Of a stretch of 64,000 nucleotides of DNA, positions 1 to 64,000 are shown piece after piece. Under the pieces are notes generated by a model that had not been told where the DNA came from, did no database searches, and saw only the letters and a program-made list of their open reading frames with translations. This stretch comes from Hydrurus foetidus. Its lineage: Eukaryota. Every line of letters begins with the position of its first letter. Position 1 is the stretch's first letter. The stretch covers positions 124,001 to 188,000 of the forward strand of contig UYFQ01000732.1 of the NCBI GenBank assembly GCA_900617105.1, read 5' to 3'. A program made the position numbers and the translations under genes.

Positions 1-521
1 TCCGGTGAGAGCCCTCCGCCCGGCACGATTCCGTGCACATGGGGATGGTGCGTGAGCGCCGAACCCCAAGTGTGCAGCACCAATGTCGCGCCGACCTGCG
101 CACCCAGATGCTTGGGATCGGCTGCGATGGTGATCAGGGTTTCAGCGGCGATCTCGAACAGCAGGCCGTAGACCACAGCCTTGTTGTAGTACGCGATGTC
201 GCTGATGGGTGCCGGCAGTGTGAAGACCACATGGTAGTAATCCACCGGCAAGAGGTCGGCCTGGCGGGCTTCCAACCAGCGCTTGGCAGCATGGGCCTGG
301 CACTTGGGGCAATGCCGGTTGCGGCAGGAGTTGTAGGACACCTGATCGTTCTGGCAGTCCGGACAGCGCAAAACATGGCCCCCCAGCGCCGCCGTGCGGC
401 ACTGTTCGATCGCTGTCATGACCTTGAGCTGACCCAGACTCAGATGAGAGCGCTGCGCAGCCCTATAGGCAGGCCCATGGGCGCGGAAGATGTCCGCCAC
501 CGCCAGGGCACTAGGCCCCAT
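1..521 (-). CDS. IS91-family (HUH/Y2 rolling-circle) transposase, 5' part; runs off the left edge
   Basis: Manual translation from ATG at 521: MGPSALAVADIFRAHGPAYR...CPDC...SCRNRHCPKCQ (IS91 Zn-binding domain)...THHPHVHGIVPGGG (HUH motif). Not in the ORF track because it has no stop in the window. Confidence 0.92.
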   Translation of the reverse strand, partial: MGPSALAVADIFRAHGPAYRAAQRSHLSLGQLKVMTAIEQCRTAALGGHVLRCPDCQNDQVSYNSCRNRHCPKCQAHAAKRWLEARQADLLPVDYYHVVFTLPAPISDIAYYNKAVVYGLLFEIAAETLITIAADPKHLGAQVGATLVLHTWGSALTHHPHVHGIVPGGGLSP

Positions 522-529
522 GGAAGTGC

Positions 530-1405
530 CTACTTCGTTGGCAGTGTTTCCAGCGGGCTGATCACCTCTTTAAGCACCTCGGTGGCCACCTGGGTATAAA
601 GCGCCGTGGTCTCCAGCTTCTTGTGCCCCAGCATTACCTGGATCACGCGGATGTCGACCTTCTGTTCCAACAGATGCGTGGCAAAGCTGTGTCGCAGGGT
701 ATGCATGGACACGCGCTTGTCGATCTTGGCCAGGGTGGCCGCTTCATGAATAGCGCGGTTGAGTTGCTTCGCAGTAAGAGGGTCGATCGGATCACGCCCT
801 GGAAACAGCCAGCCGCCATTGAGCATCTTGCCCTGTGCGCGTGCGACACGCCACCACACGCGCAGACGCTCCAACAAGATCGGCGAGATCATGGCGTACC
901 TGTCCCGTCCGCCTTTGCCTTGTTCCACGCGCAGCGTCATGCGTTGACTGTCGATGTCGCTCACTTTGAGCGAGAGCACTTCACTGACCCGCAGTCCTGT
1001 ACCGTAGGCCACCGCCAGTGCGGTTTGGTGCTTGAGGTTGCCGGCACAAGCAATCAAACGGGCGACCTCTTGCTTGTTCAAGACAACGGGGATCTTGTGG
1101 GGCACACGAACCGATTGCATCTTCGCCAGAACATCGCCATGGCCCAACGTCACATCAAACAGGAACTTCAAGCCGGTGATGGTGGCGTTGAGGGTAATCG
1201 GGGAGGTACCTGCGTCCACCAGGTGCAATTGATAGCGGCGCAAGTCCTCGGCAGTGGCGGTGTCCGGGGAACGCCCCAGATACTGTGCAAATCTGCTGAC
1301 CGCTCGGATATAGGCTTCCCGCGTCTTGGGCGCGAGTTTGCGCATACGCATATCCTCCAGCATGCGTTGACGCAGTGGAGATACCGGTTGGCTTGACGTT
1401 TCCAT
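530..1405 (-). CDS. Tyrosine recombinase (integron-integrase-like/phage integrase family) paired with IS91 transposase
   Basis: Catalytic motifs GLRVSE, QGKGG, HTLRHSFATH, LGH, TALYT; N-terminal SAM-like domain; directly upstream of the Y2 transposase. Confidence 0.93.
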   Translation of the reverse strand: METSSQPVSPLRQRMLEDMRMRKLAPKTREAYIRAVSRFAQYLGRSPDTATAEDLRRYQLHLVDAGTSPITLNATITGLKFLFDVTLGHGDVLAKMQSVRVPHKIPVVLNKQEVARLIACAGNLKHQTALAVAYGTGLRVSEVLSLKVSDIDSQRMTLRVEQGKGGRDRYAMISPILLERLRVWWRVARAQGKMLNGGWLFPGRDPIDPLTAKQLNRAIHEAATLAKIDKRVSMHTLRHSFATHLLEQKVDIRVIQVMLGHKKLETTALYTQVATEVLKEVISPLETLPTK

Positions 1406-1654
1406 GGCTGTGCTCCTGTGTGAATGAGGCCAATTGCCTCAATTCACAACATAGGCACGCGCTAAACCAGATGGGCGCAAACCGCGCTGGCTCGGGGACT
1501 ACCGCGATAGCGGTTTCGTCCAATGGCCCAAAGCAGAAAAAATGCGCGCCGTCATCGCCAGTTCTCAGCTCAAACAATTGAAGCCTAAGGTGTCAGCATC
1601 CGCCAAAAACTGCATTGCTCTCAGGACACAGCATCGGAGACCAATTCAAAAAAG

Positions 1655-2981
1655 GGAGCTTCGTTGAATTCACTGTGATTTTCTAGCCCATCGCCAAGTT
1701 CAACTTGCCACAATGAAACAGAATCCTTGCCCGGTAGTTGGTGAAGTTACGAAACCCACGGGCATTGGCCTTGATGAGTTGGATGGCGCTGTTGAAGCCC
1801 TCCGCACAGGCGTTGCTGATCCTGTGCTGGCTGAAGTTCAGCAATCCCTCCTCGTGGCGCCTGAGCATCTTGACGACCTTTTTGATTGGCTCCAACTTGC
1901 TGCGCATCGCGTTGTTCGACCAGGCTTTGAAGTGGCGTTTGGCAGCACCCTTGTAGCTGTAACTCCAGAACTGGGTGAAGTTCTCCTTGATGCACCAAGC
2001 CCGGCTCGTCTTCAAGTTGAGCTGGTTCAGCGCCCTAAACGAAATGGCCTCAGCACTTCGGCCATCGGGATAACTTTTCAGCCACGCCCATTTGCTACCC
2101 GTCAATGGCGAGGTACCTGCCTGAGTCAACTTGCGGTGCTCCTGCTTCCTGACAGCATCGACTGCCTCACCGAGGTACTTGGAGACATGAAACTTGTCGT
2201 GCACGATGTCCGCCTGTGGCATGCATTGCTTAACTGCACTCATGTACGCCGGCCACATGTCCATGGCCACCGCTTTGACCGATACACGTTGCGCCGGGGT
2301 AAGCGTCTCCAACAAACTCCCCGCCGCCACCAGCTTCCTCTCAGGCACCAAGTCCAGGACGCGCGAGCGATCAATATCGGTCAGGATGCTGGCGTAGGTG
2401 TGGCCCCGCTCGGAGCTCTTCTCATCAATCCCAAGGTACGAGATCTCTTCCTCGGTACGGCGCAGCATGCCACGCTCTACAGCACTGACCATGATGGCGT
2501 TGACCGTACTCCAGGACAGACGGGTAAGCATGCAGACCGCTTGCGTGGTGGGGCAGGCCTCAAGCAGTTTGATCACAAACGCCGCCATCAATGTGGTAAC
2601 CCGGCTGTAGCGCTCGGCCCAAGGTACCGTCAATTCCTCGACCGTGCCGTCGGCGTATTTGAGTTGAGGAACACGTGCCTTGATGAGGGTCTCAAACTGG
2701 CAGGTATCGAGGTGGCGCCACTGGCGCTCGGTCCAGCCATGAACGTGGGCTCTCTTGGTCGCGTCGGTGGGGTCCGCCCAGACCTGACCCTTCTTCAAAA
2801 CCACCTCAACCACCACGCGCTGATCGGCCAAGGAAAGGTCTACTGATCTGACGGACCAAGGAGTCTTGAGTCCAAGAAGATGCTCATACAACGCGGTGTC
2901 TTTCATACTGTTCTTGAAATTCTTGAAAAACTGGATTTTCACGCAGCAAGCAAAAAATCACAGTGAAATTGATGAAGAACC
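1655..2981 (-). mobile_element. ISL3-family insertion sequence
   Basis: Imperfect 28-bp terminal inverted repeats GGAGCTTCGTTGAATTCACTGTGATTTT / GGTTCTTCATCAATTTCACTGTGATTTT; 8-bp target duplication CAAAAAAG at 1647-1654 and 2982-2989. Confidence 0.93.
1683..2906 (-). CDS. ISL3-family transposase
   Basis: GIDEKS, AMDMWPAY, DKFHV and SNACAEGFNSAIQLIKANARGFRN motifs; likely start MKDTALY at 2906. Confidence 0.95.
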   Translation of the reverse strand: MKDTALYEHLLGLKTPWSVRSVDLSLADQRVVVEVVLKKGQVWADPTDATKRAHVHGWTERQWRHLDTCQFETLIKARVPQLKYADGTVEELTVPWAERYSRVTTLMAAFVIKLLEACPTTQAVCMLTRLSWSTVNAIMVSAVERGMLRRTEEEISYLGIDEKSSERGHTYASILTDIDRSRVLDLVPERKLVAAGSLLETLTPAQRVSVKAVAMDMWPAYMSAVKQCMPQADIVHDKFHVSKYLGEAVDAVRKQEHRKLTQAGTSPLTGSKWAWLKSYPDGRSAEAISFRALNQLNLKTSRAWCIKENFTQFWSYSYKGAAKRHFKAWSNNAMRSKLEPIKKVVKMLRRHEEGLLNFSQHRISNACAEGFNSAIQLIKANARGFRNFTNYRARILFHCGKLNLAMG

Positions 2982-3021
2982 CAAAAAAGAATGAGGGCGC
3001 AGTAGTTGGCGAAGCTAGGCA

Positions 3022-3456
3022 TCAAGGCTGGAGGCTGGCAATCAGGTACCGAAGTACCAGCCCCGCTGCGTGGCTGCCGCCGCCAATCTCCAGAAGAGTT
3101 CCTTCTTTGTCGCGCTCCTCCATCTCACCATCGGCATTGAAGGAAAACACCCCCAGATGTTTGAAGGGGTCCACTGAAAATTCGTTCTTCACATAGGCAT
3201 TTACATAGCCCCTGATCGAGCCTTGTGCATCGATGCCAACCGTCAATACAAATTGCACTTCGGGACCATGGCGAAGTCGCGCGCTGAATTGACTTGGCTC
3301 CAAATCCAGCTTGACTTCAATATCGCGAACTTGAAAGTCTTTCCCGGTCAATACCTCGTGCGCACGCACCGCAAATTCTTCAAACTCCCTTGACAGCTTG
3401 TCCATCTTTTCATTTGCACTGACTCCAGTATTGATGAGTGCATCAAGATCTAGCAT
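3022..3456 (-). CDS. Hypothetical protein (144 aa)
   Basis: Clean ORF with RBS-like AAGGAA upstream; lower GC than backbone; no recognised motif. Confidence 0.6.
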   Translation of the reverse strand: MLDLDALINTGVSANEKMDKLSREFEEFAVRAHEVLTGKDFQVRDIEVKLDLEPSQFSARLRHGPEVQFVLTVGIDAQGSIRGYVNAYVKNEFSVDPFKHLGVFSFNADGEMEERDKEGTLLEIGGGSHAAGLVLRYLIASLQP

Positions 3457-3596
3457 GGCGGTTCCTTGTGAAGTTGCAGACTAATCTCACGGTATCACAC
3501 TGACCTGCTGAACCAATAACCCAGCCAGCGCTGGCTGGATTTGATCGACGCCAAGCCCTGACTGCGCCGCAGGTGCGCTCGTAGAATGGCAGGCCG

Positions 3597-5012
3597 ATGA
3601 ATGCAGCCACACCCCCAACCTCTCCCAACCGCGCAGCCCGCACCCGCGCCGAACTTTTCGCCCTATGGCAGCTGGCCTGGCCCATCCTGATCGGGCAGCT
3701 GGCCAACGTGGGCATGTCGGTGGTGGACGTAGCCATGGCCGGCCACGCCTCGGCGCACGACCTGGCCGGCATCTCGCTGGGTGTCTCCATCTGGAACATC
3801 ACCATCATCACCCTCATGGGGCTGATGATGTCGGTCGCGCCCATGGTGGCCCACCACGTGGGCGCCAAAGAGTTTGACAAGGTACCCCACCTGGTGCGCC
3901 AGGGCCTGTGGAAGGCCCTGGGCGTGGGCCTGTGCGCCATGGTGCTGGTCAACGTGGCGGCGCTGGTGTTTGACCACATGGACATCGAACCCCATGTGCG
4001 TGAGGTGGCCAGCGGCTTTGTCTTCATCATCAGCTTTGGCCTGCCGGCCTTCACCTGCTACCGCGTGCTGTATGGCTACAGCGCCAGCCTGAACCAGACC
4101 AAGCCCATCATGGTCATGTCGCTGGCGGCGCTGGGGCTGAATGTGCTGGTGAACTGGCTGCTGGTGTTTGGCGTGGGTCCGTTTCCCCGCCTGGGCGGGC
4201 TAGGCTGCGCCTGGGCCACGCTGCTGTGCGTGTGGCTCAACTTTCTGGGCCTGCTGGTGTGGATGCGTTTTGCACCAGCCTACCGCAGCTCCTGGCCATT
4301 CGGCCAATGGGAATGGCCGCACCCCGCCAAACTGCGCGCGCTGTGGCGGCTGGGTTTTCCCATCGGCGTGACTTACTTTGCCGAGACCAGTGCGTTCGGC
4401 CTCATTGCGCTGCTGATTGCCGGGTTTGGCAGCCGCGAGGTGGCCTCGCACCAGATTGCGCTGAACTTCACCTCGTTGGTTTTCATGGTGCCGCTGAGCC
4501 TGGGCATTGCCCTGCTCACGCGCGTGGGCCAGTCGCTGGGCGCGGGCGACCCGGAGGCCGCGCGCTTTCGCGCCTGGGTGGGCGTGAACGCGGGCTTGGG
4601 CTTTGGCGTGGTGTCGGCTATCGGCATCGCGCTGTTTGCGCACCAGATTGCCGGGGCCTATACGAATGACGCTGCAGTGGCCGCGCTGGCTGCCCACCTG
4701 CTGTTCTTCGCCGCGGTGTTCCAACTCTCTGACTCTGCCCAGGTGGTGACGAGCTGCGCCATTCGCGGCTACAAGGTCACGCGCAGCCCCATGGTGATTC
4801 ACCTGACCGCGTTCTGGGGCTTCTCGTTGCCGCTGGGATGCGTACTGGGCCTGGCGCCACAGTGGCTCCCCTGGCACCCGACCCAGGCCATGGGTGCGCA
4901 AGGCTTCTGGATCGCATTGGTGGTGGGCCTGACCGTGGCCGCTGTGGGCCTGGTAGTTCTGCTGCGCAAGGTGGCGCTGGACCATCTACCTGTGCGGGCC
5001 CAAGGCACATGA
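3597..5012 (+). CDS. MATE-family efflux transporter (NorM-like)
   Basis: About 12 TM helices, [29 protein letters not shown] motifs. Confidence 0.92.
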
Positions 5013-5983
5013 GCACGCCCCTGCCGTTTCACATCTGCCTGGCCGGCCCCACGGCCGCGGGCAAAACCGCGGCGGCACTCGCCATTGCCGAAAAGCACCC
5101 CTGCGAGATCATCAGCGTGGACTCGGCGCTGGTGTTCCGCAGCATGGACGTTGGCACGGCCAAGCCCAGTGCGGCCGAACTGGCCGCCGTGCCGCACCAC
5201 CTGATCGACATCCGCGACCCGCTGAACGCCTACAGCGCCGCCGAATTTGTGCGCGACGCCGAACGGCTGATCGTGGACATCGCTGCACGCGGCAAGCTGC
5301 CGCTGCTGGTGGGCGGCACCATGCTGTACTTCAAGGCCTTGTTCGACGGGCTGGACGACATGCCGGCCGCCAACCCCGAGGTGCGCGCCGCGCTGGACGC
5401 CGAAGCCACAGCCAAAGGCTGGCCCGCCATGCACGCCGAACTGGCCCAGGTGGACCCCATCACCGCCGCGCGTCTGGCCCCGGCAGACAGCCAGCGCATC
5501 CAGCGCGCGCTGGAGGTGTTCCGCATCTCTGGTCTGCCGCTATCGCACTTTCACGCGGCCAGCTCTGCTATCAAAACAGAAGCTGCTGGCGCAGACTCCA
5601 CGCGGGCTAGAGCCCTAATTTCCTTAGAACCGGCGGACCGTGCCTGGTTGCACGGCCGCATCGCCCAGCGCTTTGACGCCATGCTGGCGCAGGGCTTTCT
5701 GGACGAGGTGCAAGCCCTTCGCGCGCGCGGCGACCTGCACCCTGACCTGCCCAGCATGCGCTGCGTGGGCTACCGCCAGGCCTGGGAGGCCATGGACGGC
5801 CTGTGGCCCATGGCCGAGCTGCGCGACAAGGGCGTCTTCGCCACGCGCCAGCTGGCCAAGCGGCAGATCACCTGGCTGCGCTCCATGCCGCAGCGGCAAG
5901 TAGTCGCCGCTGACGCGCCCGATGCGCTGGCGCAGGTGCTGGCGCTGGTCCACACCGCGCTCGACCAGCAGACCACCCCATGA
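5009..5983 (+). CDS. miaA: tRNA dimethylallyltransferase
   Basis: [40 protein letters not shown]; start ATG 5009 overlaps the MATE stop. Confidence 0.97.
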
Positions 5984-6444
5984 CACTGCGCGTGCAGAAC
6001 CTGAGCAAGCACTACGGCAGCACGCCCGTGTTTGCCAACGTGTCGCTGGACGTGGCGCCGGGCGAGTTTGTGGCCATCGTCGGCGAGTCGGGTGTGGGCA
6101 AGTCCACGCTGCTGAACTGCATGGCCGGGCTGGACCACTGGGACAGCGGCAGCGTGCAGCTGGCCGGGCACGACCTGGCCACGTTGAGCGACGATGGCCG
6201 CGCCCTGCTGCGCCGCGAGGCTGTGGGCTTTGTGTTCCAGGCCTTCCATGTGCTGCCGCACCTGGATGTGGCGCAAAACGTGGCGCTGCCGTTGCTATTG
6301 CTGAACCGGCCAGACCCGGCCCGCGTCGAAGCCTTGCTGGAAGCCGTGGGCCTGGGCGGCCTGGGCGCACGCCTGCCGCAGCAGCTCAGCGGCGGACAGC
6401 TACAGCGCGTGGCCATTGCGCGTGCGCTGGCGCACCAGCCCGCC

Positions 6445-6476
<32 letters not shown>

Positions 6477-6645
6477 GGACCCGACCACTGCCGCCAAGGT
6501 GATGGACGCCCTGGTGGCCCAGACCCGCCAGCACGGCACGGCGCTGGTGCTGGTCACCCATTCGCTGGCCGCCACCGCAAAGGCCGACCGGGTGTTGCAC
6601 CTGCGCGCTGATGGCATAGCGCCACAAACACCGGCCCCCCCCTGA
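5980..6645 (+). CDS. ABC transporter ATP-binding protein (LolD/YbbA-like)
   Basis: Walker [25 protein letters not shown]. Confidence 0.93.
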
Positions 6646-6699
6646 ACGTGCCCATGTCGGCCACCGGGCCAAGCGTGATGGTTGCCGACAGCGCGGCAA

Positions 6700-7112
6700 C
6701 CGTGCCTACGAGCTGCTGAAACGCAAAGACACCCGTGTGGTGCTGGTGCGCGGCGCTGTCCAAACAAAACCGCCTGCTGCTGGAGTCCGACCCGATTGCC
6801 GTAGCCCGCGTGCTCAAGGCCAACCCCGGTGACGTGGCCATCATGGCACCCGTCATCTTCATCGGCGCCATCCAGGATGACCCGCGTGTGAATGACCTGA
6901 TCGACCGTCTGCGCGTGGAGCCTCTGAACGAACTACCCTGGGGTGATAGCGGTGTCTACCTGTCCAGGGCCTCCCTCAACAAAGAAGATACTGTCACGCT
7001 GTTGGCCATGATGAACCGCGCAGCGCAATCGGGCGTAGTGTGGAAAGGGTTTCAAACCTACTACCCGGCCAGCGTGCTCAAAGAGAGCATCAAGCCGCGC
7101 GACGCCAAATAA
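6700..7112 (+). pseudogene. Degraded C-terminal remnant of a periplasmic substrate-binding-like protein
   Basis: 3' part reads as plausible protein (NRLLLESDP...ELPWGDSGVYLSR). An out-of-frame upstream piece ELLKRKDTRVVLVRG suggests an internal deletion; no proper start or signal peptide. Confidence 0.5.
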
Positions 7113-7137
7113 AAACGGCCCTTGCAAGGGCCGTTTT
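7112..7137. terminator. Bidirectional rho-independent terminator
   Basis: Perfect palindrome AAAACGGCCCTTGCAAGGGCCGTTTT between convergent genes. Confidence 0.85.
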
Positions 7138-7170
7138 CTTATCTGCGCCAGAAGAACTGGCCCTAGGCAA

Positions 7171-7926
7171 TCAAGCCCGCTTTTTGCGGCGTGCCACTAC
7201 ACCAATGGCGGCCAGACCGGCCAGCATCAGGGCAAAGGTTTCGGGCTCGGGGACTGCGCTTACGCTGATCAGGGTGTAGTCAGATTGGTTGGTGCCAGCA
7301 CCGCCCGCAGAGCCTTTTACACCCGTTGCAGCGCCGAAGGCAATGGACTTGACCAATGTATTGCCGAAAGGATTGCTGACCATCCAGGCGCCACCCTTAC
7401 CATCGGAAGCGGGGCTGAGGTTCAACACCGTGCCATTGCTGCCCGACCAAATGGCCGTGTTGATGCCGGTAGCAGTCAGGGTGAACAACGCCACCGAATT
7501 GTTGGCAAACTTCACACTGATCTTGGCGACTTCGTTCACATCGCTGTACTCAGGGCCGTCAAACAACAGACCCAGCGTGAAGCTGGTGACCTTGATGCCG
7601 CTAGAAAAGCTGCCCACGATGGACTCGCCAATATCAATCTCGCCGGGGGTGCGCTCGCTGCCGGTGAACGGCGAAACGCCGACGCCCTGGTAGCCGCCTT
7701 GGCCGGCCTTGGTGCTGAACTTGGCTGCCGATGCGCCCACCAGCGCACTGAAATCGGCAGTCACGCCGCCCAGAAAGGTGGTGCTGTAGCTGCTACCGGA
7801 ACCAAAATTCACGCCGTAAAGCGTGGTGTTGGTGTTGGCCGGGTTGGAAGCCGCTGCGCCAAAGCTCAGGCCAGCGGCCAGGAGGGCCAGGGCAGTCGAT
7901 CTGAAAAAAGAAATAGTCATGGTCAC
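7171..7926 (-). CDS. PEP-CTERM sorting-domain surface protein
   Basis: N-terminal signal peptide; C-terminal VPEPETFALMLAGLAAIGVVARRKKRA. Confidence 0.93.
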   Translation of the reverse strand: MTMTISFFRSTALALLAAGLSFGAAASNPANTNTTLYGVNFGSGSSYSTTFLGGVTADFSALVGASAAKFSTKAGQGGYQGVGVSPFTGSERTPGEIDIGESIVGSFSSGIKVTSFTLGLLFDGPEYSDVNEVAKISVKFANNSVALFTLTATGINTAIWSGSNGTVLNLSPASDGKGGAWMVSNPFGNTLVKSIAFGAATGVKGSAGGAGTNQSDYTLISVSAVPEPETFALMLAGLAAIGVVARRKKRA

Positions 7927-8012
7927 TACAAGGTGTGTTGATTGTTACAAGAGGTTACACAAATACAAGGTTTTTGGCGATAGCCCAATCGGACTACCCA
8001 ACCAGCCCGAAA

Positions 8013-8681
8013 TCACCACTGGGGTGCCAGCGCCCCGTCCACCAGCCGGTAACCCCGCGTGCCCATGGCACGGGCCTCGGTCTCGTCGTGCGTCACCAGG
8101 ATGGTGGCAATCTGGAATTCGGCAATGCGCTGCGCAAACTCTTGGCGCAGTTGCAGGCGCAACTCCGCGTCCAGCGCGGAAAACGGCTCGTCCAGCAGCA
8201 ACACGCGCGGCTGGGTGATGAGCGCACGCGCCAGCGCCACGCGCTGCTGCTCGCCGCCCGACAGCTGCCAGACCTTGGACTTCGCGTAAATCTCCAGGCC
8301 AAAGCGCTCCAGCATGGCGCACGCCAGTTCGCGCGCTGCCGCCTTGCGCTGGCCCTGCTCCACCAGGCCAAAGGCCACGTTGTCCTGCACGCTCAGGTGG
8401 GGGAACAACGCAAAGTCCTGGAACATAAGGGCGAAGCCGCGCCGCTCTGGCGGCGTGTGCGTGATGTCTTGGCCCGCAAACAGGACGCGCCCGCTCTCGG
8501 GCGGTTCCAGCCCGGCCACGATCTTCAGCAGCGTACTCTTGCCGCTGCCAGAGGGGCCCAGCAGCGCCGCCGTCTCGCCAGGGCGCACCTGCAACTGCAA
8601 GTCCTGCAGCAACGGACGTGGCGCCGCATGCCGCGGGGCGTAGGGCTGCCAGTGTTTGCAGATGGCCTGCAGTTCAAGCAT
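8013..8681 (-). CDS. thiQ: ABC transporter ATP-binding protein, thiamine uptake (ThiQ-like)
   Basis: GPSGSGKS, LSGGEQQR, LLLDEPFS; last gene of the TPP-riboswitch operon. Confidence 0.8.
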   Translation of the reverse strand: MLELQAICKHWQPYAPRHAAPRPLLQDLQLQVRPGETAALLGPSGSGKSTLLKIVAGLEPPESGRVLFAGQDITHTPPERRGFALMFQDFALFPHLSVQDNVAFGLVEQGQRKAAARELACAMLERFGLEIYAKSKVWQLSGGEQQRVALARALITQPRVLLLDEPFSALDAELRLQLRQEFAQRIAEFQIATILVTHDETEARAMGTRGYRLVDGALAPQW

Positions 8682-10272
8682 GGTCACGGTCCTCAGAGGG
8701 CTTGGTTTCAATCAGCACAAAGGCCAGCAGCGCCAGCCCCATGAGCACACAGGCCAGCACCAGTGCGGCACTGCGGTTGGCTGCACCGGGGCGGCCCAGG
8801 TGCTGGTAAATCAGGGTGGTGAGTGTGGCCCATTCGGGGCGCGACAAAAACAGCGTCACCGCAAACTCGCCCACGGCCGTGGCCGCGGCAAACGCCATGC
8901 CGCGGCGCAACGCGGGCGCCAGCAGCGGCAACGTGACGCGCACAAACGCGCGCCAAGGGCTGGCACCCAGGCTGCGCGCCGCATCCATGTAGTGCTCGGG
9001 CAGGCTGTCCAGCGCCGAGGCGATGGACTTGGCCACAAATGGGTACGCCAGCAAGGCATAGGCCGCCACCAGCAGGCTGAAGCTGCCCGTCCACGCCGGG
9101 TACAACAGCAAGAGGCCAAACGCCACCATCACCGGCGACACCATAAAGGGCAAAAACACCAGCGCCCGCAGCCACAGCACGCGCCGCGCCGCCAGCGCGT
9201 GCGCCAGGCCCAGCGCGGTGGCCAGCAACAGGGACAGTGCGGTGAAGCGCGCTGTGTTCCAAAGCGCGGCCAAGGTGTCCTCTTCCAGCAAAACGGCCCA
9301 GGCATCCGCTCCTGAATTCATAGCGCCTTGCGCAATGGCGACGAGGGGTAGCGCACAAATTAGCATATAAACCGCGACCATCGCCAATACGGCGGCCCAT
9401 TGCGCTGCGCCCTGTGGCCGCACACGCGGCACGCGGTCGGCACGGCCAGGCGCAGCCAGGCGGCGTTCGATGGCGGCGTAGGCCAGTGCCACCAGCGCGG
9501 TCAGCAGCAGCATCCACACCGCCAACACGCCCGCCTGCTGCAGCTGCAGCTCGTGCGCCACCAGGGTGTAAATCTCGACCTCGGCCGTGGCGTAGTCCTG
9601 CCCGCCCAGCACCAGCGCCAGGCCAAAGCCCGCAAAGCAGTAGAGAAAGACCAGGCACAGCGCCGACGCCAGCCACGGCGCAATGGCCGGCCATTCCACA
9701 CGCCAGAAGGCGCGCCAGGGCGTGGCACCCAGCGTGCGCGCCGCCGCCACGCGCGAGGCACTCACCTGGCCCAGCGCGTCCGCACCCGCGCGCACCACCA
9801 CACAGAGGTTAAAAAACAGATTGCCGTAAAGCAGCAGCCATGGCGTGCCCTGCAAATCCGGCCCGCCCAACTGCACCAGCAAGCCCTGCGGCCCCAATAA
9901 CGCCAGCACGCCCATGGCCGCCACCAGCGTGGGCACGACAAAGGGCAGCATCAGCCCGCGCAGGATCAGTGTGCGGCCCGGAAAGTCAAACCGCGCCAGC
10001 ACCCAGGCCATGGGCAAACCGAGGGTGAGGGAGGCGATGCAGGTGATGGTGGCCTGCCAGAACGACCAGGCCATGCGCCAGCGCAGATACGGGTCCAGCC
10101 AGGGCGCGAACAAGGAAGAGGCTTCACCTGCGTCACCCGCGTCACCGCGCCATCCCTCCACCAGCAGGCGCAGCGCAGGCGCCACCAGTACCACCAGCAA
10201 AAACACCAGTGGCAGCAACGGCAGCACCCAGCCCGCCCAGGGCTGCGCCGGGTTGCGATGGCGCATGGTCAA
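8674..10272 (-). CDS. thiP: ABC transporter permease, thiamine (ThiP-like)
   Basis: Two EAA-type loops (AAARTLGA, DAARSLGA); operon context. Confidence 0.85.
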   Translation of the reverse strand: MTMRHRNPAQPWAGWVLPLLPLVFLLVVLVAPALRLLVEGWRGDAGDAGEASSLFAPWLDPYLRWRMAWSFWQATITCIASLTLGLPMAWVLARFDFPGRTLILRGLMLPFVVPTLVAAMGVLALLGPQGLLVQLGGPDLQGTPWLLLYGNLFFNLCVVVRAGADALGQVSASRVAAARTLGATPWRAFWRVEWPAIAPWLASALCLVFLYCFAGFGLALVLGGQDYATAEVEIYTLVAHELQLQQAGVLAVWMLLLTALVALAYAAIERRLAAPGRADRVPRVRPQGAAQWAAVLAMVAVYMLICALPLVAIAQGAMNSGADAWAVLLEEDTLAALWNTARFTALSLLLATALGLAHALAARRVLWLRALVFLPFMVSPVMVAFGLLLLYPAWTGSFSLLVAAYALLAYPFVAKSIASALDSLPEHYMDAARSLGASPWRAFVRVTLPLLAPALRRGMAFAAATAVGEFAVTLFLSRPEWATLTTLIYQHLGRPGAANRSAALVLACVLMGLALLAFVLIETKPSEDRDHA

Positions 10273-10282
10273 GCCTGGCGAT

Positions 10283-11314
10283 TTACTTCAGCACCACCTT
10301 GGTCCAGCGCGCCACCCATTCAGCGCCCTTGGCCGCAATGTCGGCATCGCTGGGCGCGTTGAAGGCAGTAGGCTCGGGTGCGAACTTGAACGCGTCGGAC
10401 TTGGCCACACCGGCTTCGGCGGGGTACATCCACATCTCGGTCTGCATGCCCTGTTGCACTGGCACAGAACGCATGAACTCGACAAACTTCTCGGCTGCGG
10501 CGCGTTCCTTGCCGCCCTTCACCAGCGCTACGCCTTCGACTTGGCGGAACACGGCGCCTGGCAGGCTCAGGGATGCGGTGGGCGACTCAGCCAGCTTGGT
10601 CTTGGCGTAGAACACCTCGGCCGCCGGACTGGTGGCGTAGCTCACCACGATGGGGTGCTTGCCGCCGTTCTGGCTGAACTCGGTGTAGTAGGCCTCGGTC
10701 CAGCCCTTGGCCACCTTCAGGCCGTTGGCGCGCAGCTTGGCCCAGAAGTCAAAGGCCTTGTCTTCGCCCATGGCCCCAATGGTGGCCAGCAGGAACGCAT
10801 AGCCAGGGCTGCTGGTGGCAGGGTTTTGCACCACCAACAACTTGGCGTAGGCGGGCTGCGCCAGGTCTTCCAGCGCCTTGGGCACGGCCACACCATTCTT
10901 GGCGAACCAGGCTTTGTCGTAGTTCAGCGTTACATAGCCGTAGTCCACTGGCACCAGTGGCGCGGGCAGCTCGGCGGCGGGCTTGCGGCCTGCAGCAGCA
11001 CCGGCGTAGCTGTCCAGCACATCGGCGGCCAGCGCCTTGGGTGCCAGCGCGTTGTCAATGCCGTAGACCACATCGGCAATCGGGTTGACCTTGGTGAGGA
11101 TGAGCTTGTTGAGCATCTCGCCGGCGTCACCGGCCTTGGTGATGCGCAGCTTCACGCCATTGTCTTTTTCAAACTGCGCCAGCAACGGCTTGGGCACGGT
11201 GAAGGAGCTGTGGGTCAGCACGCGCAAGTCGGCAGCGTGTGCAGCGGTCAGACCGGCAGTTAGCAAGGCCGCGCCCAGTGTGGTCTTCAGAAACGAAAAA
11301 ATCCCGTGTTGCAT
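10283..11314 (-). CDS. thiB: Thiamine ABC transporter substrate-binding protein
   Basis: Signal peptide, THSSF, GIDN, PATSSPG, GWTEAY, VVSYATSPA motifs; TPP riboswitch upstream; start MQHG at 11314. Confidence 0.9.
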   Translation of the reverse strand: MQHGIFSFLKTTLGAALLTAGLTAAHAADLRVLTHSSFTVPKPLLAQFEKDNGVKLRITKAGDAGEMLNKLILTKVNPIADVVYGIDNALAPKALAADVLDSYAGAAAGRKPAAELPAPLVPVDYGYVTLNYDKAWFAKNGVAVPKALEDLAQPAYAKLLVVQNPATSSPGYAFLLATIGAMGEDKAFDFWAKLRANGLKVAKGWTEAYYTEFSQNGGKHPIVVSYATSPAAEVFYAKTKLAESPTASLSLPGAVFRQVEGVALVKGGKERAAAEKFVEFMRSVPVQQGMQTEMWMYPAEAGVAKSDAFKFAPEPTAFNAPSDADIAAKGAEWVARWTKVVLK

Positions 11315-11387
11315 GGTGTGCTCTCTTTCAATGCGCCAGCGACAGGTCGCATCAAAAACCAGCACCCGCAAGACGGGAGAGGCTTCT

Positions 11388-11461
11388 CACACTTCCTACG
11401 CTGGCATAACCCAGATCAGGTACATGGGGTATTTCTCAGTCCTTTCGGACACCCCCGGTGG
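11388..11461 (-). ncRNA. TPP riboswitch
   Basis: Minus strand GGGGTG...CTGAGAAATACCCC...ACCTGATCTGGGTTATGCCAGCGTAGGAAG matches the THI-box consensus, upstream of thiB. Confidence 0.95.
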
Positions 11462-11573
11462 AAGCGTGGATTGTAGGCCGAGACTAGCGTTACACACAGG
11501 CGATTACCATGACCGTCGCTGCGAGGCCAAGGCCGGTTACAGGCCACCAAACAGCTTAGGGAGGAAACCACCA

Positions 11574-13274
11574 ATGCATCGTCACCCCTGCGGGTCCGAG
11601 AGATACCGCCGCGCCTGTCGCTTCAGCCTGCAAACATTTTTTCTGCTCTGCGGATTGCTTTGCAGCATGTCTGCTGCGGCCCTTACAAAGACATGGGCCC
11701 CATTCGGCTACAGCATAGTCTCAGTTTTCAATTACCCATTCACCACTGCGCCGCAGTTATGGGCGTCTTACCAGGAAGTATGTGAGCGGTATCCCCCGCT
11801 CATCGGCTCGCCTGCCAGCAATGCTTGTTTCGAGCCGTCTGTAGGAGATTATTGCGTACCTAAAGGCGTCCCATGCTTATCGCCAGCGGGCAATCCAAAT
11901 GCATGGATTTATAACGATGACGCCATTTTTCCTGTCCCAATCTGCACCTATACCAACCTTACGACCGACCCACCCATCATCAGTACGCTCCCGCCCCGCA
12001 CCCGGAGTGTGCGCGGCCGGGTGGGCTGGAAGGCGGCCGCATCTGCATGCGGTTGCCTGGACTCCAGTAGCCGGCTTATGCCAGACGTGGTGCCCGACCT
12101 AAAAACAGGCTACTGCTACGACTTGTATGACTTCAACGTCGTAACCTCAAGAACCAAATACAAGCCCAGCGAAGCCAATGTGCCGATAACGGTGACTGCA
12201 GTGGTACACCGAAGCGATGGCACGCCGGCAGCAAACACCGCTATCACCCTCAGCGTTTCCAGCGCTGACGGCACGCCCGGCACCATCACCCCCGCCAGCG
12301 GCGTAACCGATGCCAACGGCGAACTCGCCAACAGCTACACCTTCCCGCAGTTCAGCAACAAGAAAACAGACACCATCACCGTGGGCTGCGACACCTGCAA
12401 TTTCAGCACAGGGCAAGTCGACATCACCATGTCGCCCACCGTCATTGGCTTCTTTAACGGGGTTTGGAATACACGACAAGCTGCTCAAAACGGCCTGGAT
12501 AGACTCAAGCGCGAGTTCGGCAGCAGTTACCAAAACGTGTCCGGCACCAACTACCAAGGCGCATCGCTCAAATACGATTGGTTCTATAACCAAACCGCTT
12601 GTGGCGACGGCATAACTGGCAAGATTGCTTGCTTGGAAGACGTCTTTGAAACCTTCGCCCAGCGCGACCAAGAGCTGGGCGGCGTGCTCTCCAACCGCTG
12701 GGAGGTGTTTTGGGAAATGCTCTCGGGCACCCATGCCCAAAGCACCTCACTCACTGGCACCTTGCTGGGCTGGTTGGGCGGGCTGGGCAATTCCCTGTTG
12801 CAGTTAATTGACTCCACCTTCAGCGCCATGGTCAATAAACTGGTCGCCCTGACCAACAACGCCGTGAGCAACCCGCCCACCGCTGCCAACGTTGCCACCC
12901 ACCTTGCCAAGCTTCAGAGTTATGTGGATGACGACTACACCCTGCTGCTGGTCGCCCACTCGCAGGGCAATCTGTTTGTCAACAAAGCTTATGACGGCCT
13001 GATGGCCGGCAGACCCAACGCCATTGCCAAGGTAGTGCATGTAGCCCCAGCATCCCCCACGCTGCGCGGAAAATATGTACTGGCCGACATTGACGCGGTC
13101 ATCAACGGCCTGCGTCTGAGCGGCATCAACAGTGTGCAACCCGTTAACATCAATCTACCCACCAGCAAAGCAGACCTCAGTGGTCACACATTTGAAGGCA
13201 CTTACCTAGATACGGCCCGTGCAGCCTACGCGCGGGTCAAGTTCTTGATTGCAGATGCCTTGGAATCGCTTTGA
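11574..13274 (+). CDS. Secreted protein: Cys-rich N-terminus, Big-1/invasin-like Ig domain, C-terminal alpha/beta-hydrolase (lipase-like)
   Basis: RBS GGAGG before ATG 11574; signal-like segment; GVTDANG Ig motif; nucleophile elbow LLVAHSQGN. Confidence 0.75.
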   Translation: MHRHPCGSERYRRACRFSLQTFFLLCGLLCSMSAAALTKTWAPFGYSIVSVFNYPFTTAPQLWASYQEVCERYPPLIGSPASNACFEPSVGDYCVPKGVPCLSPAGNPNAWIYNDDAIFPVPICTYTNLTTDPPIISTLPPRTRSVRGRVGWKAAASACGCLDSSSRLMPDVVPDLKTGYCYDLYDFNVVTSRTKYKPSEANVPITVTAVVHRSDGTPAANTAITLSVSSADGTPGTITPASGVTDANGELANSYTFPQFSNKKTDTITVGCDTCNFSTGQVDITMSPTVIGFFNGVWNTRQAAQNGLDRLKREFGSSYQNVSGTNYQGASLKYDWFYNQTACGDGITGKIACLEDVFETFAQRDQELGGVLSNRWEVFWEMLSGTHAQSTSLTGTLLGWLGGLGNSLLQLIDSTFSAMVNKLVALTNNAVSNPPTAANVATHLAKLQSYVDDDYTLLLVAHSQGNLFVNKAYDGLMAGRPNAIAKVVHVAPASPTLRGKYVLADIDAVINGLRLSGINSVQPVNINLPTSKADLSGHTFEGTYLDTARAAYARVKFLIADALESL

Positions 13275-13293
13275 TTGACAGGAGAGTCTTTAC

Positions 13294-13893
13294 ATGACAA
13301 CGAAACCCCAAGTAACAAGCACCATGCCATGCCACACCCTCGCCCGCGCAATCACCATGGCCACAAGCACATTGCTACTGTTCGCTTGTGGCGGTGCCAA
13401 CGGTAGCAGTGAAACCGCAAGCACCACCACCACCCCAACCAGCCGTACAGAGGCTGCCGCACTTAAAGTACAAATCCAGCAACTGGAGGCCAGCGGCAAG
13501 TTACCCAACCTGGACCGCTCCGCCAGCATTGCCGGGCCAGACGCCAACAACAACGGGGTGCGTGATGACATTGAGGCCTACATCGCTGCATTACCAGTTA
13601 CTCCATTGCAAAAGGCTGCTGCGATGCAGCATGCGAAAGTTTTTCAACAAACTTTAACAGTAGACTTAAAAGATACGGTCGCGCTAGATCGTATTGGAGC
13701 CCTAAATGCGCGGGCAATCAACTGCGCAGGCGACGTCTTTATGCCGCGATATCAAGACGGCTATGACTTGGGCAGCAAACTCGAAGCCATGACTGCTAAC
13801 ACCAAGGAGCGGGCCAAGCAGTATCTAGCCTACAACAGGGCTGTTTCAGGGACGACTGGAAGTATGCCAACGGGCAACACCTGCGACCCCTGA
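13294..13893 (+). CDS. Lipoprotein, putative immunity/partner of the upstream lipase
   Basis: Lipobox LFAC-GG; Ca-binding-like DANNNGVRDD motif; 19 bp downstream of the hydrolase. Confidence 0.7.
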   Translation: MTTKPQVTSTMPCHTLARAITMATSTLLLFACGGANGSSETASTTTTPTSRTEAAALKVQIQQLEASGKLPNLDRSASIAGPDANNNGVRDDIEAYIAALPVTPLQKAAAMQHAKVFQQTLTVDLKDTVALDRIGALNARAINCAGDVFMPRYQDGYDLGSKLEAMTANTKERAKQYLAYNRAVSGTTGSMPTGNTCDP

Positions 13894-13897
13894 CTCT

Positions 13898-14251
13898 ATG
13901 CGCTATTTGCCGCCCCGCACCCTGGCCCGTGCAATCACGATTACAGCAATATGCGCAATCTATGTAATGCGCTTTATCGCATTGGCGGTCGCGGTACCTT
14001 TTTTCTCGCTCGTAATAAACCCGACGGAAGAGGGGCACCCTTTGCTCGGTGCCACTGCAATGTTCGCGCCCCTCTTGGCGGTGGCAGCTGTAGCGTTTGC
14101 AATATTCAAAGCGCTCGACAAACTCCTTGTCTGGCTTCACATAAAAAGGTTAGAAATGGTGCGCTATAGGTCGTCCCAACCGGCAAACACCTGCGACCTC
14201 AGACGCCTGATGCTGATGCCCCACTACCCCGGCTTGGCCACCATCAGGTAG
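13898..14251 (+). CDS. Small membrane protein (2 TM)
   Basis: Two hydrophobic stretches; ends resemble those of the preceding lipoprotein gene. Confidence 0.45.
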   Translation: MRYLPPRTLARAITITAICAIYVMRFIALAVAVPFFSLVINPTEEGHPLLGATAMFAPLLAVAAVAFAIFKALDKLLVWLHIKRLEMVRYRSSQPANTCDLRRLMLMPHYPGLATIR

Positions 14252-14691
14252 AACACCACCAGCATGGCGATGAAAGCGGGATAGCCCAATGCCTCCCAGC
14301 GGCGCGCGTACTGCCAGTACAGATCCGGCAAGGGCTCATTCTTTTCATGCGCCACCTGCGCCATGTCGGCTATGCGCAGCTGCAGCGCCACCACGGGTGT
14401 CCAGCAAGCGCCGGTGAACAGGTACAGCGCCACCGTCACCAGCAACCACGGTGTGGTCCAGGGGTATCCGGCCAAATAGGCCATCCACACGCCAGTAATC
14501 GGTTGAATCACCACGGCCGGTGTGGTGAACCACCAGTCTGCCCGCACTACCAGGCGCGACACCACCGCCTGCGCGGCCACCACACCGCTGCGGTTGGCAT
14601 AGAACATGTAGAACGCCGTGCCTAACCCAGTGCCCACCAAAACCACGCTGGACAGGATGTGCACCCACTTCAGGAACAAATACAGGCTCAC
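14224..14691 (-). CDS. DUF2269-like integral membrane protein
   Basis: LKWVHILSS..GTGLGTAF, ADWWFT, YLMVAKP; GTG start 14691 with RBS GGAGG. Confidence 0.85.
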   Translation of the reverse strand: MSLYLFLKWVHILSSVVLVGTGLGTAFYMFYANRSGVVAAQAVVSRLVVRADWWFTTPAVVIQPITGVWMAYLAGYPWTTPWLLVTVALYLFTGACWTPVVALQLRIADMAQVAHEKNEPLPDLYWQYARRWEALGYPAFIAMLVVFYLMVAKPG

Positions 14692-14815
14692 TGCGACCTC
14701 CGCATCAATATCCACAACACCATTGCCATGGGCACGTTCTTGGTCAGGGGCCCCAAGGGATGCAGCCACAGGGCAGGCTGTAGCGCAGCCAGCGCGGCTC
14801 AGCGTGTCCCATGAA

Positions 14816-15934
14816 TCAGCCCTCTTCCACCACATCCGTCACCATGCCCCACTTCGCGAATTCAGGGTTGAACTCGCTGAGGGCATGCAGACCCACGCAG
14901 GCGCGTGCACCAGGCGGCATGGCCTCGCCCGCAGCCAGGCGGCGGGCCAGCAGGATGGCGGCCATGCAGGGGATTTCGGGGCCATGGTCGTTGTCGGCGG
15001 CGATGTGCCAGGCGCGCTTTACCGCAGCGCCGTTGCCATCCAAACCCGACACACGCACCACCATGCCGCCCAATGCAGAGCCCAGAGGGTCGAACACCTT
15101 GGCACCGACGTTCAGCAGTCTGGCCAGTGACGAAGGATTTTTAAGCAAGCCACGTTGTCGCAGCCACGCAAGAAACGCAAAGGCGCGCTGGGCCAGCCCC
15201 ACCTCCACCGCGGCACGAAACTCCATGCGATCTTGCACCTGGTAGTGCACCGGAAACAACTCCAGATCCGGGATGTCGCACACCGCACCCAGGCGGGACC
15301 GCAGGCGTTGGAACTGCACGCGTTGCAGGTCGCCCCAGCCGATCTGCGCCTGCCACTGCCCGCCGCTCCACACCTGCACCGGTGCGCCGCAATAGCTCAG
15401 CACCGCCTCCAGCGTGGCGACGCCGCGCGGTGCGGTTTGGGCCGGGGCAATGCAGACGTCGATGGCATCGATGCGCTGCCAGCCCTGGCACAGAAAGTTC
15501 ACCACTGCTGACGACAGCGCGGGCACCGTACTGGCGCCCGTGATGGCCACACGGTTGGCGGCCGCAAAAGGGGCGTGCATGGCACTGGCAAAGTCGCAGA
15601 CAAAACGCCGTCCATCGGCCAGGTCGATGTAATGCACGCCCCCTTGTGCACAGGCCTGGGCCACGGCATAGTCTTGCCCCTGAAACGGGCCCGCAGTGTG
15701 AATCAACAACTCCACCCGCTGGGCGCGCAGCGCTTGCGCAAAGTGCGAACCCCGCGCATCCATCGCCACGCCTATAGCCTGGCCCCCATGGGTCTGGCGC
15801 AGCGCGGTGGCAAAGGCGGTTGCGCGGGTAGCGTCGCGCCCACCCACCAACAGTTCGATAGACGAATCCGTGGCCAGCGCACGGCAGATGCGCGCACCAA
15901 AATTCCCATAGCCCCCCAGCACCAGTACCCGCAT
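14816..15934 (-). CDS. Saccharopine dehydrogenase-like oxidoreductase
   Basis: VLGGYGNFG Rossmann motif, HTAGPFQ, HYIDLAD, GASTVPALSS. Confidence 0.88.
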   Translation of the reverse strand: MRVLVLGGYGNFGARICRALATDSSIELLVGGRDATRATAFATALRQTHGGQAIGVAMDARGSHFAQALRAQRVELLIHTAGPFQGQDYAVAQACAQGGVHYIDLADGRRFVCDFASAMHAPFAAANRVAITGASTVPALSSAVVNFLCQGWQRIDAIDVCIAPAQTAPRGVATLEAVLSYCGAPVQVWSGGQWQAQIGWGDLQRVQFQRLRSRLGAVCDIPDLELFPVHYQVQDRMEFRAAVEVGLAQRAFAFLAWLRQRGLLKNPSSLARLLNVGAKVFDPLGSALGGMVVRVSGLDGNGAAVKRAWHIAADNDHGPEIPCMAAILLARRLAAGEAMPPGARACVGLHALSEFNPEFAKWGMVTDVVEEG

Positions 15935-15938
15935 GCAA

Positions 15939-17417
15939 TTAACCCAAGAAGCCGAGGTTCACCGGGTAGTCCGGCCGCTTGGCCATGTCGCCAAAATGGC
16001 GCAGGTTCGGCAAGATGGTGTGCAGGTCTTTGGCACCCACCCCAAACCAGCGCGCCAGCGTGGCGGCGTATTGGTCGACCGACGTGCTGGGCAGCAGGCG
16101 ACCCTGGCCCACATGCCACTGGTCTTGCGCGGCGCCGGTGTTGCCCACGCTGACCGGGGGCGGTGCGCCGTAAAACGCCTGGCCCTTGACCGCGCCGCCC
16201 ACCACGACGTGATGACCGCCCCAGCCGTGGTCGGAGCCGTCGCCGTTAGACGTGAGCGTGCGGCCAAAGTCGGATGCGGTGAAGCTGGTCACGCTGTCGC
16301 TCAGGCCCATCTCCTCCGTGGCCTTGTAAAACGCCGCCATGGCATCACTCACGCGGCCCAACAGCACGGGCTGCTGGGCGATCAGGTTGTCGTGCAAATC
16401 AAACCCGCCCAGTGACACCAAAAACACCTGGCGCTTGCTGCCCAGCACTGAGCGCCCTTTGATCAAACGGGCCACCATCTTGAGCTGGTCCGCCAGCGGG
16501 TTCTGCGCAGGAAACTCGGTTGCCAGCGGGCTGCCCGTGGGGCCGGCCTGGCTTTCTGCCAGCGCAGAGGTGATGTGCACCTCAGCCTCACGCGCACGCT
16601 GGGTGATGCGCACGTATTCGTTTTCCAGCATGTGGCTGCTGGGCTGCGAGATCATGGTGGAGAGCAGGTTTTTCACCGCCGCCGAGCCATACACCGCACC
16701 ATCGGTGGCGCCACGCACACGCACCGCGCCGCCGGTGCTGACCTGGTACTGCAAGGCCGCGTCACCCGACAGGAACACCGCATTGCCGGTAACCGACACG
16801 CAGGTGAACAAAGACTTCTGGTTGGACGCCATCGCCATGTCACCCAGGTGCCCGCCCCAGCCCACGGTGGAGCCTTCGGGCGAGGACGATTGCCAGATGG
16901 ACTGCTGGTCGTTGTGCGAAAACAGCTTGGGTGGCAGCGGGTAGGTTTTGCGGTCCGGGCTGTTGTACTGCTCCCGCGTGAGCGGCACCACCAACGGCCC
17001 CACGTTGAACTGCACCGCCGCCTTGCCCGCATTGAACAGATCGGCCAGCCCGGTCATGGACGGGTGCAGCGCGTACTGCCGCCCTCCTGCCAGCGGCGTG
17101 CGCGGTTTGAGCAGCGTGCGCTCCAGGTCGGCGCGCGCAATGGCAATACCGCCACCGGCCTCGCCCGCACCGCCGCGCACGGTGGCGTACTGCGCGTAGC
17201 TGGGTTCGTCATACGTGACCACGGTGTTGGCGTAGTCGTTGCCGCCGTAGAGAAACACGCACACCAGGGCCTTGTAGTCGTTGGCACCCGCGGCTGCGGC
17301 TTCGCCCAGCGCGGCCAAGTTCATGGCCATGGGCAAGGCGGTGCCTGACAGGGCCAACTGACCCGCGCGCTTGAGGAAAGCGCGGCGGCTATAGGGAGAA
17401 AGTTGCATCAGATCCAT
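15939..17417 (-). CDS. DUF1501 family Tat-exported protein
   Basis: SRRAFLK Tat motif, VCVFLYGGND, SDFGRTL..NGDGSDHGWG. Confidence 0.92.
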   Translation of the reverse strand: MDLMQLSPYSRRAFLKRAGQLALSGTALPMAMNLAALGEAAAAGANDYKALVCVFLYGGNDYANTVVTYDEPSYAQYATVRGGAGEAGGGIAIARADLERTLLKPRTPLAGGRQYALHPSMTGLADLFNAGKAAVQFNVGPLVVPLTREQYNSPDRKTYPLPPKLFSHNDQQSIWQSSSPEGSTVGWGGHLGDMAMASNQKSLFTCVSVTGNAVFLSGDAALQYQVSTGGAVRVRGATDGAVYGSAAVKNLLSTMISQPSSHMLENEYVRITQRAREAEVHITSALAESQAGPTGSPLATEFPAQNPLADQLKMVARLIKGRSVLGSKRQVFLVSLGGFDLHDNLIAQQPVLLGRVSDAMAAFYKATEEMGLSDSVTSFTASDFGRTLTSNGDGSDHGWGGHHVVVGGAVKGQAFYGAPPPVSVGNTGAAQDQWHVGQGRLLPSTSVDQYAATLARWFGVGAKDLHTILPNLRHFGDMAKRPDYPVNLGFLG

Positions 17418-17426
17418 GGGGTGCCC

Positions 17427-19250
17427 CTATTTTTGAACCAAATACTGTGGTGCGGCCATGGCCAGAAACACCGCCGCGGCCACGCGGTCCAGCCGCTTGT
17501 CCGGTGGGCTGGCTGCGGTCAGTGGCGTGGCGTTCAGCGCCGTCACCATTTGCCCTTGCAGCGCTGCTGGCAGTTGCCCCGCGCACAGCAGCAGGTTCAT
17601 GCGCGCCACCAGGGCTTTGGCGTCTGTGGCCAGCGCCAGCTCGGGGGTGTAGCTGGCTTTGATGTCATAGCCATTCTTCGGGTTCTTGGAGTTGCTCACG
17701 TTGTTGGGCAGGTCCGGGTCATTCACGTAAATGCCGTTGCGGATCACATTCTGCATAAAGTTCAGATAGCCGGCCACGCTGCTCTCGGTCACGATCTGGA
17801 ACTCGGGTGCGACGGCGCCCGTGGTGGCCATTTGCGTGGACGGCGGCACATAGCCGGGGCGGAAGAAGTTGAACACCGAGGGCGGGCGCAGCGGGCTCTG
17901 GCCCAGCTGGGTGGCGGGGTTGCTCAGGTCGCCAATCTTCCAGCTACCCTGGGCTGACGTGGCGCCAAAGGTGCGGCCCCACTGCACAAAACGCAGCATG
18001 GGCTCGCGCAGGCGGCCAAACTGGGACTGCTGCTGCCCCGCAGGGTTACGCGCCTCGTCGTCCAGCAGGATGGCGGCGAACACCGCGCGCAGGTCGCCGC
18101 GCACGCCGGCACCGTTGTCGGCAAACGCAGCCGACACCCGCGCCACATAGGCCGGGCTGGGGTTGCTGGTCACCAAGCGCTGGATCATCTGCCGGCCAAA
18201 GAAGGGGCCGACGTTGGGGTGGTTGAACAGCGTGTCCAGCGCCAGCTTCAACGCCTGCGGGCCGGGCGTGTTGACGGGAATGCTGGTGCCCAGAAACTGT
18301 ACCGGCAAGTCGGAGTGCCGATTGGCCGTCTGCGACATGCGTAGCTTGGCGAAGTTGGTGTTGCCCACCTTGCGTTTGCCTTCGGGGTCAAACGGTGTCA
18401 CTACGTTTTGCCGCTGGTCAAAGTCGTAGCCGGTGAACACGCGGGCCAACTGCACCACGTCGTTTTGCACATAGGTTTCCAGCCGCGCACCCGCAGCGTT
18501 GACCTTCTCCGTGCCATCGGGGTTGAGCTGGTGCAGGCCGATGGAGAACAGCTGCATCACTTCACGCGCATAGTTTTCATCGGGCACGCGGCCGGTGGCG
18601 GGGTTTTCCTTCTGGTTGCCCTTGGTGTTGAGGTAGTGGCCCATGGCGGGGTTCAGCGTCACGTCTTCCAGCAGATCGCGGAAATTGCCTACCGCGTGCT
18701 GCACCAGGGTGTCCCAGTAGTGCGCCATGACATGGCTACGCCAAGCCAGATCCAGCCCCGTGAGCGACACCACAAAGAACTCGGACAGCGCCAGCGCCAG
18801 CCGCTTGCGTACCGGGTCGGGCGAGGCCATGAGCTGGTTCCAGATCATGTAGTCGCCGGGGTAGAAGTGGTCGAAGTAACGCGTGTCGTTGGCAACGGTG
18901 CCGTAGCCACGCGCGTTCAGCCAGTCCCAGCCGGTTTGGCCCAGCGGCGCATCAAACTGCTGGGCCAGCCAGTCGGCATAGCCCTGCTTTTGCACCGCGG
19001 TAATCTCGGCGTCGGATGCAGAAAACTGTGCCTGCAACAAAAAGCGGGCGGCCGCTTCGGGCGTGCTGGCGTCGGTGTAGTGCTGGCTGGGCCGCTGCAG
19101 CGCCGCGCCACGGCCGTAGCGTGCCCCCGGAGCCGCGCAAGCCGCCAGCAAGGCGCTGAGCCCCGCTAACGCTGCGTGCCTGGCCCACTGGGGGGAGTTG
19201 GCTTGCGCCGTATCAACGGCTGCGGAATCGTCAAACGCGTCTTCAGTCAT
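17427..19250 (-). CDS. DUF1800 family protein
   Basis: PDENYAREVMQLFSIGL, LFNHPNVGPF, PPSVFNFF; canonical partner of DUF1501. Confidence 0.92.
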   Translation of the reverse strand: MTEDAFDDSAAVDTAQANSPQWARHAALAGLSALLAACAAPGARYGRGAALQRPSQHYTDASTPEAAARFLLQAQFSASDAEITAVQKQGYADWLAQQFDAPLGQTGWDWLNARGYGTVANDTRYFDHFYPGDYMIWNQLMASPDPVRKRLALALSEFFVVSLTGLDLAWRSHVMAHYWDTLVQHAVGNFRDLLEDVTLNPAMGHYLNTKGNQKENPATGRVPDENYAREVMQLFSIGLHQLNPDGTEKVNAAGARLETYVQNDVVQLARVFTGYDFDQRQNVVTPFDPEGKRKVGNTNFAKLRMSQTANRHSDLPVQFLGTSIPVNTPGPQALKLALDTLFNHPNVGPFFGRQMIQRLVTSNPSPAYVARVSAAFADNGAGVRGDLRAVFAAILLDDEARNPAGQQQSQFGRLREPMLRFVQWGRTFGATSAQGSWKIGDLSNPATQLGQSPLRPPSVFNFFRPGYVPPSTQMATTGAVAPEFQIVTESSVAGYLNFMQNVIRNGIYVNDPDLPNNVSNSKNPKNGYDIKASYTPELALATDAKALVARMNLLLCAGQLPAALQGQMVTALNATPLTAASPPDKRLDRVAAAVFLAMAAPQYLVQK

Positions 19251-19354
19251 GGGGCATTCCATGGCGGCCGGTGGCCGCACAACGGCGCCATGGTAACCAA
19301 GCTTGTGTCAACACTGTGTGAAGTTTGCGAGCCAGATGCGCTAGGCTCAGGCGC

Positions 19355-21943
19355 ATGTTGATGGCACTGTTCACCACTTTTTCCTGGCAAGAGCTGCGCC
19401 ACCACCCGTGGCGCAACGCAGCCGCCGTCGTGTCGGTCATGCTGGGGGTGGCGCTGGCGTTTGCCGTGCACCTGATCAATGCCTCGGCGCTGGACGAGTT
19501 CTCACAAGCCGTGCGATCGGTAGGCGGCCAACCTGACCTGGAACTGCGCAGCGCGGCTGGGGGCAACGGCGGTGTGAGCCTGGCCCTGTGGAGCCGCCTG
19601 CTGCTGCACCCCGACGTGGCGGTGGCCTCCCCCGTGCTGGAGCTCAGCACCTATGCCGTGCACGACGGCAAAAAAGTACTGCTGCGCGTGGTGGGCATCG
19701 ACCCCCTGCAGGTGGCTGGCGTGGCGCCAGACCTGCTGCCCATTCCCGCTGCGGGCGCTGACCGGTTGGCCCTGTTTGCGCCCGACGCGGTGTTTTTGAA
19801 CCCGCTGGCGCGCCAGGCACTCAAAGGTAACAGTTTGCAACTGCAACAGGGGTTACAGCTGCGCACGGTGCAGGTGGCAGGCCGCGTACAGGCGGGCGGC
19901 GCGCCACTGGCGGTGATGGACATTGCCGCCGTGCAAGACCTGTTTGCAGCGGGCGATCGCATGACACGCGTGGACCTGCGCCTGCGCGCCGGGGTGGACC
20001 GCGCGGCCTTTGTGCGCACCACGCTCGCAGCACCTGACTGGCCCGCCGGTGCCACGCTGCGCGAGCCGGGCGACGCGGTGGCACGCATTGGCAACCTGTC
20101 GCGCGCCTACCGCGTGAACCTGACGGTGCTGGCACTGGTGGCGCTGTTCACCGGCGGGTTTCTGGTGTTTTCGGTGCTGGCGCTCAGCGTGGCGCGGCGG
20201 GCGCAGCAATTTGCGCTGCTGGGTGTACTGGGCCTGACGGGCACGCAGCGCCTGCGGCTGGTGCTGCTGGAGGCGGCAGCGCTGGGCGCCGTGGGCAGCG
20301 GGCTGGGCCTGGCGCTGGGCAGCGGGCTGGCCGCGCTGGCGCTGCGCCTGCTGGGGGGTGACCTGGGCGGTGGCTTTTTTGCCGGTAGCGCGCCCGCGTT
20401 GCAATGGAGCCCGGGCGCGGCACTGGTGTTTGGGCTGCTGGGCGTGGCCGCGGCGCTGGTGGGCGCCTGGGCACCCGCGCGGCTGGCGCAGCAGCTGCCA
20501 CCGGCGCAAACGCTGAAGGGCTTGGGCAGCGTGGCGGGCCGGCGCAGCCAGGCTTGGATGGGCCTGCTCTTGCTGCTGGCCGGTTGTCTGCTGGCGCTGT
20601 TACCGCCCGTGGCGGGCATTCCGCTGGCGGCGTATCTGAGTGTGGCGCTCCTGCTGCTGGGCGGCATTACTGCCTTGCCCGCTGCCGTGGGCTGGGTGCT
20701 GGACGCCGTGGCCCCGCTGGTGGCGCGCCGCGCCCTGCCGCTGCTGGCCGTGGAACGGGCCCGGCGCGTGCGCGAAAGTGCGGCGGTGGCGGTCAGCGGT
20801 GTGGTGGCATCGCTGAGCTTGGCGGTGGCGCTCACCGTGATGGTGGCCAGCTTTCGCCACTCGGTCACCGAGTGGCTGGACACCGTGCTGCCCGCCGCGC
20901 TGTATGTGCGCGGTGCCAGCAGCGGCAGCGCGCTGGACACAGCCTACTTCGACCCCGCCTTTGTGCAGGGCGCGGCGCAGGTAGCGGGCGTGGAGCGCCT
21001 GAGCACCCAACGCAGCCTGCCGCTGACACTGGACCCGGCCCAACCCGCCGTGGTGCTGGTGGTGCGCCCGCTGCACGATGCGCAAACCGGCGCACTCACA
21101 CTGCCGCTGGTGGGCAACGCGCTGCCCGTGCCAGCAGGCCGCACGGGGGTGTACGTGAGCGAGGCCATGCTGGACCTGTATGGCGCCCGCCTGGGGCAGG
21201 ACTTGCCTGCGCTTTCAGCATCATTCAGGCCTCTAGCCCCCGAAAACACTGCGCCAGTAGCTCCTGTTTTTGTAGCAGGCGTGTGGCGCGACTACTCCCG
21301 CCAGTTTGGCACGGTGGCCATGGAGCAGGCCGACTTTGCCCGCATCAGCCAGGACACCCGGGTCAACGACATTGCGCTGTGGCTCACGCCGGAGGCTGAC
21401 GGGGCCCGGGTGCAAGACGACCTGCGCGCCCTGGCCAACCGGCTGGCCAAAACGCCAGGCGGCGAGGCCGCCAACTTGCTGGAATTTGGCTCGGCCGCCG
21501 AGATCCGTACCACCAGCCTGAAGATTTTTGACCGCAGCTTTGCCGTGACCTACTGGCTGCAGGCCGTGGCCATTGGCATCGGCCTGTTTGGCGTGGCGGC
21601 CAGCTTCAGCGCGCAGGTCTTGGCGCGGCGCAAAGAGTTTGGGCTGCTGGTGCACCTGGGGCTCACGCGCCGGCAAATCCTGCGCGTGGTGGCGCTGGAG
21701 GGCGCGGCCTGGACCACGCTGGGCGCACTGGCCGGTGTGGCGCTGGGCTTGGCAGTGGCCGTGGTGCTGGTGCATGTGGTGAACCCACAGAGCTTTCACT
21801 GGACCATGGAACTGGCCCTGCCTTGGGGCCGGCTGGCGGCGCTGGGGGCGGCAGTCATTGCCGCGGGCACCGTCACCGCCTGGCTGTCTGGTCAGGCGGC
21901 TGCCGGCCACGATGCGGTGATGGCTGTCAAAGAGGACTGGTAG
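19355..21943 (+). CDS. FtsX-like ABC permease (AttF/G-like)
   Basis: Two FtsX-type TM bundles, YRVNLTVLALVAL, NPQSFHWTM, ends VKEDW. Confidence 0.88.
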   Translation: MLMALFTTFSWQELRHHPWRNAAAVVSVMLGVALAFAVHLINASALDEFSQAVRSVGGQPDLELRSAAGGNGGVSLALWSRLLLHPDVAVASPVLELSTYAVHDGKKVLLRVVGIDPLQVAGVAPDLLPIPAAGADRLALFAPDAVFLNPLARQALKGNSLQLQQGLQLRTVQVAGRVQAGGAPLAVMDIAAVQDLFAAGDRMTRVDLRLRAGVDRAAFVRTTLAAPDWPAGATLREPGDAVARIGNLSRAYRVNLTVLALVALFTGGFLVFSVLALSVARRAQQFALLGVLGLTGTQRLRLVLLEAAALGAVGSGLGLALGSGLAALALRLLGGDLGGGFFAGSAPALQWSPGAALVFGLLGVAAALVGAWAPARLAQQLPPAQTLKGLGSVAGRRSQAWMGLLLLLAGCLLALLPPVAGIPLAAYLSVALLLLGGITALPAAVGWVLDAVAPLVARRALPLLAVERARRVRESAAVAVSGVVASLSLAVALTVMVASFRHSVTEWLDTVLPAALYVRGASSGSALDTAYFDPAFVQGAAQVAGVERLSTQRSLPLTLDPAQPAVVLVVRPLHDAQTGALTLPLVGNALPVPAGRTGVYVSEAMLDLYGARLGQDLPALSASFRPLAPENTAPVAPVFVAGVWRDYSRQFGTVAMEQADFARISQDTRVNDIALWLTPEADGARVQDDLRALANRLAKTPGGEAANLLEFGSAAEIRTTSLKIFDRSFAVTYWLQAVAIGIGLFGVAASFSAQVLARRKEFGLLVHLGLTRRQILRVVALEGAAWTTLGALAGVALGLAVAVVLVHVVNPQSFHWTMELALPWGRLAALGAAVIAAGTVTAWLSGQAAAGHDAVMAVKEDW

Positions 21944-21987
21944 GACCGGCGGGACTGTTGGGACTGGTCAACGCAACGGAGGGCGAA

Positions 21988-22521
21988 TCAGGGGGAATTG
22001 GACTCCAGGCCGCACAGCACCCGGCCCCGGCCCGCCGCGAACACATTCGCATAACCGGACAATCCCGACACCAACCGCACCAGGGCGCGCGCCACCAGCG
22101 CCAGGCCGTGGCCCACGTCGCGCGTAGGCTCCACCACCCGGACTTGCCAACGCGTCGTCAGGCACACCTCAGGCTGCGCCACCCACTGCAGTTTGATCTG
22201 GTCCTGCCCCTTGTGTGGCCACGCCTCCACCACCACACGCTGCCCGGCCCGCAGCTGCAAGTCATGGCCCAACGCCACGAAATGGTCACCGGTTTCCAGC
22301 AAAGGCGTGTGGCGAGACACATCCAACGTGGCCCAGGCACGACCCGACACCACACGCAGCACACCGGCCGTGCGCGGACGCAGGGTGACCGCCCGGCCCT
22401 TGGCCAGCACCCAGGGGGCATCGACAGGCAGGGAGAACGCGCCGTACTGGATTTCAGTGGCGGGTTGTTGAGGCGGGGACGCTTGTTGGGACTGTTGCAG
22501 CGAGGGGCTTTGGACTGGCAT
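21988..22521 (-). CDS. DUF2917-domain protein
   Basis: LRVVSGRAWAT...GDHFV..G..L.LRAGQRVVVE; divergent from LysR. Confidence 0.75.
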   Translation of the reverse strand: MPVQSPSLQQSQQASPPQQPATEIQYGAFSLPVDAPWVLAKGRAVTLRPRTAGVLRVVSGRAWATLDVSRHTPLLETGDHFVALGHDLQLRAGQRVVVEAWPHKGQDQIKLQWVAQPEVCLTTRWQVRVVEPTRDVGHGLALVARALVRLVSGLSGYANVFAAGRGRVLCGLESNSP

Positions 22522-22636
22522 GGTGGACTCCGATTGAGGTGGTGGGGCAATGAATGATCGCGCTGCCCCGCCACACCGTCCAATGAAATCGGGCTATGCT
22601 ATTCATTCCATTCACGCATGAATCGACGTTGCCACC

Positions 22637-23638
22637 ATGTCCTCTGCCGTTCCCTCCAGCACCGAGATCCGCCTGCGCACCCGCCCGATTGCCATGGGCC
22701 ACCTGCGTGCCCTGGAGGCGGTAGCCCGCCACCTGAACTTCCGGGCGGCAGCCGAAGAACTGTCGCTGACCCAAAGCGCGGTCAGCCGCCAGGTGCAAGC
22801 GCTGGAAGAGGAGGTGGGCGTGCCCCTGTTTTTGCGCCACACGCGCGCCGTGGAGCTGACCGGCGCGGGCGCCCAATTGTTGCGCGCCGTGGTGCCTTCG
22901 CTGGAGCGGGTGGACAGCGCAGTGCGCCTGATCCGCCGCACCGCAGGACGCAAGAGCGTCGCCATTTCCACCTGGGCCTCGTTTGCCTCGATGTGGTTGA
23001 TCCCGCGGCTGGAAGCCTTCCAGGCCGAGTACCCCGACATTGACATCCGCCTGGACGCCACCGACAACCCGGTGGACCTGGACACCAGCGATGTGGACCT
23101 CGCCATCCGCTACACCCGCCCCAGCAATGTCGGGCCAGACGCGGTGCGCATGTTTGGCGAGCAACTCACGCCCGTGGCCAGCCCCTGGCTGCTCAAGAGC
23201 GGCCCGCCCCTGCGCAAGGCGGCCGACCTGAACCGCTTTGCGCTGCTGGAGGCCAGTGACAGCCACCGCCACCAAAACCTGGAATGGCTGACATGGCGGC
23301 GCTGGCTGGATGGCAACCAGTTGCCCAAGCTCGAGCCCAAGCGCTGGATGTATTTCAACTACGCGCACCAGATCGTGCAGGCGGCCCTCACCGGCCAGGG
23401 CGTGGCGCTGGCACGCATGCCGCTGGTGGCCGACAGCCTGGCCAGCGGCGACCTGGTGGAGGTGCTGCCCAATGGCCGCATCGACACGCCGCTGGTGTAC
23501 TTTCTGATCGTCGGGCCGCGCAGCGGCGCGCGGCCCGAGATTCAGGCGTTTTGCGCCTGGCTGATGGCGCAGGCCGCAGTCACCCGCAAGGCCATTGGCG
23601 AAGTGCCAGACCCCGAAACCACCGCCCACCCCGACTGA
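22637..23638 (+). CDS. LysR-family regulator (GcvA-like)
   Basis: VARHLNFRAAAEELSLTQSAVSRQV helix-turn-helix; AALTGQGVAL. Confidence 0.93.
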   Translation: MSSAVPSSTEIRLRTRPIAMGHLRALEAVARHLNFRAAAEELSLTQSAVSRQVQALEEEVGVPLFLRHTRAVELTGAGAQLLRAVVPSLERVDSAVRLIRRTAGRKSVAISTWASFASMWLIPRLEAFQAEYPDIDIRLDATDNPVDLDTSDVDLAIRYTRPSNVGPDAVRMFGEQLTPVASPWLLKSGPPLRKAADLNRFALLEASDSHRHQNLEWLTWRRWLDGNQLPKLEPKRWMYFNYAHQIVQAALTGQGVALARMPLVADSLASGDLVEVLPNGRIDTPLVYFLIVGPRSGARPEIQAFCAWLMAQAAVTRKAIGEVPDPETTAHPD

Positions 23639-23663
23639 GCCATTGCCCAGCCTCACACCTTCC

Positions 23664-24275
23664 ATGACAATGGCACGCATGCGTATTTCCCGTCCCCCTT
23701 TCACCCGCGCGCTGGTGGTGTTGACCGCGCTGGCCGCCCTGGCCGGCGGCCCCGCCCTGGCACAGGAGGCAATGGTCACCAAGCGCGCCTCTGCCTTGCG
23801 CGATGGCCCGGCCGACAGTGCCAATACCCTGGTCGCCCTCCCCGCCCAAACGCCGCTGACCCGACTGCCCACACGCCAAGGGCCATGGATCCAGGTGAAA
23901 ACAGCGGCGGGCGCCAGTGGCTGGATTCACCTGTTTGACGTGGGCAGTGCCACCGAGCAAGGCAGCGTGGCCAGTGCCGCCACCGGCGCGCTGCGCGGGC
24001 TGTCCAACCTGTTCAACCGCGGCAGCGCGCAAAACCAGAACCCGGGCGGCGCCACGGCCACCGTGGGCATTCGCGGCCTGGGGGCCGAAGACATTGCCAA
24101 CGCCCAGCCCAATATGGCCGCCCTAACCCAAGCCGAGGGCCAGCGCCAAGATGCAGCCCAGGCCAAGCGCTTTGCCGCCGATGCCAGCTTGGCCTCCCGC
24201 GCGGTGGAGCCACTGCCGGTGCCCGCGCCGCCCACACCCCCTATCCGCCCCAACATCAAGGGGGCCTTCCCATGA
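23664..24275 (+). CDS. Exported SH3-like domain protein
   Basis: Signal peptide, LRDGP..SA, RQGPWIQV..GWIH, VGIRGL. Confidence 0.75.
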   Translation: MTMARMRISRPPFTRALVVLTALAALAGGPALAQEAMVTKRASALRDGPADSANTLVALPAQTPLTRLPTRQGPWIQVKTAAGASGWIHLFDVGSATEQGSVASAATGALRGLSNLFNRGSAQNQNPGGATATVGIRGLGAEDIANAQPNMAALTQAEGQRQDAAQAKRFAADASLASRAVEPLPVPAPPTPPIRPNIKGAFP

Positions 24276-25216
24276 AGCGCACCGTACTCGGCCTGTGCCT
24301 GGCCACCTGCTTTGCCGCTGCGCCCCTGTCGCTCCAGGCGCAAGATGCCGGCAAGGCGCTGGGTGGCCTGCTGCAAAACCTTCTCAAACCCAACCAAGGT
24401 GGCGGTGGCGGCCTGGGCCTGTCGCTGGGAGGCAACAACAATGCCGCCAATGCCGGGAATGCGGTGGACTTGGTGGGGCTGCTCTCGCAGTCGCTGGAGC
24501 AGATTGACGAGCCCAAAGAAATCGAAATCGGCCGCCAACTCTCTGCCGTGCTGCTGGGCACCAAGCCCCTGCACCCGGACATGGCGCTGCAGCGCTACGT
24601 GAACCGCCTGGGCCGCTGGATCAGCCTGCAGTCGGCCCGGCCTGACCTGCCCTGGACCTTTGCGGTGCTGGACGACACGGGCTTCAACGCCTTTGCCGCG
24701 CCCGGTGGCTACATCTTTGTGACCAAGGGCCTGGTGGATGCGGTGGCCGATGAATCGGAGCTGGCCGGCATCCTGGCGCATGAGATCCACCACGTGGTGG
24801 GCAAGCACCACCTCAAGGCCATGCGCAAGTCCGCGCAAACCGGCATGCTGACCAAGGCCATCGCCTCGCAGTTTGGCAACAACGTGCAGGGCATGGTGTC
24901 GGCCCAGCTGCTGGCCTTGGGCAAAGACATGTATTCCAAAGGCCTGGACCAGGAAGACGAGTTGGAAGCCGACCGCAATGGCGTCGCGCTGGCCGCCCGC
25001 GCGGGCTTTGACCCCTATGGCCTGGTAGCCGTGCTGCAGCAGCTGCGCACCGCCAAGCCCGACAACCCGGTGTTCACCCTCACCCTGAGCACCCACCCGG
25101 CCGCCCAGGTGCGGCTGGACCAGCTCGAAGCGGCCATGGGCCAGCGGCTGGACGCACTCTCGGGCCAGCCCTCGCCCACCATCCCGCAGCGCCTGGCGCG
25201 TGCCGGCAGCCGCTAG
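24272..25216 (+). CDS. M48-family metallopeptidase
   Basis: NAFAAPGG, LAHEIHH (HExxH), ELEADR, STHP. Confidence 0.9.
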   Translation: MKRTVLGLCLATCFAAAPLSLQAQDAGKALGGLLQNLLKPNQGGGGGLGLSLGGNNNAANAGNAVDLVGLLSQSLEQIDEPKEIEIGRQLSAVLLGTKPLHPDMALQRYVNRLGRWISLQSARPDLPWTFAVLDDTGFNAFAAPGGYIFVTKGLVDAVADESELAGILAHEIHHVVGKHHLKAMRKSAQTGMLTKAIASQFGNNVQGMVSAQLLALGKDMYSKGLDQEDELEADRNGVALAARAGFDPYGLVAVLQQLRTAKPDNPVFTLTLSTHPAAQVRLDQLEAAMGQRLDALSGQPSPTIPQRLARAGSR

Positions 25217-26318
25217 TCGCCCGGCCCCCTTGCTAAGCCGCCGCACCCTGCTGGCCACGCCCGCGCTGGCAGGCGCTTGGCCTGCCGTTTGGGCACTGCC
25301 CAAAACAACGCTGCGCTTTCCGCGTGACGCGGGCAGCCACAACGACTTCGCCACCGAGTGGTGGTACCTCACCGGCTATGCCAACGTGGCAGGCCAGTCC
25401 GCAGCGCTGGGTTTTCAGGTCACGTTTTTTCGCAGCCGCGTGGCCGCGACTCAGGGCATGCAATCGCGCCTGGCGGCCAAACAGCTGCTGTTTGCCCACG
25501 CCGCCGTCACCGATGTGGAAGGCAAAAAACTGTGGCACGACCAGCGCATCGCCCGCTGGTCTGGCGAGCCCGCGGGCAGCAACCCGGCAGACACGGCATC
25601 GGCCAGCTTGCAGGACACCGGCGTACTGTTACGCGACTGGTCCTTGCAGCGCCAAGGCGCGGACCTGCAAGCGAAGGTTTCTGCCGGCGATTTCACGCTC
25701 AATCTGAACTTCAAAGCCACCCAGCCCGTGCTGCTGCAGGGCCAAGACGGCCTGTCACGCAAGGGGCCGGAGGAAAAGCAGGCCAGCTACTACTACAGCC
25801 TGCCGCAGCTGCAGGTCAGCGGCAGCATCGCACTGCAGGGCCAACCCCGCGCGCTGGAGGCCGGCAGCACTGCCTGGCTGGACCACGAGTGGAGCCAGGA
25901 GGTGCTGCATCCGCAAGCCCAGGGCTGGGACTGGATCGGTATCAACCTGTTCGATGGCAGCGCGCTCACGGCGTTCCAACTGCGCGACCGACAAGGCGGC
26001 GTGCTGTGGGACGGTGGATCGTTTCGCAGCGCGGCGGGTGTGCGCTCTGCGTTCTCGCGCGGCGAGGTGCTGTTCAAACCCACGCGCAGCTGGCGCAGCC
26101 CGCTGAGCAAGGCCAGCTACCCGGTGGAATGGATCGTGCGCACCCCGGCCAGCCTCTACACGGTGAAGGCCGTCATCGACAACCAGGAACTCGACAGCCG
26201 CGGCTCCACGGGCGCCATCTACTGGGAAGGCCTCAGTGAGGTCTGGGACAGCAATGGCAAACTGGTCGGGCGCGGCTACCTGGAGATGACAGGGTATGCG
26301 GCGGCGCTGAAGCTGTAG
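25200..26318 (+). CDS. AttH/CrtC-like lipocalin-fold protein
   Basis: TEWWYLTG, AWLDHEWS, GWDWIGINL, YWEG, GYLEMTGY. Confidence 0.88.
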   Translation: MPAAASRPAPLLSRRTLLATPALAGAWPAVWALPKTTLRFPRDAGSHNDFATEWWYLTGYANVAGQSAALGFQVTFFRSRVAATQGMQSRLAAKQLLFAHAAVTDVEGKKLWHDQRIARWSGEPAGSNPADTASASLQDTGVLLRDWSLQRQGADLQAKVSAGDFTLNLNFKATQPVLLQGQDGLSRKGPEEKQASYYYSLPQLQVSGSIALQGQPRALEAGSTAWLDHEWSQEVLHPQAQGWDWIGINLFDGSALTAFQLRDRQGGVLWDGGSFRSAAGVRSAFSRGEVLFKPTRSWRSPLSKASYPVEWIVRTPASLYTVKAVIDNQELDSRGSTGAIYWEGLSEVWDSNGKLVGRGYLEMTGYAAALKL

Positions 26319-26356
26319 CCCGCGCAGCAACAAACCGCAACAAACCGAAAACCAGC

Positions 26357-26411
26357 CGCTACAAAAGCGATAGCTGCTCGCGCAATAATGGCGGGGGCTA
26401 GAGGCTTACTT
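26357..26411 (+). repeat. Interspersed ~55-bp repeat, intergenic copy
   Basis: GCTACAAAAGCGATAGCTGCTCGCGCAATAATGGCGGGGGCTAGAGGC; related copies at 5566, 9307, 21223, 27481, 32985, 34168, 47138. Confidence 0.85.
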
Positions 26412-26467
26412 CGTTATATTTCTCCGGCCACCTTGCCTCCCTCCCCCTCGCCCCCACCTAGGCTGCC

Positions 26468-28246
26468 ATGACCTCTTCCGACCGCCCCAAAGCCACCAAC
26501 GCCAAATCCCTCTCCGGCCTGCTGCCGTTTCTGCGGCCCTACCGGGGGCGCATTGGTATGGCGCTGGTGTTTCTGGTACTGGCGGCGGGCGCCACGCTGG
26601 CGTTTCCGTTGGCGCTGCGCAGCCTGATTGACGGCGGGCTGGTGCAAAGCGACAAGGGCGCGCAGGTGATGGCGCTGCGCGAGCACTTTGCCGCACTGTT
26701 TGCGGTGGCCGTGGCCCTGGGCCTGTTTTCGGCCGGGCGCTTCTACATGGTGAGCTGGCTGGGCGAACGCGTCACCGCCGACCTGCGCAACGCGGTCTAC
26801 AGCCATGTGCTGAAGCAAAGCCCCGAGTTTTTTGAAACCACGCAGACTGGCGAGGTGCTCTCGCGCCTGTCGGCCGACACCACGCTGGTGCAAACCGTAG
26901 TCGGCTCCTCGCTGTCCATGGGCCTGCGCAATGCGGTGATGGGCCTTGGCGCCCTGGGCGTGCTGGTGTGGACCAACCCGGTGGTGATGCTGCAGGTGCT
27001 GGTGGTGCTGGTCTTGGTGGTGGTGCCCAGCCTGTGGTTTGGCCGGCGTGTGCGCAAGCTGTCGCGCGCCTCGCAAGACCGCATTGCCGACTCCAGCGCC
27101 ATTGCGGCCGAGGTGCTGAACGCCATCCCCGTGGTGCAAAGCTACACCGCCGAGGGGCGCGAGACCGCACGCTTTGTCACCTCCACCGACAACGCCTTCG
27201 AGACCGCCACCAAGCGCAGCCTGATGCGCTCGGTGCTGGTCGCCTTCATCATCATCGCCACGTCGGCCGCCCTGCTGTGGGGCCTGTACCAGGGCACGCA
27301 GGCCGTGTCCGAGGGACGCATCAGCGCCGGCGACCTGGGGCAGACCGTGGTCTACGTGATCATTTTGGCCAGCGCCTTTGCAGTGCTGGGCGAGGTGTAT
27401 GGCGACTTGCTGCGCGCCGCCGGCGCCACCGAGCGCTTGATGGAACTGCTGGGCACCCAGTCGCCCATCACTTCACCATCAAAACCGCTGCTAGCCCCCA
27501 TGCCTTCTGCGGGAAGCGCTATCAAATTTGAAGCGATTGATTTCCACTACCCGTCGCGCCCCTTGCAACCGGCGCTGCAAAACTTCAGCCTGAACGTGCA
27601 GCCCGGCCAGACCGTGGCCATCGTCGGGCCCAGCGGAGCGGGCAAAAGCACGGTGTTCCAGCTGCTGCTGCGTTACTACGACCCGCAAGGCGGCGGCATT
27701 GTGCTGGACGGCGTGGGTACGCGCGACATGGCGCTGGACGCGCTGCGCCAGCGCGTGGGCATCGTGCCGCAGGACGCGGTGATCTTCTCCAGTAGCGCGT
27801 TGGAAAACATCCGCTACGGCAAGCCCGATGCGACTGACGCCGAAGTCAAGGCCGCTGCCCAGGCCGCGTTTGCCCACGAGTTCATCAGCGCCCTGCCCCA
27901 GGGCTACGACACCTTCCTGGGCGAGCGCGGCGTGCGCCTGTCGGGCGGCCAACGCCAGCGCATAGCCATTGCGCGCGCCATGCTGAAGAATCCACCACTG
28001 CTGCTGCTGGACGAAGCCACCAGCGCGCTGGACGCCGAGAGCGAACGCATGGTGCAGGCCGCCCTCGAAAGCGCCATGCGCGACCGCACCACACTGGTCA
28101 TCGCCCACCGCTTGGCCACGGTGCAAAAAGCCGACCTGATCGTGGTGCTGGACCACGGCAAACTGGTGGAGCAAGGGACGCATGCCGAGCTGGTGGCGCG
28201 CGGTGGCGTGTACGCCGGGCTGGCGGCACTGCAGTTCAACGCCTGA
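26468..28246 (+). CDS. MsbA-like ABC transporter (fused permease/ATPase)
   Basis: 6-TM domain plus GPSGAGKS, LSGGQRQR, LLLDEATSALD. Confidence 0.93.
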   Translation: MTSSDRPKATNAKSLSGLLPFLRPYRGRIGMALVFLVLAAGATLAFPLALRSLIDGGLVQSDKGAQVMALREHFAALFAVAVALGLFSAGRFYMVSWLGERVTADLRNAVYSHVLKQSPEFFETTQTGEVLSRLSADTTLVQTVVGSSLSMGLRNAVMGLGALGVLVWTNPVVMLQVLVVLVLVVVPSLWFGRRVRKLSRASQDRIADSSAIAAEVLNAIPVVQSYTAEGRETARFVTSTDNAFETATKRSLMRSVLVAFIIIATSAALLWGLYQGTQAVSEGRISAGDLGQTVVYVIILASAFAVLGEVYGDLLRAAGATERLMELLGTQSPITSPSKPLLAPMPSAGSAIKFEAIDFHYPSRPLQPALQNFSLNVQPGQTVAIVGPSGAGKSTVFQLLLRYYDPQGGGIVLDGVGTRDMALDALRQRVGIVPQDAVIFSSSALENIRYGKPDATDAEVKAAAQAAFAHEFISALPQGYDTFLGERGVRLSGGQRQRIAIARAMLKNPPLLLLDEATSALDAESERMVQAALESAMRDRTTLVIAHRLATVQKADLIVVLDHGKLVEQGTHAELVARGGVYAGLAALQFNA

Positions 28247-28307
28247 GCCGGTGGGTCAGATTTCGACGGGATTCAACAATGAAGGCAAGTCAGAATCGCA
28301 AATGGCA

Positions 28308-29162
28308 CTATTTCTTTGGCGCAAATGCCCCTTGCATTGAATTGGTATTGAACCCCTTGGGCATTGGCAAGCCGGTTGCAAATCGATATAGCGCTGCGGC
28401 ATATATGCCCCCCAGCGCAGTCTGCACCAGTGCGGCAAGGATCACACCAACAACGGTTGCAAACACAGTCAACATGATCAAAGCGACGCTGCCGATCTTC
28501 ACCGCAGCCAAAGTCAGCAATATACCGAAAACAATGATCAAGAAATGAATCAGCCAAAAGGCTGCCCCAATGCCTGCTTGGCCAACGATGTTTTCACCCC
28601 AGGTCTTTTTGAGAATAGAAGCACTCTCCTTGACCGCTTCCAGGGGCCCGGTGTCTCGAACCACCAGAACCGGAACCACAAGGTAAGTCGCGACAGTCCA
28701 ACCGGCGCCCAGGAAGCCAGTAATGATTTTCCCAACAAAGCCGACGCGCTCCTGGATGAAGCGCAATAAGACGCCCACCGTGGCCGCCAGAACGGCGTAG
28801 CCCAGAATGCTGCCGAATTTCGAGCTGGCCAATCGCAGTCCATCGCGCACGGTTGGCTCACCGCCATCAAAGCGGATCATGGCCGCGCCAACTAGGGCTG
28901 CATTGAAGAAGAAAATAACAAAGTACAGACTGACGTAGAACAAAAATCCAATGCCATAGGTAATGGCAGACATCGTAGAAGGCTGAGTTTCAGAGAGTCC
29001 ATCTACGGCACTCAGCCCCAAAAAAGGAAGTGCAAAGGAAACGAGGACCAACAACGCTGCTATGGCCGACACCAAAGGGAACACCAGAAGCTGCCGATCT
29101 GTCTGGAGAACGGCCCAACTAGATTTGATCAATTGCCAGCTACGTGAAATGCGATTGAACAT
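28308..29162 (-). CDS. Conserved membrane protein (DUF6159-like)
   Basis: Multi-TM; RSWQLIKSSWAVL, KKTWGE, IYAAALYRFA. Confidence 0.75.
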   Translation of the reverse strand: MFNRISRSWQLIKSSWAVLQTDRQLLVFPLVSAIAALLVLVSFALPFLGLSAVDGLSETQPSTMSAITYGIGFLFYVSLYFVIFFFNAALVGAAMIRFDGGEPTVRDGLRLASSKFGSILGYAVLAATVGVLLRFIQERVGFVGKIITGFLGAGWTVATYLVVPVLVVRDTGPLEAVKESASILKKTWGENIVGQAGIGAAFWLIHFLIIVFGILLTLAAVKIGSVALIMLTVFATVVGVILAALVQTALGGIYAAALYRFATGLPMPKGFNTNSMQGAFAPKK

Positions 29163-29301
29163 GGAGTTCCTGTGATGGTGAGGTGAAAGGTATTTCCTTG
29201 GCGGATGATAAGAGGAACCACTGAGCGCACGACCTGATTTCCGGACATGCGCCTAACTCGTCCCAGCAGCACAGGGCCACCTTGCGCGTAGCCACCAGAA
29301 A

Positions 29302-30465
29302 CTACCTACCCGAGTGAGACACGAACTGCTGCAACTCCACGTTCCGTTCCGTAAGTTGGCGAGTGCCGACCGTGCGGGAGTTAGTCGTTGCATTGAAGCT
29401 TGGCAGCGTGCTTTGGGCACACACTCCACCGACGCCATCTTTTTGCGTGGCAGCTGTCACCAATTGAGAAGTCGCTCCGAATGGGGTGACCGTGGCATCC
29501 ATCGCCATGCGGGCACTTGGTGTCGATCCGCTGATATAGGCGGATGTCACCACGGGAGCGCCAGTTGGCAGCGTCCAGGAATTGGTACCTTGTGTCAACG
29601 TGGTTGCCTTGGCGGCAATAGCCGGGTTGACGTATTCCTTCGCGTCGGCAGTCAATTCCGCCCACAGCATCTTTGCGCCGAATGCAGCAGGAATGGGCCG
29701 CGTCACAATACGTGAGGAGAAGGTGTCAGCCACTGCCGTATAGGTAAGGTAAGACTTTCCGTCAACTGGTTGACCATCACTGTTGAATCGCAGTTGCTCA
29801 TTATTGATGCTCACAATATCGCCGCTGGCGTTTCCTATTGTGATTGTTGTCGTTTTATAGTAATTTCCGGCGGCGTCTCTAGTCCAGAATGATTCATTTT
29901 GGTTATTACCGTCTTTAACAATGATGGCTGTGTTGAGTGGGGATATTCCGTCTGGCGCATAGCTTATGCTCGGAGAATCCATCTGCGCCCTCGTTTGATC
30001 TGTTAGGTATTCAGTGCTAGTCGGTATAGCCGATGTTCCATTGTCGTTCTCATAGGCCTCTATCCCGCGTTTCAACAATGTGAAACCGATTGCGACACCT
30101 GCACCAAGGAGCTTCGATTCAGGTTCTGGTGAAATTGTGGCAACCAGAGATCCTATTGCAGCAGTTCCGCCTGCGAGTGCTATCAACAAACCAGGGGTGT
30201 TCCCAGCGCTATATGCGGCGTTAAAGTCCACTATTGATTGACCCAAAGAATATCCACCACCGAGGGCCCCAACAGGTTTCAACACAATATCAAACGCCTT
30301 AATTCCAGGATAAAAGGCACTTAATGCTGAAGCCAAACTTGTAAGCGACAAAAGTGCATCTTTTGCCGCTGCGTTGGCGCCGTCCATATCTCCTTTTTGG
30401 TAGGCAGAAACTGCCTTGTCAGCTGCCGAAGTGATGGATTTAAAAAATTGAAGATCGACCGGCAT
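29302..30465 (-). CDS. Hypothetical protein resembling the N-terminal part of an RTX/polymorphic toxin, apparently truncated
   Basis: Low-GC 5' half with Gly/Ala-rich hydrophobic helices; no GGxGxD repeats or C-terminal secretion signal; TGATG-coupled to the upstream small gene. Confidence 0.5.
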   Translation of the reverse strand: MPVDLQFFKSITSAADKAVSAYQKGDMDGANAAAKDALLSLTSLASALSAFYPGIKAFDIVLKPVGALGGGYSLGQSIVDFNAAYSAGNTPGLLIALAGGTAAIGSLVATISPEPESKLLGAGVAIGFTLLKRGIEAYENDNGTSAIPTSTEYLTDQTRAQMDSPSISYAPDGISPLNTAIIVKDGNNQNESFWTRDAAGNYYKTTTITIGNASGDIVSINNEQLRFNSDGQPVDGKSYLTYTAVADTFSSRIVTRPIPAAFGAKMLWAELTADAKEYVNPAIAAKATTLTQGTNSWTLPTGAPVVTSAYISGSTPSARMAMDATVTPFGATSQLVTAATQKDGVGGVCAQSTLPSFNATTNSRTVGTRQLTERNVELQQFVSHSGR

Positions 30466-30725
30466 CAGATATTTCCTTTAATGAAGAATTCGTAATAAAA
30501 ATGGGAAGACAACCAGTAATAAGCGACATGGATCGTTAGAAAAAGCATGTATTTGGACGGGATTGATTTTTTATAAACCACCCAGCACAAATACAAAAAA
30601 ATGCTGGCCATAAAAACTATTTCAACGTAAGTTATAAAAACTACAACATGCGGAAATTCTGGATACACAACAGCATCTACAAAAATACCCAACAAAAAAG
30701 ACAAAATACCAATACTTATTTTCAT
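30465..30725 (-). CDS. Small AT-rich membrane protein (3 TM), immunity-like
   Basis: 86 aa, very hydrophobic, strongly AT-rich; stop overlaps the next start. Confidence 0.6.
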   Translation of the reverse strand: MKISIGILSFLLGIFVDAVVYPEFPHVVVFITYVEIVFMASIFLYLCWVVYKKSIPSKYMLFLTIHVAYYWLSSHFYYEFFIKGNI

Positions 30726-31073
30726 ATTAGATAGTTCATTGAAATGAATTCGAATCCATCGAGACTGGCTGGCAATACCAACCTATCGGTAGGTATTTCA
30801 ATAAATTCAGCAAAAGGAGGTGAGTTGCCGCCAAGGCAGAGCGGTTGTATGGTTGTGAAATCTGTCATGGCTGTCTGCCATAATTGCACCTCGTAGGCGT
30901 CTCGGTTAAAACGATAGAAATAAATTGTGCGAACACTTTTACGGCAGTTCCGCGGCCAACGCGATTAACTACGAATCCATATATTTTTACTGGGGACATT
31001 TGACGATCGAGAGATTTCAACTGGGATAAAGGTAAAACATAAAAATGAATTCCGGGAGCAACTCGAGTCCGCT

Positions 31074-32093
31074 TTAATGACTACTTGCCTGCCTTATCCA
31101 TTTCGTAGCAATCCACTTTTCTCCTCTTTTAAGGGGTGCCCCTGAATGTAAGTTCATGCGATCCAATTCATTCTTTGAATTTGTATAGGAGAAGTACAAA
31201 ACACACCCTTGTATTGGCTGAATTTCAAGGTTTAGCTTTGGGAACGTTGTCTTTCCGCCTTCTTTGACAGTATTTAGATAAACGATCATGGTTGCAACAC
31301 GTTGCCCTCCCACGCCAATAGTAAATTGGCTGGACGGGATCTCGGGAGGGAAGAAATCATAGTGCGGTCGATATTCGCCGCCTTCGCCATATTGCAATAC
31401 TTGTAGGCCTTCTCCATTCTCGACTGGCCAATCTGCCAGTTGCGCCAATCGGCCCTCTATCTCCTCAATTAGCGGTGTTTGAGAACGGTCAAAATAAGTT
31501 CCATTGCTTGTTCTAAAGTCCCTCACGACCAATTGAGCACTTGCACGATCATGTGTGCGCGACGGTGTCAAACTGGGGCGACTCATTTCAATCAGCGCTT
31601 CGCACTCTTCGGCGGAGAGTACGTTCTCATACAACACAATGCGTGGTCGCTCAAGATTCATAATTACGGATATCTTGCGATCCCCGATTTGAATGTCATT
31701 GGTCACAGGCTTCGGGGCAGTTTCATAGTTGTAGCCTTGCGCCTCACTACGTCGACGGAGACCCGCACTGCGTTGTGTCCAAGCTGCACGAATCTCTCTC
31801 GATGCCGCGTCGATCAATGTTTGCTCCAGAACACCTCGCTCAATATTGCGAACAATCCATTGCTGCCAATCGCCCGTTAGTTGATCTGCTTGCATTAACC
31901 CTCCATCTTTAATTGCAAGTGGCTCTTTTTGCAGTTTTTCAATCAAGTTTTGTATAGATACCGAATTGAATCCCTGCTCTACCATGACATCAAGCAATGT
32001 TTGTATTGGAACTTGGCGCGCAAGGTTTTCTCCCAACCAACGCTGCCAGTTGTTATTTATTTCCTTTTTGGGTTTGGTCGCGTTCATACTCAC
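31074..32093 (-). CDS. 2OG-Fe(II) oxygenase, prolyl-4-hydroxylase-like, with N-terminal extension
   Basis: RTSNG, EGLQVLQY, YRPHYDFF (HxD), GQRVATMIVYLN, LHSG, KWIATKWIR. Confidence 0.9.
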   Translation of the reverse strand: MSMNATKPKKEINNNWQRWLGENLARQVPIQTLLDVMVEQGFNSVSIQNLIEKLQKEPLAIKDGGLMQADQLTGDWQQWIVRNIERGVLEQTLIDAASREIRAAWTQRSAGLRRRSEAQGYNYETAPKPVTNDIQIGDRKISVIMNLERPRIVLYENVLSAEECEALIEMSRPSLTPSRTHDRASAQLVVRDFRTSNGTYFDRSQTPLIEEIEGRLAQLADWPVENGEGLQVLQYGEGGEYRPHYDFFPPEIPSSQFTIGVGGQRVATMIVYLNTVKEGGKTTFPKLNLEIQPIQGCVLYFSYTNSKNELDRMNLHSGAPLKRGEKWIATKWIRQASSH

Positions 32094-33399
32094 CGCTCCC
32101 TCAAACTCTCACTACCCGCCCTCTGCACCGGACTGAGCAGAAACTCAATAATCCGCCGCTTCCCCGTCTTAATCTCCGCCGTCACATTCATCCCCGGACT
32201 GATAGGAATATGTTTTCCATCGATGAGCATGTCTTTCTTCTCCAAGGTCAGTGTCGCCGGGTAGTAGCTTCCCTTCTTCTCATCCGTCACTGCATCCGCT
32301 GACACGTTGTCCACGGTGGCTTTGACCGTGCCGTACTTGGTGAAGCTGAAGGTCTCCAACTTGATCTCCGCCTCCTGGCCTCCGTTGACGAAGCCAATGT
32401 CCTGGTTGGCAATGGAGACTTCTGCCGTCACCTGGTTGGAGTCCGGCACCACCACCATCAGCGCCTGGGCACTTGTGACGACTCCGCCTACGGAGTGAAT
32501 AGCTAGTTGCTGGATCACTCCGGAGACTGGTGCTCTGAGCTGGGTCTGCTTTTGTCTTTGGTCGGCCTTGGAGTTGTCGGCACTGAGCTGGATGCGGCGG
32601 GTAGCGGCCTGGGCGTAGCGGTCTGCCAGTTGGCGCTGGGTTTCGGCCTTGTAGGCGCTCTTGGCCTGTTCGGTTTCTGCTGCTGTGGCCAGTGCTTCTG
32701 CCAGTTTGGCCTTCTGGGTGGCCAGGTCCCGTTCCAGTTCCACCCGCTCCCGGGTCTTGTCCTGGGTGGCGTGGCTGGAGATAAAGCCTTGGTCTACCAG
32801 CTTGGTGAAGTCAGCTTCCCGGCTTTGGGCCATGGGTAATGTTGCTTCCAGTTTGGCAATGCTGGCCTTGACGGTGGCGATCTCGGCTTGGCGGCGGTTG
32901 CTTTCTGCATCGAGCTTGGAGAGCTTGGCGCTGATGTCTTGCCATTCGGCTTGGAGTTGGGCCTGGAGCTGGGATTTGGTACCGATATCAGCCTGCAGCC
33001 CGCTTAGTACTTGCGCGAGTAGCTTCTCTTTTGATAGCAGTTGCAGCAGAGCCTGGGTACGCTGCTCTTCGCTGTGGGCGGCTTTGAGCTGTTCCTGCAG
33101 GCTGCTTTGGTCCGCACTGGCCATGGTGGGGTCCAATTCGACCAGGACTTGACCGGCCTGGACCTTGTCACCGTCTTTGACGAGCACGGCTTTGACAACA
33201 CTGGCTTCCAAGGGTTGTATGACCTTGGTGCGGTCGCTGACGATGATGCGGCCCGGAGCAACCGCCACGATGTCCACCTCCCCGAAGATGGACCAGACCA
33301 AGGCCAGCACAAACAGAATCATCAGACCCCAGGCCAGGCGGCCTGGAAGATCGCTTTGTAGCGGGACAGCAGTTCCAGGATGGGGTGGCGCTGGAACAT
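32090..33399 (-). pseudogene. hlyD: HlyD-family T1SS adaptor, copy 1, with a 112-bp frameshifting deletion near the 5' end (intact ORF 32090-33322)
   Basis: Near-identical to 46228-47703; 5' piece MFQRHPILELLSRYKAIFQAAW (ATG 33399) is joined out of frame at a CCAGGCG microhomology. Confidence 0.85.
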
Positions 33400-33449
33400 C
33401 ACGTTACCGCCTCTTGATAGATTATCTTTTTACTTAGATAATTCGAAGA

Positions 33450-33779
33450 ATGAAAGCTCTCAAATTCATGGGCGATAGCCAAGCCGCTTTGGCAGCGTTT
33501 CCCATCAACGCCAAGCGCGAGGCAGGCTTTGAGCTGTGGCAGGTTCAACTGGGGTTGATGCCTGCGGACTTTAAGCCCATGCCCACGGTGGGTGCTGGTG
33601 CCTATGAGATTCGGGTCAAAGTGCAGGGCCAGTGGCGCGTGATTTACGTGGCTAAACATGCCGATGCGGTATATGTGTTGCATTGTTTTCATAAAACCAC
33701 GCCCAAAACGGCGCAACCCGATATTGAGTTGGCGGCTAAACGGTACAAACTGATTGGAGTACGACATGACAAAAGCTAA
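33450..33779 (+). CDS. Type II TA toxin, RelE/ParE (HigB-like)
   Basis: DFKPMPTVGAGAYEIRV, RVIYVAK..AVYVLHCFHKTT. Confidence 0.9.
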   Translation: MKALKFMGDSQAALAAFPINAKREAGFELWQVQLGLMPADFKPMPTVGAGAYEIRVKVQGQWRVIYVAKHADAVYVLHCFHKTTPKTAQPDIELAAKRYKLIGVRHDKS

Positions 33780-34068
33780 ACCTAACGTGGATGCACGGGT
33801 CACCGCATCCAGCGGCAATGTATTCACCGACTTGGGTTTTGCGCCCGGCGAGGCGGCTGTCTTGGCACTGCGTGCAGACTTGATGGGGCGGCTGCGCCTG
33901 CTGATTGAAGAGCGTGGTTGGAGCCAGGTACAGGCTGCCGAACACTTTGGCATTGGACAGTCGCGCGTAAGCGACTTGGTGCGTGGCAAATGGGAAAAAT
34001 TTAGCCTGGACATGCTCATTACCCTTGCCGCTCGTGCTGGGAAACAGGTGAAGATGGCGTTGGCGTAA
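33766..34068 (+). CDS. XRE-family HTH antitoxin (HigA-like)
   Basis: SSGNVFTDLG, SQVQAAEHFGIGQSRVSDL.RGK..FSLDML; follows the toxin. Confidence 0.9.
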   Translation: MTKAKPNVDARVTASSGNVFTDLGFAPGEAAVLALRADLMGRLRLLIEERGWSQVQAAEHFGIGQSRVSDLVRGKWEKFSLDMLITLAARAGKQVKMALA

Positions 34069-34167
34069 CCGATGTTCATGGCCGGGCCTGAATTTTCAAT
34101 GAGCGACACCGTTACATCCCTCCTGATTTAAAACCCAATGATCGCCCTGCTGCAGCCCTGGCGTTTT

Positions 34168-34222
34168 TGCTATTAACTTGATAGCTACTAGCGCATACAG
34201 CATAAGGGCTTGAGTCCTATTT
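34168..34222 (+). repeat. Interspersed ~55-bp repeat, intergenic copy
   Basis: TGCTATTAACTTGATAGCTACTAGCGCATACAGCATAAGGGCTTGAGTCCTATTT, just 3' of the RTX gene. Confidence 0.8.
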
Positions 34223-34229
34223 CGTTCGC

Positions 34230-37200
34230 TTAGTGCCAGTTGGCGGCAATCACCGGGGTCAGCGTAGTAGCTGCAGTCCCCGTCAATGTGGTCTGCCCAG
34301 CAGCAGGCGGGGCAAAGGCCGCCATGGCATTCACCAAGTTCTGCACCTGGCTGTCCAGCAGCACCTTGCCATCGCTGGTCTTGAACTGCTCCACGTGGTA
34401 CTGGCTGCCCGGGTATTGCGCCCCGACGTACCAGTTCTTAATCGTGACGCCGTCGGTCGTGCCAATCACATTGACGTTCAGGTCATTGCCGGTGTGGGTG
34501 AACCACAGTTGGTTGGCATTGATGCCCTCCAACGTCAACACATCATTGCCACCGACATCAGTGAGCGTGTCATGGCCATCCCCTGCCGCAAACCAGTACT
34601 TGTCATCGCTCCAATTGGTGCTGACGATGGTGTCATTACCTTTGCCACCACGCACAGAATCCCCACCGCCACCGGCGTTGATGGTGTCGTCACCCGCACC
34701 CGCATTGATGGTGTCTGAGCCCCAACCGGTAGAAATGATGTCATTGCCGGCACCGGAATTGACCACATCGTTCCCATAGCTGGTGGTGATGACGTCCTCC
34801 CCCGACCCCGTGGTCACGACCGTGTTTGCACCAGTAGCGACCACCGTGTTGTTACCCTCGCCCGCGTTGATCGTGCTGAAGCCCCAATCGGTGGTGATGT
34901 GGTCATCGCCCTTGCCAGCCACAATGATGTTGTTGCCACCACCAGCGTTGATGCGGTTATTGCCGTCGCCTGCGTAGATGGTGTCGTTGCCATAGCTGGT
35001 GGTGATGACATCGTTGCCCGAACCGGCAGTGACGTAGGTGTCTCCACCAGTAGAAATCACCGTGTTGTCGCCTTCGCCGGCCAAGAGCTTGTCCGTGCCA
35101 CCGTTGCCAATCAAGGTTTCGCTGCGACGGGTTCCGTTCAGGGTGTCATTGGTCCAGCTGCCCGTGATGACATTGAGGTTGTTGCCAGTACCTGCGAATT
35201 CATCGGCAATATCCACTGTAAAGCGAGTGGACACACTGGCGCCCGAGCGGTCCGTTGCCGTGACCTGGAAGTCAAAGCTTCCGCCATCAGCACTGCCTGG
35301 CGCGCCGCTAAAGGTGCGGGTTGTGGCATTGAAGCTCAGCCAGCTTGGCAATGCCTGGGTAGTACCGGCAGCATTTACTGCCAATGCGCTATAGCTCAGC
35401 ACATCGCCGTTGTCCACATCGGCAAAGGTGTTCACCGGTACCGTGAAACTGAAAGCCTGCTTCTCACGGGCAGCCTGGCTGGCGATGGCACTGGCCAACG
35501 TGGGCGCATCGTTGGTACCTGTGATGGTGATGCTCAGCTTGGAGTTGGCAGTCAAGGGCTGCAGGCCGTCGTCCTGAACGGTGCAGTTGAACTGGTCAAT
35601 CACCGTCTGACCGACACCCAGGGACTGCACAGACGCCAAGGCGTTGTTCAGCACATAGCTGTAAGCGCCATTGGCATTCAGGGTCAAGGTGCCGTATTGG
35701 CCGGCAAACGTACCCACATTGGCCACCTTAAGCACGGTGCCCTGGTCCAGATCCACATCGTTGGTCAGAACATTGCCCGTGCTTGGAGCCGTTGCGTCTT
35801 CCTGCACTGCGCCACTGTCTGCAAAAGCCACAGGCGCGTCATTGGTACCCGTGACAGTCACATTCAGAGTGGCATTGGACGTAGCCAAGCCATCGGTGGC
35901 GGTATAGCTGAAGCTGTCCACCACCTGTTGTCCTTCGTGCAGGGTTTGCACATTAGCTTGGGCGTTACTGAGGTCATAGCGGTAGCTGCCATCGGCCTGC
36001 AAGGTGAGATCACCGTATGTGCCATGCATGACACCTGCGGTCGCTACGGACAAGGTGTCGCCAATGTCGATATCGGTGTCATTGCCCAAGACATTGCCTG
36101 TCGCGCTGATTGCCGTGTCCTCGGTGACTTGTGCCACGTCACCACGTGCCTGCGGACCATCGTTGGTGCCCTGGATGGTGATGGTCAGGGTGGACGTTGC
36201 CGTTTTGTTGTCAACGGCGTTGTCCTGAACGGTGTAGCTGAAGGTGTCTGTCAGCGTACCGTTGCGTCCCAACGCTTGAACTGCATTCAGGCTGTTGTTC
36301 ACCGCATAGCTGTAACTGCCATCCGCATTCAATTGGAGCTGACCGTAGGCACCGCTGAATGTGCCGACGTTTGCCACCGTCAGGTGCTGGCGGTTGTCGA
36401 TGGGCAGGTCTGGGTCGGTGTCGTTAGTCAACACGTTGCCGATGCCGGGGGCGATTGCATCTTCTACCGCGGTCCCAGTGTCTGCCGCGGCCGTTGGCGC
36501 ACGGTTATCCAGCAGGATCTGGATGAAATGGGCGTCGATGGCGGTAGAGCCATTCTCGAACTGGATCGACTCGATCGCATTGGGGGAGATTTGGCCCCAC
36601 GTGTCGGTGAACCAGTTTTGAAGCACCAAGGCGTCAGTCGTGCCTTTGATCGTGACGATGACGTCCTGGTTGTGGCGGGTCAGCTCCAGATCGGCTGCGC
36701 TCAGGTTGCCTCGCACCAAGACGCGGTCTGCAGCACCTGCGCTGTCTAGCACCGTGTCGCGACCACCGCCAAGTTGCAGCACATAGGTGTCGTTGCCTGC
36801 ACCGCCTTGGAGGGTGTCAAACCCGGTGCCGCCAGTCAACGTATCTACCCCTGCACCACCGATGAGGGTGTTGCCGGCGTTGTTGGCAATTAGCTCAGCA
36901 CCTGTATTGTTACCAGTCAACGTTAGGGCGGCGGAACCGGTTGCTATCAGTTTCTCAATGTTGGCATTGAGACGGAAGCTCACACTGGTCTGCACGGAAT
37001 CAAAGCCTTGGCCCTCGCCTTCAACAACGAAGTCCGCAGCATTGTCAACAATATAGGTATCGTTACCTTCTGCACCCAGCATGACGTCTGCGCCTGTGCC
37101 GCCATCAAGGAAGTCATCGCCCAGATTGCCCATGAGGAAATCGTTGCCAGCACCGCCCGACAAGATCACCTTGCCGGGGCCACTGGTCGTGAAAGTATCG

Positions 37201-40200
37201 TTACCGTCGCCACCGTAGGCAGCTTCCACAGTGGATTGGGCCAAGTCCAAGGTGACTCCTGCAGCGCCTTCCACCAGGACGACGTCAAATCCCTTACCGC
37301 CCTGGATGGCCAGAGGGTCATCCTGTGCATCGATCACCAGAGTGTCGTTGCCATCGCCTCCCATCAGGACGTCCTTGCCCGCACCGCCGCGCAGCCAATC
37401 GTTCTGACTACTTCCTGTGATCGTGTCGTCACCGGCGCCGCCATTGATCCAGCCGGCGTGGCTCGCACTGATGATGTCCGCACCATCGCCACCAATAGCT
37501 CCATCTTGTACGGCGGACAGCGTCACGTTCAGCGGTTGCTGGTTTCCGGCCAGCAGGAATACCCGTCCATCCACAAGTTTTACCGTGGTGCTGCCGTCGG
37601 GGTTTGTGTTGACTGCTTGATAGCCATTCAGATCCACGTTGAAACTGACATCAGCAACTGCATGCGTTACGGACTGTCCATTGGCATCAAATGTCGCGGT
37701 GGACATTGCGGATATTTCCACTTCGCCACCGGCATAGTTCACGAGTCGGCGAGTTCCCGAAAGTGAAGTCAATCCGGCTTGGGCGAAGGTTTGCAGCTCT
37801 CCAGCATCCGAAATACCGTTGCTGTTGGCATCAACCCAAAGCTTGAGGTTTTCAAATCCGACGTCGTCAGCGGTGATTTGTCCGTCACCATTGGTATCGT
37901 GCAGCGTCATCAGCGCTTGCAGATCCGTGTCGGTGGCTGCAGTGCGGCTCGCAAAGGCGATTTCGGCACCGTAGGTGATTTTTCCGTCACCGTTCAGATC
38001 TTCGACAACCATCGCATCATGAGGCCCTACCCAGCCGGTATGGTGCAACAAACCGTCGCCGTTAGTGTCGAAGTACACGTTGGAGGCTTGGCGAGAAATA
38101 ATATTAACGCCATTGCCGTCCATATCGATCAAGACCGGGCCCAGCCCTGACGGACCGTACCCTCCTGGGGGTTCACTCACAGGGTTTGGGTACTCGCTTC
38201 CGATGGGACCTGAAGGAGGATTGCCGGGATTCGTAGTTCCCCCGTGGCCCGAGCCACTGCCAGCCGCGGCTTCTGCAGCTGCAGCTGCGGCTGCTGCAGC
38301 AGCAGCTGCAGCTGCGGCTGCTGCAGCAGCAGCTGCAGCTGCGGCTGCCACTGCGGCTGCAGCAGCAACAACTCTCGCTTCCTCAGTGCCGGCTTTGACG
38401 GCATCTTCCTTCGTAACTACCGCCAGTATCGCCGCGGCATTGGCGTCGGCTGTGAGCTTTTCTACGACTTGTTGAGCCGCTTCGTTTTCAGATCCAGGTG
38501 CTGCCTCAGCGACCGCTTTGGCAAGCTTGGCTAACGCAGACGCTTGCGCTGCGGCCTTGTCGGAAGCAGCGTTCGCTGCCACAGTGCCTGCATTGGTCCC
38601 GAAAGCTCCAGCGAAAACAGGTTGACCGTCTGAAGTCGTCAGGGGCTTACCATCGGCGGTCGTCCAGACAGTACGAATCGTTCCGAGGGAATCCCCAGCC
38701 ATGTGGCCTGTGAAAGTGAGTTTCCCATCGACATCCTTGGTCTCGATCATGGATGCACCGCTTTCGTAACCGTAGGCGACTTTAACGACGCCGTTTTGAA
38801 CGGTTACGCTGGAACTGGTCGAGGAGGTAAAGGCTGGGCTACCTCCGTTGTCGGCTTTGGCGGCATCGGCCTTCAAGGCCGCAGCCTCGCGCTCTTTGCT
38901 GAGCTCGGATACAAGCTCTTCAAATGCTCCTACATTGGGCGTGTCGTCGTTAACTCCACTAACGACCACATCCTGTTTTGGATTTGGTCTAAGTAAGTCC
39001 GTGTATGCGTAATATGACTTTCCATCCTCACCTGTGGCCAATGTCTTAGCCACCCATGAGTCCACTGGGCCTCCCACTATTTCCTGGTGAGCAGTAGCCT
39101 GATAAATTACCTGCCCGTAGCGGGTCTGAGTAACAACTGTCGAGAAGCCTTCGCCGCCCAATCCATTTTCATCGTTAACGCGCGCGTAACTAGTGACTAT
39201 CCCACTGCCGTCGTTTTGAGGTGCTGTGTAGGTGGATTCATTGGTTGCACTATTGGTGGCAACGGATATTCCAGCACCTAGATACAGATTGAGTACATTG
39301 CCTTGCCTTTGAGGAATGGCGATTCCTTGATTGACAGGCGCTTTGTCTGGATTGGTAATCCAAGTGTTGTTCGTAACAATATCCAATACGCTGATCAAGT
39401 TACCCTTGCTTCGCTCGACTGCAACGATGTCACTTAAACCCGCATATCGCAATTGACCGCTGGCATCGGCAATCGGTGGCTTGAGATAGGCCACCCGGGA
39501 ATCTGTACTACTAATCCCCACGAAATTGATCGAGGCAGGTCGAAGCGGATCAGGTACTACGGATGGAGGATTTACATTTCCACGTCCACCCCCTGAAATA
39601 TCTGGAAAATTGTAAGCAATAGTATTAGCCGCATCATTTAGTTTATTAGTAACTTGAGACGCTGCGTCGACAATGGCGGCCGAAAAGTCAGCACCGCCCA
39701 TCGGGTCGCTAGTAACTCCGGGACCACTGAAGTTTCCATAAAGAATATTTTTTACGGTCTCCGCCCCATAATGATATCCAACCACCGAGGCTGATGTTAC
39801 CAAGGTCAGATATACCGCCCCACCGACTGGGCCTGCTTCAAGCAGTGGAGACAGTACGCCAGCAGCGGCCTCTCCGGCGGCCCATGCTCCTGCAAGTCCA
39901 CCTCCGTTTCGAACAACAAAATCTTGAGCAGTAGTCTTTGCGGCAGCGATATTGCCGCTATTAATATATTCGTCAATTTGCCTAGCAGTGTAGTAAGTGT
40001 CCGCACCAAGCAGGATAGCGCCACCAACTCCTAGTAAACGTCCTCCATATTTAACTACGTTTTGCCCCGATAGAGCCGTTTCAGCTACTGCAATGTTATT
40101 TGCCCCGCGCCCCCAAGCATCCACTTCGGCAGGATCTATGGTGCCTATAGACGCAAACAGTTCGCCATAGCTTTTAGTACTCGCGAGCTCAGGAGGCATA

Positions 40201-41012
40201 GGCTGCACGGTCACATTCAAGCCTTTGAAGAAATCGCCCAAACTGATTTTTACCTCGCCATCAATTTGCGTTACACGAGTATTCTTCATTAACTCTGCAC
40301 TTGTGTAACGGACGGCATCTAAAGTAGCTTTTTCAGCAGCGGGAAGCCCACCATTGGCTAAAGCCGAGTCCCAAATTTTTACGAAGACCTCCTTTGGAAC
40401 ATCATTAATGTGGGTGACGTCTAAGTCATTCAAAAGAGTCGGTATTTCGGTTACCGCCAATACAGTTCCCGTCTTCCCAGAAGGAGCCATGATCCTGACG
40501 TTGCCAGTGGATTCCTTCATCATGTTTTCAGACACAAAGTCATCCAACGAGACGACGTCGTCAATGCCGAATTTAGATACGCGTTGCGTCTTGTCAGAAG
40601 AGGAGTATTGGCCACTTATAATTTGCGCCGCTCTATCCTGAGCATTGGTGCCGCCAATTGTGTTCTGAAGTGCGGGTACGAATTCCTTCGTATCGCTCAA
40701 AAGCCGGCCTGCTTCCGTATCGCTGATATAAAAGATATGCCCTTCGCTTGTTGCGCTTATGATTTTCGCCACCTTATATGCAGGGACCCCATTGGGATCA
40801 ATGCCTGCGCTGTAACCCATTGGATTAGCATCTGCAGCCCATGTGAGTACACCATTAGGATCACTAGGCCTGAACGAAAGTTGTTTCACTTCATTTTGCA
40901 AGTCCAGAGCAAGTTGTCTCAACTCCACATCAGTCAATGCGCGCGTGTTGTCGTTAATGTTTTGGCTAGATCGCCATTCATTGAGAAACTCTAGGATTGT
41001 TTGTTGGCTCAT
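34230..41012 (-). CDS. Large RTX protein (2260 aa), T1SS substrate: unknown N-terminal domain, LysM-like segment, poly-Ala/Pro-Gly linker, FrpC-type self-processing module, GGxGxD repeats, VCBS repeats, cadherin-like domain
   Basis: Many GGxGxD nonapeptides; three GxYGxLxLxAxGxYxY VCBS units; LPSWLSFNATTRTFSG; C-terminal VQNLVNAMAAFAPP...AANWH secretion-signal-like tail. Confidence 0.92.
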   Translation of the reverse strand: MSQQTILEFLNEWRSSQNINDNTRALTDVELRQLALDLQNEVKQLSFRPSDPNGVLTWAADANPMGYSAGIDPNGVPAYKVAKIISATSEGHIFYISDTEAGRLLSDTKEFVPALQNTIGGTNAQDRAAQIISGQYSSSDKTQRVSKFGIDDVVSLDDFVSENMMKESTGNVRIMAPSGKTGTVLAVTEIPTLLNDLDVTHINDVPKEVFVKIWDSALANGGLPAAEKATLDAVRYTSAELMKNTRVTQIDGEVKISLGDFFKGLNVTVQPMPPELASTKSYGELFASIGTIDPAEVDAWGRGANNIAVAETALSGQNVVKYGGRLLGVGGAILLGADTYYTARQIDEYINSGNIAAAKTTAQDFVVRNGGGLAGAWAAGEAAAGVLSPLLEAGPVGGAVYLTLVTSASVVGYHYGAETVKNILYGNFSGPGVTSDPMGGADFSAAIVDAASQVTNKLNDAANTIAYNFPDISGGGRGNVNPPSVVPDPLRPASINFVGISSTDSRVAYLKPPIADASGQLRYAGLSDIVAVERSKGNLISVLDIVTNNTWITNPDKAPVNQGIAIPQRQGNVLNLYLGAGISVATNSATNESTYTAPQNDGSGIVTSYARVNDENGLGGEGFSTVVTQTRYGQVIYQATAHQEIVGGPVDSWVAKTLATGEDGKSYYAYTDLLRPNPKQDVVVSGVNDDTPNVGAFEELVSELSKEREAAALKADAAKADNGGSPAFTSSTSSSVTVQNGVVKVAYGYESGASMIETKDVDGKLTFTGHMAGDSLGTIRTVWTTADGKPLTTSDGQPVFAGAFGTNAGTVAANAASDKAAAQASALAKLAKAVAEAAPGSENEAAQQVVEKLTADANAAAILAVVTKEDAVKAGTEEARVVAAAAAVAAAAAAAAAAAAAAAAAAAAAAAAAEAAAGSGSGHGGTTNPGNPPSGPIGSEYPNPVSEPPGGYGPSGLGPVLIDMDGNGVNIISRQASNVYFDTNGDGLLHHTGWVGPHDAMVVEDLNGDGKITYGAEIAFASRTAATDTDLQALMTLHDTNGDGQITADDVGFENLKLWVDANSNGISDAGELQTFAQAGLTSLSGTRRLVNYAGGEVEISAMSTATFDANGQSVTHAVADVSFNVDLNGYQAVNTNPDGSTTVKLVDGRVFLLAGNQQPLNVTLSAVQDGAIGGDGADIISASHAGWINGGAGDDTITGSSQNDWLRGGAGKDVLMGGDGNDTLVIDAQDDPLAIQGGKGFDVVLVEGAAGVTLDLAQSTVEAAYGGDGNDTFTTSGPGKVILSGGAGNDFLMGNLGDDFLDGGTGADVMLGAEGNDTYIVDNAADFVVEGEGQGFDSVQTSVSFRLNANIEKLIATGSAALTLTGNNTGAELIANNAGNTLIGGAGVDTLTGGTGFDTLQGGAGNDTYVLQLGGGRDTVLDSAGAADRVLVRGNLSAADLELTRHNQDVIVTIKGTTDALVLQNWFTDTWGQISPNAIESIQFENGSTAIDAHFIQILLDNRAPTAAADTGTAVEDAIAPGIGNVLTNDTDPDLPIDNRQHLTVANVGTFSGAYGQLQLNADGSYSYAVNNSLNAVQALGRNGTLTDTFSYTVQDNAVDNKTATSTLTITIQGTNDGPQARGDVAQVTEDTAISATGNVLGNDTDIDIGDTLSVATAGVMHGTYGDLTLQADGSYRYDLSNAQANVQTLHEGQQVVDSFSYTATDGLATSNATLNVTVTGTNDAPVAFADSGAVQEDATAPSTGNVLTNDVDLDQGTVLKVANVGTFAGQYGTLTLNANGAYSYVLNNALASVQSLGVGQTVIDQFNCTVQDDGLQPLTANSKLSITITGTNDAPTLASAIASQAAREKQAFSFTVPVNTFADVDNGDVLSYSALAVNAAGTTQALPSWLSFNATTRTFSGAPGSADGGSFDFQVTATDRSGASVSTRFTVDIADEFAGTGNNLNVITGSWTNDTLNGTRRSETLIGNGGTDKLLAGEGDNTVISTGGDTYVTAGSGNDVITTSYGNDTIYAGDGNNRINAGGGNNIIVAGKGDDHITTDWGFSTINAGEGNNTVVATGANTVVTTGSGEDVITTSYGNDVVNSGAGNDIISTGWGSDTINAGAGDDTINAGGGGDSVRGGKGNDTIVSTNWSDDKYWFAAGDGHDTLTDVGGNDVLTLEGINANQLWFTHTGNDLNVNVIGTTDGVTIKNWYVGAQYPGSQYHVEQFKTSDGKVLLDSQVQNLVNAMAAFAPPAAGQTTLTGTAATTLTPVIAANWH
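38275..38348. repeat. 27-bp tandem repeat (~2.7 copies) encoding a poly-alanine tract
   Basis: Unit GCAGCTGCAGCTGCGGCTGCTGCAGCA at 38275, 38302 and partially 38329. Confidence 0.85.
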
Positions 41013-41022
41013 CTTTGTTGAC

Positions 41023-41469
41023 TCAAATAAAATTAATCGAAGATAGGGTAACGTTCACTGCGAGAATTTTTTTTTCGTACTTTTCCCAAGTACCTTGCCA
41101 ATCTGCAAACAATGCTCTAGGTATTTCTTGTTGAATTTCCCGTTGCTTTATTTTTAAAACGCTAGGAGCGTATATGGAAGTTGCCTCTTGCGTAATAGTC
41201 AACTCATCATTCTTACTTCCTGTAATTTGAATGGTGTATCTTGATTCAAACCGAATAATTTCCTTGTGCCACGATAGTAAGTAGAACGTTGGTGGATGAT
41301 CAGAATCTGCCGGTGAATCACCACGCCCCCCCAAGCACACAAGCTGAATGTTATTTTCGTGATCATTGCACCAATGTCTCGGTCTGCCAGACAAATAGGG
41401 CCCACTAGGACGAAGGCGAAGTAATTCTTTCCATGACTCATCGCTTAGCGCTTCATATACATAAGCCAT
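41023..41469 (-). CDS. Hypothetical 148-aa AT-rich protein immediately upstream of the RTX gene (immunity-like)
   Basis: RBS GAGGAAG; 10-bp gap to RTX start; low GC like the RTX 5' region. Confidence 0.65.
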   Translation of the reverse strand: MAYVYEALSDESWKELLRLRPSGPYLSGRPRHWCNDHENNIQLVCLGGRGDSPADSDHPPTFYLLSWHKEIIRFESRYTIQITGSKNDELTITQEATSIYAPSVLKIKQREIQQEIPRALFADWQGTWEKYEKKILAVNVTLSSINFI

Positions 41470-41568
41470 TATGTTTCTTCCTCATAAATTACTTTCTAAT
41501 ATTTTTTCAAAAAACGATTTATCAGCTACTTTGAATATGATAGAGTCAATTTTAATTAATACTTTCAA

Positions 41569-43268
41569 CCTGAATCCGTGACTTCGCAGTTGAAATATGT
41601 TGATTTCCCTATTGAAATCAACGACTTAGCCTGCATGTAAGATTCACCCCGTAGGTGAACCCGAACATGACCGACTTCATTATTAAAAAACTGCCCTACG
41701 ATCTCAGTTCCCATGCCGGACTGGCTTTTATCGGCAAATACCTCAAGCGCGTTAACGTCAATTCCTTGATTGATCCGAAGTTCCCCGTGCGCTCGGGTGC
41801 ATCCAACAGCGATATTCTCAAATCCTATCTTGCCCTGCTGTGCTTGGGTAAGAGCGACTTCGATGCGATTGAGAGCTTTCGGGGCAACGCTTTCTTCATG
41901 CGCGCACTCGGTCTGGGTGTGGTGCCATCGAGCCCCACGCTGCGCCAACGCATGGACACCCATGCTGCCTCTTGGTTCGATCTCGCGCCCCAAATGAACC
42001 AACTGCTGCTGAGCAGCCGCATCAATGGGCAGCCAATAGATTTCGGTGCATTGTCCTGTGGTTACACACCGGTGGATCTGGATACCTTTGCCATGGACAA
42101 CGGTGGCACCAAGAAGGAACTGGTTGGGCGCACTTACGCCGGCGTTGATGGCTACTGCCCGTTTGCTGTGTACTTGGGAAGCCTGGGCTATTGCCTGGAA
42201 TTGGCATTGCGCCCTGGTGTGCAACATTCGGCATCCGAGAGCGAATACAACTTTGAGCGGGCATTGCCGATGGCCGCCGCGCTGGTGTCCACGCCATTGT
42301 TGGTGCGCGCAGACTCGGGCTTTTGTTCGGCCAAGCTGATGCAAGAAGTCACCTCGCACGCAGCCACCCTGCAGCGCGAGATTGCATTCCTCATCAAGTG
42401 GAACCCGCGCAACTCGCCGGTGGAAACTATCGCGGCCAACAGAGTGGCTGAGGCCAGCACGCAGTGGGTGAGCGCGCGCGCGGGTAAGCGCGAATGCCTC
42501 TGGCAAGAAGGCTTGAAGTTGGCCGGTGTGGGCAGCCAGTTCAATCCGGTGCGCAGGGTCTATCGGCTCACCGAGCGCACCATCGACAAGTATGGCAACA
42601 CCTTGCTGTTGCCCGAGTATGTGTTGGAGGGCTGGACGACTACGCTGCCCGAAAAGTTCACCTGCGAAGAGGTGATTGCGCTGTACTGCGATCACGCAAC
42701 ACATGAGCAGTTCCATTCGGAGTTCAAGTCCGATATGGATTTGGAGCGGCTGCCTTCTGGCAAGTTCGACACCAACTATTTGGTGTGCCAACTTGCTGCT
42801 GTGGCGATGAACTTGTTGCGCTTGATTGGACAAAACACCTTGAACGAGCCTGATGCACCGGTGCGCCACAAAGCCAAACGTCGGCGTATCAAGACGGTGA
42901 TGCAGGAGCTGATGTTCAAGGCCGCGCGGATGATTACGCATGCCGGGCGCTGGGTATTGGGTCTGGGCCAGAGTGACCCCGCCTTTGCGGTGTTTGAGCG
43001 CCATTACGGGCAACTCAACACCGCGTAAATACGCGCCAGCGCCAACACAATCGCGCAGACTGAAATCAATAGCAACCGCCGGTGTCGGGCAGGAGCAGTC
43101 ACGGTCAAAAATCGCCAAGCCATTACAAAATCCCAGGCGACATCCATGCCAATGCGCTGACTTGCCGGTGGATTCGGCATTGATGTGTGGGTTCACGAGA
43201 TATTGCGCAATTGTTGGGAGGATTCAGGCGGAAATACTGGCAGGGCAACTTCAGGTCACGGATTCAGG
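41569..43268 (+). mobile_element. IS1380-family insertion sequence, copy 1 (1700 bp)
   Basis: Terminal inverted repeats CCTGAATCCGTGAC; 5-bp target duplication TTCAA (41564-41568, 43269-43273). Confidence 0.93.
41655..43028 (+). CDS. IS1380-family DDE transposase
   Basis: SSHAGL, VDLD, LVRADSGF, HATHEQFHSEFKSD..LERLPSGKF. Confidence 0.92.
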   Translation: MNPNMTDFIIKKLPYDLSSHAGLAFIGKYLKRVNVNSLIDPKFPVRSGASNSDILKSYLALLCLGKSDFDAIESFRGNAFFMRALGLGVVPSSPTLRQRMDTHAASWFDLAPQMNQLLLSSRINGQPIDFGALSCGYTPVDLDTFAMDNGGTKKELVGRTYAGVDGYCPFAVYLGSLGYCLELALRPGVQHSASESEYNFERALPMAAALVSTPLLVRADSGFCSAKLMQEVTSHAATLQREIAFLIKWNPRNSPVETIAANRVAEASTQWVSARAGKRECLWQEGLKLAGVGSQFNPVRRVYRLTERTIDKYGNTLLLPEYVLEGWTTTLPEKFTCEEVIALYCDHATHEQFHSEFKSDMDLERLPSGKFDTNYLVCQLAAVAMNLLRLIGQNTLNEPDAPVRHKAKRRRIKTVMQELMFKAARMITHAGRWVLGLGQSDPAFAVFERHYGQLNTA

Positions 43269-43357
43269 TTCAACTAAAAAAAATGATATTCAACCCTAAA
43301 TATAGGAAAAGTGGAGAGCCAGAGAATCGAAAGCAGATTGATATTTGTCATATTCAA

Positions 43358-43519
43358 TCACCTTTCCCTCAAACTCTCACTACCCGCCCGCTGCACCGGC
43401 TATAGCAGAAACTCAATAATCCGCCGTTTGCCGGTTTTAATCTCCGCCGTCACATTTATCCCCGGACTGATAGCAATCTGTTTCCCATCAATCAGCATGT
43501 CTTTTTTTCTCCAAGGTCA
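43358..43519 (-). pseudogene. Orphan 3' fragment of hlyD (third copy)
   Basis: Matches the last ~54 codons of both hlyD genes (..ISPGINVTAEIKTGKRRIIEFLL*PVQRAGSESLRER); internal TAG at 43400-43402. Confidence 0.88.
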
Positions 43520-43662
43520 CTCTGCCTCAACCATTTCGTCATAATCCATTTTTCACCACTCTCAGGTGATGCCCCACCGTGCAATGTCATGCGATCAAGT
43601 TCATTGTCGGCATTGGCGTATGAGAAGTACAAAACGTTGCCTTGCACTGGTTTAATCTTCAA

Positions 43663-45362
43663 CCTGAATCCGTGACTTCGCAGTTGAAATATGTTGATTT
43701 CCCTATTGAAATCAACGACTTAGCCTGCATGTAAGATTCACCCCGTAGGTGAACCCGAACATGACCGACTTCATTATTAAAAAACTGCCCTACGATCTCA
43801 GTTCCCATGCCGGACTGGCTTTTATCGGCAAATACCTCAAGCGCGTTAACGTCAATTCCTTGATTGATCCGAAGTTCCCCGTGCGCTCGGGTGCATCCAA
43901 CAGCGATATTCTCAAATCCTATCTTGCCCTGCTGTGCTTGGGTAAGAGCGACTTCGATGCGATTGAGAGCTTTCGGGGCAACGCTTTCTTCATGCGCGCA
44001 CTCGGTCTGGGTGTGGTGCCATCGAGCCCCACGCTGCGCCAACGCATGGACACCCATGCTGCCTCTTGGTTCGATCTCGCGCCCCAAATGAACCAACTGC
44101 TGCTGAGCAGCCGCATCAATGGGCAGCCAATAGATTTCGGTGCATTGTCCTGTGGTTACACACCGGTGGATCTGGATACCTTTGCCATGGACAACGGTGG
44201 CACCAAGAAGGAACTGGTTGGGCGCACTTACGCCGGCGTTGATGGCTACTGCCCGTTTGCTGTGTACTTGGGAAGCCTGGGCTATTGCCTGGAATTGGCA
44301 TTGCGCCCTGGTGTGCAACATTCGGCATCCGAGAGCGAATACAACTTTGAGCGGGCATTGCCGATGGCCGCCGCGCTGGTGTCCACGCCATTGTTGGTGC
44401 GCGCAGACTCGGGCTTTTGTTCGGCCAAGCTGATGCAAGAAGTCACCTCGCACGCAGCCACCCTGCAGCGCGAGATTGCATTCCTCATCAAGTGGAACCC
44501 GCGCAACTCGCCGGTGGAAACTATCGCGGCCAACAGAGTGGCTGAGGCCAGCACGCAGTGGGTGAGCGCGCGCGCGGGTAAGCGCGAATGCCTCTGGCAA
44601 GAAGGCTTGAAGTTGGCCGGTGTGGGCAGCCAGTTCAATCCGGTGCGCAGGGTCTATCGGCTCACCGAGCGCACCATCGACAAGTATGGCAACACCTTGC
44701 TGTTGCCCGAGTATGTGTTGGAGGGCTGGACGACTACGCTGCCCGAAAAGTTCACCTGCGAAGAGGTGATTGCGCTGTACTGCGATCACGCAACACATGA
44801 GCAGTTCCATTCGGAGTTCAAGTCCGATATGGATTTGGAGCGGCTGCCTTCTGGCAAGTTCGACACCAACTATTTGGTGTGCCAACTTGCTGCTGTGGCG
44901 ATGAACTTGTTGCGCTTGATTGGACAAAACACCTTGAACGAGCCTGATGCACCGGTGCGCCACAAAGCCAAACGTCGGCGTATCAAGACGGTGATGCAGG
45001 AGCTGATGTTCAAGGCCGCGCGGATGATTACGCATGCCGGGCGCTGGGTATTGGGTCTGGGCCAGAGTGACCCCGCCTTTGCGGTGTTTGAGCGCCATTA
45101 CGGGCAACTCAACACCGCGTAAATACGCGCCAGCGCCAACACAATCGCGCAGACTGAAATCAATAGCAACCGCCGGTGTCGGGCAGGAGCAGTCACGGTC
45201 AAAAATCGCCAAGCCATTACAAAATCCCAGGCGACATCCATGCCAATGCGCTGACTTGCCGGTGGATTCGGCATTGATGTGTGGGTTCACGAGATATTGC
45301 GCAATTGTTGGGAGGATTCAGGCGGAAATACTGGCAGGGTAACTTCAGGTCACGGATTCAGG
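43663..45362 (+). mobile_element. IS1380-family insertion sequence, copy 2 (1700 bp)
   Basis: Same ends and TTCAA duplication (43658-43662, 45363-45367); transposase identical to copy 1. Confidence 0.93.
43749..45122 (+). CDS. IS1380-family DDE transposase
   Basis: Identical translation to 41655-43028. Confidence 0.92.
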   Translation: MNPNMTDFIIKKLPYDLSSHAGLAFIGKYLKRVNVNSLIDPKFPVRSGASNSDILKSYLALLCLGKSDFDAIESFRGNAFFMRALGLGVVPSSPTLRQRMDTHAASWFDLAPQMNQLLLSSRINGQPIDFGALSCGYTPVDLDTFAMDNGGTKKELVGRTYAGVDGYCPFAVYLGSLGYCLELALRPGVQHSASESEYNFERALPMAAALVSTPLLVRADSGFCSAKLMQEVTSHAATLQREIAFLIKWNPRNSPVETIAANRVAEASTQWVSARAGKRECLWQEGLKLAGVGSQFNPVRRVYRLTERTIDKYGNTLLLPEYVLEGWTTTLPEKFTCEEVIALYCDHATHEQFHSEFKSDMDLERLPSGKFDTNYLVCQLAAVAMNLLRLIGQNTLNEPDAPVRHKAKRRRIKTVMQELMFKAARMITHAGRWVLGLGQSDPAFAVFERHYGQLNTA

Positions 45363-46227
45363 TTCAAGTTAAGTTTCTGAAAATAGGTTTCTCCTCCGTC
45401 GTCAACCGTATTCAAATAGACGATCAACGTCGCCACACGCTGCCCACCATTTCTCATGGGCAAGCGGCTTGTCGGGTTTTCCGGTGCAAAGAAGTCAAAG
45501 TGAGGTCGGTATTCACCCCCACGCTGGTACTGCAATACCTGCATTCCCTCCCCGTTTTCAACAGGCCATTGGGCCAAATCGGAGAGACGCTTTTCTATAC
45601 GTTGAATCAACTCGTTCTCGCCGCGCGCAAAGCACATACCCTGGCTACTACGGAAGTCTTTGACGACGAGTTGTGCCGTCGCTTGGTCATGCGTCTGGGA
45701 GGGGACCATCTTGGGTTGGCTCAGCGCAATAAGACTTTCACATTCCTCTTTGGTTAGAACGTTGCCAAACACCGTGATGCGCGGCTGGGCCATTTCCATC
45801 AGAATGGGAATGCTTCGTCCTTCTAGACTGATTGCTCCTGTTCGAGGGGTTGGAGCTGTCGCGTAGTTGTAGCCTTGCGACTCACTTTTGAATCGTAATC
45901 CTTTGATTCTTTGCGCCCATGCGGCCTTGATTTCTCGCGAAGTTGCGTCAATCAAGGTTTGCTCTAGAACGCCTTTTTGGATGTTGCGGACGACCCACTC
46001 CTGCCAATCGCCCGTCAAATGGTCTGGGTCTGGAAAAACAGCATTGGAAGGCTCAGGCGGCTGACTGCGGAGTTTCTCGATGCATGCACTCACCACATCT
46101 GCATCGAAATCGCGTTCGACCATCACGCCAATCAAGGTTGAGGAAGGGACATTGCGTGCGAGGTTGTCCTTAAGCCAGCCTCGCCAGTTTTCATTAATCA
46201 CCTTTGGGGTTTGGGTCGCGTCCGCCA

Positions 46228-47703
46228 TCACCGCTCCCTCAAACTCTCACTACCCGCCCGCTGCACCGGCGAGAGCAGAAACTCAATAATCCGCCGCTTG
46301 CCGGTTTTAATCTCGGCAGTGACGTTCATCCCCGGACTGATAGGAATGTATTTCCCGTCAATCAGCATGTCCTTCTTCTCCAAGGTCAGGGTCGCCGGGT
46401 AGTAGCTCCCTTTCTTCTCATCCGTCACCGCATCCGCTGACACGTTGTCCACGGTGGCCTTGACCGTGCCGTACTTGGTGAAGCTGAAGGTCTCCAGCTT
46501 GATCTCCGCCCCTTGGCCTCCGTTGACGAAGCCAATGTCCTGATTGGCAATGGACACCTCCGCCGTCACCTGGTTGGAATCGGGCACCACTACCATCAGG
46601 GCCTGGGCACTGGTGACGACGCCTCCTACGGAGTGAATTGCCAGTTGCTGGATGACTCCGGAGACAGGCGCTCTGAGCTGGGTCTGCTTTTGTCGCTGGT
46701 CGGCCTTGGAGTTGTCGGCACTGAGCTGGATGCGTTTGGTGTTTGCCTGGGCGTAGCGGTCTGCCAGTTGGCGCTGGGTTTCTGCCTTGTAGGCGCTCTT
46801 GGACTGTTCGGTCTCGGTTGCGGTAGCCAGTGCTTCTGCCAGTTTGGCTTTCTGGGTGGCCAGATCTCGTTCCAGTTCCACCCGCTCCCGGGTCTTGTCC
46901 TGGGTGGCGTGGCTGGAGATAAAGCCCTGGTCCACCAGCTTGGTGAAGTCAGCTTCCCGGCTTTGGGCCATGGGTAATGTTGCTTCCAGTTTGGCAATGC
47001 TGGCCTTGACGGTGGCGATCTCGGCCTGGCGGCGGTTGCTCTCCGCATCGAGCTTGGAGAGCTTGGCGCTGATGTCTTGCCATTCGGCTTGCAGTTGGGC
47101 GCGTATGGACTGCCCTTCGACAAGCTCAGGACGAGCGGTTTTTGCTTCTAGCCCAGGCAGTACTTGCGTTAGCTGCTTCTCTTTTGATAGCAGTTGCAGC
47201 AGGGCCTGGGTGCGCTGTTCTTCTCTGTGGGCGGCTTTGAGCTGCTCCTGCAGGCTGCTTTGGTCGGCACTGGCCATGGTGGGGTCCAGCTCGACCAGGA
47301 CTTGACCTGCTTGGACTTTGTCACCGTCTTTGACCAGAACAGCTTTAACGACACTGGCTTCCAGGGGTTGGATGACCTTGGTGCGGTCGCTGACGATGAT
47401 GCGGCCCGGAGCAACCGCCACGATGTCCACCTCCCCGAAGATGGACCAGACCAAGGCCAGCACAAACAGAACCATCAGGCCCCAGGCCAGGCGTCGTGGT
47501 GCCGGATGTACCGGGGTTTCTTGCAGGCTGAGTGCTGCGGGCAGAAAGGCCATCTCATCGGCCATGCGGGCGGGACCGGCCAGTTCAGCGCGGTGGGCCC
47601 AGGCGGCTTGGAAGATGGCTTTGTAGCGGGAGAGTAGTTCCAGGATGGGGTGCTTGGGTGGGTGCCCTTCGACAAGCTCAGGGCGAACGGTAGTAGTGGT
47701 CAC
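46228..47703 (-). CDS. hlyD: HlyD-family T1SS membrane fusion protein
   Basis: FLPAALSLQETP, VKDGDKVQAGQVL, APVSGVIQQL, ISPGMNVTAEIKTGKRRIIEFLLSP. Confidence 0.95.
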   Translation of the reverse strand: MTTTTVRPELVEGHPPKHPILELLSRYKAIFQAAWAHRAELAGPARMADEMAFLPAALSLQETPVHPAPRRLAWGLMVLFVLALVWSIFGEVDIVAVAPGRIIVSDRTKVIQPLEASVVKAVLVKDGDKVQAGQVLVELDPTMASADQSSLQEQLKAAHREEQRTQALLQLLSKEKQLTQVLPGLEAKTARPELVEGQSIRAQLQAEWQDISAKLSKLDAESNRRQAEIATVKASIAKLEATLPMAQSREADFTKLVDQGFISSHATQDKTRERVELERDLATQKAKLAEALATATETEQSKSAYKAETQRQLADRYAQANTKRIQLSADNSKADQRQKQTQLRAPVSGVIQQLAIHSVGGVVTSAQALMVVVPDSNQVTAEVSIANQDIGFVNGGQGAEIKLETFSFTKYGTVKATVDNVSADAVTDEKKGSYYPATLTLEKKDMLIDGKYIPISPGMNVTAEIKTGKRRIIEFLLSPVQRAGSESLRER

Positions 47704-49917
47704 GCCCGTACCTCCACATCTGTATCCACTTTGATGCCATCCTGCATGGCCCAGAGGTGGGCATACAGGCCTTGGGGCTTCTGGATCAAGGCTTCGTGGG
47801 GGCCAGACTCCACGATGTTGCCCTTCTCCATCACGATGATGCGGTGGGCGTTTCTGACCGCTGACAGGCGGTGGGCAATGATGAGTACGGTTCTGCCCTG
47901 GCAGATGTACTGCATGTTCTTCTGGATGATGGCTTCACTCTCGTAGTCCAGTGCACTGGTGGCTTCGTCCAGGATCAGGATGCGGGGGTTGGTGAAGAGG
48001 GCCCGGGCAATGGCGACGCGCTGGCGTTGGCCACCTGACAGACTGCCGCCCTGTTCCCCGACCACGGTGTCATAGCCTTCGGGCAGTTCGCTGATGAAGT
48101 CGTGGGCACCGGCGAGTTGGGCCACCCGCATCACCGCTTCGATGGGAGCAGCCGGGTCGGCGATGGCGATGTTTTCTCGGATGGAGCGGTTGAAGAGCAG
48201 GTTTTCTTGGAGGACTACGCCGACTTGGCGGCGTAGTTGGGCGGCGTCGATGAGGCTGATGTCGATACCGTCGACCAGCAGGCGCCCGCCTTCGGGGCTG
48301 TAGAGGCGTTGGACCAGCTTGGTCAGGGTGCTCTTGCCGGAACCGGACCGGCCGACGATGCCGATGATCTCGCCGGGGCGGATGTCCAGGCTGACGGCGT
48401 TCAAGACCGGTGTGGCTTCGGGGCGGTAGCGGAAGACGACCTTGTCCAGGGTGATGCGGCCTTTTAACGCGGGGAGCTGGGCGGTGCTGCTGGGAGGAAC
48501 TTCGGTACGGGTGTTGAGGATGTCGCCCAAGCGGGCCACCGAGATACCGGTCTGCTGGAAGTCGGTCCAGAGCTGGGCCATGCGCATGATGGGTTGGGAG
48601 ACGCGACCTGCAAACATGTTGAAGGCGACGAACTGGCCCACGGTGAGCTGGTTGTCCATCACCAGCTGGGCACCCCACCACAGGGTGGCGGCATTGACCA
48701 GCTTGCCAATCAAGTTCACCCCCTCATGGGCCACGCTGGCCAGGTTCTGGGTTTTGAAGGAGGCAGAGACGTAGGCGGCGAGCTGGTTGTCCCAGCGCTT
48801 GGCGAAGCTGGGCTCCAGGGCGGTGGCCTTCACCGTCTGGATACCGGTAACGGTTTCCACCAGCATGGCCTGGTTTTCTGCACCTCGGGCGAACTTGACG
48901 TCCAGGCGGGCACGCAGGATGGGGACCACGGCCAGAGACAAACCGAAGTACAGCGGCAGGCTGACCAGGACGATCAGGGTCAGGGGCACGCTGTAGAACA
49001 GCATGACGGCGATGAAGACGACCGAGAAGACAACGTCCAGCAAGACGGTCATGGCATTGCCGGTGAGGAAGGAGCGGATGTTTTCCAGCTCGCGGACCCG
49101 GGCGATGGAGTCGCCTACCCGGCGGGCCTGGAAGTAGGACAAGGGGAAGTTGGATCAGGTGACGGAACAAGCGGGCACCGAGTTCCACGTCGATGCGGCT
49201 GGTGGTATGGCTGAAGACATAGGACCGTAAGGCATTGAGCACCGCCTCAAACACCACCACGATGACCAGGCCGATGACCAAGACATCCAAAGTCGTCATG
49301 CCTTTGTGGACCAGGACCTTGTCCATGACTACCTGGAAGAACAAGGGGGAGACCAGGCCAAAGATCTGCAGCATGAACGAAATCAGCAGGACTTCACCCA
49401 GAAGCTTGCGGTATTTGATGAGGCTGGGGATGAACCAGGTGAAGTCAAACTTGGCCAGGGCGCCGGTTAACGAAGCCCGGCTGGTGATGAGGATGAGTTC
49501 ACCCGTCCACTGAGTGGCAAAGACCTCTGCGGATTCGATGGTAGGGCCGGTAGAAGCGCCAGGAACCGCGGACTTGGAGACGTCCTGAAACAGGACGCGT
49601 TTGCCATCGCTTTGCGCCAAGATGACGACGCGCAGCGAGCCGTCTTCGGTGTGCATCACGGCCAATGCTGGCAAGGGGACCAAACCCAGGCGGGTGATAG
49701 AAGAACGGCTGAGCTTGGCCTTCAGGCCCAGGTGTTGGGCTCCGCGTAGCAGGTCAGACGTGGTGACGGGGTCGGTGCTCGCAATACCTAGCTGGTGCGC
49801 CAGGGTGGCGGGGTCGCAGGCGACTTGGTGGAAGCGGGCTACGGCGCAGAGGGTGGCAAAGGCGTCGGACACTTCGGGACCTTGCGTGGCTGGGCCTGCA
49901 TTCTCAACGAGCGACAT
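47700..49917 (-). pseudogene. hlyB: HlyB-family T1SS ABC transporter (C39-like domain + TMD + ATPase), frameshifted by one extra base at 49143-49146
   Basis: Two overlapping ORFs join as ..LFRHLIQLPL|SYFQARRVGD..; GRSGSGKS, LSGGQRQR. Real lesion or sequencing error cannot be distinguished. Confidence 0.88.
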
Positions 49918-50105
49918 CAGCAATCACCACAACAATCCAACGGCCACGGCGCACAATTACATTCCCTTACTTATTCTGTAACGAGCGATGCTACCGAGCT
50001 TGTCCGTCTTGCGGTATCCCCAATATTAGGGACAACGCAACACTTTTTGCCCGATTTGTTTGCCGCTATGCTGTGCCCCAATTAAAAACTCAGGAGGAGA
50101 TGGTC

Positions 50106-50771
50106 ATGTGGCGTGTATTAGTGGTGGAAGATGACCCTTTGATGCGGGAGTTTTTTGAGGCGAGCGTATCCAAATGCGTGGAGCTGGAGCTTGCTGCCGG
50201 CTTTGGGACGGTGGCGCATGCCAAGGCATGGTTGGACCTCAACGCCAAAGGCTTGCACGTGCTGCTGACAGACTTGGGCCTGCCCGATGGGTCTGGGCTC
50301 GACGTTATTCGCCACGCACGCAACCTGAACCCGGATTGCGAGCCACTGGTGATCTCCATGTTTGGCGATGAAGACAATGTGCTGGCCAGCATTGAGGCTG
50401 GCGCGTTGGGCTACATCCACAAGGACAGTACCCCCGACGACATTGCGGCCACCATCCTGGAAATGCGCGCGGGAGGCTCGCCCATCTCGCCCATGGTGGC
50501 GCGTCGCATATTGGCTAAGCACAACAAGGGCAGCCGGAACCCGGTGCCCACAACGCCCGTCGCCACCTCGACGGTATCCGCCCTGCTCTCACCCCGTGAA
50601 CAAGAGGTGTTGGAGTTGATTTCTCAAGGGAATACCTATGCAGAAATCGCGGCACTCCATCAATTGAGTCCCCACACGGTCCAAACCCATATCAAGCGGC
50701 TGTACTCCAAACTCAGTGTTCATACCCGGGGTGAAGCCGTCTTTGAGGCCACCCGTATGGGATTGCTGTGA
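50106..50771 (+). CDS. NarL/LuxR-family response regulator
   Basis: VVEDD, TDLGLPDGSG receiver; LSPREQEVL..HTVQTHIKRLYSKL helix-turn-helix; RBS AGGAGG. Confidence 0.93.
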   Translation: MWRVLVVEDDPLMREFFEASVSKCVELELAAGFGTVAHAKAWLDLNAKGLHVLLTDLGLPDGSGLDVIRHARNLNPDCEPLVISMFGDEDNVLASIEAGALGYIHKDSTPDDIAATILEMRAGGSPISPMVARRILAKHNKGSRNPVPTTPVATSTVSALLSPREQEVLELISQGNTYAEIAALHQLSPHTVQTHIKRLYSKLSVHTRGEAVFEATRMGLL

Positions 50772-52687
50772 AAGTTTTTTCGCGTCGCTTGGTGGAGGGC
50801 TTTGTTCTTGGCTTGTTGCTACTCTGTTGGAGTTTTGGTGCACAAGCAAAGGTTGATGAGTTAAAAACGGCGAGAGCGTTTTTGCAGGTCGCGTCGGACC
50901 TGCCCGAGGGTCTCCCCAAGGAAGAAATACGCGAGGCGGCCAAGCTGCCGTTCCATTGGGACCGGAGCTTTCCCGGCACAACGGGGCAAGCAACTTTTGA
51001 AATTCCGTTTTCGCTGGAGTTTCGCCCGGCCTATCCCTACGCCCTGTACATCCCCAGGATTGGCAATGCATATGCCATCTGGATCAATGATGTACTGGTG
51101 CAAAGCGATGGAGATCTCGCGCAAACCAATGGAGACGACTACGCCAAGCTCCCCGTCTTTGTCACCATCCCGCCCAGCCAGCTTCGCAACGACAACACCA
51201 TTCACATCCGCATCCGTGTTGACCGGGGCCGTAGAGGTGGATTGTCTTCCGTCATCCTGGGACCTCACCATGAGGTCTATCCCATTTTTCTAAAAGACCA
51301 TCGTCTGAGGGAGTATGGGTCGCAAGCAGTAGCAACGCTCAGTTTGCTGGTAGGTCTGATTGCCATGGCTCTTTGGGCGACACAGGCAAACTTCCATCGC
51401 CACCATCATCAAGTGATGTCTGGTTTGGCACACGGGCAGGATCCGCTGTACCTCATGGCCGGGCTCGCTGAGTTGTTCTGGGCCTTCAGCGTAAGTGACT
51501 TTCTGATTGAGTCACCCATCTTGCCTTGGCCCTGGTGGGGGGTGCTGATGGTCACCGCAACCACCTGCTGGGCATGCCTGATGACCCTGTTCTGCGCCGA
51601 GGTCGCGCATTGGCGGCAATACAAGAGCTTTGTCTGGTTTCAGCGCTGGCTCATTGCCTTGGTCATTAGCTGTATTACCTCGACAATTGTTGCCCTGCAG
51701 TTTGGCTATCCGCTGGTGCTCACGGCGTGGTACGTAGTGTTTGGGACCACCTTTTTGGTCTTCATCGCCATCTTTGTGAAGGGGGCCTTTAGGGGTGCCA
51801 GTACTGCCCATCGTTTGGTAGCATTTTCTGCAGTGATCAATGTGGGGGTCGGCATCTATGACCTGTATGTGTTACGTTTTAGCGTGGACTACCGGGACAA
51901 CACCTACTTGCGCTACTCATCCATCCTCTTTGGCATCACGCTGCTGTACATCGTCATCATGCGGTTTCGTTCGGTCAGCGAACACGCGCGAGACTTGATG
52001 GGTACCCTGGCAAGTCGTATCGCCCAACGCGAGAGCGAACTTATGGATACCTATCAGAGGCTCGAAGAGTCCAACCGGGCACAAACAAAGAGCCTGGAGA
52101 GGACCCGGGTGCTACGTGACCTGCACGATGGCGTCGGCTCCCACCTGAGCGTGGCGTTGCGTCAACTGCAAACTGAGAAGTACAGCCGAGAAGATGTTTT
52201 GCACACCGTGAGCGACGCTCTGGACCACCTCAAACTCTGCATCGACGCGATGAGTTTGCCGGCCGGCGACATCACGGCCGCGCTTGCCAATCTGCGCTAT
52301 CGCCTGGATCCACGGCTCAAAGAGTCGGGCATTACCTTGCATTGGCACGTGGGCAAGCTTCCCATCGTCGAATATCTGAACGACAAAGCCATGCGCCAGT
52401 TGCAGTTCATTGTGTATGGAGCCCTGTCTAATGTGCTGCAGCATGCGCGAGCCACAGAAATGCACATTCAAGCCAGCTGTTCGGCGCATGCAATTGAGCT
52501 GCGTGTTGTGGACAACGGCGTGGGGTTCGATAAGAACGAGCAGCGGCGCAAGGGTTTGCAGTCCATGCACGACCGTGCCAAGGTGATCGGCGCCTCCCTC
52601 TCCATCCATAGCCAACCGGGGATGACGATGGTGGAAGTAGAAATTCCTCTGGCGCAGGGCGATTGGGTGATGTCGAGTCAGTATTGA
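50768..52687 (+). CDS. Membrane sensor histidine kinase (7TM-DISM-like input, HisKA_3)
   Basis: Periplasmic domain plus multiple TM; RDLHDGVGSHL, VVDNGVGF, GLQSM. Confidence 0.9.
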   Translation: MKVFSRRLVEGFVLGLLLLCWSFGAQAKVDELKTARAFLQVASDLPEGLPKEEIREAAKLPFHWDRSFPGTTGQATFEIPFSLEFRPAYPYALYIPRIGNAYAIWINDVLVQSDGDLAQTNGDDYAKLPVFVTIPPSQLRNDNTIHIRIRVDRGRRGGLSSVILGPHHEVYPIFLKDHRLREYGSQAVATLSLLVGLIAMALWATQANFHRHHHQVMSGLAHGQDPLYLMAGLAELFWAFSVSDFLIESPILPWPWWGVLMVTATTCWACLMTLFCAEVAHWRQYKSFVWFQRWLIALVISCITSTIVALQFGYPLVLTAWYVVFGTTFLVFIAIFVKGAFRGASTAHRLVAFSAVINVGVGIYDLYVLRFSVDYRDNTYLRYSSILFGITLLYIVIMRFRSVSEHARDLMGTLASRIAQRESELMDTYQRLEESNRAQTKSLERTRVLRDLHDGVGSHLSVALRQLQTEKYSREDVLHTVSDALDHLKLCIDAMSLPAGDITAALANLRYRLDPRLKESGITLHWHVGKLPIVEYLNDKAMRQLQFIVYGALSNVLQHARATEMHIQASCSAHAIELRVVDNGVGFDKNEQRRKGLQSMHDRAKVIGASLSIHSQPGMTMVEVEIPLAQGDWVMSSQY

Positions 52688-52982
52688 TGACTGACTTGCT
52701 TTGCTACTTCAGCAGAGCTGATGTCATCGAGGAGTGCTGGCCGTCAAATTTACGCAAACCCGCGATGGAAGCATATCTGTGCCGCACGAAACCACAAGCG
52801 TGCCGTTTTGAAAATCGCTTTTGGATGGATCTGCATCAGCAACGCGTTTTTTGGCTAAAAGCTGCCGAATTCACGCCTGAAATTGGAAGGTTTTGAAGTT
52901 GTACAGTGGAAGCATAAATGTTCCGCCCCCAATTGGAAGCATAAGTGGGCCTAAGCGGCCCAGATATGGTTCCAGTGACAGC

Positions 52983-53037
52983 GCCTAACGAGTAAGGTTA
53001 GATCGTGCGAAGCCACGATCTGAACCGATTGTTGGAC
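52983..53037 (-). other. attC-like recombination site (55 bp)
   Basis: Minus strand GTCCAAC-AATCG-GTTCAGATCGTG-GCTTCG-CACGATCTAAC-CTTACTC-GTTAGGC: RYYYAAC and GTTRRRY cores, L''/L' boxes with one extrahelical base, unpaired spacers. Confidence 0.85.
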
Positions 53038-53234
53038 GAGCCCGGTCAGACCTACCTCTTCTGAAATTATCTTTTACGCCACATCGCCCGCGAAGGACCT
53101 TGGAACAAGCCAAGCCCGACGGTTGCGACGATTCAAGCCATCATTGCAATGGTGCGTTGCCCAGTTGTGCTGATTTTGGCCGAGCCCAGCCACAGCACCC
53201 ACTGGGCACTGGTGCGCTGGCGTTGATTCCCGAT

Positions 53235-54365
53235 TTAGCTGGCCGCAAAGTCCTTGCCGTTGCACGGCACCGGTGGCGCAATCACCGGCAAGATGCGTCG
53301 TCGCACGATAGCCATGACAGCGCCACAGCAGCGGCAAAGCAGCTTGGGTCGTTCAGTTGGAGTCGCTGATGCTGGTACTGATGAGGCGCAAGCCTTGCCA
53401 CACGTCTTGAACACCAGCAAACGCAGCAACGCAATCAAGCGCTTGCTGTTGGGGTGCAAAAATCCATAATTGCGTGCACGCCGAAAACCCTTGGGCAACA
53501 CGTGCTGCAACACCAGCCGTAAAAACTCCACCCCACTGACGGTGCGCTGCGCTGGCTTCTTGGTTTTGCTGTCCCGCCAGCGGTAGGTAACCTGCCCGTT
53601 CTCGCAGCGCAAAATATCCTTCTCCTGAATCACCCCCCGGTACAAGTAGCGCCCCAAGTAGACCAAGGCCTTTTGACCATCACCCACAGACTTGCAATCC
53701 ACCACCCACTTATCGGGCACGTCGGGCGGCAACGGCAACCCCAACTCGCCCACGGCGGCCAGAAACTTGGCCCTAAACACCTTGGCCAGTGCCTTGTGGT
53801 TGAACAAATAGCCGTCCCCTTTGGAAGTCTTTCGCAATGAGCGCCACAAACCCTTATCGGCATCCAGTGCCGCCGCAGGCATGGCCACATGCACATGCGG
53901 GTGAAAATCCAGTTTGCGTGAATGCGTGTGCAGCACCGCCACTGCACCTGGGCTACCCTGCAACTGCCTGTGGTTCTGGCTGAACGTGCGCAGCGTCTCC
54001 CAGGCGCAATCCATCAAGGCGGCATAGAGCAAGCGCTGATGCTGCCAAACCAGGGTTCGCAGCTCAGCAGGCACGGTGAACGTGATCAGGAAATAGCTTC
54101 CCGGCACCAACGCCTGTGTCTGGCGTTCAATCCAGCGTTGGCTCTCAAAATGCTGACAGTGCGGGCAATTGCGGTGTCCACAGGAATGCGGCACCACGCG
54201 CTGCTCACCACAGTCGCCACAATGGGCCAACATTCCTGGGCCCAGGACAGAGCGACAGTTCTTCATGGCATTCAAGGCCTGGCGCTGACTGGGCAGCGCG
54301 TTGGTGCCGTGGTGCGTGAGGTAATCCAAACCGAAGCGCTCAATGAGGGTGGAGAGCGTGATCAT
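53235..54365 (-). CDS. IS91-family (HUH/Y2) transposase
   Basis: [16 protein letters not shown]n domain, HPHVH (HUH), YLGRY (Y2), [19 protein letters not shown] 54365 overlaps the integrase stop (ATGA). Confidence 0.95.
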
Positions 54366-55293
54366 TTGACACCTGCCCAATCGATATTGAAGCGGTCCAT
54401 CAAGGCCTCGATGCGAACACTGGCCTGATCGTTGGTGTGGCTGGTCAGATGGGTGTAGCGGGCGGTGGTCAGAATGCTGTAGTGGCCCAGAATCTTCTGC
54501 ACCTCCAGCAGATCGACCCCGGACTCGATCAAATGTGTTGCATAGCTGTGGCGAAGGCTGTGCGGGGTGATCTTTTTTTTAGCCCGCAGGAGACGGCCAC
54601 TTGATGCAAAGCCTTTTGCACACCCCCACGGTCCAGCGGGGTACGTGCGCTCTTGGCACCGGCCAAGCCGCCATGGCGGTTGGGGAACAAAAGCTCAGGA
54701 TTGTGGTGGGTTTGCCAGAATCGGCGCAAGACATCCAAAGTGGCCTGTGGCAGCGGGACAAAGCGGTCCCGATTGCCTTTGGAGTCGCGGATATGCACGC
54801 GGTGGCGCACCGCATCGATGTCCGCCACAGTCAAAGCCAGTCCTTCGGAGAGGCGCAAGCCCAGGCTGTACAGCGTGAAATAGAACACCCGGTAGCTCAG
54901 GGTGTGGGTGGCCGCGAATATCGCTTGCGCCTCTTCGACAGTGACGATATCGGGCAGGCGTGAAACCTTGGGTGGTTTGATGAAGTTGGGCATGCTCCAG
55001 GGCTTGCGCAGTACATGCAGGGTATAGAACTTGAAACCGTAAGGATCGATCTTGACCGCGCTCCAAGAATGCGAGGCAACCAGATCGTGGAAGTAGTCGG
55101 TCAGCTGCGCTGGCGACAGGTTGTCGATTTGGTGATCGAAGTAGTCCCCCATGCGTCGGATGGTGCGGGCGTAGGCGTCGATGGTCTTGGGCTGCAGGCC
55201 CTTGAGTTTGAGGTGCTTGAGGTGACTGCGGTACGTGCTGCTAAAGGGCTCAGCAAACGCGCTCGGATCGAACCCGCCGGGGTAAGTGAACAT
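54362..55293 (-). CDS. Tyrosine recombinase, requires a -1 frameshift at an A8 run (54573-54580)
   Basis: Frame 0 ..[20 protein letters not shown]; -1 frame [43 protein letters not shown].. supplies HxxR, H and Y. Confidence 0.88.
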
Positions 55294-55482
55294 GGGCAAA
55301 CTCCAGGTAAGTTGAAGGTCAACATGCACCACAATGGAGGCATGTGCCTACAGCTTACGAATTCACCGAATGGGGTTCCACTCCGCGTAGCGGCTTCGTC
55401 CAACAGCCCTACTGGCGGGTAATCCATTGAAAAGAAGGGCTTAGACCCCTAAAATCAAGCGATCTACCCTCAGGAGAACGCT

Positions 55483-55677
55483 ATGGACGTTAGCAAAGCC
55501 AAGCCCGCACAAGTGCAACAGGCCCAAGCGCTCAAGCGCACCGATGAGTCCCGGCAAACCCAACAGCGCGAGACCCAGGCCAAGGCACAAGCCCCCAAAA
55601 AGGCGGAAGAGCCCAAGCGCCCCGTGGTGAATGCCCAGGGGCAGACCACAGGCCGACTGCTCAACGTCAGCGCCTGA
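55483..55677 (+). CDS. Small Gln/Lys-rich hypothetical protein
   Basis: RBS AGGAG; C-terminal NAQGQTTGRLLNVSA. Confidence 0.7.
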   Translation: MDVSKAKPAQVQQAQALKRTDESRQTQQRETQAKAQAPKKAEEPKRPVVNAQGQTTGRLLNVSA

Positions 55678-55713
55678 GTCCCACCCCTCCACCCATCCTC
55701 CAGGTCGACGGCC

Positions 55714-56145
55714 ATGGTTGCCATCACCGCCACCAACAGCGCAACGCCTTCTTTGCAGGCGTCGCTGAGCATGGTGCACCTGGAGCAGGCCAAGCGGGAG
55801 GCGGACACGGCGGAGGCCAGGGCCCAAGACCTGCGCGCGCAGGCGAACGACGCCGAACGTGAAGCGCAAGGCCGCAAAGACAATGTGCGCGAGCTGAGCA
55901 GTAGCGCCAGCAAGCCGACCGACACGCCCACCAGCAGCACCTACAGCGCACCGTCAATGTCTACGTCCACGGCCAATTTCATCGCCGTGCCGAGTGCCAC
56001 CCAGGAGTTTTTGGTACGCATGTACAAGGCCACCAGCCCGCAGTTCGCTGCCAGTGGCAACGCCCTCAAGGACGACAGCGAGGCCGCCCCGACCATCAAC
56101 ACGCTGGGGCAGGCCACGGGGCGCATCGTCAACCTCAGCGTCTGA
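55714..56145 (+). CDS. Hypothetical protein with coiled coil
   Basis: EQAKREADTAEARAQDLRAQA; C-terminal NTLGQATGRIVNLSV. Confidence 0.7.
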   Translation: MVAITATNSATPSLQASLSMVHLEQAKREADTAEARAQDLRAQANDAEREAQGRKDNVRELSSSASKPTDTPTSSTYSAPSMSTSTANFIAVPSATQEFLVRMYKATSPQFAASGNALKDDSEAAPTINTLGQATGRIVNLSV

Positions 56146-56249
56146 CGTCATTATTAATTTTTTGCATAGTTAGCAAATGAAGTGGCCTTGGACAGGTCGC
56201 CGTGGCAAGCCTACATTGCGGGCCATGACGACCACCACAAGGAGCTTTC

Positions 56250-57575
56250 ATGTCGCAATCCCACGCTAACCCGGCGTCTCCCGCACACCCTGCAGCCGCC
56301 ACCCATGCGCTGCCTTCTTACCTGCAGGCCGATAATCTCGGCCCCTGGGGCATTTACCTGCAACAGGTGGACCGCGTCACGCCCTACCTGGGCCACCTGG
56401 CGCGCTGGGCCGAAACCCTGAAGCGCCCCAAGCGTGCGCTGATCGTGGACGTGCCCATTCAGCTGGACAACGGCACCGTGGCCCACTTTGAGGGCTACCG
56501 CGTGCAGCACAACACCTCGCGCGGCCCCGGCAAGGGCGGTGTGCGGTTTCACCAGGATGTAACGCTGTCCGAAGTGATGGCGCTGTCAGCCTGGATGTCG
56601 ATCAAGAACGCCGCGGTGAACGTGCCCTACGGCGGCGCCAAGGGCGGCATCCGCGTGGACCCAAAGACCCTGTCGCGCGGCGAGCTTGAGCGCCTGACGC
56701 GCCGCTACACCAGCGAGATCGGCATCATCATCGGGCCCAATAAGGACATCCCTGCGCCTGACGTGAACACCAACGAGCAGATCATGGCGTGGATGATGGA
56801 CACCTACTCCATGAACACCGGCTCAACCGCTACTGGCGTGGTGACGGGCAAGCCGATTGACCTGGGTGGCTCACTCGGCCGGCGCGAAGCTACCGGCCGT
56901 GGTGTGTACACCGTGGGCGTGGAAGCAGCACAGCACATCGGCCTGGACATTGCCACTTCGCGCGTTGCGGTGCAGGGCTTTGGCAATGTGGGCGGCATCG
57001 CCGGCAAGCTGTTCGCCCAGGCCGGCGCCCGGGTGGTGGCCGTGCAAGACCATGGCGGCACGATCTATCAGGAGTCTGGCCTGGACGTGCCGGCCCTGCT
57101 TGCCCACGTAGCGGCCCATGGATCCGTGGCCGGGTTTACACCGGCCGAGGTGATTGCCAATGACGCGTTCTGGGATGTGGACTGCGACATCCTGATTCCC
57201 GCGGCACTGGAGCAGCAGATTACCAAGGCGAATGCCGGGCGCATCAAGGCCAAGCTGGTGATCGAGGGCGCCAACGGCCCGACCACGCCCGAGGCCGATG
57301 ACATTCTGCAAGAGCGCAATGTGTTGGTTTTGCCGGACGTGATTGCCAACGCGGGTGGCGTGACGGTGAGCTACTTTGAATGGGTGCAGGACTTCTCCAG
57401 CTTCTTCTGGAGCGAGGACGAGATCAACGCCCGCCTGGTGCGCATCATGAAGGAGGCATTTGCAGCCGTCTGGAATGTGGCGCAAGACCACAAGGTGAGT
57501 TTGCGCACCGCCACCTTCATCGTGGCATGCAAGCGCATCTTGCATGCACGCGAGCTGCGCGGCTTGTACCCCTGA
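56250..57575 (+). CDS. gdhA: Glutamate dehydrogenase (Glu/Leu/Phe/Val DH family)
   Basis: [50 protein letters not shown]. Confidence 0.95.
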
Positions 57576-57602
57576 TACGCAAGGCGAGAACCTCAGCGGA
57601 CG

Positions 57603-58085
57603 CTACTGCAGGGGTTCTTTCAGCGCGTCGGGCAGCGAAAAGGGCGTCACAGCTATGCCCTCTTCCACCAGCTCGCGCGCTTCTTTCTCTGTCGTGCGGC
57701 CGCGGATGCCGCGTTCTTCGGCCTCACCGTAGTGCATCTTGCGCGCCTCTTCCGCAAACTGCGAACCCACATCGGTGGTGGTGGCCACCACGTGGCGAGC
57801 CACGGCCATCCATGCGGCCGTCATGGCTGCGTTGTGCGGCAGGGGAGCAACCGCATTGCCATTGTCGGCAGGAGAAGAAGCTTGAGACGATGGCTGCTCA
57901 GCGACGGGAGCGCGGGCACCCGACAGGTTCAAGCGCGGGGCGCTGAGCTTTTTGACGACCGAAGGGTCACCACACACCGGGCATTGCACCAGCGCGCGGG
58001 CGCACTGGGAAACAAAATCGTCTTCCGAACCAAACCACCCTTCAAACGGGTGGCCTTGGGCGCATTGAAGGTCCAGAACTTTCAT
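57603..58085 (-). CDS. DUF1178 family protein
   Basis: MKVLDLQC..GHPFEGWF, CPVCG, FAEEARKMHYGE. Confidence 0.9.
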   Translation of the reverse strand: MKVLDLQCAQGHPFEGWFGSEDDFVSQCARALVQCPVCGDPSVVKKLSAPRLNLSGARAPVAEQPSSQASSPADNGNAVAPLPHNAAMTAAWMAVARHVVATTTDVGSQFAEEARKMHYGEAEERGIRGRTTEKEARELVEEGIAVTPFSLPDALKEPLQ

Positions 58086-58102
58086 GGGTGTATTGTCTGC
58101 CC

Positions 58103-58702
58103 TCAGGGCAGGGGCAGTGCGGGGCCCCATTGCAAAGACCAGCTGCCCAGCAGGACTTGTTGCAGCCAGAGCGCGCCCGCCAAGGTCTTGGCATCGGTGA
58201 CCCGGCCCTGCTGGCACCACTGCAGCAGCTCTTCCGGCGTGGTAGTGAACACTTCCAGAAATTCGCCGGCGTCCAGTTGCGCCGCACCGGGCGTCAGACC
58301 GCGGGCAAACCAGATGTCTATGAATTCGGTGGAATACGCAATCACGGGGTGCATCTGGCCCGCCCGTGCCCATTCGGTGGCGGTGTAACCGGTTTCCTCC
58401 AGCAGCTCACGCTGGGCACAGAACTGCACGCTCTCACCCGCGTCCAGCTTGCCCGCCGGAAACTCCACCATCACCTGGCCAATGGGATAACGGAACTGCC
58501 GTTCCAAGACCACACGGACCTGGCCGGCGTCGTCTTGCAACAGGGGGATGACCATCACCGCACCGGGATGGACAAAGTACTCACGAGTCGCGGAAGCGCC
58601 ATCGGGCAAGGTGACGGTGTCGCGAAAGGCGTGGAGAAACTTGCCTTTCAGAATCTCTACGCTGGAGTGCGTGTGCTCACGCAGGTGGCTGTCGTCTTCC
58701 AT
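58103..58702 (-). CDS. NUDIX hydrolase (ADP-ribose pyrophosphatase-like)
   Basis: HPGAV, EFPAGKLDAGE..CAQRELLEETGY Nudix box. Confidence 0.92.
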   Translation of the reverse strand: MEDDSHLREHTHSSVEILKGKFLHAFRDTVTLPDGASATREYFVHPGAVMVIPLLQDDAGQVRVVLERQFRYPIGQVMVEFPAGKLDAGESVQFCAQRELLEETGYTATEWARAGQMHPVIAYSTEFIDIWFARGLTPGAAQLDAGEFLEVFTTTPEELLQWCQQGRVTDAKTLAGALWLQQVLLGSWSLQWGPALPLP

Positions 58703-58717
58703 GGTGCGAACCGGAGG

Positions 58718-59020
58718 TCAGTTGCGCCGCTTGAGCAGGTAGCGATAGACAAAACCGGGGAAGGCAAACGTCATGAACAAGGCCCAGGTGATGGCAAAAA
58801 ATTCCCAACCCTGTGGGGTGATCTGCCCAGCGTGTTTTTCCAGGCCCGCGCCCACCATGCCGGTCACGCCATACCAGAGCACCAGCTCTAGCAGACGCAG
58901 GCCCAGCGACTTGCGGCTCGCCACAGGCAACACGCCCATGATTTTTTCAGTGAAGAATGGCAGGTTGGCACCCAACAGTGCCAACACCACCAACGCACCC
59001 ACCGCGAAAGAATTACCCAT
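58718..59020 (-). CDS. DUF2818 family membrane protein
   Basis: ANLPF, QGWEFFAIT, FAFPGFVYRYL; usual position after nuoN in Burkholderiales. Confidence 0.85.
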   Translation of the reverse strand: MGNSFAVGALVVLALLGANLPFFTEKIMGVLPVASRKSLGLRLLELVLWYGVTGMVGAGLEKHAGQITPQGWEFFAITWALFMTFAFPGFVYRYLLKRRN

Positions 59021-59034
59021 CAGTCGACGCGACC

Positions 59035-60549
59035 TCAGGTGCCCAGCATCTGCTTGATGGACGCTGCACACAGCGCCATCAGCCCGCTGGGGAACAGGCC
59101 CAACAGCAGCACCAGGGCGCCGTTGATGCACAGCACAACGCGCACATCCATCGGCGCACTCACGGTGGTGGCGGTAATGGGCTCGTCAAAGTACATGACC
59201 TTGATGAGGCGCAGGTAGTAGAACGCCCCTACCAAAGACGTCAGCATGGCGAACACGGCGAGGCCGAGGTAGAACGAATCACCGGAAGCGATCAGGGCCT
59301 GCAGCACCGACAACTTTGCATAGAAACCGACCATGGGAGGAATACCGGCCAGCGAGAACAAGGCGATGGCCATGATGGCGGCATACAGCGGACTGCGCTG
59401 ATTCAGACCCGCGAAGTCGGCAATCTCTTCGCTCTCAAAGCCTTCGCGTGAGAGCAGCAAAATCACGCCGAAGCTGGCCAGCGTGGTCAGTACGTAGCTG
59501 ATCACATAGAACATGGCGGAGCTGTAGGCATTGGCGGCCGGGGCAATATTGCCGTTGACCACCCCAGACATCAGGCCCAGAAGCACAAAGCCGATCTGGG
59601 CAATGGTGGAGTACGCCAGCATGCGCTTGACGTTGGTTTGCGCGATCGCAGCAAAGTTGCCGATCAGCAAAGAACCTACGGCCAGCACCATCAGCATCTG
59701 CTGCCAGTCGCCCGCCAGCGGCAACATACCCTCCACCAGCAAACGCATGACGACGGCGAATGCCGCCAACTTAGGCGCAGCACCAATCATCAGCGTCACG
59801 GCCGTTGGGGCACCCTGGTACACATCAGGTATCCACATATGGAACGGCACCGCACCAAGCTTGAACGCCAAACCAGCCACGATGAAGACCAGACCAAACA
59901 CCAGTACACCATGTTGGTACTTGCCAGACGAAATGGCCCGGAACACGGCGTTTACGTCCAGGGAACCAGTGGCACCATAGAACATGGACATGCCGTAGAG
60001 CAGGAAGCCCGAAGCCATCGCGCCGAGCACAAAGTATTTCATGGCCGCCTCGGTGGCGGTTGCATTGTCACGGCGCAGGGCCACCAGCGCGTAGCTGGAC
60101 AGTGTCAACAACTCCAGGCCCAAGTAGGTCACAAGGAAGTTGTTGCCGGAGATCATCACGAACATGCCTAGCAAGGCAAACAGGTTCAGCGTGAACATCT
60201 CGCCACCGCGCAGCATGTCGCGCTGGCCCGCGTAGGGGCGTCCGTACACCAGGGTCACCATCACCGCCAGCGTGGCAAAACACTTGAGCCAGTTGCCCAT
60301 GGAGTCACTGACCACCATGTTGCCAAAGCCGTACACGGTTTGACTTGCGCCCAACCAAGTTTGCACAGCACCAGTACCGTAGCCAGCCTGAAGCAGGGCC
60401 ACAACAGCTAAGGTTGCCAGGGTCAAACCATAGGTGAGGTTGCGTAGAGTGCTTTTTACATCCAGGTCCACCAGGGCAATGACGCAGGCCATCACCATCA
60501 AAATGATTTCCGGGTAAACCGTGATCCAACTGAGTTTGTCAATCATCAT
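59035..60549 (-). CDS. nuoN: NADH-quinone oxidoreductase subunit N
   Basis: [30 protein letters not shown]. Confidence 0.97.
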
Positions 60550-60570
60550 TCGTCTCTCAATTCAGTCTGA

Positions 60571-62046
60571 TCAGTTCAACTTGGACACTGCCACATGCTT
60601 GAGCAGCTGGGCCACCGAAGCATCCATGACATCGGTAAAGGGCTTGGGGTACAGGCCCATGTACAGCACGGCGACGGCCAGCAGACCCAGCATCAGGAAT
60701 TCACGTGCGTTGATGTCCACCAGTGATTTCACATCGTCATTGGCTACTGGGCCCAGGTACACGCGCTTGAACATCCACAGCGTGTAGGCCGCACCAAAGA
60801 TCAGGGCACTGGCGGCGGCAAAGCCGATCCAGAAATTGAATTTCACGGCACCCAGAATCACCATCCACTCGCCCACGAAACCGGCTGTTCCTGGCAGGCC
60901 GCAGTTGGCCATGGAGAACAGAAGAGCAAACGCAGCGAACTTGGGCATGGTGTTGACCACACCGCCGTAGCTGGAGATTTCACGCGAGTGCACACGGTCG
61001 TACAGCACGCCAATGGACAGGAACATCGCGCACGACACAAAGCCGTGGGCAATCATCTGCACCAGGCCACCGGAAACTCCGAGGTCATTGAAGATGAAGA
61101 AACCCAGAGTCACAAAGCCCATGTGGGCGACCGATGAGTAGGCTACGAGCTTTTTCATGTCCTGCTGCACCATGGCAACGAGGCCCACGTACACCACTGC
61201 GATCAGGGACAGTGCGATCATGAAGCCGCCCCATTCATGCGCAGCATCTGGGGCAATGGGTATCGAAAAGCGTAGGAAACCGTAGGCACCCAGCTTCAGC
61301 ATGATGGCAGCCAGCACGGCAGAACCACCGGTGGGGGCTTCCACGTGCACATCGGGCAACCAGGTGTGTACGGGCCACATCGGCACCTTCACCGCAAACG
61401 CGGCAAAGAAGGCAAAGAACAACAAGGTCTGCGGCGTGCTCGCCAAGGGGAGCGCATGCCAGGTAGCCAGATCAAAACTGCCACCGGATTTGGTGTACAG
61501 GTAAATGAGCGCCACCAGCATGAGCAGAGAACCCATCAAGGTGTAGAGGAAGAACTTGAAGGCCGCGTAAATCTTGTTGGGACCACCCCAGATACCGATG
61601 ATCAGGTACATCGGGATCAGCGTGGCTTCGAAGAACACGTAGAACAGCAGGCCATCCAGTGCCGTGAACACGCCAATCATCAGACCACTGAGGATCAGGA
61701 ACGCGCCCATGTATTGGTTCACACGCCGGGTAATCACTTCCCAGCCAGCGATCACTACCACCACATTGATGAAGGCAGTGAGCAACACAAACCAGAACGA
61801 AATACCATCTACACCCAGGTGGTAGTTGACGTTAAAACGATCAATCCAGCGCGCGTTTTCCACAAACTGCATGGCCGCGGATGCGGTATCAAACTGCCCA
61901 TACAACGGCAATGTCACCAGAAAACTGACCACGGCTCCCACCAACGCGATCCAGCGCACCACGCCGGCATGCTCATCACGCCCGAACGCCAGCAGCACCA
62001 AGCCGAAGGCGATGGGAGTCCAAATTGCAAGGCTCAACAAACCCAT
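60571..62046 (-). CDS. nuoM: NADH-quinone oxidoreductase subunit M
   Basis: GVDGIS, VKVPMWPVHTWLPDVHVEAPT, KKLVAYSSVAHMG. Confidence 0.97.
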   Translation of the reverse strand: MGLLSLAIWTPIAFGLVLLAFGRDEHAGVVRWIALVGAVVSFLVTLPLYGQFDTASAAMQFVENARWIDRFNVNYHLGVDGISFWFVLLTAFINVVVVIAGWEVITRRVNQYMGAFLILSGLMIGVFTALDGLLFYVFFEATLIPMYLIIGIWGGPNKIYAAFKFFLYTLMGSLLMLVALIYLYTKSGGSFDLATWHALPLASTPQTLLFFAFFAAFAVKVPMWPVHTWLPDVHVEAPTGGSAVLAAIMLKLGAYGFLRFSIPIAPDAAHEWGGFMIALSLIAVVYVGLVAMVQQDMKKLVAYSSVAHMGFVTLGFFIFNDLGVSGGLVQMIAHGFVSCAMFLSIGVLYDRVHSREISSYGGVVNTMPKFAAFALLFSMANCGLPGTAGFVGEWMVILGAVKFNFWIGFAAASALIFGAAYTLWMFKRVYLGPVANDDVKSLVDINAREFLMLGLLAVAVLYMGLYPKPFTDVMDASVAQLLKHVAVSKLN

Positions 62047-62059
62047 ATTATTTTTCTCC

Positions 62060-64000
62060 TTAGCGGCCAAGCCATTGAACAACCATGGGCCATGTCACAA
62101 AGTAGGACATCATCAAGAACACGCCCAAAATCATGACCAGCGCATAGTGGTACAGGTACCCGGACTGCGCCTGACGCACCAGACCTGACACCCAACCCAC
62201 CAACTTCCAGGACCCATTGACCACCGCTCCGTCAATGATGGCCTGGTCGCCCACCTTCCACAGACCCATACCCAATCCGCGTGCACCGCGGGCCAGGATG
62301 TTTTCGTTGATCCAGTCCAGGTAGTACTTGTTTTCCAACAGGTTGAAGATCGGCATCGCGTTGCGCTTGATGGTGGCAGGAACCGCCGGGAACACCATGT
62401 ACATCAAATACGCCGTCACCACACCCGCCAGCGCCAGCCAGAACGGCAGAGTCGTGAAGGCATGCATCGCCATTTGCAGCGGTCCGTGGAAGGCTTGGGC
62501 CAGCTCTTCCATGGCAGGGTGCTTCTCGAGGTTGACCGCAATCACGCCCTTGAAGAAATCGCCGAACAACATGGGCTGAATCGTCAAGTAACCAATCAGC
62601 ACCGAGGGAATTGCCAGCAGCACCAACGGCACCGTCACGACCCAAGGGGATTCGTGCGGATGGTGGTCATGGTGATCGCCATGGTCGCTGTGGTCGTCGT
62701 CGTGGTGTGCATCCGGGTTCTGGTCAAAGCGCTCTTTGCCATGAAACACCAGGAAGTACAAACGGAAGGAATAGAACGCCGTGATGAACACACCGGCCAA
62801 CACAGCAAACGAGGCGAACCCGGCGCCCGGCAAGTGACTTTCGTGCACCGCCTCGATGATGCTGTCCTTGGAATAGAACCCGGCAAACAATGGCGTACCA
62901 ATCAAGGCCAGCGAGCCCAGCAATGACGTAATCCAAGTGATGGGCATGTACTTGCGCAGGCCACCCATCCAGCGGATGTCCTGGTTGTGGTGCACACCCA
63001 TGATGACCGAACCTGCGGCAAGGAACAGCAAGGCCTTGAAGAAGGCGTGCGTCATCAGGTGAAATACCGCCACGGAATAGGCCGAAGCACCCAGCGCCAC
63101 CGTCATGTAGCCGAGCTGGGACAGCGTGGAGTACGCGACCACGCGTTTGATGTCGTTCTGAATGATGCCCAGAAAACCCATGAACAAGGCAGTGATGGCA
63201 CCAATCACAAGGATGAAGTTCAGCGCCGTATCGCTCAATTCAAACAGCGGCGACATGCGCGCCACCATGAAGATACCGGCAGTCACCATGGTCGCGGCGT
63301 GGATCAACGCGGAGATGGGCGTGGGGCCTTCCATGGAGTCAGGTAACCACACGTGCAAAGGGAACTGCGCTGACTTGCCCATGGCACCGATGAACAGGCA
63401 AATGCAGATCACGGTGATCAGCATCCAGTCGGTTCCGGGGAAAGACAGCTGCGCCAAGCTATCTGCCTTCGCAAAAACTTCTGCATAGTTCAGCGTACCG
63501 CCAAAGGCAACAATGAGGCTAATGCCCAGGATGAATCCGAAGTCACCCACGCGGTTGACTAAAAAGGCCTTCATGTTGGCGAAGATAGCGGTGGGCTTGT
63601 TGAACCAGAAGCCGATCAGCAGGTAAGACACCAAGCCCACGGCTTCCCAGCCAAAAAACAATTGCAACAGGTTGTTGCTCATCACCAGCATCAACATGGC
63701 GAAGGTGAACAGCGAGATGTAGGCGAAGAAGCGGTTGTAACCTTCGTCCTCTTCCATGTAACCCACGGTGTAGATGTGCACCATCAGCGACACAAAGGTT
63801 ACTACGCACATCATCATGGCGGTGAGGCCATCTACCAAGAAGCCCACCTCCATTTTCAAACCGCCGACCACCATCCAGGTGTAGAGGGTTTCGCTGAAGT
63901 GGGCACCGTCCATGGCTACCGACTTCAGGGTCGATGCAGACAACACGAACGCCACCAGCACGCCCAAAATGGTCAGTGTGTGGCTCAGCTTGCGACCGAT
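62060..64000 (-). CDS. nuoL: NADH-quinone oxidoreductase subunit L (5' end outside window)
   Basis: GKSAQFPLHVWLPDSMEGPTPISALIHAATMV, HLMTHAFFKALLFL. Confidence 0.97.
   Translation of the reverse strand: MGRKLSHTLTILGVLVAFVLSASTLKSVAMDGAHFSETLYTWMVVGGLKMEVGFLVDGLTAMMMCVVTFVSLMVHIYTVGYMEEDEGYNRFFAYISLFTFAMLMLVMSNNLLQLFFGWEAVGLVSYLLIGFWFNKPTAIFANMKAFLVNRVGDFGFILGISLIVAFGGTLNYAEVFAKADSLAQLSFPGTDWMLITVICICLFIGAMGKSAQFPLHVWLPDSMEGPTPISALIHAATMVTAGIFMVARMSPLFELSDTALNFILVIGAITALFMGFLGIIQNDIKRVVAYSTLSQLGYMTVALGASAYSVAVFHLMTHAFFKALLFLAAGSVIMGVHHNQDIRWMGGLRKYMPITWITSLLGSLALIGTPLFAGFYSKDSIIEAVHESHLPGAGFASFAVLAGVFITAFYSFRLYFLVFHGKERFDQNPDAHHDDDHSDHGDHHDHHPHESPWVVTVPLVLLAIPSVLIGYLTIQPMLFGDFFKGVIAVNLEKHPAMEELAQAFHGPLQMAMHAFTTLPFWLALAGVVTAYLMYMVFPAVPATIKRNAMPIFNLLENKYYLDWINENILARGARGLGMGLWKVGDQAIIDGAVVNGSWKLVGWVSGLVRQAQSGYLYHYALVMILGVFLMMSYFVTWPMVVQWLGR

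Follow-up and report, generated by a model that had tools for sequence, protein, structure and literature searches.

An IS91-family element with its own tyrosine recombinase and an attC-like end, probably inserted at G|TT by that recombinase

The window, which is the whole stretch of 64,000 nucleotides analysed here, carries on its minus strand a complete-looking example of a widespread 2.4-kb mobile element. Its two genes code for a tyrosine recombinase and an IS91-type Y2 transposase, and its right end is an attC-like hairpin. Such IS91-family elements probably move as single-stranded circles that are inserted at G|TT by their own, frameshift-controlled recombinase. A wider reading is put forward tentatively, with rather less confidence. 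The family may represent a class of self-sufficient elements that combine an IS91 rolling-circle initiator with a recombinase devoid of the IntI insertion, which would act on a folded single-stranded attC-like site and home backwards into the attC half that IntI disfavours.

Layout, surroundings and spread of the element

The features of the element are given in Table 1. From 55404 on the minus strand, the GTT core is followed by GGAC, a GC palindrome, a leader of ~90 nt, the recombinase gene, the transposase gene, a stretch of ~190 nt, the hairpin (53045–52990) and G|TT at 52989. The boundaries were set by the convention used for IntI, the crossover being possible anywhere in the shared GTT. 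Homologues with both ends have a length of ~2.25–2.5 kb, with the exception of one of 1.6 kb. The 55-nt site quoted in the original prediction (53037–52983, minus strand) matches the window letter for letter, as does GTTGGACGA at 55404–55396. With both strands taken into account, the window holds just two copies of this 9-mer, one per element end. The same prediction stated that no target duplication is visible: there is none beyond the core, but the GTT core itself is found at both junctions.

Table 1. Positions of the element features in the window
Feature	Position	Strand	Description
Whole element	52989..55403	minus	~2,415 bp between two G|TT cores
Left end	55383..55404	minus	GTT core, GGAC and short GC-rich palindrome; terIS-like layout; pairs with R'' in the circle
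Tyrosine recombinase	54362..55293	minus	~310 aa across the -1 frameshift; Phage_int_SAM_4 and Phage_integrase
Slippery A8 run (A AAA AAG)	54572..54581	minus	Conserved -1 frameshift site; A8 itself at 54580-54573
IS91-family Y2 HUH transposase	53235..54365	minus	376 aa; zinc-binding domain; ATG overlaps the recombinase stop codon
oriIS-like motif	53061..53075	minus	Internal; precedes the hairpin; diverged in the subfamily of the window copy
attC-like right end	52983..53045	minus	R'' arm, extended (53045-53031); L''-like arm containing an extra base; stem-loop; L'-like arm; then G|TT (52989)
Host sigma-70-like promoter match	55427..55455	plus	Just outside the left end

Judging from the closest homologues, the flanks are probably host chromosome of a Comamonadaceae-like bacterium. 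The region beyond the left end has an attC grammar score of -1.4, i.e., it is ordinary chromosome with no attC. A sensor kinase gene adjoins the element at one side; at the opposite side are the promoter match and a small gene. An IntI gene is absent from the window, where only an Xer-like match at 30% identity and the recombinase gene of the element were found. The empty allele of the window copy was sought in 401 family genomes: a DNA search gave weak matches only, and a protein search with the neighbouring 64-aa gene matched 14 of the 401 genomes, the sensor kinase adjoining in 0 of the 12 loci examined. Note that positions 52934–52974, 15 nt outside the right end, form an imperfect 41-nt hairpin with an 11-nt direct repeat nearby, a homologue of which is absent among the collected loci. 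Further away, the region 46228–49923 holds type I secretion genes coding HlyD and HlyB-like proteins, the HlyB-like ABC gene being found as two overlapping frames near 49140–48724. Two adjacent small genes at 55483–56145 without Pfam domains share a C-terminal motif, and the pair recurs in several family genomes.

A transposase search of genome contigs identified 58 homologous loci with 39–89% identity (one 13-residue match aside). The left-end pattern was found in 123 metagenome stretches within 2 of the 64 parts scanned, which leads to an estimate of ~3,900 in total. No relative was found in viral contigs.

The transposase and the frameshifted recombinase

Both predicted enzymes were recognized in domain searches. 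The transposase is of the IS91-type Y2 group, with matches to Pfam PF04986 and PF14319 and to NCBIfam NF033538 (364.8 bits for a cut-off of 125). The tyrosine recombinase matches PF13495 and PF00589 and has all the catalytic residues (R, K, HxxR, H and Y). Its frame is split at the A8 run, a feature overlooked in the original prediction, and the catalytic H-x-x-R and Tyr are found in the -1 frame. Both halves are present in 40 homologous loci: the frame moves by -1 at the A run in 33 of them and by +1 in 2, and the remaining 5 read through in a single frame, in one case across an assembly gap. The frequency of the -1 shift (33/40) rules out that the split gene is a sequencing error or a pseudogene. 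Relative to 12 close homologues, dN/dS amounts to 0.07–0.14 upstream of the shift, to 0.07–0.21 downstream of it (-1 frame) and to 0.10–0.23 for the first 150 codons of the transposase; both genes thus evolve under purifying selection and both enzymes are maintained. As its reading frames stand, the recombinase would need the conserved -1 frameshift to be made, for which ribosomal frameshifting and transcriptional slippage are alike possible. Such a shift would keep the active recombinase scarce. The window copy has a Pro in the amino terminus domain of the recombinase where the homologues shown have Leu, and it may on this account be inactive.

The recombinase was also predicted to be devoid of the IntI-specific insertion. 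A gap of ~30 residues relative to IntI4 and 15 IntI sequences bears this out. The IntI model TIGR02249, whose cut-off is 265 bits, gives 154 bits for an in-frame homologue and 74 bits for the 0-frame part of the window gene. The recombinases of the family define their own clade in the tree (100/100), deeper branching being without support for a sister group among IntI, Xer and other IS91-linked recombinases. On this tree, the evolutionary link between rolling-circle insertion sequences and integrons that the original prediction suggested is no more than a possibility. Six rows were dropped from this tree (4 faulty frameshift reconstructions, 1 duplicate and 1 partial sequence) and the chimeric L224 row was kept in. 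The IntI insertion is described as essential for integron function (PMC8138268, in part), which weighs against folded-strand recombination by a recombinase that lacks it.

ORF 1040–1976 of L224 (G016:C1:261500-266200) is an in-frame chimera composed of the 5' part of the element recombinase and an IntI-like carboxyl terminus, that is, a natural hybrid integrase. It apparently results from a deletion between an inverted element and a downstream intI gene. The consideration of G016 as an IntI-free host was discarded since L224 ends IntI-like in this genome, and an integron was thus probably once present there.

The attC-like end, the GTT junctions and the IS91-type signals

The right end displays the features of attC sites, namely, the R''/L''/L'/R' hairpin, the extra base and the G|TT core. 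Its R'' arm pairs with the element's own start and mismatches the adjacent flank, as proposed for the window copy, and this property extends to the family: among the homologous recombinase-Y2 loci, which were collected as a check, a 3' attC-like end complementary to the 5' end recurs. Of the 58 homologous loci, 48 have the end motif (R''); the other 10 are fragments, or their contigs break off within the transposase gene or shortly past it. In 37 complete elements, R'' is complementary to the own start at 7/7 positions (34 elements) or 6/7 positions (3 elements). The match of R'' to the flank in the same elements is of just 2–6 of 7 positions and never reaches 7/7. Both partners changed together in four elements (GTTC/GAAC).

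The 55-nt site folds with z = -2.8 to -2.9 relative to shuffles. The original prediction that the site is completed only in the circle agrees with the energies computed for the window copy, ~-20 kcal/mol for the predicted circle junction versus ~-10 for the integrated junction, and the circle junction is the more stable in 34/34 elements. The bottom strand folds more stably than the top strand in 32/34, the energy gap being small (~1 kcal/mol). Among 30 aligned ends, 8 of the 12 stem pairs changed on both sides and 97.6% of cells are paired; the shuffle test of this covariation is inflated by the relatedness of the aligned ends. A search of positions 46000–62000 with the attC grammar has the element's own end as its sole match. 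A covariance model built for this analysis from 14 host attC sites, distinct from that of IntegronFinder, has its top window match exactly at 52983–53037, but with 14.5 bits and an E value of 0.41.

This weak score as a host attC would be expected if the hairpin were the relic of one ancient attC capture by an IS91-like element, serving now only as a terminator or as an end-recognition hairpin. The variation of spacer lengths and of the extra base in the family, together with the stems without clear bulge of L037, L046 and L049, points in the same direction. A relic is nevertheless most improbable: changes in R'' go along with changes at the left end, 2.4 kb away, there is hardly any variation in AAC and GTT, and the junctions lie within the GTT core. 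The position of the element ends at G|TT, also part of the original prediction, is sustained by GTT at 32/32 left junctions found through the transposase and at 65/67 right junctions (69 unique right ends, 67 of them parseable). Another 40 left ends, identified with a search pattern that did not include the G, are all preceded by G (40/40).

Signals of the IS91 type are kept next to these junctions. The GGAC of the left end reads GTCC on the bottom strand, and GTCC and GTTC are tetranucleotides of the IS91 family (PMC13181058, in part). The present family starts with GTT-GGAC or GTT-GAAC followed by the palindrome, the GTT being invariant in front of this terIS-like layout. An oriIS-like motif is found in ~56 of 67 right ends, 21–47 nt before the R'' arm, the best of these matches being similar to the canonical oriIS in L234 and L235. 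These two canonical IS91-family elements end directly after oriIS and start with GAAC and a GC palindrome. The original prediction would have been weakened by homologues that end in classic oriIS/terIS motifs; such motifs persist, but inside the hairpin/GTT ends. In the IS91 family the right end is oriIS, next to a target of the CTTG/GTTC/GTCC type. The right end of the element does not abut oriIS and is defined by the hairpin at G|TT, ~80–110 nt past the oriIS-like motif. From the arrangement of these motifs, the element looks like an IS91 unit plus a recombination site added outside oriIS.

The same signals give some credit to insertion by strand transfer catalysed by Y2, with the attC hairpin/AAC as landing signal and the recombinase acting later or apart (to resolve cointegrates or multimers, or to excise the element). 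The palindrome with GTCC/GTTC lies just inside the left GTT, a nick after GTCC falls within the ambiguous GTT junction, and the ends differ in other IS91-recombinase groups. Insertion of this kind appears, however, unlikely. Canonical IS91 ends right after oriIS and picks its tetranucleotide on one side only, whereas the spacing between motif and end is long and variable here; GTT, which is unneeded for canonical Y2 insertion, is required at both junctions; and the right flanks violate the xTxx target rule. Distant IS91-recombinase elements from Caballeronia, Clostridium, Rhizobium and Segatella plasmids (L061, L062, L236, L237) have an internal CCATA oriIS-like motif past which the element continues. 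At least in L061 and L062, hairpins that do not follow the attC grammar are found past this motif.

Targets, orientation and mode of insertion

Flanks were scored with the canonical attC grammar for 138 left ends (159 minus 20 with <100 nt of flank and 1 duplicate). This score replaced a folding-energy screen for upstream attC that was too unspecific. An inverted host attC abuts the left end in 30/138 cases at a score of at least 9 and in 50/138 at a score of at least 7, compared to ~2 in shuffles. In the same orientation as the element, attC scores of at least 9 are found in 0/138 and of at least 7 in 16/138, 15 of these 16 scoring inverted too. The grammar misses visible attC sites (e.g., L002, L016, L025, L033) and the fraction in attC is therefore a lower bound. 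The complementarity between R'' and the start cannot alone tell which end of attC is the crossover end; orientation was defined by the extra base, the direction of intI and the covariance model. The grammar orientation coincides with the intI direction at clear host sites in 8 of 16 intI regions, the rest being mostly short or site-less; a few weak matches are on the other strand. The host-attC covariance model was run on 41 loci picked for long flanks from ~180. It gave 34 matches, all of them on the strand opposite to the element (34/34) and 15 abutting its left end, and 0 on the elements' own ends. Elements beside an intI gene (L025/L197, L201, L047) are inverted in all three cases.

An in-frame homologue is carried by the E. 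coli plasmid NZ_LT985243.1 (IncC), where it lies within a class 1 resistance integron, in inverted orientation and flanked by aadA1 and qacE-delta1. Plasmid R100 provides the exact empty site. Their comparison reveals a precise insertion at R'' of the aadA1 attC, with a single shared GTT core, no target-site duplication and 2 unrelated mismatches in 600 nt. An isolated right-end remnant of 254 bp, 95% identical to the E. coli copy, was found facing reverse-oriented genes in a plasmid of Shewanella ANA-3 (L213:3001-3254).

The element was originally taken to bear the signature of an integrated integron cassette. This reading is not borne out: relatives in host attC sites are inverted and at R'', the half that IntI disfavours, and the element's own end scores weakly as a host attC. 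IntI prefers the attC bottom strand, which leads to crossover at R' and same-orientation insertion, the top strand being ~100-fold less efficient in the case of aadA7 (PMC11641012, in part). The orientation of the family is opposite to this preference, so that IntI is unlikely to be the main actor, though it is common in the hosts and able to use GWT sites. The statement that the element lies outside any integron array stands for the window copy and fails for at least a third of its relatives, which are in host attC (at the looser threshold).

Many copies, that of the window included, are found at plain non-attC GTT sites. These targets define a two-box consensus: 71% of 51 sites have T at -11 together with A at -8, and some of the 51 resemble decayed attC. 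The target of the window copy does not fit the consensus; this copy occupies a secondary GTT site. Genome G018 has 25 left ends, and self-mobility, proposed in the original prediction, is likely given this number. Of 20 examined, 19 are not in attC and 1 is inverted in the hairpin of another copy. Eight copies were found in the incomplete assembly G023, which shows no IntI above the cut-off; one of these copies clearly occupies an inverted attC, and another has a same-orientation score of 7.1. In L307 (G018) and L113 the element is inverted in R'' of another element's own hairpin, which indicates that the family uses its own end as a target. In the left flanks of L002, L007 and L012, the host attC is followed past its R' end by one and the same sequence with an A7-8 run, which may be the terminus of a different insertion sequence that targets attC. 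In a Photobacterium plasmid (L060:795-2267), a group II intron is found just past the inverted attC that holds the element, two attC-associated mobile elements being thus together.

It was considered that the element could be a passenger cassette, moved by the host IntI through its attC-like end into attC or attG, with its own recombinase doing otherwise or just assisting. Its end obeys the attC grammar and is the top window match of the host-attC model at the exact coordinates. IntI over the cut-off is found in 28/48 host genomes and is able to place cassettes at GWT sites throughout a genome (bioRxiv 2022.09.11.507474, in part); it could thus account for a solitary GTT insertion taken by itself. 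An IS91-family element, ISShvi3, was also described in a cassette-like structure within an integron (PMC9229058, in part). Transport by IntI is nonetheless quite unlikely. A clear same-orientation insertion at R' is found in 0/138 left ends, and the 3/3 copies beside intI are inverted. The attG consensus is GWT, yet GAT junctions number 0 among the 67 right ends. The 25 left ends in one genome also argue against a passenger, as does the end sequence, which is nearly fixed across transposases of widely different identity, unlike host attC; the failure of the host-attC model to match any element end in the 41 loci is a further argument.

The preferred reading is therefore insertion by the element's own recombinase. 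The Y2 protein would generate bottom-strand DNA by rolling-circle displacement, and the joined ends of the circle would fold into an attC-like recombination site. The recombinase would then carry out one strand exchange at AA|C of the folded junction into a double-stranded GTT site. The donor would be the folded bottom strand, as with IntI and with IS91 circles; IS91 inserts only bottom-strand single-stranded circles (PMC13181058, in part). The target would be read as a double-stranded two-box site. This layout is offered by the left half (R''-5 nt-L'') of an inverted host attC, the preferred target in this model, and would explain the orientation of insertion. Y2 would use the GTCC/GTTC tetranucleotide together with the internal oriIS-like motif for making or amplifying circles and not for insertion. 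Reversal of integration is the simplest guess for how a first circle may arise from a single integrated copy. Insertion in a host attC would rebuild the site with the left end of the element as R'', after which element and cassette might be mobilized jointly by IntI.

Related systems and significance

CTX phage and other Xer-exploiting elements produce ssDNA by rolling-circle HUH replication and have a folded att that host XerCD joins to the double-stranded target dif. The logic is analogous, but the present element encodes its own recombinase and targets GTT or attC instead. Besides ISShvi3, further IS91-family elements with an upstream tyrosine recombinase are ISAzo26, ISSod25 and ISWz1. IS1111-attC elements, which target attC, have an IS110-type transposase. 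Integron cassettes and IntI share with the present family the hairpin grammar with an extra base, the G|TT core, the site completed in the circle and a related recombinase domain set. They differ from it in that the family has its own recombinase without the IntI insertion, inserts inverted at R'', has a fixed end sequence and pairing extended beyond the R box, and spreads in multiple copies.

The IS91 family (IS91, IS801, IS1294, IS1294b) has in common with the element the Y2 HUH transposase, the lack of target duplication, the terIS-/oriIS-like motifs, an overlapping upstream gene and the bottom-strand circle logic (PMC13181058, in part). The upstream gene codes for Orf121 in that family and for a tyrosine recombinase here, where the end is an appended attC-like hairpin instead of oriIS and the GTT core is shared at the junctions. 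ISShvi3 has the same two-gene layout. It was seen next to attC inside a Shewanella integron, the attC being treated as adjacent; by this published description, the element-borne attC-like end, the inverted R'' targeting and the frameshift set the present family apart (PMC9229058, in part). ISCR28 of sul4 modules, also with an IS91-like transposase, has an attC detected at or right after its end; its authors read this as passive cassette carriage (PMC12772301, in part). Group IIC-attC introns and IS1111-attC elements are likewise attC parasites, the introns inserting opposite to cassettes at a TTGT/T consensus (PMC7923331 and PMC9229058, both in part). Their chemistry is different (retrohoming for the introns), they are described without an attC-like end of their own, and the present family, unlike them, uses many non-attC sites too.

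The two-gene IS91-recombinase group is thus already known, ISShvi3 by attC (PMC9229058, in part) and the attC after ISCR28 (PMC12772301, in part) being the nearest published hints. In the openly accessible literature that was searched, a description of the attC-like end, the inverted targeting or the frameshift was not found, nor was an explanation of what the recombinase does in such two-gene elements. The portions available of PMC5737581 and PMC8138268 hold nothing on such ends.

The structure of the end offers a direct, testable answer on the role of the recombinase. Insertion of the element rewrites attC sites, and annotation would miscall it as a cassette or a pseudogene. If the recombinase, though devoid of the IntI insertion, acts on a folded single strand, the family would provide a test of the origin of integron-type recombination and of the purpose of that insertion. 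Should the more tentative reading as a self-sufficient element class be true, these elements would be a third kind of attC parasite, already present in clinical class 1 integrons, and would provide a present-day model of the stage that preceded integrons.
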